From Felis catus (taxonomy: Eukaryota): DNA of 64,000 bases. The stretch's first letter is position 1; every line of letters begins with the position of its first letter. Below are positions 1 to 64,000 of the stretch, one piece after another. A model generated the notes under the pieces. It did no database searches, had not been told where the DNA came from, and worked only from the letters and a program-made list of their open reading frames with translations. The stretch spans positions 18,104,001 to 18,168,000 of the forward strand of contig NC_058383.1 of NCBI RefSeq assembly GCF_018350175.1. Direction: 5' to 3'. The position numbers and the translations under genes are program-made.

Positions 1-189
1 TAGATTACAGTATTGTTAACTATAGGCACTACACAGTACATTATATACTCAGGCCTTATTTATTTCATGACTGTAAGTTTGTACCTTTGGACCCCCTTCA
101 CCCAATTTACCCACTTTGCCTACCCCCTGCACCCACCTCTGGCAAAACCAATCTGTTCTCTGGATCTATGAAATTGGGATTTGCCTTCC

Positions 190-678
190 TTTTGGTTTTT
201 CTATTTTTTTTATTTACTTATTCATTTATTTTAAGTAAGCTTCACGCCCACCACAGAGCCCAACATAAAGCTTGAACTCACGACCCCAAGATCAAGATCT
301 GAGCTAAGAACAGGAGCTGGACGCTTAACCACCGAGCCACCCAGGAGCCCTTTAAAGATTCACTTTTGTTTATTTTAAAGGTTACTTATTTTTGACAGAG
401 AGAACATAGGGAAAGGGCAGAGAGACAAGGAGAGAGAGAGAATCCCAAGCAGGCTCCTTACCATCAGCATGGAGCTGGACTTGGGGCTTGAACTCACGAA
501 CTGTGAGATCATGACCTGAGCCAAAGTCAGAACTTAACCAACTGAGCCACCACCAAGGCACCCCTAAAGATTTTAGTTTTTAAATAATCTCCATACTCAA
601 TGTGGGGCTAGCGGGTCAAACTCACAACCCCAAGCCCAAGAGGTGCGTGATTTACCGATGAAGTCAGCCAGGTGCCCC
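190..678 (-). mobile_element. Three adjacent antisense Can-SINE (SINEC) copies, following an old L1 3'-UTR remnant (1-190)
   Basis: Repeated reverse-complement SINEC head (GAGCCACCCAGG..CCCC; TTGAACTCACGA) with T-rich tails; boundaries approximate. Confidence 0.8.
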
Positions 679-2636
679 TTCGGGCAATTTGATTATGGTG
701 TGCCTCGGTGGAGATTCTTGTGGGTAAGATTTGTTGAGCTTCTTATATCTGTTGGTTTATAATTTTCAATAAGCTTGGAAATTATTCAGCCATTACTTCT
801 TAAAATATTTTTCCATCTCTCTGTCTCTCCTCTCCTTCAACTCCAATCATTCACACACTAGGCCAATTGAGGTCATCCCACAGCACACTAATGCACTTTT
901 CATTAACAAAACTTCCTTTCTGACACATCTTGGGGAGAAGCCAAGATGGCAGAACAGCATGGAAGTTTTTTGTGTGTCTCGCGTCCATGAAATACAGCCA
1001 GAACAACACTAAACCATCCTGCACACCTAGAAAACTGAACTGAGGCTTAACACAACAGTGTGCACAACCTGAACCACAGAATTCAGCAGGTACACCGTGC
1101 AGATGTGAACTGCCAAGGAGGGTAGGGACCCGCTTTTGCATGTGGAGAGAGGATGGAGACGTGCAAATAGAGAGAGGATGGGGACATGAGGGGAAAGCAC
1201 CCCCTCAAAAGCAGCTAGAGAGAAAGTGGAAAGTGGAAACAGCCATAGGATAAAAAGGAGAAGGAGAAAAGAGAGGGTTTAAATTCCATTAAGACTCTAT
1301 AAACAGGAGGAGTGCAGAGGCTGAAACTCCGCAGCTGACACCTGGCGGTGCGCTGGCGGGAAGAGCAAATCCCCAGGAGCAGAGTGGCATCCGGGGTTCT
1401 TCAGGCCACAACAGGAGGGCGGTTCCCCTGCTGGGAGGACACCTGTGTGGTTCCCCAAAGGCAAGGCCCCAGTGGACCCGGGAGAACAACCACATTCGTT
1501 GGTACTGGAACAGGGTCATTGGGGGTAAGCCTGGTGCCAGATGCGTGTTGTGATTTTCCATAGTCCCTGAAATGCTGCTGCTACACTATTGTGTGAACTT
1601 ATTCTGGGGCGGGCTGGCACCCAACCACAGTCTCTGGGCGTCGGCAGCAGCACGGTCTCTCAAACGTTCTTGGGTGCGGCTGGCACCAGGCCATTGCTTG
1701 GTGAGACCCTCCACAGAGGGCAGAACGGGTCAAAGCCCCAGTCCCTCAGAAGTAAGGGGCCAGAAAAACAGCCACATCAGAGACAAAACTCAGGAGGGAG
1801 GTGCTGCCTGGGGCTTGGTCACGAACTACATAAAAGCGGGGAGTGGATGGAAGCTGAATACAAAGGACGGGTGTGTGATTGCTGATCGGGGAGAACAGAG
1901 TTCTGATACTAGAGAATGGTTGGCTGGATGAAGCCATTTTCACCACTCCCGTGCGTGCGCAAATGCACCTACAACAAGCGCCACAACCGTCCACCCCAGC
2001 AAGCTAAGCAGTGCCATCTAGTGGAGAACGGAGCCATTACACTAAGTTCCGCCCAACTGGGCCAACCTCGCTCTTTAGGAACAGAAGACTCTCCGCCTGC
2101 TTAGTTTATGGACTATAAAGTGCTTCATAGTTTGACTACTAGGAGAAAACGAAATAATTTCAGTCGTATTTCAGTCTGCTCACTATTCCATCTATTCAAT
2201 TTTCTTTCTTTTTTTTTTCCTTTCTTCTTTATTCTCTTTTTCATTTCTTTTTCTTGAATACAGAAAAAAATGAAAATCATTTATTTTCTATTTTTATTAT
2301 GATATTTTTCTTTATTTTTCCTACTATATTTTTTAATTTTCTGTATTTTTTTCTAATTCTATTTTACTTCCATCATTTCATTTTAGTCTACTTCAGTGTA
2401 TTCATTTTTTTCAAAATTTCAAATGATTTCCTTTTTTTTTCCTTTCCCCCTTTTTCTCTAATCTATCAAGCCCCTTTCAAAGCCCTGACCAAAACACACC
2501 TAGGATCTTGGATCATTTATTCGATTTTGTGTGTGTGTGTGTGTTTGTTTTTAATTTTTTAAGTTTAATATTTTTTAATTTTAGTATTTTTAAAATTTTA
2601 TTTTTTTACCTCATTCATTCTTTTTCTCCCTTCAAA

Positions 2637-3514
2637 ATGATGAAACGAAGGAATTCAACCCAAAAGAAAGAGCAGGAAGAAACGACAGCTAGGGACTTAC
2701 CCAACACAGAAACAAACAAGATGCCTGAACCAGAATTTAGAATCATGAGAATAAGAATACTAGCTGGAGTTGAAAATAGATTAGAATCCCTTTCTGGGAA
2801 GATAAAAGAAGTAAAGTCTAATCAGGATGAAATAAAAAATGGTATAACTGAGCTGCAATCTCGAATGGAAGCCACAGAAGCAAAGATGGATGAGACAGAA
2901 CAGAGAATCCGTGATATAGAGGACAAACTTATGGAGAATAATGAAGCAGAGAAAAAGAGGGAGATTAAGGGAAAAGGGCACGATTTAAGAACTAGGGAAA
3001 TCAGTGACTCATTAAAAAGGAACAACATCAGAATCATAGGGGTCCCAGAAGAGGAAGGGAGAGAAATAGGGGTAGAAGGGTTATGTGAGCAAATCATAGT
3101 GGGAAACTTTCCTAACCTGGGGAATACACAGACATAAAAATCCAGGAAGCACAGAGGCCCCCACTAGATTAAAAAAACCGACCATCAACAAGGCATATCA
3201 GAGTCAAATTCACAAAATACTCCGACAAGGAGAGAATCATGAAAGCAGCAAGGGAAAAAGAGTCCCTAACCTACAAGGGAGGACAGATCAGGTTTGCAGC
3301 AGACCTATCCACAGAAACTTGGCAGGCCAGAAAGGAGTGGCAGGATATAGTCAATGTGCTGAATTGGAAAAATATGCACCCAAGAATTCTTTATCCAGCA
3401 AGGCTGTCATTCAAAATAGAAGGAGACATAAAAAGTTTCCCAGACAAACAAAAATTAAAGGAGTTTGTGACCACTAAACCAGCCCTGCAAGAAATTTTAA
3501 GGGGGACTCTCTGA
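2637..3514 (+). pseudogene. L1 ORF1p (frameshifted)
   Basis: ATG 2637 MMKRRNSTQKKEQ, coiled coil, RNNIRIIGVPEE, then after frameshifts MKAAREKESLTYKG..ADLSTET..YPARLSF..EFVTTKPALQEIL; these are L1 ORF1 motifs. Confidence 0.9.
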
Positions 3515-3630
3515 GGGGAGAAAAGATGAAACAAAAAACAAAAATAAATAAATAAATAAAGACCAAAAGCAACAAAGACTAGAAAGGACCAGAGAACACC
3601 ACCAGACACTCCAACTCCACAAACAACATA

Positions 3631-4505
3631 ATGGCAATAAATTCATATCTTTCAGTACTCACTCTAAATGTCAATGGACTAGATGCTCCAATCAAAAGAC
3701 ACAGGGTAACAGAATGGATTAAGAAAACAAGATCCATCTATATGCTGCTTACAAGAGACCCACTTTAGACCTACAGACACCTTCAGATTGAAAGTAAGGG
3801 GATGGAGAACCATGTATCATGCTAACGGTCAACAAAAGAAAGCCGGAGTAGCCATACTTATATCAGACAATCTAGACTTTAAAATAAAGACTGTATCACG
3901 AGATGAAGAAGGGCATTATATCATACATAAGGCGTCTATCCACCAAGAAGACCTAACAATTGTAAACATTTATGTGCCAAATGTGTGAGCACCCAAATAT
4001 ATAAATCAATTAATCACAAACATAAAGAACCTCATTGATAGTAATACCATAATAGTAGGAGACTTCAACACCCCACTCACAGCAATGGACAGATCACCTA
4101 ATCAAAAAATCAACCAGGAAACAATAGCTTTGAATGACACACTGGACCAGATGGATATAACAGATATATTCAGAACACTTATTCCTAAAGCAGTGGAATA
4201 TACATTCTTCTCCAGTGCACATGGAACGTTCTCCAGAATAGACCACATGCTGGGACACAAATCAGCCCTCAACAAGTACAAAAAGATCGAGATCATACTG
4301 TGCATATTTGCAGACCACAACGCTATGAAACTCGAAATCAACCACAAGAAAACATGTGGAAGGGTAACAAATACTTGGAGACTAAACAATATCCTACTAA
4401 AGAATGAATGGGCTAAGCAAGAAGTTAAAGAAGAAATTAAAAAGTTCGTGGAAGCCAATGAAAATGATAACACCACAACCCCAAACCTCTGGGATGCAGG
4501 AAAGC
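3631..4505 (+). pseudogene. L1 ORF2 endonuclease (APE) domain, disrupted; RT and C-terminal domains absent
   Basis: TLNVNG, LQETH, KKAGVAIL, DEEGHYI, VGDFNTPL, FSRIDH and NLWDA motifs with stops/frameshifts; nothing RT-like follows. Confidence 0.9.
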
Positions 4506-6019
4506 TAAATTAGTCAGTCAGAGAAAGACAAATATCATATGACTTCATTCATATGAGGACTTTAAGACCCAGAACAGATGGACATAAGGGAAGAGAAGCA
4601 CAAATAACATAAGAACAGGTAGGGGAACAAAACATGAGACTCTTAAATATGGAGAACAGAGAGTTACTGGAAGGGTGGTGGGAGGGGACATGGGCTAAAT
4701 GGGTAAGGGTCATTAAGGTATCTACTCCTGAAATCTTTGGATGTAAATTAAAAACAACAAAACAAAACAAAAGAAAATAAAAACTTCCTTTCTCTGTGTG
4801 TTTCGTTTAGATAATTTCTGTGGCTATGCCTTTAGCTTCACTAATCTTTTCTTCTGCAATGTCAAATCTACTGTTGATTCCATTCAGTGTAGTTTTCATC
4901 TCTGACACTGTAATTTTCTGTATTTTTTTAAGATTTTACTTTTTTAAGTAATCTCGACACCCAACGTGGAGCTCAAACTCACAACCCCGAGAGTAAGAGC
5001 TGCGTGCTCTACCGACTGAGCCAGCCAAGCGTCCCTGACATTGGAATTTTCATTTCTTTCTTATATGTCCATGTCTCTATTTAACTTTTAAAAACATATG
5101 GAATACCATTATAATAGCTGTTTAATGTTCTTTTCTGCTCCCTCTAGCGTTTGTATCAGTGCTGGGTTGGTTTCAATTGATTGATGATTCTCCTCATTCT
5201 GCGTCATGTATAATCTCTGGTTGCTTGGCCAGCGTTGTGAATTTTACTTTGCCGAGTGCCAGATACTTTGATAATCTGTGTGATTTGTTAGGCAGGTGCA
5301 TAGTAGTGTTCAGCTTGGGGATGATTATTCTCCACTACTAAGTGAAACCCTTCCTGAACACTCTGCCCTCCACTTTGTCACATTGCTAGTCGGGCTGGTG
5401 CGTAAAGGCCTTGAGCACAGCCGCCTGCAGAGATGGCTCTCACACTAGTGTCTCAAAGGACAAATCTCGCTTGTTTTCCTTTCTCTCTGGGATTGCGAGC
5501 CATGTTACTGCCTTTCATTGCTTGGTGTCCACTGTTTTGAAAACCGTTGTATCGTGTGTTTTGTCTGGTTTTGTTGCAGTGGTGGTGGTGGTTTCTGGCG
5601 GGAAGGTAAAACTGGTCCCTGTGACTCCACCTTGAGGAGAAGCAGGGATCTTGGTGTGTGTGTTTCTAAGAGCTCCCAGGTGATCCAGGGTGCAGCCAGG
5701 TAAGAGCCACTTTACAGACCTGTTTTCTCTGCTTGAAATGTTTTTTTCTCAGTCAAATAGAATCTTTGATTATCTCCTCTCCTCCATTTTCTTGGTGCTC
5801 TCTGGAACTTCTGTTAGATTAATATGGAATACATTGGCCCTCCATCTCTTAACTTTTCTTTCATATTTTCCATTTCTTTGTCATTTTGTTCTACATCCTG
5901 AGAGATTTTTAAACTTTTCGTCTCATACCTTCCTTTGATTAGCTTTTTCTTTTTTCTTTTTTAACGTAAGTAGCCTTCATGCCAAGGATGGAGCCCAACG
6001 CGGAGCTTGACCTCACACA

Positions 6020-6185
6020 GGTGACACTTGGCGATGTCTGGAGACATCTTTGGTTGTAACATCTGTGGGGTTACTACCGGTACCAGAGAGGTTGTGAAAT
6101 ATCCTACAGCATGCAGGAAAGTCTCCCCCACCAAGCATTACCTGGGTCAGATGTCAATACTGTGAAGGTGAGGAAACCCTAGTTT
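6020..6185 (+). mobile_element. MER20 (hAT) fragment
   Basis: GACACTTGGCGATGTCTGGAGACATCTTTGGTTG...ATGTCAATACTGTGAAGGTGAGGAAACCCT resembles the MER20 consensus as recalled. Confidence 0.65.
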
Positions 6186-6306
6186 AAGACCATCTGGGAG
6201 CAGGCTGCCACAACTCACACCACCAAAGGCCAAGGCAAGGAGGGATCCTCCATACGCACTTCAGGAGACTTCCTGGGCACGTATTCAAGTTTGTTTAAAA
6301 GAGCTC

Positions 6307-7592
6307 GGGGCACCTGGGTGGCTCAGTTGCTTAAGCGTCCGACTTCGGCTCAAATCATGATATCGTTCATGGGTTTGAGCCCCATGTTGGGCTCTGTGCT
6401 GACAGCTTGGAGTATGGAGCCTGCTTCAGATTCTGTGTCTCCCTCTCTCTCTACCACTCCCCTGCTTGTGCTCTGTCTCTCTCTGTCTCTCAGAAGTAAA
6501 TAAACATTACAAAATTCTCCAAAAAAATTAACAAATAAATAAAATAAAATCTTAAAAAAAAAAAAAAGAAGAAGAAGAGTGCCTGGGTGGCTCAGTCAGT
6601 TGAGTTTCTGACTCTTGATTCAGCTCAGGTTATCATCTCCTGTTTTGGGGGTTCAAGCCCCAAGTCCTGCTCCCCACTGAGGGTGGGGCTTACTTGAGAT
6701 TCTCTGCCTCCCTCCCTCTCTCCCCTCCCCCAATTGCTTGCTTGCCCGTGCACACACTCTCTCTCTCAAAATATATACATAAAGTTTTAAAAAAGGTTAA
6801 TATAATAAATTTTGTTACATGTATTTACAACAATAAAAAATGTTACGTCTAAGTAAATTAATAAATAAGAAAAATCTGAATATTATGTATGTTCTGTTTT
6901 AATTAGTCATTCCTCAAAAAAAAAAAAAAAAACACTAAGGGCATCTGGCTGGCTCAGTCAGGGCTGTGAGTTCAAGCCTCATGCTGGGTGTGGAACCTAC
7001 TAAAATAAAATTTTAATTTAAAATTTAAACAAAACAATACAAGGGTAAACATTATTAAAACCAGGAACATCCGACATGATCTAGAATCAAAATGGGATGT
7101 TTTGATTCTTAAGTATCTCTTATCACTTCAAAAAATAGCTTAACATTTTTGGAGGATGCCTGGATGGCTCAGTTGGTTAGGCATCCAACTCTTGATTTTG
7201 GCTCAGGTCATGATCTCATGGCTCATGAACCTCGTATTGGGCTTTGTGCCAACAAGTGGAGCCTGCTTGGGATGCCTTCCTTCACTTGTGCTTAGATCAT
7301 CCCTGTCCAATCTAGCCACTTGTATACCTTAACAGTTCTCTGCAGCCAAAGCTCACAGGCCCCATCAGAAGATAAAGGGACCTGGGGTACCTGGGTGGCT
7401 TAGTCGCTTGAGCGTCTGACTTTGGCTCAGGTCGTGATCTCACAGTTCGTGAGTTTGAGCCCCGCATCAGGCTCCTCACTGACAGTGTGAAGACTGCTAG
7501 GAATTCTCTCTCTCTGCCCCTCCCCACCTGTTTTCCCTCTCTCTCTCTCTCAAAATAAATAAATAAACTTAAAAAACGAATAAGAATAAAAA
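6307..7592 (+). mobile_element. Cluster of five sense Can-SINEs (~6307, ~6578, ~6938, ~7151, ~7384)
   Basis: GGGGC(A/G)CCTGGGTGGCTCAG heads with A/B-box remnants, (CT)n region and A-rich tails. Confidence 0.85.
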
Positions 7593-8573
7593 GAAGGTAA
7601 GGGGACCAGAACGATCTCAAGGAAGCTAAGTATGTGTAGGGGCAACTTCCCACATGGCCACTTGTGAATGGCACATGGGTCCCTTTTCTCTGCCATGATG
7701 CCACTTGGAAAGTCACTGAGTTCCATTCTATACTGAGGCTTTCTGTAGCCAGCATCTGCCCCCACACCCTGTGATACATGGCCGCCCACCAGATGTTCCC
7801 AGGAGAAAGGAGGGCCCAGGGGCTGCCACATCTTTTCCCGATTCCTACACGAAATGGGCCTGCCCGTACGAAGGTTCGTAGTCTGATTCTGGTGGAGATG
7901 GGTGGTCTCAAGAAAATGTTAAGCTTTATCTCCTCCACAACATACCTGGCCAGGATGGAGCCTCTCCTTAGACGATGAGAAACAGAAGAACTTCCTCGGA
8001 GCTCGCCTTGCATCAGGCAGTGTTCTGGAACTTTACTTCCGTTAAGTACATCACAACCACAGCAACCTGAGGAGGTAGGCAAAATTATTGCCTTTTTGTT
8101 TGTGTATGTGTGTGTTTTCAGATGAGAACAGAAGCAGAGAGAAGTGAAATAACTTTCCCCAGGGACCCAGCTTCTGAGTCCTGCCCCGTCTGTGCGCCTC
8201 TCAAACACTCCACCCCGCGTCTGTCTTCCTGCGCTTGTAGAACGTGCCGAGTGCAAGAGCAGGTGACTGTTGGAGCCTCGGTCATATATGAAGGAAATGA
8301 AATCGGCTCATACTTTCAGCTGAATTGTTCCTGACACAAAGCAAGAATGACCGTGTCCTGGTGGAATGACCTCACCTCATTCCCATTTGATATTGTTATA
8401 TCAATATTTGATGGTATATTGTGTTATGTTCTGGAGAATGCTCTTTGTGAGGAGGAAAACAAATAGAGGAAACAAAGGAAAAAATAAACAAAGCAACTTT
8501 TGCAGTTGCATTACAATTGATCAAGCCTTTCGCTAAGAGATGTGGAGGCTGAAGGCAAAAAAGAAAGAGGTTA

Positions 8574-8924
8574 GGGGCACCTGGCTGGCTCAGTCTGTAC
8601 AGCATGTGACTCTGATCTCCGGGTTGTGAGGTTGAACCCCATGTAGGACGTAGAGATTACTTAACAATCAGATCTCAAAAAAACCAACAACAACACACAA
8701 AGGCTAAAAAAAAGCTACCATGTAATCATAGCTCAATAAACAGAAATTAAAACCAGGTTCCCAAGGCACTCCGGTGGCTCAGTTGGTTAAGCGGCTGACT
8801 TCGGCTCAGGTAATGATCTCACAGTTCATGGGTTCCAGCTCCACATTGGGCTCTGTGCTCACAGGTCAGAGCCTGGAGCGTGCTTTGGATTCTGTGGAAC
8901 CCTCTCTCTCTGCCCCTCCTCCAC

Positions 8925-8961
<37 letters not shown>

Positions 8962-10532
8962 AATAAAAAAATAAACATTAAAAAAATTCTTGTGTCAAGT
9001 TGTATGATGCATTTACAACGCTCTCCAGGATCTGAACTAAGCTAAACCATAAAAATAAAGCTAACTGCAAACGAGAAAGAAAGCCCGTGTTCCCTCATCA
9101 ACCTTATCTGAAAGAAATGAAAATAAAGACCATATTTTTTGAGAATTGAAGAGAGAAAAAAATAAATGTTTACTCAGTATTATGTGTGCCAGAGCTGTGC
9201 CAGGGACTTGACACAAATTGGTTAGACTCGTTATCTCCTATCGCAGATGAACAAACTGAAGTTCGAGGATCATGGAGGCAGGGCACGAACCAAGCTTTAC
9301 GACATGTCTCCTGCTGGGGTTCCTGGGTGGCTCAGTCGGTTAAGCGTCCAACTTTGGCTCAGGTCATGACCTGGTGGTCAGCGAGTTAGAGCCCCACATC
9401 GGGCTCTGTGCTGACTGCTCAGAGCCTGGAGCCTGCTTTGGATTCTCTCTCTCTCTGCCCCTCCTCGTCCCCGCTCACCCTCTGTCTCTCTCTCTCAAAA
9501 ATGAATAAACATTAAAAAAAATTTAAAGACACGTCTCTTACTAAGGCACCATTCTATGCATGAATTCTTGGCAGGTTGCTATAGGTTTCTGACTTTAAGA
9601 AATGATTAACGCATTTTGCAATATACGCACATGTCGAATCAGCATGTTGTAATCCCTGAAACTAATATAATGTTACGTGTCAATTCCATGTCAAAAAATA
9701 AAATAAAATAAAAAGATTATCAACATATTCTTCCATACTTGAGTCTGGGTCTCAGGAGCTGCTCTAATTATTACCCTAAAGGTGTCCCAACCCACTTCTG
9801 GCCTGGCAGTTTTGAACTGTGTTGACATATAAAAAATTGTACCCTTTGATAGAGGTAGAGTTTATTTTTCTCAAGGATTTTTTTTTTTTAAGAGCAGTTC
9901 ACAATAGAAAAGAACATTTTATATATTGTGAGCCAGTTACGCGTAGGATAGAGTATTTGACTGAAACACTATCTCAGGAAATAGTATTTAGCCTTGTTAC
10001 ATGCGATGCTCTTACTTACTCTATTTCATTCTAAAATATGTTGGTTTGGGGGCACCTGGGTGGCTCAGTTGGGAAAGCATGAGACTCTTGTTGTAGGGCT
10101 TGTGGGTTCGAGCCCCACGTTGGCTAGAGAGCTTACTAAAGAAAATAAACTTAAAAAAATACGTTGTTTTTGAGCTGTTGAAGTGATTCCATGGTCCACT
10201 AGTGAGTTAAGACCCACAGTCTGAAGAACTCTGTCCTTGAGGATTTTGGTTGATCTCGAGACCATTTGCTTCTCATGTTCCAATGCAGAAATACAGGCTC
10301 TAAGAAATAGTGACTTTTTATTTTTTAGCGCTTATTTATGTATTTATGAGAGTTTAGGAGAGAGAGCCCACACAAGTGAGGGAGGGGCAGAGAAAGAGAG
10401 AAGGAGACACAGAATCCGAAGCAGGCTCCAGGCTCCGAGCTGTCAGCACAGAGCCTGACATGGGGCTCCAACTGTGAGATTATGACCTGAATCGAAAACA
10501 GATGCTTAACCAACCAAGCCACCCAGGCACCC
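8574..10532. mobile_element. Can-SINE copies (+ ~8574, ~8764, ~9316, ~10048; - 10317-10532) interspersed with MIR/L1 remnants
   Basis: SINEC heads and tails visible; boundaries approximate. Confidence 0.8.
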
Positions 10533-11554
10533 TAGTGACTTTTTAAAATTCACATGGCTAATGAGTGTTGGAATGGAGGACCTCAACCCACATTTCTGTC
10601 TTTATGTACAGTATGCTACCGAACTGGGTTTCACCAGAAGGTTCAGAAATAAGAAACAAGAAAACCCAAATTCAAGCCTGCCAGAAGAGAGACACTGGCC
10701 TGAAAAGACAAAGGAGGAGTATTTAATGGAATTCTCACCGCAGACAAGGCATGTGACAGTCATTTATGGGGCACCTGTAATGTGCCAGATGGGAAGCAGG
10801 AGCCTGGAGTTCAGAGTTGGACAAGACAGGCCTTCCGCCTTAGAATGGGCTTGGGGTTTGGTGGAGAAGGCTTCTGTGTACACAGATAAATTACAGCGCA
10901 GGGTAATCAGAGCTGAGCTGGGGAGGTAGCAAACACAGTTGGAGGCCAGAAAAAGGAATTCTGTCTGAAGTGGAGGGGCTGGAGGGAGACCCCTATGATG
11001 GAAGCCCTAGGGAGGAGTGCAGGGGGTGGTGCGTGCAGGGGGTGGTGGTGGTGGGGTAGGGGCTGAATGTCTTAAGGGTAGAAGATGGGCAGGTGAGCAG
11101 GACAGGGGAACATTTAGGCAGCCAGAGTGGCAGGAGCAAACAGCTGGCTAGTGTAGGGACTGGCATGTGGGTTACGAGGGACAGGAGGCAAGGTGTGGTG
11201 TCCCGATCAGATGGGGGCCCCCAAATGTGCAGTGACCACCTGGTGGAGGCTGGTGGCTTGGGCCGTGAAAGAATTCACCTGAGGCAGAACAAAGGAGATA
11301 GAAGCTTATGGAATACACAGCAAGGTTGCAGAGGAGAGGCTGTCTGAGAAGAGGCAGTGTGGGGGATGGGGGACTATTTTGGAAGGGGGAAGGTGAGGAC
11401 TTATGGGGATGTATGGAATTCTCCCCTTTGGTGGTGACTGTGCCTGGTTGTAAGCAGCCCATTGGTCAGTTAGAGCCTATAACTGATTCATGGAGGTGCC
11501 CCCGACCCATGGGCCTGTCTGTATTCAGCCAGAGGGCCGCCGTGGCCCTTTTCT

Positions 11555-12211
11555 TTTTTTTTTTTAAAGAGTTTTTTATTTTATTATTTTTTTAATTTTA
11601 TGTTCTTAAATTTACATCCAAATTATTTAGCCTATGGTGCCACAATGATTTCAGGAGTAGATTCCTTAGTGCCCCTTACCCATGTAGCCCATCCCCCCTC
11701 CCACAACCCCACCAGTAACCCTCTGTTTGTTCTCCATATTAAAGAGTCTTTTCTGTTTTGTCCGCCTCCCTGTTTTTATATTATTTTTTCTTCCCTTCCC
11801 TTATGTTCATCTGTTTTGTATCTTAATATCCTCGTATGAGTGAAGTCATATGATTTTTGTCTTTCTCTAATTTCGCTTAGCATAATACCCTCCAGTTCCA
11901 TCCACGTAGCTGCAAATGGCAAGATTTCATTCTACTTTGATTGCTGAGTGATACTCCGTTGTATATATATATACACCACATCTTTATCCATTCATCCATC
12001 GATGGACATTTGGGCTCTTTCCATACTTTGGCTATTGTCGACGGTGCTGCTATAAACATGGGGCTGCAAGTGTCCCTTCGAAACAGCACACCTGTATCCG
12101 TTGGATAAACACCTAGTAGTGCAGTTGCTGGGTCGTAGGGTAGTTCTATTTTTAATTTTTTGAGGAGCCTCCATACTTTTTCCGGAGTGGCTGCACCAGC
12201 TTGCATCCCAT
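11555..12211 (-). mobile_element. 5'-truncated L1 (ORF2 C-terminus + 3'UTR + poly(A)) with 17-bp TSD
   Basis: Minus-strand WRLLKKLKIELPYDPA..CSPMFIA..IAKVWKEPKCPSMDEWIK (ORF2 C-domain). TSD CGC(C/T)GTGGCCCTTTTCT at 11538-11554 and 12212-12228, one mismatch. Confidence 0.92.
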
Positions 12212-13774
12212 CGCTGTGGCCCTTTTCTACCTCCTGTCACCCAAGCCTGTTTGCCTACAAGCGGCCTCTACAGCAGGGAGTGGAGGGACCCTCTCTGCAG
12301 CTCAGTGAGGTCACTTCTCTCTCAAGACTTTACTTTCTTCACGGGAACCATGAAGGGTGAACAGAAAAGCGCTGTTCACATTTGCTTTTGTGGTAAAACC
12401 CTTTGTTCAAATGAAACCACCATCTACCCAAGGCGTAAATGAGGAGACAGAGAATATTTTTTTCTTAACAGGAAACAGATCTGCTATCATTTGGAAATAC
12501 ATTTTGAAAAATCAGTGATGGGAGTCAAGGGGCAGATTCTCCCCCCTGGGGTGTGAATTTGCACCAGGATTTAAGAGGCTTTGTCTGAGAGAGGAACTAG
12601 GGTTCTGAGAAGGGGCCCCTTGAGACAAGGGTTGGGGGGTATGAGAGCTCACACTCTGCCTCCTGAGGTGGGCTGCCCCTCCCCCTTCCCCTCCACACAC
12701 CCTCATTCCCCACCCTGTCCGTTCTCCACTTTTAAGAGTGGAATGAAACCACTCGGTAGCTTCCCTCACCTTCAGGAGGAATCCAAACTCCTGACCACAG
12801 CCTCCCAGGCCCTGTACTACCTGCCCGCCGGCTGCTACCCACACCTCCTCTCCCGCTGGCAGCCACACTTCCCAGCAGCCACCCTGCCCTCCCTGCACAC
12901 TGTTCCGCACACTTCCTGCTCAGGGTTTGCGTACTCATTCCCTCACCAGGTCCAGTCTTCTCCCAAACGTCTGTAGTCTCTCCATCACTTTGGTGAGGTC
13001 TTCACAAATGTTACCCGTGGAGAGGGGGGCCTCCCAGGCAGAGAGACAGCTTTCCCAGCCTTTCTCCTGGTTCACTCTGCCTCATTTCCTCCTGGCCTGG
13101 CCCATGGGAACGAGTTGTTCAATTGTCCGACCCCCCACCCTGCAGTGAAAGCTCCAGCACTACAATTTGACCCTTCCTCTGTGACTGTCTGTCCAGCATC
13201 TAGGACGGTTCCTCCAACATACAGATGCTGCATAAATGTGCTGAGTGAGTTGCTTTGCCAAGGGGCAGAGAAGACAGCGAGAGAATGAGTGTCAGCTGCC
13301 TTGCCATAGCAGAAAGCTTGGGGAGGTTTTGGACTTCGCAGCCTTGGGACTGGGCAGGGATGACCTTCACTGCCTGTAGGACTGGGGAAGGTCGGCCCCC
13401 AGGGGACACATGGGTAAAATGTGAGAAGTTCAAACAGGAGCAATGGAACTGGACCTGATGGCATACCAACATTAGCTGCACAGTGGTCTAGCTGGTCTCT
13501 GGGACCCACAGGCGATGAGCCCTGAGACCCCTCCCACTGGAATAAAGTTCTCTCTTTACACTCTGGAGAGGGGATGGAGGACCTGCTGGGGGAACCAGGG
13601 ACCAGCCTATGGGCATCGGGGAGACTCTGACTCTCTGCATAGGTGGGGCCGGTGCATCAGAGTGAACCTATGACAAGTGTGGTGGTCTCTCCCTGAGGGT
13701 CCCAGATGTGTCATGTATGGAAATATGAGGGTATTCTCCTAAGGCATTCACTGCAGACCTCTCTGGGCTACCAT

Positions 13775-13991
13775 CTTTTTTTTCTTAATCTTTTATTTAT
13801 GTTTTAGAGAGAGAGAGAGATAGAGAGAGGGAGAGAGAATGAGTGGGGGAGGGGCGGGGGGTGGAAACAGAATCTGAAGCAGGCTCCAGGCTCTGAGCCA
13901 TCAGCACAGAGTCCGATGCAGCTCTCGAACCCACAAGTGGTGAGATCACTATTGGTCCAATTCTTAACCAACTTAGCCACCTGGATGCCCC
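13775..13991 (-). mobile_element. Can-SINE
   Basis: Antisense SINEC with diverged TSD (minus strand AAAGATGG(C/T)AGC(T/C)CAG). Confidence 0.85.
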
Positions 13992-15500
13992 TGAGCTGCC
14001 ATCTTTGATATCCAGTGTTTGGTTCCATCCTGTGGGATATACTCCTCATAAGGAAGACAAAAGACAGACAATAGTAAGAGGAGACAGAGGAAAGATTTAG
14101 AGAGAGAGCTTGGAGGAGAAGAGACAAAGAGAAGAGGCAGAAGGAAAAAGGGATGGAGACAGTGAATACAAAGAACAATCCTTAGAGAAGGAGATGATGG
14201 GGGAAGATCAAGACAAACGGAAAGAGAGAAGTAGGAAAGAAAGAAAACCAGAGAGGACAAGAGAGACAAAACAAAACAGATGAATGAGGAAGTTATCTCA
14301 CCAGGACATGCTTGTTTTGAACTTGAAGCAGAGATCAGACAATACAACCCTGGCTGCCCTCTTTGCTCTCGGAATCTCCAGACCAAGAGCCCTGTCCTAT
14401 ATCTGGCTCCTTAGGTTGGGGCTCCCTGGCTTTCATGGGAGGAGTCCTCAGTCCTAGATGGTCTATGAGGGGTGGATACTCTATGTGTCCAGCTACTAGT
14501 CATTAATCACCAAGGCTAATGACTCCAACTCTTCCCTGGGCTCCATCCATCTCTCTGCTTGGGAGGGCCCACTGACTCAGAGGGTCAAAGAGCCAGTCCT
14601 AAAGGGGTCAGGAAGTAGGACTCAGGAGTCCGTCTAGAGACTCCGTAGAACAGAAGGGCCTCGGAAGAGAAGAAATCTATGACACGAATCTAAGGCCTAT
14701 GGGAAGGAGCTGTTGCCCCGTGTGGGCTTTATCCCCCAGAAGATTCAGTCATGGCTCCCAGGAGCCCCGAGGGCCTTGAGACCAGAACTTCCCCCAAGGG
14801 AGGAACCATGTACCTTTACTTCCTCAGCGTCTCACATGCCTATTGGTCTGACTGCCTGTCTCCCAGGCGGGAGATTGACAGGTGTTCATTGTCCACCAGC
14901 AGAAAACCTTCTCAGAAAAGTTTTGTAAACAGTCTGGCAGATTGAGGATGGATAGATGGGGGGGGGGGGGGGGGGGGAGAAAAAGGCAAGTACAGCAAAG
15001 TATTAACCATGGTAGAATCTATGTGGTGTGTATGTGAGTGTTCACTGTATAATTCTTTAAATATTTCCTATGTTTGAATTTTTTTTTTCATATAAAATAA
15101 CCGGGATGAGAAGGAAAAAATTTGTCTGGAAAATAGTAGACACTCCTAAGTACAGGGCATAGGGTGTATCATCCCTTCCCAGGAGAATCTAGATTTCAAA
15201 TGCAGGACAGTGAGGACAAGGTTTCTCCTGAAAGATGACAGATTGCAGGTAGGAGCACCTGCAGAACACCCAAATAGGGGGGTGACAACCTTAGACTACA
15301 TCCAGAAGCACTTAGCTACTTTGCCCACCAAAAGCTGCTGGCCGTTGGGTTGGTGACCTTTTCTCAAGTTTATTCTGCCCATCCTGAGATCTGGGCCTTG
15401 GCCCAGAGTGGACCCCACCCTGCCACATGAAACTCTTGGGGGGAGAGGCAGGATATGGTATTCCAGACCCTGCCTGACAACTGACCCTAGAGGCTGACCA

Positions 15501-15610
15501 TGTTTGCTCAGGTGGTGAGGTTCACACGATAAAGAGCAGGCAGAGGGCTTGGACCTGGTATAAAAGACCTGGAAGTTTCCAGGTGATTACTTTGCACCTG
15601 GAACTGCCAG
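15501..15610 (+). promoter_or_regulatory. ZG16: ZG16 core promoter and short non-coding exon 1
   Basis: TATAAAA 15559-15565, FOXA-like TGTTTGC 15501, GATAA 15528, E-boxes CAGGTG/CACCTG, donor CAG|GTGAGG at 15610/15611. Confidence 0.7.
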
Positions 15611-16526
15611 GTGAGGGGTGACAGAGGCCTGGGCTAAGGGGTGAAAGGGATGACTGGATTTGAGTTAGGGGGGGAATTCAAGCAGCGGTGGACAGCAGCC
15701 TGCCTGGAGTGAGCGGCAGGGGAGACCTGTGTGGCAGCTGCCTGGGGCATCTGAGGGAGGTGCAAAGTATCTGGGTCTCAGAGGAAGGACGGGAGACACC
15801 TGGGATGCTCGGGGTATCGATACACCCAGATTTGTGTTAGTGGAGAAAGAATTATGACAAATAGACCAGGCATCTGGAATCTGATATCTTGAGCTGTGGT
15901 CCAAACTCGTTGTGCAGTTTCTCAACTGTTCCGATGCTGGTATTGGCACAGTCTCATCTATAATCACCCTCACTGCCTGGGTGACACAGAGACGCACCCC
16001 TAAAATGCTCCTTTCCTTCTGATTTGAGACCCAGCTAAAGCTAGGAACTTAAACTCTGCCCCAGAGGTCCCCCTAGCCAGGCCCATGTGTCACAGGCAGG
16101 TTGCAGTTAGGTTTTGCTCAGAATCCTGGTTTGGTAAACTCAACCATCTCTATGGTTTGGAGATGGCCTCCACTTCTTTGAAACTCTTTTCCTGCTTTGT
16201 GCCAGGAGGGACCAGGACTTACACAGGTTGGTTCAGACAGAGGCTTAGGACTGATCTTCTGACTCAGGATCGAACAAGGGGGTCGACTACCTCGAGACCA
16301 GGGAGGACAGAGGGGTTAAGGACACCGTACCTGCCAGGAGCAGGACTAGAGACTAGGGGCAATCCTTTCTGAGCCCAAGACTGGGTCAGTTAGGTCTGAG
16401 TTGAGGGACAAAGAGGGCCGAGTTTCAATTGGAGATCTAACCCAGGGAAGCCTGGGTAAATGAAGTCCAAAGGAAACAGGGTGAATGAACCTTGACGTTC
16501 TCCTTTCTTTCCCTTCCAGCCCCAGA

Positions 16527-17877
16527 ATGTTGACCATTGCTCTTCTTGCCCTTGTCTGCGCATCAGCCTCGGCCAATGCCAGTAAGTGAGAAGCCAGGAG
16601 CCCAGTATTAGCGTCATGGGAAGGCAGCTTCCTGCTCTGCCAGTGGCCAAGGCTTGCAGGGGCTGGCTTGGGGTGGTGGGCGTCGAGTTGTGGGAGGTGT
16701 AGGAGTGGTGAGGAGGGACTGGAGCTCTTGAGATCTCTCCTTCTGAAGCCTACTGTCCCCTCCAGTTCAGGCTAGGTCCTCCTCCTACAATGGAGAGTAT
16801 GGAGGCGATGGAGGCGAGCGATTCTCCCATTCTGGTTACCAGCTGGAGGGCCCCATCACTGCCATCCGGGTCCGCATCGACAACAACTACATCATAGGGT
16901 AAGATTCTTTGTGTGTCTGTGGTTTGGGGGTCTTCTCTGATCCTACCACACTGGAAAGTTCTCAGTCACTTTGGGTCACATCTGTTTCAGTCAACAAGTC
17001 CCAGGGACAACTTGGGATGTGAAAGGTATCAGGAGGCTGGGGTCTGAGGCCGGTGCTGCTACAGCCCTACAGCCCCCAGCGTGCACGTCTTGGGCAAATC
17101 TGTACCACAGCCGCTGAGGTGCTGGGAAGCTGGCTACTATGGCCCCACCTGAGGTGTAGATCCCCTCGGGCATCCTCCATCTTGGCTGACGCCTCTCCCC
17201 AAAACATGTATCCTTCTGATCCTGGGGCAACAGAGTCTCTTCCCTCATGAAAGCCGTCCAGAAAGGCCCATCTGCTTCTTTCACGTAGGGGTTGGGGGCA
17301 CAGCCGGAACCTAGATTTCAAAGTGAAGCTCTACCACTGTCCGGGGGGCTCCGGCCAAGTTACTTTTCCTCTCTGAGCCTATCTGTCGGCAAAAGGAGTT
17401 GAAGTTCACAGTGGGACCTCAAGGGCTCCCTCATCCCTCACACACCTTGGGACTGGCAGGGGACCTGTCATCTCTGCCACCAGTTTGTAGGTCTCTCGGC
17501 TTGTAGGCCAAGAGGTCCTGAATTCCAATCACCCTGCTCAGTCTTCCCTCCCTCACCATCCCCCTCCCCCCAGCCTCCAGGTGCGCTATGGCAAGGTGTG
17601 GAGCGACTATGTGGGTGGCACCCAGGGAGACCTGGAGGAGATTTTCCTGCACCCCGGGGAGTCAGTGATCCAGGTGTCTGGCAAGTACGACTACTACCTG
17701 AGGAAGCTGGTCTTTGTGACTAACAAGGGCCGGTACCTGCCTTTTGGGACAGACATAGGCAGGAGTTTCAGTGCTGTCCCCTTGTACCACAACACCGTAC
17801 TACGATTTGTTAGCGGTCGCGCTAGCACCCTCATCAATGCCATCGGCCTGCACTGGGACTTCTACCGCAGGTATTGA
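16527..17877 (+). CDS. ZG16: Zymogen granule protein 16 (jacalin-like lectin), 163 aa; coding exons 16527-16581, 16766-16898, 17574-17877
   Basis: Signal peptide MLTIALLALVCASASANA, then IQARSSSYNGEYGGDGGERFSHSG..GPITAIRVR, and GLQVRYGKVWSDYVGG..LEEIFLHPGESVIQVSGKY..AIGLHWD. GT-AG sites; 55+133+304 = 492 nt keeps frame. Confidence 0.96.
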
Positions 17878-17943
17878 ACCAGTTGCTGAACCGCTGCAGC
17901 CGGCTGTGAGAACCGCCTTACCACTACCCCACCTACAGGGTTC

Positions 17944-17949
17944 AATAAA
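17944..17949 (+). terminator. ZG16: ZG16 polyadenylation signal
   Basis: AATAAA about 65 nt after the stop, second AATAAA nearby, GT-rich sequence downstream. Confidence 0.75.
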
Positions 17950-19047
17950 AATAATAATAAAAGGACATAGCTGACGCTGGAGTGTATGTGGGTGTGTGCA
18001 GCTGGGACCCGCCTCCTGACTCTGGCTGTGGATGTGTGAATGTCCTTTCTGGCTATCTATAGATGTCTTTCTGGTGAAGAGTGGGAGGGAGAGAGAGAGA
18101 GAGGTGTAAAAGTGTTGGGCTTTTCTTCCTGGTTTATGGAGAAGAGATAAGATTCTGGATTGCTCCAACTCTTTTTTTCAAGGATAGCTCCTGAGACTGT
18201 TTACCCAAACTGGAGTTAAGCCTGAGGGTGCAGCCTAGCTTCCTCCCCAAACCCCAGATGTCCCAGTCTCTAGGCCTTGTCTCCCCTTGAGATAGTGTTT
18301 CCCCACCAAAAGGCTGTCACCTGGCTCTCTTGGCATTAACCACTTGCTGTCTCTGGGTGGCCTGGGCCATTTTCTTTCGTGCTTTTCCAGAATCCACCTG
18401 TCTCCTGAAGCTTGGCCTAAGTTTGTGTCGAGAACTCTGTCTCTTACTCCAGCCTAGTCCCTCCTCACCTTTACCCATAAGCACTGATGCTCCCTGATTA
18501 GCTTAGCTCGCTCAGAATTGGGCTTCTTTCCCTAGGAAGCTGCCACCTCCTCAACAGCTTCTATTCTGCCAATTCCATCCTCAAAAAAAGGGCATTCCAA
18601 GAGGGATAGATGTCCATGGTGGGTTTCTGTGAACGTCGGAGGTTGGATACCATTCAGGGGAAGCAAAAGAGTGGCTGGATAGATTCAGCAAGGATACAAA
18701 GTCGCTTTGGAAATAATTCTTGGGACTCTAGTGCCCAGTCCTAAAATTACCACAGTGTTTTGTTTTTGCCTTTTGGTGGTGGTGGTTGGGGGTGAGGGAA
18801 GGCACTCATTGCTCCCCAAAGATTTATTCACATTATGGTGAATGCCAGAGTCACATTTCTTCCCAATTAGACAAAGATAACAATTATGTACATGTAATTC
18901 GAGGAAGAAATATTAACATTACAGAAACAAACTCATGCCTAGAGAGTTTTTAGAACAATTCCTTTATTTCTCTCAAAGAATTCCATGGGATGGAGTATCA
19001 TGTCAGAGTAATTTGTTTTGAGATATAAAGTACATAAAATTCACCCA

Positions 19048-19110
19048 TTTATTTAGTTATTTAAGTTTATTTGAGAGAGAGCATGAGCGGCAGAGGGATA
19101 GAGAGAGGGA

Positions 19111-19146
<36 letters not shown>

Positions 19147-19600
19147 CCCAAGCAGCCTCCACACTCAGTGCGGAGCCCAAAGCGGGGCTCGATCTCACAA
19201 ACCGTGAGATCATAACCTGAGCTGAAATCCAGAGTCAGCCACTTCACCGACTGAGCCATCCGGGTGCCCCAATATTCGACCTTTTAAAGTGTGCCATTTC
19301 TGACGTTTTTAGTACATTCACGGATTGTGCAACCATCACCGCTAATGCCAGAATTTCATCATCAGCTCAGAAAGAAATCCCATCCCCATTAAGCAGTCGC
19401 TCCCCATTCCTCTCCCCCAGCCCCTCGTAACCACCCATCTACTTTCTGTCTCTATGGATTTCCCTGTTCCGGGCATCTCATGTAGATGGAATCGTCCAGT
19501 AGTGTGGTCTTTTGTGTCTGGCTTCTCCCATTTAGCATATTTTCAAGGTTCATCCACGTGGTAGCACGTGTCAGGACTTCGTTCCCTTGTGCGGCTGAAT
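19048..19600 (-). mobile_element. Antisense Can-SINE (19048-19270) inserted in an old L1MB-type 3' end
   Basis: SINEC head; flanks TTGTGCAACCATCACC..TACTTTCTGTCTCTATGGATTT..TGTGTCTGGCTTCT are typical of L1M 3'UTR. Confidence 0.75.
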
Positions 19601-21589
19601 CTGACACATCAGATACCTGGTCAACTTCAGGATCAGCTTTGCACCAGCGGGTCTCACCCTGGGCCAGTGAAGTCGCTGGCACCTGACAGGCAGCTGCCGC
19701 AGAAGAGGACGACGTCATGGGATTCCTGGCTTTTGTGTAGTTGGCGTATTAGGCTTTTGTAAAAGATTTTATTTAAAGAAAAATTTCCTTTCCTTATAAA
19801 GTTCTAAAATTGTTAAATTGAGCTAATCATACATCTATCAAATGCTCTCTGCTAGGTGCTTGGGAATACAAAGACCACTGAAGATTTCTTTTCCTCTAGT
19901 CAAAGGGAAGACTTGGTGAAGGAAGGGGTGTGTGTGCGTGTGTGTGTGAGCGTACGCATGTGCGTGTGTGATGGGGCACAGTACTGGGCTATGCAGTATC
20001 AGCCTATGCAGAAATATGAACACATTAAAATGACAATTGCACAGTTAAAATGCAAAGTTCTACTGGGTAAAGATGAAGCCTCATGGAAAGGCAGGGACCA
20101 TGCATGTCATGCTGAACTGTTGAAACTTTATTTTATGGGCTACAAGAATCCAATGAACCAAGATTTCGCCCAGGGGATTGGTAAGATTTATACAAAAATC
20201 ATCTTTCCTTGTATAAGTGGGGAAAATAGATTGAAGGTGAAGCAGGATGAGATAATAGTTAAGAGACTAGGTCTAGATCAGAAATGATGGATGTCTGAAC
20301 AAAGGCAATGATGTGAGGGAAAAAAGAGAGGGAGGAATTTGAGAGATTCGAGGGGGAGGGGAGACTCAGAAGAACTTGATAAAAGAACCCATGAAGGTGA
20401 GTCAAAGAGGAGAGTCTAGAAGAACTATCATGTCTAGTATGGGCAACTGGGAAGACAGAGATTCTTTCTAAGATGAGGACTACAGGAGAAGAAATTAGCT
20501 TTTGGACCTGCTGCATTTTTAAATAATACTTATTTGTTTTGAGAGGGAGGAAGAGAGAGAGAGCAAGAGAGTGCAGTAGCAGGGAAGCGAGAGAGAGAGA
20601 ATCCCAAGCAGGGTCCGTGCCACTAATGCAGAGCTTTATGCAAGGCTCGATCTCACAAACCTGAGATCATGACCTGAGCCGAAATCAAGAGTCAAACGCT
20701 TAACTGACTGAGCCAGACAGCTGCCCCAAGGACCTGTTGCATTTTGACATATCTGTGGCACATCCTGATGGAGGCCCAACATTACACAGAGGACTATTTA
20801 GCAATAAAGGCTTGGATACAGCTTTCAGGTAAGCCTTAGATTCAGGAGTCACAAGCACAGAGACAATGGACTTCCAGTGATGGATATGTGGAAGAAGTCA
20901 CGTAGGAAAACTGTGGGCATATAAAATGAGAAGAAGGCTGGCGTCAGAGGATTGGAGAATACCAAAGAGGAATTGGTTAGAGAAAAGAGATGGGAGGGGC
21001 CGGGGAGGGAACGCACTCAGGGGCAAGAGAGAAATTTCATGGAGCTGTTACTGCCATCTAAGCAAGAAAAAGACCGACTTGAGATTCTTTGCCTTTGGCA
21101 ATCAGAAGGTCACGAATAATCCCAAAAGAGCTTCGGGGGATTGGGGGAAGCTGAAACCAGGCTGCAGTTGGCTAAGGAATGAATGAGAAATGAGGAAATA
21201 CAGGCAGCAAGACTTGAATATTCCAAGATGTCTGGCTCCAGAAAGCCAGAAAATAGGCTAGTCACAGTTATGGGGAATGTAAGGAAAGAGAGATCGGGTT
21301 TTTTTCCTAGACAAGGGAGACATCAGCATGTTTATATGACGAAGAAGGAGTCAGAGGGAGGAAGAGGCTGAGGATTCAGGAAAGAGGAGGGAACTGATGG
21401 AACAAGGTCTCGCAGGAGATTGGGGAGGATGTTTTACGTAGCTGTTGGGGCAGGAAACCTTAAGAAAGAAGAAAATGAAGATGAGTGAAGGTACAGGTTA
21501 GTTTGTAGAGGGAGTGGGTATGGAGAAAACCTTGAGGGAATTAATACCCAACCTTGACTTGTTCGGTTGCATAAGTAAACCTGCCTGTT

Positions 21590-21753
21590 GTATGAGTCAC
21601 ATTCTTCCAGAGGAAAGCCAGCAGGAGAGATATGTACATATATACATAAAGAGTTTTTTTCTTTTAAGATTTCATTTCATTTTATTTATTTAAATGCTTT
21701 ATTTTTGTGAGAGAGGGAGAAAGACAGAGCACAAGAGGAGGAAGGGCAGAGAC

Positions 21754-21816
<63 letters not shown>

Positions 21817-24412
21817 ATCCGAAGCAGGCTCCAGCTGTCAGCACAGAGCCCACTCGGGGCTTGAACTTGTGAACCGCAACATCATGACCTGAGCTGAAGT
21901 CGGACGCTTAACCAACTGAGCCACCCAGGTGCCCCTTTAAGATTTTATTTTTATTTATTTACATTTTTAACACTTATTTATTTTGAAAGGGGTGGGGCAG
22001 AAAGAGGGAGACAGAATCCATATCAGACTGCAGGCTCTGAGCTGTCAGCACAGAGTGGGACTTGGGGCTTGAACTCATGAACCGCAAGATCATGACCTGA
22101 GCAGAAGTTGTACACTTAACGACTGAGCCACCCAGGTGCCCTTAAGATTTTATTTTTAAGTCATCTCTACCTCCAGTGTGGAGCTTGAACTCACCACCCC
22201 AAGATCAAGAGTTGCCTGCTCTAGTGACTGAACCAGCCAGGTGCCCCTATATATGAAGAGATTTTTTTTTAAAATTTTTTTTTAACATTTATTTATTTTT
22301 GAGACAGAGAAAGAGCATGAACAGGGGAGGGTCAGAGAAAGAGGGAGACACAGAATCTGAAACAGGCTCCAGGTTCTGAGCTGTCAGCACAGAGCCCGAC
22401 GCGGGGCTCGAACCCATGGACCATGGGATCATGACCTGAGCTGAAGTCGGACGCTTAACCGACTGAGCCACCCAGGCGCCCCACATGAAGAGATTTACTG
22501 CAAGGGATCGGCTCCTCAACCGTGGAGGCGGGTGAGGCCAGTGTGATGTCTGTAAGGCAGGCCGACAGTCTGGAAACTCCTGGGCAGGAGTGGGTGCTGC
22601 AGTCCAGAGGCGGAATTTACTCTTCCTAAATTTACGCTCGTAGTAACTTAATTTTCTTTAGAAATTCTTTTTCCAGTTTTATTGAAGTATAAATGACAAA
22701 TAAAATTGTAATGTTTAAGGTGTACGACGTGATGATTTGATACCTTGTGAAAGAACTCCCACAATCAAGTTCATTAACACATCCATCACCTCAGAGTTAG
22801 CTTAAAAAAATTTTTTTATGGAAGAATAATTGACATACAATATTGTATTAGTTTCAGGTATACAACACAGTGATTCAATATTTATATACATTATGAAATG
22901 ATCACCATCTGTCACCATATAAAGTTGTTACAATATTATTAACGATATTCCCTATACTGTATATTATATCCCTATATCTTATTTACTTTATCAATTGTTA
23001 CTCTTTTATATTACTTATTTTAGGGGCGCCTGGGTGGCGCAGTTGGTTAAGCGTCCGACTTCAGCCAGGTCACGATCTCGCGGTCCGTGAGTTCGAGCCC
23101 CGCGTCAGGCTCTGGGCTGATGGCTCGGAGCCTGGAGCCTGTTTCCTACTCTGTGTCTCCCTCTCTCTCTGCCCCTCCCCCGTTCATGCTCTGTCTCTCT
23201 CTGTCCCAAAAATAAATAAACGTTGAAAAAAAAAATTTATATTACTTATTTTAGTTTTTTTAGAGAGAGAGAGAAAGTGCACGTGAGCTAGGGAAAGGGG
23301 CAGGAGAGAGAGTGAAGCTTAAGCAGACTCCATGCTCGGTGCAGACCCTGAACGCAGGGCTCGATCCCATGACCCTGGGATCATGACCTGAGCCGAAATC
23401 AAGAGTCAGATGCTCAACTGACTGAGCCACCCAGGCGTCCAAATAGTAACCCTTACTTAAAAAAAATTTGGGGGGCGGGGGGGGACGCCTGGGTGGCTCA
23501 GTCAGTTAAGCATCTGATTCTTAATCTCAGATCAGGTCTCGATCTCAGGGTTGTGACTTCAAGCCTCACATTTGGGCTCCATGCTGGATGTGAAGCCTAC
23601 TTAAAATAATAACAAAAAATTAAATAATAAAAAAACTGGGGGGGGCACGTGGGTGGCTCAGTTGGTGGGGTATCTACTCTTGATCTTGGCTCAGGTCAAG
23701 ATCTCACAGTTCATGGGATCAAGCCCCACATCGGGCTCTACACTGACAGTGCNNNNNNNNNNNNNNNNNNNNNNNNNNNNNNNNNNNNNNNNNNNNNNNN
23801 NNNNNNNNNNNNNNNNNNNNNNNNNNNNNNNNNNNNNNNNNNNNNNNNNNNNNNNNNNNNNNNNNNNNNNNNNNNNNNNNNNNNNNNNNNNNNNNNNNNN
23901 NNNNNNNNNNNNNNNNNNNNCAGTATTATCAACTATAGTTACCATGCTACACAGTGGAATGTCTGTACCCTTTTACCAACTTTCCCCATTTCCTATACTT
24001 CCCAATTCCTGGTGACCACCATTCTACTCGGTTTCTACGTGTTCAACTTTTTTTTTTTAAGAAATATATATATATATTTTTAAGTAATCTTTATCCTGAA
24101 GGTTGGGCTCAGATGCACGACCCTGAGATCAAGAGTCACATGCTCTACAGACTGAGTCAGCCAGGAGCCCCTGTGTTCAATTTTTTGATTTTAGATTCCA
24201 CGCATAAGTGACACCATGTGGTATCAGTTTTGCTTTTAAGCCTTTGAACTGCCTAGATGATGCCCACCCAGCTTACCCAGGATCATCACTTAAAAGTCAA
24301 ATGATTGTAGATGGTAACCACACCTACTAAGCCTCTTCACAACAACACCTAGACTGCTTTTGACTTAACAGTCTACTACAGCCTAGCCAAACTGACACAA
24401 ACTACCTGTTGC
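21590..24412. mobile_element. MLT2-type (ERVL) solo LTR split by nested Can-SINEs and L1 3' fragments
   Basis: LTR pieces ~21590-21655, ~22485-22627 (GAGATTTACTGCAAGGG..GGAAACTC..GCTGCAGTCC) and ~24225-24412 (GCCCACCCAG..TAGCCAAACTGACACA) resemble the MLT2 consensus as recalled. Confidence 0.65.
23023..23235 (+). mobile_element. Young felid SINEC_Fc-type element with long TSD
   Basis: CpG-rich GGGGCGCCTGGGTGGCGCAG..TTCAGCCAGGTCACGATCTCGCGG; TTTATATTACTTATTTTAG at 23005-23023 and 23236-23254. Confidence 0.92.
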
Positions 24413-26769
24413 ACCTGAGAAAACCTAGGAGGGCTGGGGTGGGGAATCAGGACAATGGCAGGGAATGAAGGAGTTTGCTGACCAAAGTCAGATAAAAAGA
24501 TTACTGAGGAATGCTGGGAACTTAGCTAATAGCTATTAGAGGTCACAGTGGGGTTGACAGAGTATTGCACAGGGACTTGGGAAACCTAAGTCCTACCTCC
24601 CCTCGGCTACATGGCCTCAGTCAAATCTCTTAACCTCTCTGGGTTTCAATTACCCATTTGTAAAAGGAGCTTCTCTGGGTCACACGCTCTGTATGACCTA
24701 TCCAGCTCACACATGCTAGGAATCTAACAATTTACTGTTACATGAAAATAACTGGCCTCACTGTGTGGTGGTTGAATGTTAAATAGGGATAACTGAGATA
24801 TGTGTAGGAAGGAGGTCCCAGGCACATAGCCTGAGGTGGCCTGGAATGGGGGCACGTCTGAGGCCTTTCCAAGTAGGGAATACTCTGGAATGAAGGGCCC
24901 AAAGGCCCACAAACTACAAAGAGAACCCACAGCTCCTCTGATGGCAACTGGAGATGAAAGGCAATCTCTCAAAAAGAAGAGCCCACCCCCGGCTAGGGGC
25001 GCCTGGCTGGCTCTGTTGGTAGAGCACTGGATTCCTGAACTTGGGGTTGTAAATTTCAGCCCCATGTTAGGTATAAAGGTCAGGAAGAAGAAAAAAAAAA
25101 AGACCCTTCCCACCCTACCCTGACCCTCCCTACAGGAGGTCACCAAATTAACTGGGTGATATGACTGCTTCCCGGTTTGGACCATCATGGACCCCCCAGT
25201 GGCTGGTACTGAGTCCTCAAGCTCCCACTGCAGAGTGGAGCAATGAAAGAGCCATTTTAAGGAAACGCAGGGCCAGGCCTCTTGAGCAGTCCCAAGAATA
25301 GAGAAGCCCCAATATGCACAAGCTGATGCAGTCACCCAGGAGACAGCTAAGGTCAACTCCCTAAGCAATCACCACCCACAAAACAACCCAACTATCCAAG
25401 AAAGAGAAGACTCCCCTTGGACTACAGTTCGTGGGTTTCAAGAAAGTTTTGAGCCCAATAAATTCAAGTCCAGCCAATGAGACGATGTGATCCTTGGCGC
25501 TGTCACGTGTAACGTGATGGGGAAGGACACCAAATATAGATCGATTACTAACACAGCACGTATGAGAGAACATTTAAGGATCACTTCTGGTAGGAAGTCT
25601 ATATTAGCAGTCATACATGTTTTGGGGTGTGGTTATTTCAAGCAAAATAGTACAGAGAGACGAAAAATGGAAGAGGGACTTACATTTATTTTGCATCCAT
25701 TGTGACTTCAGGCACTCTGCAAAAAATACTTCATTTATTTATGACAACAATCCTATCGGAAGGTAGTAAGCATGGTCTCATTTTTCAGATGAAGTCACCA
25801 AGACAGAAATCAGTTACGTCTGTAGGTGGCTTAAGAGTTACAACAGCAGATGTCCAAGGCCTGTTGTGTCTCCTTCCCCTCCAGCCTTAACCCCCTGCTT
25901 ATTCCCCAGTAGGTGATAACCAAGCAAACCCAAACAAAAGCATGTTTGGTTTTTTCTCTGCTTCGGTTTGCCATTAAAGGAACTCACCCAGAAACCCTCC
26001 AAATCTTGGTGGAGCAAATGAAAGTGAGATTTCTTGGAGTCAGTACAAAGTAGAGCTCTGGAAAATTACATGGCTTCATTCAGTCATATTACAAATATTC
26101 ATTAGGTGCCTATGTGTCAAGCACTCTGCTACATGCTGTTACTTGTCCAAAGTCACGAACATAGCATAGAGCAGAGTTAGGATTGAACCCAGGTCTTTCT
26201 GACATTGAAATGTGGGCATTTTCCACATGTCTGATTTTCAAACGTCTTAGAAACAAAGTCTTGGACAAGATTTTCCAGTCTGAAGATCCTACAATTAGAA
26301 AACCACGCCATGATGGGGTGTCTGGGTGGTTCAGTTGGTTGAGCTTCCAACTTCGGCTCAGGTCATGATCTCACGGATCGTGAGTTCAGGACCCGAGTTG
26401 GGCTCTGCGCTGACAGCTCAAAGCCTGGAGCCTGCTTCAGATTCTGTTTCTCCCTCTCTCTCTGCTCCTCCCCATCTCGTGCTCTGTCTCTGTCTCTCTC
26501 AAAAATAAATTAACATAAAAAAAAAAGAAAGAAAACCATGCCATGCTTCTGCACATGAGTTCTGACAAATATATATGCCTGTGGAACCCAAACTCCTCCA
26601 TCAAGATACCATCATCAAGATGTCACCATCACTGCCCAAAATATTCCTTCTGGGCCTTTCCCAGTCACTTCTTGCCCTCAACTCCCAAAAGGCAACCACT
26701 TTTCTGACTTTTTCCACCATAGCCTAGTTTAGCCTGTTCTGCATTCAAACTGTTGTTATATATTAGACA

Positions 26770-26925
26770 GCATGGAGCACTTGGAAAACCTCACTGTACG
26801 CCCCTGAGAGAATGAGTGAAAAGGCAAATAACATCTTTAGTATCATGAAAATTGCTTTAACTCTGTAGAGGCCAGGGGTCCCCAGACTACATTTTGAGAA
26901 TCCTTGCTCTAGGGAATACAAGATC

Positions 26926-26964
<39 letters not shown>

Positions 26965-28855
26965 GCACACGTGTGCTCTAGGGAGAGGGGCAGAGGGACA
27001 GAGAGAACCTTAAGCAGGCTCCATGCTCAGCGCCTAGCCTGAAGCAGGGCTCACTCCCATGAACCTGGGATCATGAGCTGGGCTGAACTCAAGAGTCTGA
27101 GCACCCAGGCGCCCCATGCTGTAAATGTGAATGTGCCACTCCGTTTTGTCTTCTCGAGGCGTCCTCTGCAGTGAGCAGGTCATGCTTGCCCATGCACAGC
27201 ACCCCTTCAGAGCCCACCTCCGTGCCTTCAGTAAAGGACCTGCGGTTCCTTTTAGGGACCTCCCCCCACCCCCCCAACCCCCATAGCTCTTATACAGAGT
27301 CTATGACGTGAAGGAAAAGGATGTCCACCTGGCAGACTGGCAAGGCTTCCTGGCCACCCGTGTGCTCTGTTATCTCTCCCAGGAGTCCTTCCCCACCTGG
27401 CCCCCCAGATCTGGTCTTTTCCAGCGCCAATTCCCTTCTTCATCACTGCTGCTGTGTCTCTCACCCCAGATGATCCTCATTTATATCTTCCCAGGCTTAA
27501 AGGACAGAACCGTCTTCCTCGCTAACTAGTCTCCTTCCTGTTGTTATGGCGTAAACTCATGACTTTCCTCTGTTCTGCTTTGCTTCCCAAGGGTCTCATC
27601 TGGAAATTTGAAAAAAAAAAAAAAAAAAATCCACTACTTCTTTCTCTTCACCTGTCAGGTATTTCAGAACCTAATTTCCACCAGGCAAATGCACATCCTT
27701 AAAACCCTAGGAGGCAGATTCAACCATTAATCCCTTTTACCACCTCAGGAAATGGAGGCAGAGAGAGGCTAAACCCCTACCCTGGGTGGTCTGATACAAA
27801 GCCCTGTCCCTAAGCTATTTATTCAACCTAGGAAGTCCTGACTCCCTGACCTATGCTCTTTCCACTACTTCCGGCAGGTATCTTACCAAATTTCTGGGGA
27901 CTGGCAACAAATGTGAAAACCTGAAGAGCCTTTTCTGAAGTGTGGGGGGAGACCAAACTGCCAATGGTGTAAGTCCATAGTTTCCCAAGGGTAGTCTAGG
28001 AGATTCTGAAAGTGTCTCGGCCGAGGTGGGGGGTAGGGGGGGGAGGGAGTGTCCACAAGGCCAAAACCATTTTCATAATAAAACTAAGATGCCATTTGAC
28101 TTTTCTCCTTGCATCCTTACAGTTCTCAAGAAGCTATATGATGTACTGATATCACAACATACGGAATGCAGAAGCGGGCATGAGAATACAGCTATTTTCT
28201 CTTAAGCCAGACATATTTGAAAAAAAAAAAAAAAAAAAACGTAAAACAATGCCACTCTTCTCACTATTGTTTTGCTTTGGAAAAAATTTCCAAATTTATT
28301 TTTGGGGCGCACTTGGGTGGCTCAGTTGGTTAAGCATCCGACTCTCAGTTTCGGCTCGGTCATGATCTCATAGTTCATGAGTTCAAGCCCTGTGAGCAGA
28401 GCCTGCTTAGGACTCTCTCTCTGCTCCTCCCCACTCACTCACTCTCAAAATAAATAAACTTTAAATGGTAAATCTTATGGACATTTAAAAACTATCTTTA
28501 AAAGTAAAATGTTATATTCTGTGTAATAGGTTTGTTATTGTAACTTTGGGGGAAGATTTTTAAATGGAGGTACAATTCACTTATCATTTTTAAGTGTATA
28601 CTTCAGTGGTTTTTAGTATATTCACCATGCTGTACAACTATCACACTAATTCTAGAACATTTCTATCACCCAGAAAGAAACTCTACACCTAACTAATAGC
28701 AATAATCCTAATTCACCAACACTTCACCAACTTCTGATCTACTCTGTCTCTATGGATTTGTTACTGCAATTTTTAAGTGCATTAATAAACATTTAAAATT
28801 TGTTTTCTTTTTTGTAAAGTTTATTTATTTTGAGAGAGAGAGCAAGAGGGGTAAG

Positions 28856-28907
<52 letters not shown>

Positions 28908-29526
28908 AGGGGAGTGAGAGAATCCCAAGCAGGCTCCACAGTTAGCACCCATTCCGGGCTCAAACTCACTAACCCTGAGATCGTGAGGTGAGCTGAAACC
29001 AAGAGTTGGGAGTTTAACCACCAGAGCGGAGCCACCCAGGCACCCGTTTTAATTTCTAATACAATAAGTATGAAGACACAACCCATATAAACAAAGGATC
29101 TCTTGGGCCTCAATTTTTTAAAACATTTTTAAATTATTTTAAATTATTTTTATGTTTATTCATGTTTGAAAGAGAGAGAGACAGAGCACAAGCAGGGGTG
29201 GGGCGGAGAGAGAGGGGAACACAAAATCTGAAGCAGGCTCCAGGCTCTGAGCTGTCACTACAGAGCCCGATGTGGGGCTGGAATTCAGGAACCGTGAGAT
29301 CCTGACCTGAGCGGAAGTCAGACGCTCAACCGACTGAGCCACCCAGGCGTCCCTTAAATTAACTTTTAAGTAATCGCTACACCCACCCTGGGGCTGTTAT
29401 TTACAACTCCAAGATCAAGAGTCGCAGGCTCTACCTACCTACAGAGCCAGCCAGGTGTCCCTGAGGCCTCATTTTTTTTTTTAACAATGTAAAGGATTCC
29501 AATGCCAAAAAATTTGAGAACCGCTG
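26770..29526. mobile_element. Charlie1-family hAT remnants (minus fragment ~26770-26910; plus copy ~27970-29526 interrupted by four Can-SINEs and an L1 piece)
   Basis: GAATGCAGAAGC..ATGAGAATACAGCT..TTAAGCCAGACAT..AAAACAATGCCACTCTTCTCACTA and terminus TTTGAGAACCGCTG resemble Charlie1 as recalled. Confidence 0.65.
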
Positions 29527-30553
29527 GTCTAACACTTGTTTTGTTTAATAGTCTAGACATGTCTAACCCAGGGCTCTATCAGGAGCTCAAAGATGGGACA
29601 TTCATCCCTGGTTAAGCTTCCATTCATTCCTGGTTAAGGACTTCACAGATGGCTGAACGCCTAGGACACTGGGACCGTGGATGAAGCTAAGTAACAGACT
29701 GAACATGCCTTTAAGGCTCACTCCGATATATTGAGTTACAAAGCAAGGAACATCCGAGACCAGCCCCCCTCCGCTCAGATTTGACATAAGAGGAGACATG
29801 TCACCTGATATCTGCATGGTGATGTGGGCTTAGCAAGAGGGGGAGTGTAACGCGACTGTCTACAAACCAGACAGCGCAGGCCAGACCTACAGAAGTGACC
29901 AGACGGTAAAGTACCGTGGACTGGCACTGAGTTCCAGTCCGAGAACCCACAAACCCACGAACCCACGGAACGCGAAACAAGCTGAAGCAAGAAACTGCTG
30001 AAAGTGAAACTCGCTTTGAATAACCCGTTTCCACGCACGTCTCCCTTTTTCATATAATCACCTCTTCTGCCACTAAAACAGCTAAAATTGTATTCAATTC
30101 AGGGAAATCTGGGAGTAAATCGATTAAGTGCCTTCGATCACTGCTTGATTAGTACCAAAATTCGTGGTTGAGGGGGAAACACGAGGCGAAAAGTCTGGAC
30201 TTACGCAAATCTACGACTCGAAAGCCGAAAGCCAGAAGGTACAGAGAGTCCAGTGCCCAGCGGCGCTCAGCAGCTCCTCCGACCGCCACCGCCGTCCAAG
30301 CCTCGGGCGCCAGAGTTCAAGCCACGACGCGCGCCGGGGCGTCCACCGCTGGGTGGCCATCCTGCGCGCATGCGTCCTCCGCCAGGGGAAACTTTTTCTT
30401 GCAGGACCCTGAGGCGAGCCCTAGAGGGCGGGATAGTTGCGAACCGCCGGCAGGGGCTTCCGGTAGCGAGTAGCCGTGATTGGTGGAGGCCAGGACGGGG
30501 GGCGGGGCACCGGGAAATTCGAATGGGAGAGGCGGGCCAACGGAGGGAGCGGA

Positions 30554-45053
<14,500 letters not shown>

Positions 45054-45118
45054 CTGCAGGCTCCTTTCCTCACTTGGCCATTTTTTTTTTAAATTCTCGT
45101 ATAACCGCGTGTCGTGTA

Positions 45119-45285
45119 AATACAGTTTTTACTCTGGTGCTTCAGCCTGATTCTTGGGACTACGGGGGTGGGGCCAAGGGTATAATCGCCCTTGGGATGG
45201 GCCACAAGCTCCGCCGCGTAACCTCTTTCGGCGCCATCTTTGGGAAGAGCAAGCAGGAAAGAAGCGGGGCAGGATTGTAAATAAA
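45119..45285 (+). terminator. KIF22: KIF22 candidate poly(A) signals (AATACA 45119-45124; AATAAA 45280-45285)
   Basis: Variant hexamer followed by a T-rich tract, and a canonical hexamer further downstream; which one is used cannot be seen. Confidence 0.55.
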
Positions 45286-45917
45286 CCGCTGGAATGGGGG
45301 AGAGGGGAAGGACGGTGGCCGAAAGGAATCAAAACACTAACGCAAAAGCCCCAGAAGGACGACCGTTAGGCGGGCGCGCGCTTCGTGTTTAGCCCCGCCC
45401 CATCCGTACCCCCGGCGCGCGCTCCCCTGTTCTCCCGCTCAGCAACGACAGCGGTTTTATGCGCGTGCGCGCGAAATAACGGCCGCTGGCGGAGGGAGGA
45501 GGGGGGTGGAATCTTTGAAGGGGGGGGAAGAGAGAAGCCGCCCTGTCTCCCGCGCGCCCACCACCTGCGCCATCGTCAGCCAATCAGCGGCCGTCTCAGG
45601 GGTCTCGCGCTTGGGGCGACTCGGGCTGCTGGGTGGCTCCCCCGTCCCTCCTCCCGCCAAGAGTCCCTCTCGTACCTCCCCCCTCCCGCTGGCCTCGCGC
45701 GCGCTCGCGCTCGCGCCCGCTCCAGCCTCTTGTGTGTCCTCGCGCCCCCCGCCCGCCCTCCCCGCGCGCAGTGTGCTCCGCTCCCCCCACCCTCCTCCTC
45801 CTTCCCCCCTCCCGCCCGCCCCGCGCGCCTCCTCCCTGGGTTCCCCCTCCCCCACCGCCGCCTCCTCCTCCTCCCGCCCCAGGGTGAGCTCGAGCCACCT
45901 CCCTCCCTCCCTCCGCC
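45230..45917 (+). promoter_or_regulatory. MAZ: MAZ CpG-island promoter / 5'UTR
   Basis: YY1 CGCCATCTT 45232-45240, CCAAT 45580-45584, many CCCTCCC (MAZ/Sp/KLF, G4-forming) tracts, no TATA. Confidence 0.75.
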
Positions 45918-45953
45918 ATGGATCCCGGCAACTGGAGCAGCTTCATCTTCCAG
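45918..45953 (+). CDS. MAZ: MAZ upstream alternative first coding exon (MDPGNWSSFIFQ)
   Basis: Strong Kozak GCCATGG, 12 codons, phase-0 donor CAG|GTAACA; resembles the VEZF1/MAZ family N-terminus. Confidence 0.75.
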
Positions 45954-46491
45954 GTAACAACCCCCTCCCCCCGCCCCCCCACCCCCCCTTCCCANNNNNN
46001 NNNNNNNNNNNNNNNNNNNNNNNNNNNNNNNNNNNNNNNNNNNNNNNNNNNNNNNNNNNNNNNNNNNNNNNNNNNNNNNNNNNNNNNNNNNNNNNNNNNN
46101 NNNNNNNNNNNNNNNNNNNNNNNNNNNNNNNNNNNNNNNNNNNNNNNNNNNNNNNNNNNNNNNNNNNNNNNNNNNNNNNNNNNNNNNNNNNNNNNNNNNN
46201 NNNNNNNNNNNNNNNNNNNNNNNNNNNNNNNNNNNNNNNNNNNNNNNNNNNNNNNNNNNNNNNNNNNNNNNNNNNNNNNNNNNNNNNNNNNNNNNNNNNN
46301 NNNNNNNNNNNNNNNNNNNNNNNNNNNNNNNNNNNNNNNNNNNNNNNNNNNNNNNNNNNNNNNNNNNNNNNNNNNNNNNNNNNNNNNNNNNNNNNNNNNN
46401 NNNNNNNNNNNNNNNNNNNNNNNNNNNNNNNNNNNNNNNNNNNNNNNNNNNNNNNNNNNNNNNNNNNNNNNNNNNNGCCGTGGCCGAGGCC

Positions 46492-49400
46492 ATGTTNNNN
46501 NNNNNNNNNNNNNNNNNNNNNNNNNNNNNNNNNNNNNNNNNNNNNNNNNNNNNNNNNNNNNNNNNNNNNNNNNNNNNNNNNNNNNNNNNNNNNNNNNNNN
46601 NNNNNNNNNNNNNNNNNNNNNNNNNNNNNNNNNNNNNNNNNNNNNNNNNNNNNNNNNNNNNNNNNNNNNNNNNNNNNNNNNNNNNNNNNNNNNNNNNNNN
46701 GTGGCGGGCCGGGCCGGGAGGGCGCCGACCCGCGGCCGCGGCCCACACGGCGCCTTGTCTTCGCAGGCCGCGCCGGCGCCCCCACCCACGCCCCAGCCCC
46801 CGGCGGCCGAGCCCCTCCAGGTGGACTTGCTCCCGGTTCTCGCCGCCGCCCAGGAGTCGGCCGCCGCCGCGGCCGCCGCCGCAGCTGCCGCCGCCGCCGC
46901 CGCCGTCGCCGCTGCGCCCCCGGCCCCGGCCGCCGCCTCCACAGTGGACACAGCGGCTCTGAAGCAGCCGCCGGCGCCCCCGCCGCCGCCCCCGCCGGTG
47001 TCGGCGCCCGCTGCCGAGGCCGCGCCCCCTGTCTCTGCCGCCACCATCGCCGCAGCCGCGGCCACCGCCGTCGTAGCCCCAACCTCGACGGTCGCCGTGG
47101 CCCCGGTCGCATCTGCCTTGGAGAAGAAAACAAAGAGCAAGGGGCCCTACATCTGCGCCCTGTGCGCCAAGGAGTTCAAGAACGGCTACAACCTCCGNNN
47201 NNNNNNNNNNNNNNNNNNNNNNNNNNNNNNNNNNNNNNNNNNNNNNNNNNNNNNNNNNNNNNNNNNNNNNNNNNNNNNNNNNNNNNNNNNNNNNNNNNNN
47301 NNNNNNNNNNNNNNNNNNNNNNNNNNNNNNNNNNNNNCGGGCGGCGGAGCGGCCGCCGTGGCCGCGGGTGGCGTGGTGACCACGACCGCCTCGGGAAAGC
47401 GCATCCGGAAGAACCACGCCTNNNNNNNNNNNNNNNNNNNNNNNNNNNNNNNNNNNNNNNNNNNNNNNNNNNNNNNNNNNNNNNNNNNNNNNNNNNNNNN
47501 NNNNNNNNNNNNNNNNNNNNNNNNNNNNNNNNNNNNNNNNNNNNNNNNNNNNNNNNNNNNNNNNNNNNNNNNNNNNNNNNNNNNNNNNNNNNNNNNNNNN
47601 NNNNNNNNNNNNNNNNNNNNNNNNNNNNNNNNNNNNNNNNNNNNNNNNNNNNNNNNNTGGGGAGGGAGGGACGGCTACGGAGGTGGCCTGGCCTTGGCTG
47701 GCGGGGAGGGAGGAGGTTTCTGAGGACGGGGACCGGGAGCCACTCCCCGGGAGGAGGGAGGAAAGCCTCTCCTGGTTACCAGGGAGCAGGGGGTGGTACT
47801 TAGCCAAGGAGGTGGGTCCTCCGGTTGTAAGAAAGCTTCGCGTGGGAGGAGGACCAGCCCGCCCTGCGTCAGGGGGAGGGATTTCCTGCCGCGCCAGCGC
47901 TCCGAAGCCTTGGGCTGGGGCGAAAAGGCAGGGATCTTTGGAAAGGCCGGTCGTGCTAAGTTGGGTAGAATTGGGAGCGCGTCCGCTCCCCAGGCCCCTA
48001 ACCCCAACCCCAACGTGTTCCCAGGCCGGATCACCTCAACAGTCACGTCAGACAAGTGCACTCAACAGAACGGCCCTTCAAATGTGAGGTAGGAAGCCCG
48101 CCGCCTCCTGTCCCGGTTTTCATGATTTTGATCCTCATTGTAGCTGTCTGAGCTCAGCCTCTCAGACCCCCTTTTTCTCTCTCTTCTTTTTGCTTTTTCA
48201 CTCCATTTTCTCATCTCTTCTTCAAGACCCTGTCATCTCACTCCCATTTCCTACAGATCAAAGATCCCCAAGGCTCTGATTCCTTTAACCTCTTGCCCCC
48301 CTCTCCCCACTCCCCAAAGCTTTAACTCTCCTGACACCCCCCACGCCCCTCCCCCCTTCCCCAGAAATGTGAGGCAGCTTTTGCTACGANNNNNNNNNNN
48401 NNNNNNNNNNNNNNNNNNNNNNNNNNNNNNNNNNNNNNNNNNNNNNNNNNNNNNNNNNNNNNNNNNNNNNNNNNNNNNNNNNNNNNNNNNNNNNNNNNNN
48501 NNNNNNNNNNNNNNNNNNNNNNNNNNNNNNNNNNNNNNNNNNNNNNNNNNNNNCTGGGAGGGCCAGGGACAATGGGTAGGGGACAAAGCCAGAGGCCCTT
48601 CCACAGACATGGGTTAAAGGTGTTGTAGTCCAGAGCTCATGGCATCTAGAGCCCTTTAGGAAGCAAATGGAACGACATCAGGAGGACTGAACCTCATTAA
48701 GTTTTGAGAGGTGTTGACTGGAGGAGATGACCTACCCGGAAGAGTCAGTCTCTGGGGGTGGGTAGGGAGGGTGGGAGCAGGACTCACTGCTGTGGGGAAG
48801 GAGTGGTCAAGAGCCAGTTCCCAAGGGTTGGAAGCCAGGGTTTCAGCTGTGTGGCCACATGTTCTGCTCTTCGGCTCCTGGGGCAAGCAGAGCGCGTTGG
48901 CAGGGGTTTAACAAGCTCGCGCCCTGCCCCAGGAGCAGAAAAAGCTGCTTTTAAACAGATTCACATATTCACGGAGTAATTGGGCTGAGACTGTATGGGG
49001 CCCTGGAGGGAGGGGACACAGCCGTCTCTGCTGAGGGTCAACTCTTCAAGTGGCTAGGAATCAGTGCGCTGTCATCCCGGAAGAGGTCCCCCAGCCACGG
49101 AGAATAGGCTCTGTGGGCACCAAGGCTAGGAAGCTGACACCACTCAACAGGCCCCAAACTTAGGGAGGGAATGTGCCCCACCAGCCCCAACAGAGTAGCT
49201 GGCCCCAGGCTACCAAGGATATGGTGGGAGGAGGACAGGGCCATCTGAGCAGGGCGTCCCCAGCCTAGGAGAACAGCCCCGTCTCTGGGGTCTCCACCTG
49301 GCTGACCCCCCATCCCCCATCCCAATCCACCCCCCCCCCCCAATANNNNNNNNNNNNNNNNNNNNNNNNNNNNNNNNNNNNNNNNNNNNNNNNNNNNNNN

Positions 49401-50040
49401 NNNNNNNNNNNNNNNNNNNNNNNNNNNNNNNNNNNNNNNNNNNNNNNNNNNNNNNNNNNNNNNNNNNNNNNNNNNNNNNNNNNNNNNNNNNNNNNNNNNN
49501 NNNNNNNNNNNNNNNNNNNNNNNNNNNNNNNNNNNNNNNNNNNNNNNNNNNNNNNNNNNNNNNNNNNNNNNNNNNNNNNNNNNNNNNNNNNNNNNNNNNN
49601 NNNNNGGGTTGTGTGGGACGAGGGGGCTCAAAGGGCCCAATAGGGGATCTCAGGAAGGCCAGGGATGCCCATCCATCACTGAAGTTAGGGAGACTTCTGG
49701 GGACAGGGAAGGCCCTTCAGGACAACTGGGTAAGGATGCAGGCGGAGGCCTCTGGGGACCAAACAGGAAGTGAGCAACGGCTGTGTCCCAGGGGAGGGAG
49801 TCTGGGAATGAGTCTGGGGCAGGGGGCGAGGCTCTTGCCTTTCAGATTGTACTGTGATCTCCTGGTGTTTCTCGCTGTGCAGGTACCGGTGAGGTCTGTC
49901 CTATGGCGGCGGCGGCGGCGGCAGCTGCAGCGGCGGCGGCGGCGGCAGCGGTGGCGGCTCCCCCGACAGCTGTGGGCTCCCTCTCGGGGGCCGAGGGGGT
50001 GCCCGTGAGCTCTCAGCCACTTCCCTCTCAGCCCTGGTGA
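46492..50040 (+). CDS. MAZ: MYC-associated zinc finger protein; canonical ATG 46492, exon from 46767, exon 48025-48088, exon from 48365, last exon 49883-50040; much of it in N gaps
   Basis: PLQVDLLPVLAAAQES(A)15, KGPYICALCAKEFKNGYNL, KRIRKNHA, PDHLNSHVRQVHSTERPFKCE, KCEAAFAT, GTGEVCPM(A)15VAAPPTAVGSLSGAEGVPVSSQPLPSQPW-stop. Confidence 0.95.
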
Positions 50041-50476
50041 GCTCCAGGTTGGTGGCGGGGAGAGCGGAAAGTGGAGGAAAGTCCCTTGGTACCGTCTCCT
50101 CCTCCCCTCTCTTCCCACCAACTCCTCACTACTTCCCCACCAACCAAGGAGCCTCCAGAAGGAAAGGAGGAAGAGATGTTTCTTAGGGGAATTCGCTAGG
50201 TTTTAACGATTTGTTTCTCCTGCTCCTCTCTTCTCCCTGTCAGACCTGACCCCACACAAACACCTGTCCCCTCGGTTGTGTTGAAGCCCCCTGGACAGTG
50301 GGCAGGGGTGGCAGAGGACAGGAGTGGCCACTGCCCTCACCCCCTCTCCTCTCTGTAACCCCCTGCCCTGCCCTTCCAGGGATCTGTGAGCCTTCTCCTT
50401 GATGGTCCTTGCTCTCCTCCTTCCATCTCCCCCCACCCCCCACTACTGTCTGCTGCCCCTCCCTGGGGAGTTGGTG

Positions 50477-50511
<35 letters not shown>

Positions 50512-50979
50512 CAGGGGGAGGGAGGAGAGGAAGGAGGGGAATCAAAGATTCTGTCCCGGAGGGGAAAAGGTGAGATTGGAGAAGGGGCAGAAGCAGGGAA
50601 GGCAACAGTAGTACCTTCATAAGGTGGGGTTGTTTAGGGTCAGGCCCTAAACATTGTCCTACTTAGAATCTGTCAGGGGAAAACACGTCAAGGGGAGCAA
50701 AAGAAGGAGCCACTAGGGCCAGAGGCAGGATAAGAGATGGAATTTTAGGGTGCCAGGGTAAACGGGGGGATCCAGGGACTAGAGGTGCTTCCTGGGGGTG
50801 GGGGGAATGCAGTCACAGTGTCTCCCCCGTCCCTCTTCCACCCCAGCTCCAGCCCTGGCCTTTTCTTTTCATCCCTCTCCCCCAAGACAGAAGCTGTGGC
50901 CCTGGCCATGTCATCGTGTTCCTGTGTCCCCCTGCATGTTCCCCACCCTTCATCCCCTCCTTTGCGCGGACCCCATTAC

Positions 50980-50996
50980 AATAAATTTTAAATAAA
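50980..50996 (+). terminator. MAZ: MAZ tandem poly(A) signals
   Basis: AATAAA 50980-50985 and 50991-50996. Confidence 0.8.
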
Positions 50997-51779
50997 AACC
51001 TGTCTCTGACTCTGGATTGGATGAGTTGCTCTCACCAAGCCCTCTGTCCCCACCCCCAAGGAGTTTCTTCGTTGCCGGGTGTCAGTCCCAGCCTTGCTCT
51101 CTACCCAGCGTGGCTCTGGGGCGCTGGCTCCTCCCTCACCGGAGGCAGCACCAGTGGCTGCAGTCCAGACCCAGGGTGGGGCCGAAGCTCCAGTGACTGG
51201 AGAGCAGGTTCCAGGACTCCCAGGTCTCCGGGGAATACCCAATCTGGGCAGGCCCAGAATAGCCACTGGAGGTTTGAAGACGCCTGGGTTAGAAACCCAA
51301 ACAGTTACCAGACAGAAATGCTGCTCTCCCCCATCCACACCCCTTGCCTGCTGCTGAGACCCCCCGCCGAATACCTGCACACCCTCAAGGCCCTAAGAGG
51401 TGACGGCGGGTGGTGGAGTTGCAGAAAGGACGGGGGAAGTCAGCCCCGGGACTGGGAGCAGTGAGGGCGAGAAGAAAAACCGCACTGCTCCCCACCTGTC
51501 CCTTTCACCCTAGGCGTGGCCCATTCTGCGTTTGCGGGCTCCGCGGCCCCAGCCCCCTTCCTGTTCCAGACTGCCCCTGCAGCCTCTGCCCTGGAATTCC
51601 CTTCTGAGTCCTGCTCCAGGGGCCCTGGAGCCTTCCAGCGCCCATTTCTGCTGCTGCTTCCTCGAGGGTAGAGGGACTTCCTGTACTGCAGGCTCCCCTC
51701 TCTTAAAACCCCACCCTGTTCTTCCTGAGCAGCCTTCCTAAGTTTTGCCTCATCTCCCTTCCCCTCTTTCTGCTTGTTG

Positions 51780-52246
51780 GGGTGCCACCACCGGGTCCCG
51801 CCTGTCTCACAGGTCCCGTCTCCTCGCAGACCCCTCTCGGTTTCCCCCGGCCCCCTGACTCTGCCAGGACCCCCGGTGACCGTTGGCGGGAGGGGCCCGG
51901 GGCTTGGGAAGGGGGCACCCCCAGGAGGCGCGCGTGGGAAGGGGTAGGGAGGGGGCGCGAGTGGTTACCCGGCCGGTTGCCCGGGTAACGCGGGGCCTGG
52001 CACGCGTGGCTCCCTGGGGCTGGCCGGGAGGGGCGGGAGGCGAGCTAGGGGCGGGGGCGGTGCGCGGCGGCAGCGGAGCGTAGGGGAGGGGACCTGAGAG
52101 GAGCGAGAGGAGGGGACGAGCAGAGGGGAGGGGAGACCCGCCGCCTCCCTCCCTCGCTCGCTGACTCGCTCCCTCCCGGGCTGCGGCTGCTGCAACGGGG
52201 CGGCGGTGGCAGCAGCAGCGGGAGCAGTCTAGAAGCCGGCGTCGAG
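51780..52246 (+). promoter_or_regulatory. PRRT2: PRRT2 CpG-island promoter and non-coding exon 1
   Basis: X-box GTTGCCCGGGTAAC 51976-51989, EGR site GCGGGGGCG 52051-52059, GC boxes; donor GAG|GTGAGA 52246/52247; acceptor before 52939. Confidence 0.75.
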
Positions 52247-53002
52247 GTGAGACGGGGATGGACAGAGGCTGCGGGTAGGAGTGCGCGGACAGACGGCGGA
52301 CGCCGGGAGGGCTGCACCGGAATGCGGGCGCCTGGCGGACTGGCTGGTGGTGCTGGGCGCGCCACGCCGATGGGAGGAGGAGGCGCCGGTTCCCCGGGGG
52401 TTGAGGGAATCCCTGAGAGAGGGGCTGAGAAGGGGCTCAGAGGAAATGCCCAGGTCCCCCAGGGAGGGGCGGGGGCGTCTGCGCCCCAGACGCGCAGTGA
52501 GAAAACTGCACCGGCGGGGCACCCAGGGAGGAGGGGAGGATGCAGAGGGAGTGGAATGTGAGTATGGGTCCTCTGCCCAGTGTGCCTGTCTGCCTGTCGG
52601 AGTGTTACGAGCGTCTGCACAGCTTGTTGATTTCGGGGTGCTGGGGCATCTGCTAGGATCTGAGAGTCTGGCTCTTAACGGGTGGACCCAGGAAGAGACC
52701 ATGGGGAGGGTCCTGTTTTCAAAAGGGTTAATCTCCCCGGGGCTCTCCCAGCAGAAGACTTTGAGCAGAGCAGTCCTCCCCAGGGATGTCCCACCCTAAG
52801 GCAAAGGAAACCCCAACTTTTCTTCTTCTCCCCAGAGGCAGCCCAGGGCTGGCCCTAAGACAGGAGCATAGCCCTCTTGGGCTGCAGTGCCGAGAGCCAC
52901 CTCTTTCCTCACACCAAACCTGTCTCCTCCTCTTCCAGGATTGCTGCTGTCTCTGCTGCTCCATCCACTCCATTGAGGTCCTCTCCTCTCTCCCCTCTCA
53001 AG

Positions 53003-54614
<1,612 letters not shown>

Positions 54615-55695
54615 GGGGCTCTGCCCCGCATTCCAAGATTTTTCTTCCTGTTGGGAGCTGCCTTGGGCCCATCCTCCCCTGGGGGGAGCCCAATCGATGG
54701 CCCAGGCCCGCACCCATAGGGACCAAGGGAGCCTGAGCGGCCTTGTTTACAGCCAGCTTCTTTCCTGCTCCTGCATCCTGCCAGGCTCCTGTGCCAACCG
54801 TAGGCCTCTCTTCTTCCTGCACTGTTTCCAACCTCCCTGCACTTCTGCCTGCATCCCCTCCAGCCTCTTGGCCTCCCTATCCCTGCACTTCTGGAAACCT
54901 CCCTGCACTTCTGGAAATCTCCCTGAAGGTCTCACAAACTCTCTCTGCTCTCACCCTCCCTGCACTCCTCCCAACTTCCCGAATTCCCTGCACCTCAGCC
55001 CCAGTGTCCCCCTTTCAACTTTCACTGTCGTGGCATATTTCCCCATTCCTTTCTTCCTTCTCCCCGGTATCATCTCTCCTTCCCCTTTCACACCTTCTGC
55101 CCCCTTCCTGCCTCATCTCCCCTCAGCATTTCTTCCTCCCCTCAAGATCCTTTCCTCTTCCCTCTTGCCACCGTTTTCTCTGCAAAAACTCCAGCACGTA
55201 GGTCAGGCTGGGGGAGGGGAGCGGTATCAGGGGAGGGCTCCCCAGCCTGGGTTCCGACTATTTTCTGCTGGGCCCACCCAGGTCCTGACGCCCCCGGAGC
55301 GCCTCTGGGTCGCAGAGCTGGCAAGCCAGGCCTTGTCTGGGGACTTGTGCAGGGTGTCGTGCACTGTTGCTAGCTCTGTTCTGAACACGCACCTGCGAGG
55401 AGGAAGGGGCGTGGCTGTTGACCCTCTCCGGTCAGCCCGAGTTGACCTGCCCCACCTGGGCTTTTTAACCCGGTCAGCGAGTTTCTTAAAGGCGTCGGGA
55501 CTGGGGTCATTCACGTGCTTTGTAGCGAAAGAACCCCGAAATAGATCCAAAGCTCCCAGATGCAGGGAGCGATTGAGGGGCGGGAAGCTCTATAATTATT
55601 TTCCAAGAGGACGAGAGAGGTTTGTTGCACGCGACAGTCCGCTAGGGAGGCGGGGACCGAGCTATGACGATGTTTGGAGTTGGCGGGTTTTGTTT

Positions 55696-55734
<39 letters not shown>

Positions 55735-55827
55735 GTGGGGGAACACTAAAAGTCTTTAAAAAAAAAAAGATACATCAAACAGATTCTCCCTCTTTGTATG
55801 CCGGATGCTGCATGAGTCTGAAACACC

Positions 55828-55833
55828 AATAAA
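55828..55833 (+). terminator. PRRT2: PRRT2 poly(A) signal
   Basis: First AATAAA after the stop codon (~1.2 kb 3'UTR). Confidence 0.7.
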
Positions 55834-55899
55834 CGGAGACTGCATGAGACTCGCCTCTAAGCCTCAGTTGGTCCTTACGTCTGTCCGCCGCCGCCGGGG

Positions 55900-56539
55900 C
55901 CCGTGGCACTGCCCTCTTTCGGGCAGAACCTACTGGGTGGTGTGCGCATGCGACGACCCGGTGGCCATCTTTACTGTGGGCCGAAGCCAATTGTGCCCGA
56001 GCCTACCTGCGCATGTGCAATCCTCCCCTTGCTTTCCTTTTCCAAGTAGCTTTGGCTAGAGCGGAGCCTTCCGCGCCATCTCTGTGCGCCTGCGTACTGT
56101 GACCCTGCGCAGCCCGGGAGGCGGGTCTTAGCTCCAGGTGCGTACGGCGGCTGAAGTGGCGGAACTGCGAGGTGTGGGGAGAGGGCGTCGGATCCAGGTG
56201 TGGAGAGGGGCGGTGTGAAGGCGTAAAGAGCGGCTCCGCCCCTCTCTGGCCCAGAAAGTGGTTCCGGTGATCCCTGGGAATCTTGGAGTACCGGATCTGG
56301 ATCCGTGGGGCGGGGTCCTCGGAGGGGACTCAGCGCCCCCTCTTGGGAACCGGCGGTCTCGTCGCAGGGACCGTTGTTGGAGCCTGATTGGTTGCAGAGA
56401 CAATTCCTAAACTCCTGGGCAGCCCAATCCCTTGGGGGAGGGGGACGGGAGGCCCCCCCCTCCAGCGCCCCCTCCCCCCCCCCTCCGGCTTACTACTCCC
56501 GCATCCCCTATCATCGCAAGGCCCCTCCCCTAGTAGCCT
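55900..56539 (+). promoter_or_regulatory. PAGR1: PAGR1 housekeeping promoter / 5'UTR
   Basis: NRF1-type TGCGCATGCG 55943-55952 and TGCGCATGTGCA 56008-56019, YY1 GCCATCT ~55964 and ~56075, CCAAT 55987-55991; CpG island. Confidence 0.75.
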
Positions 56540-58607
<2,068 letters not shown>

Positions 58608-58812
58608 CTGCTGCTCCTTCCGCCACCTTTAGGATGCAGGGTGTACACGTCCTGGGACCTGGGCCCTCCTTCCCTAACCCAGGGCACTGGGGAAGAGGAC
58701 AGAGACTCCCAAGCTCCCAACACCGCACCTTGCCAGAAGGAGGACATGTGTGTATTTACGTTTTCTGGTGAACATCTCTTTGGAGAACCTGGGTTGACTT
58801 TTCTGAATCTGA

Positions 58813-58818
58813 AATAAA
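58813..58818 (+). terminator. PAGR1: PAGR1 poly(A) signal
   Basis: AATAAA about 205 nt after the stop. Confidence 0.7.
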
Positions 58819-58899
58819 AAACAACAAAGTTATCTTCTCTTAGGGGCTGGGCTGCAGCAGGAGCCCAAACAGTTGTGGGGTGGCAGAAACATATTCAGC

Positions 58900-59316
58900 C
58901 AGATTGGGAAATGAAAGTCACGTGGGGCAGAGGTGAACTCAGCACCTGCCCCTCTGACCCTTCCCGGTCTCATTCCAGCACTGCCAGCTGGCTCTGAGGT
59001 GGGACCTCAGCGAGAGAGCCAAGAGGCCGCAGTGCCTTCAGCTGCAGTAGAAGCCGCCCAGAGGAGGAAGAGAGAACCAGCTGCGAGGGCCCTTTAAATG
59101 GCCAGGCCCCACCCCTGAGTGCCTGCCCTGCCGGGAAGTGATCCCTAGGGCTGGGCCTGGGAGTTTCCCCCTCTGCGGGGTCTGGGGCAGGCAGCACTCC
59201 TTCTGGGTGTACTTCGTACAGGTCCCAAAGCCCCCAAACAGTTGGTGGGACCTTGTGTCCCTTAAGGCTCGCCTAGCCCCGTCCTGCCTTCTAAGGCCTT
59301 GCTTCTGCCGGGGCAG
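58900..59316 (+). promoter_or_regulatory. MVP: Probable MVP (major vault protein) promoter and non-coding exon 1; coding exons lie beyond the window
   Basis: Synteny (MVP follows PAGR1); ATTGG 58903, Ets-IRF GGAAATGAAA 58907-58916, E-box CACGTG 58919, GAS-like TGCCGGGAA 59129; GCCCTGCCGGGAAGTGATCCC matches my recollection of the MVP 5' region; strong donor CAG|GTAAGA 59316/59317. Confidence 0.6.
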
Positions 59317-60399
59317 GTAAGACATCTCTGAACCGGAGGAGGAAGAAGGTGGGTAGAGGCTTGGCCGTGGGAGGTTTTGCTTTCCTTGCTGGATTTTTTT
59401 TTTTTTGTCTTTTGAAGCAAACGTAGATCAACTTGTTCTCTTGCCAACACTCCTCCACCCCCCAAATCGAAGTCCTCGTGACTTCAGGCTCCCATATCAG
59501 AAGTTAGGGCAGAGGCAAGTTGGGTCCATTCGCACTCTCTCCTGGGTCCCTGGGTCCCTGCTGTAGGCCTCTGCCTCTTCCTCCTAAGGACTTCGGCTCT
59601 GGCCTGTCCTCTCTGAGCTTTTAGAATGTGATTCCCGCCTCCCACACACTGAGATCCTTCCATCTATGCCAAATGTTGAGGATTTCCCACAGCCTCACTT
59701 AAGGCTATGCTGACCGTGATCCTAGCAGGCCATTTGGGAGGTGGTTAGCAAAGCGATCTCAAGGTAGGCTTGACTTCTAGAAGGCTTGGGGGTTGCTGAG
59801 CAAGGCTCTCTCATTTTCTCTTTTGGCGGGGGGGTGGAAGGGTGGGGGCTGAAATCAAGAAACAGGAAACTCATTTGGACCCGCCAGCCTGTGATTATGG
59901 GGATCTTAGAGCTGGCTCGCTGGAGTGAAGTATGGGGGTGGGGGATGGTAACTGAGGCAGATGTCCCCTGTGTTGTCTGTTTCCCGCCTGGGTGGTCCCC
60001 TGGGTTGTGAGGGGGGAAAGCTGGCTGTTACATGGGGTGCAGTCAGGGGCCTCCCTAGAAACTTCTGCCTGTTTCTGCCCTTGGCAAACAGGGCACCCAG
60101 CCTGACCCCGGGTGAAGCTTTCTGGGTGAGGCAGCTCTCTGGAGCAGCCACCCTGAGTGGATGGCCCAGGGACAGCCTGAGGGCTCCAAGGTGACTCTGG
60201 CCTCCTTGTTGGATGGAGGTGTTCCCTCCCCCCCAACCCCCCTCCCCTTGCAGAAATTGCTCGGCTGTGAAGTGCCATTGACCCTGTCTCCCAGAGAATA
60301 ATCTGCCCCACCCGGGTCCTAAGTTCTTGTTCTGTGCTTCCTGGTTTGGGAGCTCTGCAGCAGCGATCCCAGGCTGAGTTCTGGCTCTGTCCTCTGACC

Positions 60400-63300
60400 A
60401 TTGCATGATCCTGAGTGATGTTGCTAACTAATCTAGTTTCTTGTGAGGATTAAATGAATGAATTAAAGGTCCTTAACACAATGCCTGGCACAGTTTAAGT
60501 TCCTAATAAGCGGGAGCTGTTATTTGGGGGACTCTTGCCAAAGACACACATTCTAGAGTCTCCTGGAAACTTTGGTGCGGTGGGGCTGGATGAGGCCTGG
60601 GAATCAGCATGAACAGGAGCAACACTCTCAGCTGGTTCCTGTGATGGAGCAAGTTTAGAAAACATTGATCTAGATCAGGGGTTCTGAAGCCTGGTTCCTG
60701 GGTCACTTCTCAACTGGACAACCTTCATCTTCACTGAGTGGCATTAATTGGCAGCATCCAGGATGTAGGGTGAAGATAGGGCAAGGAGCATCCTGAGCTG
60801 GCAGAACTGTTCTGTCCCCAGTGAGGCCACCAAGCTGCTCCTCCTCCCACAAGGTAGTTGAGCTGGAGCTCAGAGAACACTTTCCTAGGAAGAAAAGTTC
60901 CCAAAAAGCTGCTCTTAAACCTGATTGGTGGGAGACAAATTCTTGAATTTCCACTCTAGTCCCCCTATAGTAGGAAATAATCTCCCTAAACTGGGAAGCT
61001 GGTAAATAAACAGCCTCTGAGCAGTCCCTGAGTAATGTGACTCTTGCATTCTCCAAAGACTAGAATGTTTACACAGGGAAACGGCAACAATGAGCCCCTG
61101 TGTATGTTGAGCGTGCTGTACATTTCCCTAAACCTGAGCTTCATAGGGAGGATGGTGGCAGGCTGAGTCACCGACTTCCCCTCCAGCTTCAGGTCTGCTT
61201 GGGGGCTCCTTGGACCTGCCATGGACCAGGCTGAACGAAATGCCCTGCCCTTGAGCAGTCTGTAATCTGAGCTCATTTTATTCTCCCTCCTCCCGGCCAC
61301 CCTCTGAGCTCCTGTGCCCTAGAGCCATCCTGTAGTCACTAATCTCTTTAGGCCCAGGAAATAGTCCTTCCTTTCCATTTCTTGGTCTAGGAGACTAAGG
61401 CTCAGAGCTAGCAAGTGGCCCCAGATTGACAGAGCTCAATCTTTGCTGTGTATCAGGATCAGTGGGAGAGATTTTAAATCTAGCCATGCCTGTACCCCAC
61501 CTCAGGCCACTGAGGTCAGAATCCCCAGAGATCAGTGCTTTTTGAAGACCTCCAGGTGACTCTCAAGTACAGCCAGGACTGGGAGTGGCTGCTTGAGGCC
61601 GGAGTTGCTGGTACTCTAATATGTGCCCAAATCACGAGGGATCTGGTTAAAATGCCGGCTGATTCAGCAGCTCTTGAGTGGGGCCTGAGAAGCCCCCTTA
61701 CTAACAAGCTTCAGGTGATGCCGATGTCGCTCACTACAGACCAGTACACCATAAAGCTGGTCACTCAGACATCTGTTTGAATCACTGTGCCAGGCGCTCA
61801 CAGTTGAAGATCTCTGACAGGTAGTGATCAGAGAGGCTCATTGAGTTTTGCTGTAGTGTAAGTTTCCTTTTTGTAAGTTTCCTTTGGAGCCAAGACACTG
61901 GTCTATAGCTGCGTCTTAACTAGCGGATGAAGCAGCTTCTGCCTACAGGTTTTGTTCTCTGCCCTTCCACCCACTACCCACCCCCCTTCTTCGTGGGTGT
62001 GGTGCAGTGTCTGAGACTTTGGGCAACAGCTGACGGATTCCTGCAGGAAGCTCATGACATCTGGGGGAAGTGTGATCAGACCAAGCTGGGCATGTATGCA
62101 GAGAGCAGACTAGGGGGCAGATCCTGGAAGCAGGCCCCGAAGGGGAGGGGATGAGTGGATTTGGAGTGCCGGGGCCAGCCCCAAGGTCTAGGCAGGACCT
62201 TCCAAAGGCCAACATCATCCTTAACCATTGTTTTTTGAGGGACTTTATTGGAAAGACAATGTTCTGACTATCCATGTCATCGGGTACACCCCAAAAGTGT
62301 AAATCTGGGACTTGTCACAAATGAGCTGCCTGAGTCAAGTGGTTTCCCTGGCTCCCTGGAGAGGTCATATGTGGAGGCTTCTTTTTACAGATAGCAAGAG
62401 GATAAGAGCAAAGTCTGTTCTGAGGTGAACAGCAGGGGGTCTAGGTGGAAGGCACAGCTTTAGGGTATAGTAGCGGGCAGTCAGGGGGGATAAGACAGGG
62501 TCCCAGTACTGAAACAAGGGCTTGGCTTTGGAACAAGGCAGAAGCCCAGCCAGATCAGCTATAAGGATGATTCTCAGCTGAGTCACTGAGCTGGGTGAGG
62601 CTCTCAGCCCCCCTGACTGGGCCCAGCTGGGATGACAGATGGTGGAGAGGCCTCAGCCATAGGGAGTGGGGGATTGTCCAAAAAGGAGTCATCGGAGGCT
62701 GTTCCTGGGGCCTGCTTCCCAGCCCATGCATGGCCTTCTAGAGTTCAGATCTTCCCTAGGGGGTGCCTCACGGAGCCCTGTCTACACCTCCGCTTATAGC
62801 CCTAGCCCTTCCTCTCCCCCATCTGGCTTCCTGGCCAGGCTTCTACCCTGCAGAGAACCTGGCAAAGGCTTCACTTAGCCTTCAGATGCCCCTTCTTTGC
62901 TGCCATTCTAGCCCCACAGCTGGGGCGACACAAGACTTGCCAGCTTTCTGACCACTCAGCAAGGGGGGTTAAGGCCGGGTGGGTTAGGGGGTCTCTGGTA
63001 CTAGGCCACATCCCCTGATTAAGGGAGCTGGGCCTCAGGCTATTTCTGCCTCAGCAATAAGTAGCATAGTGCTTCTGAAGAGTCGGGCTCTGTTCCAAGT
63101 ACTTTATGATTACCTCAGTCCTCATAACTCGGGTAGATGCCCTATCCGTTCACAGTTTACAGGCCGGGAAACGGGTATAGGGAGGGCAATGGACTCGTCT
63201 GAAGTTAACCCATCCAGTAAGGGATGCAGGTACTTCCGGCTCCTGGGGGCTCTTCGGGGGCTTCTTCAGGAAGCCACTTTGGAAGCACAGCAGAGACTGG

Positions 63301-63980
63301 GCAGTAGGGAGGAAGGAAAGAGAAGGTCAAGATGAGAGTGGGGAGGAGAACAGATCAAGGAAAGCAGAAAGGCAGCCCCTGTATTTTCAAACACTGCCTG
63401 AAAACAACAGAAGAGGGAGCCCTGACGTTAGAAAAGCCACTCCTACAAGTCCCGGGGAGTTAACTTCACATAAACCAGAGCAACAAAAAAGTATCGAGGT
63501 CAAATCCCATACAAAGTTGCAAGATAGAGAGCAGAACATTCTTTTGATGCAGAAAGTGTACCAGGAAGACAGGTGAAAACTGTAACCTTTCAAAATGAGG
63601 TAAGATGTTAAGGAAACAGTACAAGGCAGGGAATCCGAACCGTAAGACCGGGCAGTCTGGCTGAATCTGTGCCCCTAACCACTGTCCCATGGCTGCCACC
63701 AGAGAAGGACAGGACCAAGCATTCCATGGGGATTCTCATCCCACTGATTTGCTGCGTGGCCTCTAATGATCCATAGTCCCTACCTGGGACTCAGCTACTT
63801 GGAGGTACACTGTAATGTGGGACCGACCAACCTTATTTGGCCACCTTGATGGAAATTTAATGTTTAGTTCCTCAGTTCCCCTGGTCACATTGCAAGTATT
63901 CAGTAGCCGCCTGTGACCAGTCCAAAGAATCCAGATTTAGAATATGTCCATCATTACAGAAGGTTCTACTAGATGATGCT
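60400..63980. mobile_element. Scattered ancient MIR, MER5-like (~60560-60670, ~61440-61740) and MER3-like (~63800-63980) remnants
   Basis: Degenerate motifs e.g. GTGAGGATTAAATGA..ATGCCTGGCACA, TAACAAGCT.CAGGTGATG, TCCATCATTACAGAAGGTTCT. Confidence 0.55.
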
Positions 63981-64000
63981 GAGTTAGAGACTTAAGCAGG

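Follow-up and report, generated by a model that had tools for sequence, protein, structure and literature searches.

A widespread natural Asp/Asn difference at residue 151 of mammalian ZG16, and a third tandem copy in the cat with signs of a re-aimed binding face

Human ZG16, a β-prism lectin of the jacalin type, holds mannose by eight hydrogen bonds, two of which are made by the side chain of Asp151 to O4 and O6 of the sugar (Kanagawa 2014, PMC4059138), and three of which are backbone NH contacts. The same work described the laboratory mutant D151N, in which binding of mannose probes was diminished and heparin binding enhanced, and mapped heparin binding to K36, R37 and R55 (R58 in rat) together with a patch formed by K102, K106 and K122 (PMC4059138). 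Asp151 closes the GxxxD motif of the jacalin lectins and is called conserved in the structural papers (PMC4059138, PMC9291870), which treat mannose binding as central and describe the physiological role of ZG16 as poorly understood. The C-terminal tail with its CxxC motif is described as flexible, as lying at the far end of the domain and contributing little to the structure, and as varying in other mammals too (PMC9291870). A jacalin fold lacking GxxxD is likewise already known from ZG16B, which still binds bacterial polysaccharide (PMC10235990).

Here we report the analysis of a ZG16-type gene in a stretch of 64,000 nt of the cat genome, hereafter the window (Felis catus, GCF_018350175.1, NC_058383.1, 18,104,001-18,168,000, forward strand). 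A first-pass annotation had presented it as the cat ZG16, otherwise intact, with a natural D151N. It is actually one of three tandem cat ZG16 genes, named A, B and C below, the window gene being C. Existing annotation already names it ZG16 or ZG16-like, a known kind of gene, and its protein is identical throughout to database entries under the name Felis catus. The coding exons of 55, 133 and 304 nt are laid out as in the sister copies and separated by GT-AG introns; these borders, the TATA box and the poly(A) signal are present as annotated earlier (Table 1). Earlier inspection missed the TGA at codon 164, which ends the protein at 163 residues and removes the C-terminal CxxC that both sisters retain as C-G-S-C. 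The whole protein matches PF01419 (Jacalin) with 74.6 bits (cutoff 22), is 78% identical to human ZG16 in the alignment and 76-78% identical to the crystal sequences. Its leader and exon layout fit a secreted ZG16-type protein, the signal peptide being judged by homology. Pfam searches over 17 long open frames of the window named no neighbouring genes. Window positions 2427-4513 contain open frames that match an endonuclease domain (PF03372, 28 bits) as well as one resembling a coiled coil; these are probably remnants of LINE-1 within the duplicated block.

Table 1. Features of copy C in window coordinates, and related cat loci in genome coordinates
Feature	Position	Strand	Basis or remark
TATA box TATAAA	15559..15564	+	sequence; region 91-95% identical in both sister copies
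Probable short non-coding first exon, GT donor at its end	15590..15610	+	start guessed; inferred from AG|GTGAG at 15609-15615
First coding exon: start codon ATG at 16527 and signal-peptide-like leader	16527..16581	+	gene model; donor GTAAGT; helix 3-16 in structure model
Second coding exon, codons 19-63	16766..16898	+	AG/GT borders; tblastn
GG loop G31-G32-D33-G34-G35; Asp33 (GAT 16807-16809) private to copy C	16801..16815	+	sisters GGGGG
Hairpin tip 56-59, I-D-N-N (sisters V-N-R-Y); basic Arg58 gone	16876..16887	+	gene models
Last coding exon, codons 63-163 and stop; most of the jacalin β-prism domain	17574..17877	+	alignment; Pfam PF01419
Island of divergence from both sisters: codons 102-167 and 3' UTR; K102D, K122T, T124I, T126R	17689..17965	+	private-base counts
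Binding loop R145-A-S-T-L-I-N151; AAT 17836-17838; Ser147 for Gly of GxxxD	17818..17838	+	Asn151 common with sisters, Ser147/Thr148 not
TGA codon 164 (17875-17877), then vestigial tail T-S-C-stop	17875..17889	+	sisters have TGT (Cys) at codon 164
Poly(A) signal AATAAA	17944..17949	+	sequence
Further intact ZG16 gene upstream of the window (L005)	G000:C41:18070969-18072331		
Further intact ZG16 gene upstream of the window (L006)	G000:C41:18097457-18098804		
ZG16B/WGA16-like exon (L004)	G000:C41:38894362-38894655		39% identical; loop C-K-L-L-G-I-T, no GxxxD

Codons 145-151 of the window gene are CGC GCT AGC ACC CTC ATC AAT, i.e. R-A-S-T-L-I-N as had been read, although the start given for the loop (17821) is codon 146 and the loop begins at 17818. 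The last exon aligns without gaps to human ZG16 (PDB), placing Asn at the Asp151 site and Ser at the Gly147 site. Contigs from two of four public sequencing runs, belonging to different studies, span 17828 onward with no other letter listed, the AAT codon lying only 8 bases inside the contigs that cover it, and the other two runs gave no contig on this stretch; all 13 felid orthologue proteins of copy C that were compared carry Asn151. A sequencing or assembly error is ruled out by these contigs, the sister copies and the orthologues taken together. The Asp reported in the GG loop (GGDGG, GAT at 16807) is present as well; it leaves G34-G35, and with it the Gly35 of the GG loop, in place, and position 33 varies widely among mammals. 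Evidence for expression amounts to two contigs, with no spliced read among them; one has a depth of 682 and comes from a run whose RNA origin is a guess, and its end at 17963, 14 bases past the poly(A) signal, is a weak hint at the 3' end of a transcript.

In the genome search, whose counts are lower bounds, the last exon of ZG16 turned up at three places in a span of 50 kb, and a distant exon of the ZG16B type lay 20.8 Mb from this tandem cluster; the 4 matches listed include no back-up copy with Asp151. The splice sites of copies A, B and C are all intact, and each copy has ATC AAT as codons 150-151, so that GxxxD is absent from C (S-T-L-I-N) and from A and B (G-A-L-I-N) alike. A and B differ from each other at five amino acids and both keep G147, GGGGG and C-G-S-C, while C is separated from A by 24 residue differences and the stop, and is 84-85% identical to its sisters. 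The upstream genes sit in duplicated blocks of about 23-27 kb, and window positions 147-21968 are mostly tandem duplication matching the upstream blocks at 85-97%. Divergence between A and B is 1.4-1.5% in intron 2 and the 3' flank and 7-8.5% in intron 1 and the 5' flank, a mosaic that points to gene conversion.

To place residue 151 in a wider setting, we aligned 214 species-named sequences drawn from two protein searches and three cluster listings, leaving out unnamed sequences and some duplicates; the largest cluster is represented by 15 of its 99 members. Among the 165 named mammal sequences listed, 90 have Asn, 62 have Asp, and 13 have another residue or a gap. Asn151 is a widespread mammalian variant and not a novelty of the cat: it occurs in 45 of the 116 non-carnivoran mammal sequences listed and in all three cat copies. 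The felid-specific change proposed earlier therefore falls, Asn151 being common in non-carnivore mammals, an observation that the first-pass annotation had itself named as fatal to its reading. When each mammal genus is counted once by its main copy, Asn is found in 51 and Asp in 65 of 116 (44% Asn), a count that leaves out genera known from divergent copies only (meerkat with Asp, two hyenas with Asn, armadillo with His). In the sampled set Asn151 characterizes all bats, all whales, carnivores, hedgehog, rhinos, lagomorphs, colugo, sloth and elephant shrew, as well as opossum, dasyurids, bilby and the main copies of both monotremes. Asp151 is found in all primates, most rodents, ruminants, peccary, horse, dugong, tree shrew and the diprotodont marsupials. 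Platypus and echidna combine an Asn main copy with an Asp second copy. Outside mammals, Asp is present in 20 of the 20 amphibian sequences listed and in 23 of the 29 reptile sequences, the remainder being four from snakes with Asn and two with other residues.

Two further positions go with residue 151. Gly147 is invariant in the Asp151 mammal sequences (62/62) and missing from 30 of the 90 with Asn151, many of which are related felid copies; such a pattern would follow if only use of the mannose pocket constrained the motif to stay together as a unit. Tyr103 accompanies Asn151 in 63 of 90 sequences and Asp151 in 7 of 62. The Asn-type main copies are well conserved and do not look like decaying genes: the opossum core is matched at 122 of 130 positions by elephant shrew, hedgehog and ferret, at 121 by cat A, at 113 by human and at 107 by mouse, against 123 of 130 for the wallaby, a closer relative that bears Asp. 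Several lineages show peculiarities of their own. All 11 whale sequences (in the set P0145, P0148, P0152, P0227-P0239) have Asn151 with a one-residue insertion in the binding loop, and their GG loop is also altered, unlike that of ruminants and peccary. The rabbit has a large ZG16 expansion with Asn, Thr or Ser at residue 151 and varied GG loops (in the set P0012, P0076, P0081, P0153-P0181, P0294-P0300), and 'like' copies of cricetids and Acomys have Thr or Tyr there.

A link between the motif and felid obligate carnivory, as first proposed, is barely credible: all 29 felid sequences covering the site have Asn, yet outside carnivorans 39 of 104 genera have it too, for example rabbits, rhinos and fruit bats. 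What survives of the proposed link with diet is a wider form, the enrichment of Asn151 in animal-eating mammals. With provisional diets, assigned after the residues were seen, 36 of the 39 animal-eating genera have Asn151, against 15 of the 77 plant-eating ones. We simulated the residue on the tree regardless of diet and kept runs with similar counts and a similar number of changes. Under each of four models, one of them allowing only one-way loss, no more than 0.1% of 3000 runs produced a gap of this size; with six insect-eating omnivores counted as animal-eaters, the share was 0.1-0.6%. Pagel-type tests under three diet codings gave p values of 4e-4, 3e-5 and 0.02 (0.003, 2e-4 and 0.09 with 4 df); such tests over-call, and we hence prefer the simulations as the basis for the association. 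The whole signal is carried by only about 11 events. Plant-eaters with Asn include rhinos, rabbits, colugo, sloth, beaver, kangaroo rat, gundi, fruit bats and panda, and the exceptions with Asp are Dromiciops, tree shrew, grasshopper mouse and meerkat. A simple diet rule also fits poorly with the Asp of insect-eating amphibians and reptiles and of the second copies in platypus and echidna. The association as such is observed; as to its cause, Asp151 with invariant Gly147 likely marks lineages, mostly plant-eaters, that use the mannose pocket. A more far-reaching version is tentative. It would make residue 151 a two-state diet switch, in which the Asn form came first, bound anionic polymers and little mannose, and plant-eaters (primates, three rodent clades, ruminants, peccary, horse, dugong, and kangaroos and their kin) regained Asp about 9-11 times; recognition of mannose and fungi by the human protein would then be re-acquired, and carnivores would have built an extra, re-aimed copy resistant to conversion.

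Copy C departs from its sisters chiefly at one end of the domain. Its structure model is a confident β-prism (mean pLDDT 88) that overlays human ZG16 at an rmsd of 0.7-1.1 Å and matches ZG16 crystal structures with E 4e-23. Among residues 21-159 there are 18 changes private to C, of which 12 lie in the 35 residues of the sugar-binding end, 2 in the 38 of the far end and 4 in the other 66; the contrast between the two faces (12/35 vs 2/38) has a Fisher P of 0.002, with faces assigned by the strand order of the model and published loop names rather than by coordinates. The changes at the binding end are G33D, V56I/N57D/R58N/Y59N, K102D, K122T/T124I/T126R and S146A/G147S/A148T. Of the basic residues, R37, R55, R106 and R145 are kept and R58, K102 and K122 lost, whereas A and B keep all of them; the net charge of the domain is +1 in C against +5 and +7 in the sisters.

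These changes fall within an island of divergence in otherwise near-identical DNA. Over codons 64-101 copy C is identical to A and B (0/114 private bases), but codons 102-167 have 29 private bases in 198 against 13 in 671 in the adjacent intron 2 (P 7e-11). Codons 54-62 have 7 in 25, and the density peaks at 21 per 100 across the binding loop; all these counts rely on the likeness of A and B, which is lower in the 5' half. Synonymous divergence of the last exon (0.16-0.19) is far above that of intron 2 (0.03). The divergence continues into the non-coding 3' DNA, where most bins as far as about 18,780 hold 4-13 private bases per 100, and the 3' exon alignment of C is about 24 bases shorter than that of A; hence an indel could block conversion neutrally. 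A sign of conversion is seen in the jaguar, whose copy C protein has A-type sequence at 54-62. Divergence is thus concentrated at functional sites amid converted DNA, and likely marks selection against gene conversion, a neutral conversion block being the alternative.

Copy C is found across Felidae. The 13 felid proteins compared represent both Felinae and Pantherinae and all have residue 163 as their last. Of 146 sites, 29 are variable among them; for copy A the figure is 2 among 6 usable proteins of 7, one model being frameshifted. The variable sites include 33, 102, 147 and 148: Asp33 is present in 6 of 13, and position 147 is Ser in 10 and Gly in 3, so that the reported loss of GxxxD holds for the window gene, where the motif is absent, and the loss of Gly147 does not extend to every felid orthologue. 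The cheetah model (P0200) has 139 residues and no binding loop, which is either a lesion or an annotation fault, and some Panthera copies of the A/B type (P0131, P0189, P0192, P0198) have Ser147 with an intact CxxC tail. Beyond the felids, short-tailed second copies of hyena, meerkat and bear and an armadillo protein group with copy C (98/90, 70 columns), and AU tests do not reject separate duplications (p 0.68 with a poor quick tree; p 0.23 and 0.25). The armadillo ZG16 (P0035) and the second copies of bears (P0011, P0105, P0106) have in common R-A-S-T-x-I-H/N and a short tail ending in P-K; convergence and a very old duplicate are both conceivable sources of this likeness.

On balance we favour the following reading. 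The window gene is the third and most diverged tandem cat ZG16; its Asn151 is a widespread form that likely weakens mannose binding; and copy C has likely been re-aimed at a new ligand. In human ZG16 the carboxylate of Asp151 is described as bonding mannose O4 and O6 beside the basic patch for heparin-type sugars; Asn would remove that charge, as in the published human mutant, whose mannose binding falls and heparin binding rises. The suggestion that carbohydrate specificity was lost or switched hence agrees with that mutant as regards mannose, but the rise in heparin binding means that the loss is not total. The Asn form would work chiefly through the basic face. Copies A and B, which keep every element concerned (Gly147, the GG loop, R37, R55, R58, K102, R106, K122, R145 and the CxxC tail), are predicted to bind mainly anionic polymers, sulfated or otherwise, in mucus and secretory granules. 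Copy C, with the fold kept in the model, the sugar-binding end rebuilt, the charge lowered and the CxxC tail gone, is predicted to be a poor binder of both mannose and heparin and to take a less anionic ligand on the same face. Gene conversion appears to keep most of the three genes alike, with selection likely blocking it across the rebuilt loops.

The same peculiarities of copy C might instead be damage to a redundant duplicate that is slowly decaying under relaxed selection, which we consider possible but distinctly less probable. The nonsense codon at Cys164 suggests it, as do the 29 variable sites of felid copy C proteins against 2 in copy A, a contrast that relaxation and re-aiming explain equally well, and the shortened cheetah model; loops accept change more readily than strands, and the 3' indel could have ended conversion neutrally. 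However, the tail is flexible, far from the binding end and of little structural consequence (PMC9291870), so its loss need not matter for the fold. The frame, splice sites, TATA box and poly(A) signal are kept, and the sole stop lies after the last strand in proteins that are open to the same point in all 13 felids, which is not the picture of a pseudogene. The changes prefer the binding face over the loops of the far face. The dN/dS against the sisters is 0.56, below 1; this overall value cannot separate re-aiming from relaxation, and it was counted, with the face-biased changes, the island, the open felid frames and the intact fold, in favour of re-aiming. The capacity of ZG16B to bind bacterial polysaccharide in spite of lacking GxxxD was counted likewise.

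As to residue 151, the direction of change is the main issue. Parsimony requires 11 Asp/Asn changes in mammals, 14 if only D>N is allowed and 11 with N>D alone. On a time tree that is provisional, dates included, the free two-rate model fits best (lnL -41.7) and assigns Asn to the mammal root at 0.96; the value is 0.71 under equal rates, and 0.13 or 0.01, at lnL -47.3 or -48.0, when D>N is forced to be three or ten times faster. Depending on the model, then, Asn may be the ancestral mammalian state. The opposite polarity, as doubtful in our estimate as the diet switch, would have Asp151 ancestral and lost in about 14 separate Asn mutations at a CpG hot spot (ATC-GAT to ATC-AAT) in lineages with little need of mannose binding, the diet pattern being a by-product or chance. 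It is a real rival because an Asp codon after ATC creates a CpG: the base before codon 151 is C in all three cat copies, the outgroups mostly have Asp, and the forced faster D>N rates turn the ancestral mammal nodes to Asp. It accords less well with the better fit of the free-rate model (its rivals having lnL -47.3 to -48.1), with Asn in both monotreme main copies, with the restriction of main copies to D or N and no scatter of residues, and with the diet gap, whose simulated P is at most 0.006 under all four null models, including one-way loss. A scan of metagenomes for mammal DNA that would give codon context and dN/dS yielded 145 pattern hits and no confirmed relative. It is rather unlikely that compensating neighbours let the natural Asn151 forms retain binding of mannose or a related sugar, such that the human D151N result would not transfer. 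The pairing of Tyr103 with Asn151 hints at such a co-adapted pocket, three of the eight listed bonds to mannose come from backbone NH groups and array binding of the mutant was 'diminished' (PMC4059138), and the Asn-type copies A and B retain Gly147 and the GG loop; yet Gly147 is free to vary only in Asn151 proteins, and a second-hand report has the mutant abolishing mannose binding. Least probable among these alternatives is hidden paralogy, by which early mammals had an Asp copy and an Asn copy, blurred by conversion, of which lineages kept one. The monotremes with both forms recall such a state, as do the tandem extra copies in cats, bears, rabbits and rodents and the conversion evident in the cat, but a tree of residues 98-167, most of whose forks are open, does not unite the Asp proteins of primates, rodents, horse, cattle and glider.

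What stands is a widespread natural Asp/Asn switch at a key ZG16 residue, its association with diet, and a felid third copy with signs of re-aiming. In the literature open to full search, which takes in a minority of the subscription papers, we found no report of natural Asn151, of the ZG16 copy number of the cat or of a link between ZG16 and diet. If 44% of sampled mammal genera carry a mannose-off residue in a conserved protein, the core job of ZG16 is probably something else, and recognition of mannose or fungi would be optional. With about 11 natural switches and three near-identical cat proteins that differ in their binding faces, the question is directly testable. Results on mouse and human ZG16 should accordingly not be carried over to cats and other carnivores.

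In comparison with the described systems, copy C resembles human ZG16 (ZG16p; PDB: 3APA, 7O3I, 7O4P) in fold and residue numbering and keeps Tyr104, Gly35, Leu149, Arg37 and Arg55; it differs in having Asn151, Ser147 and Asp33, in lacking Lys102, Lys122 and the CxxC tail, and in belonging to a set of three tandem copies. The laboratory mutant D151N of human ZG16 (PMC4059138) has the very substitution of the cat copies, but natural Asn151 comes with other changes, namely Tyr103 and, in copy C, a rebuilt face. ZG16B and boar WGA16 (PDB: 3AQG, 3WOB) are, like copy C, secreted mammalian β-prism proteins without GxxxD, and ZG16B is reported to bind oral bacteria; they are distant paralogues, however, with 32-35% identity. 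Finally, an island of divergence at a functional surface within homogenized DNA is the pattern described by Teshima and Innan, with opsin and RH as examples (PMC3728101). Copy C follows this pattern at a surface whose functional difference is a prediction, and a neutral conversion block is a possible alternative.
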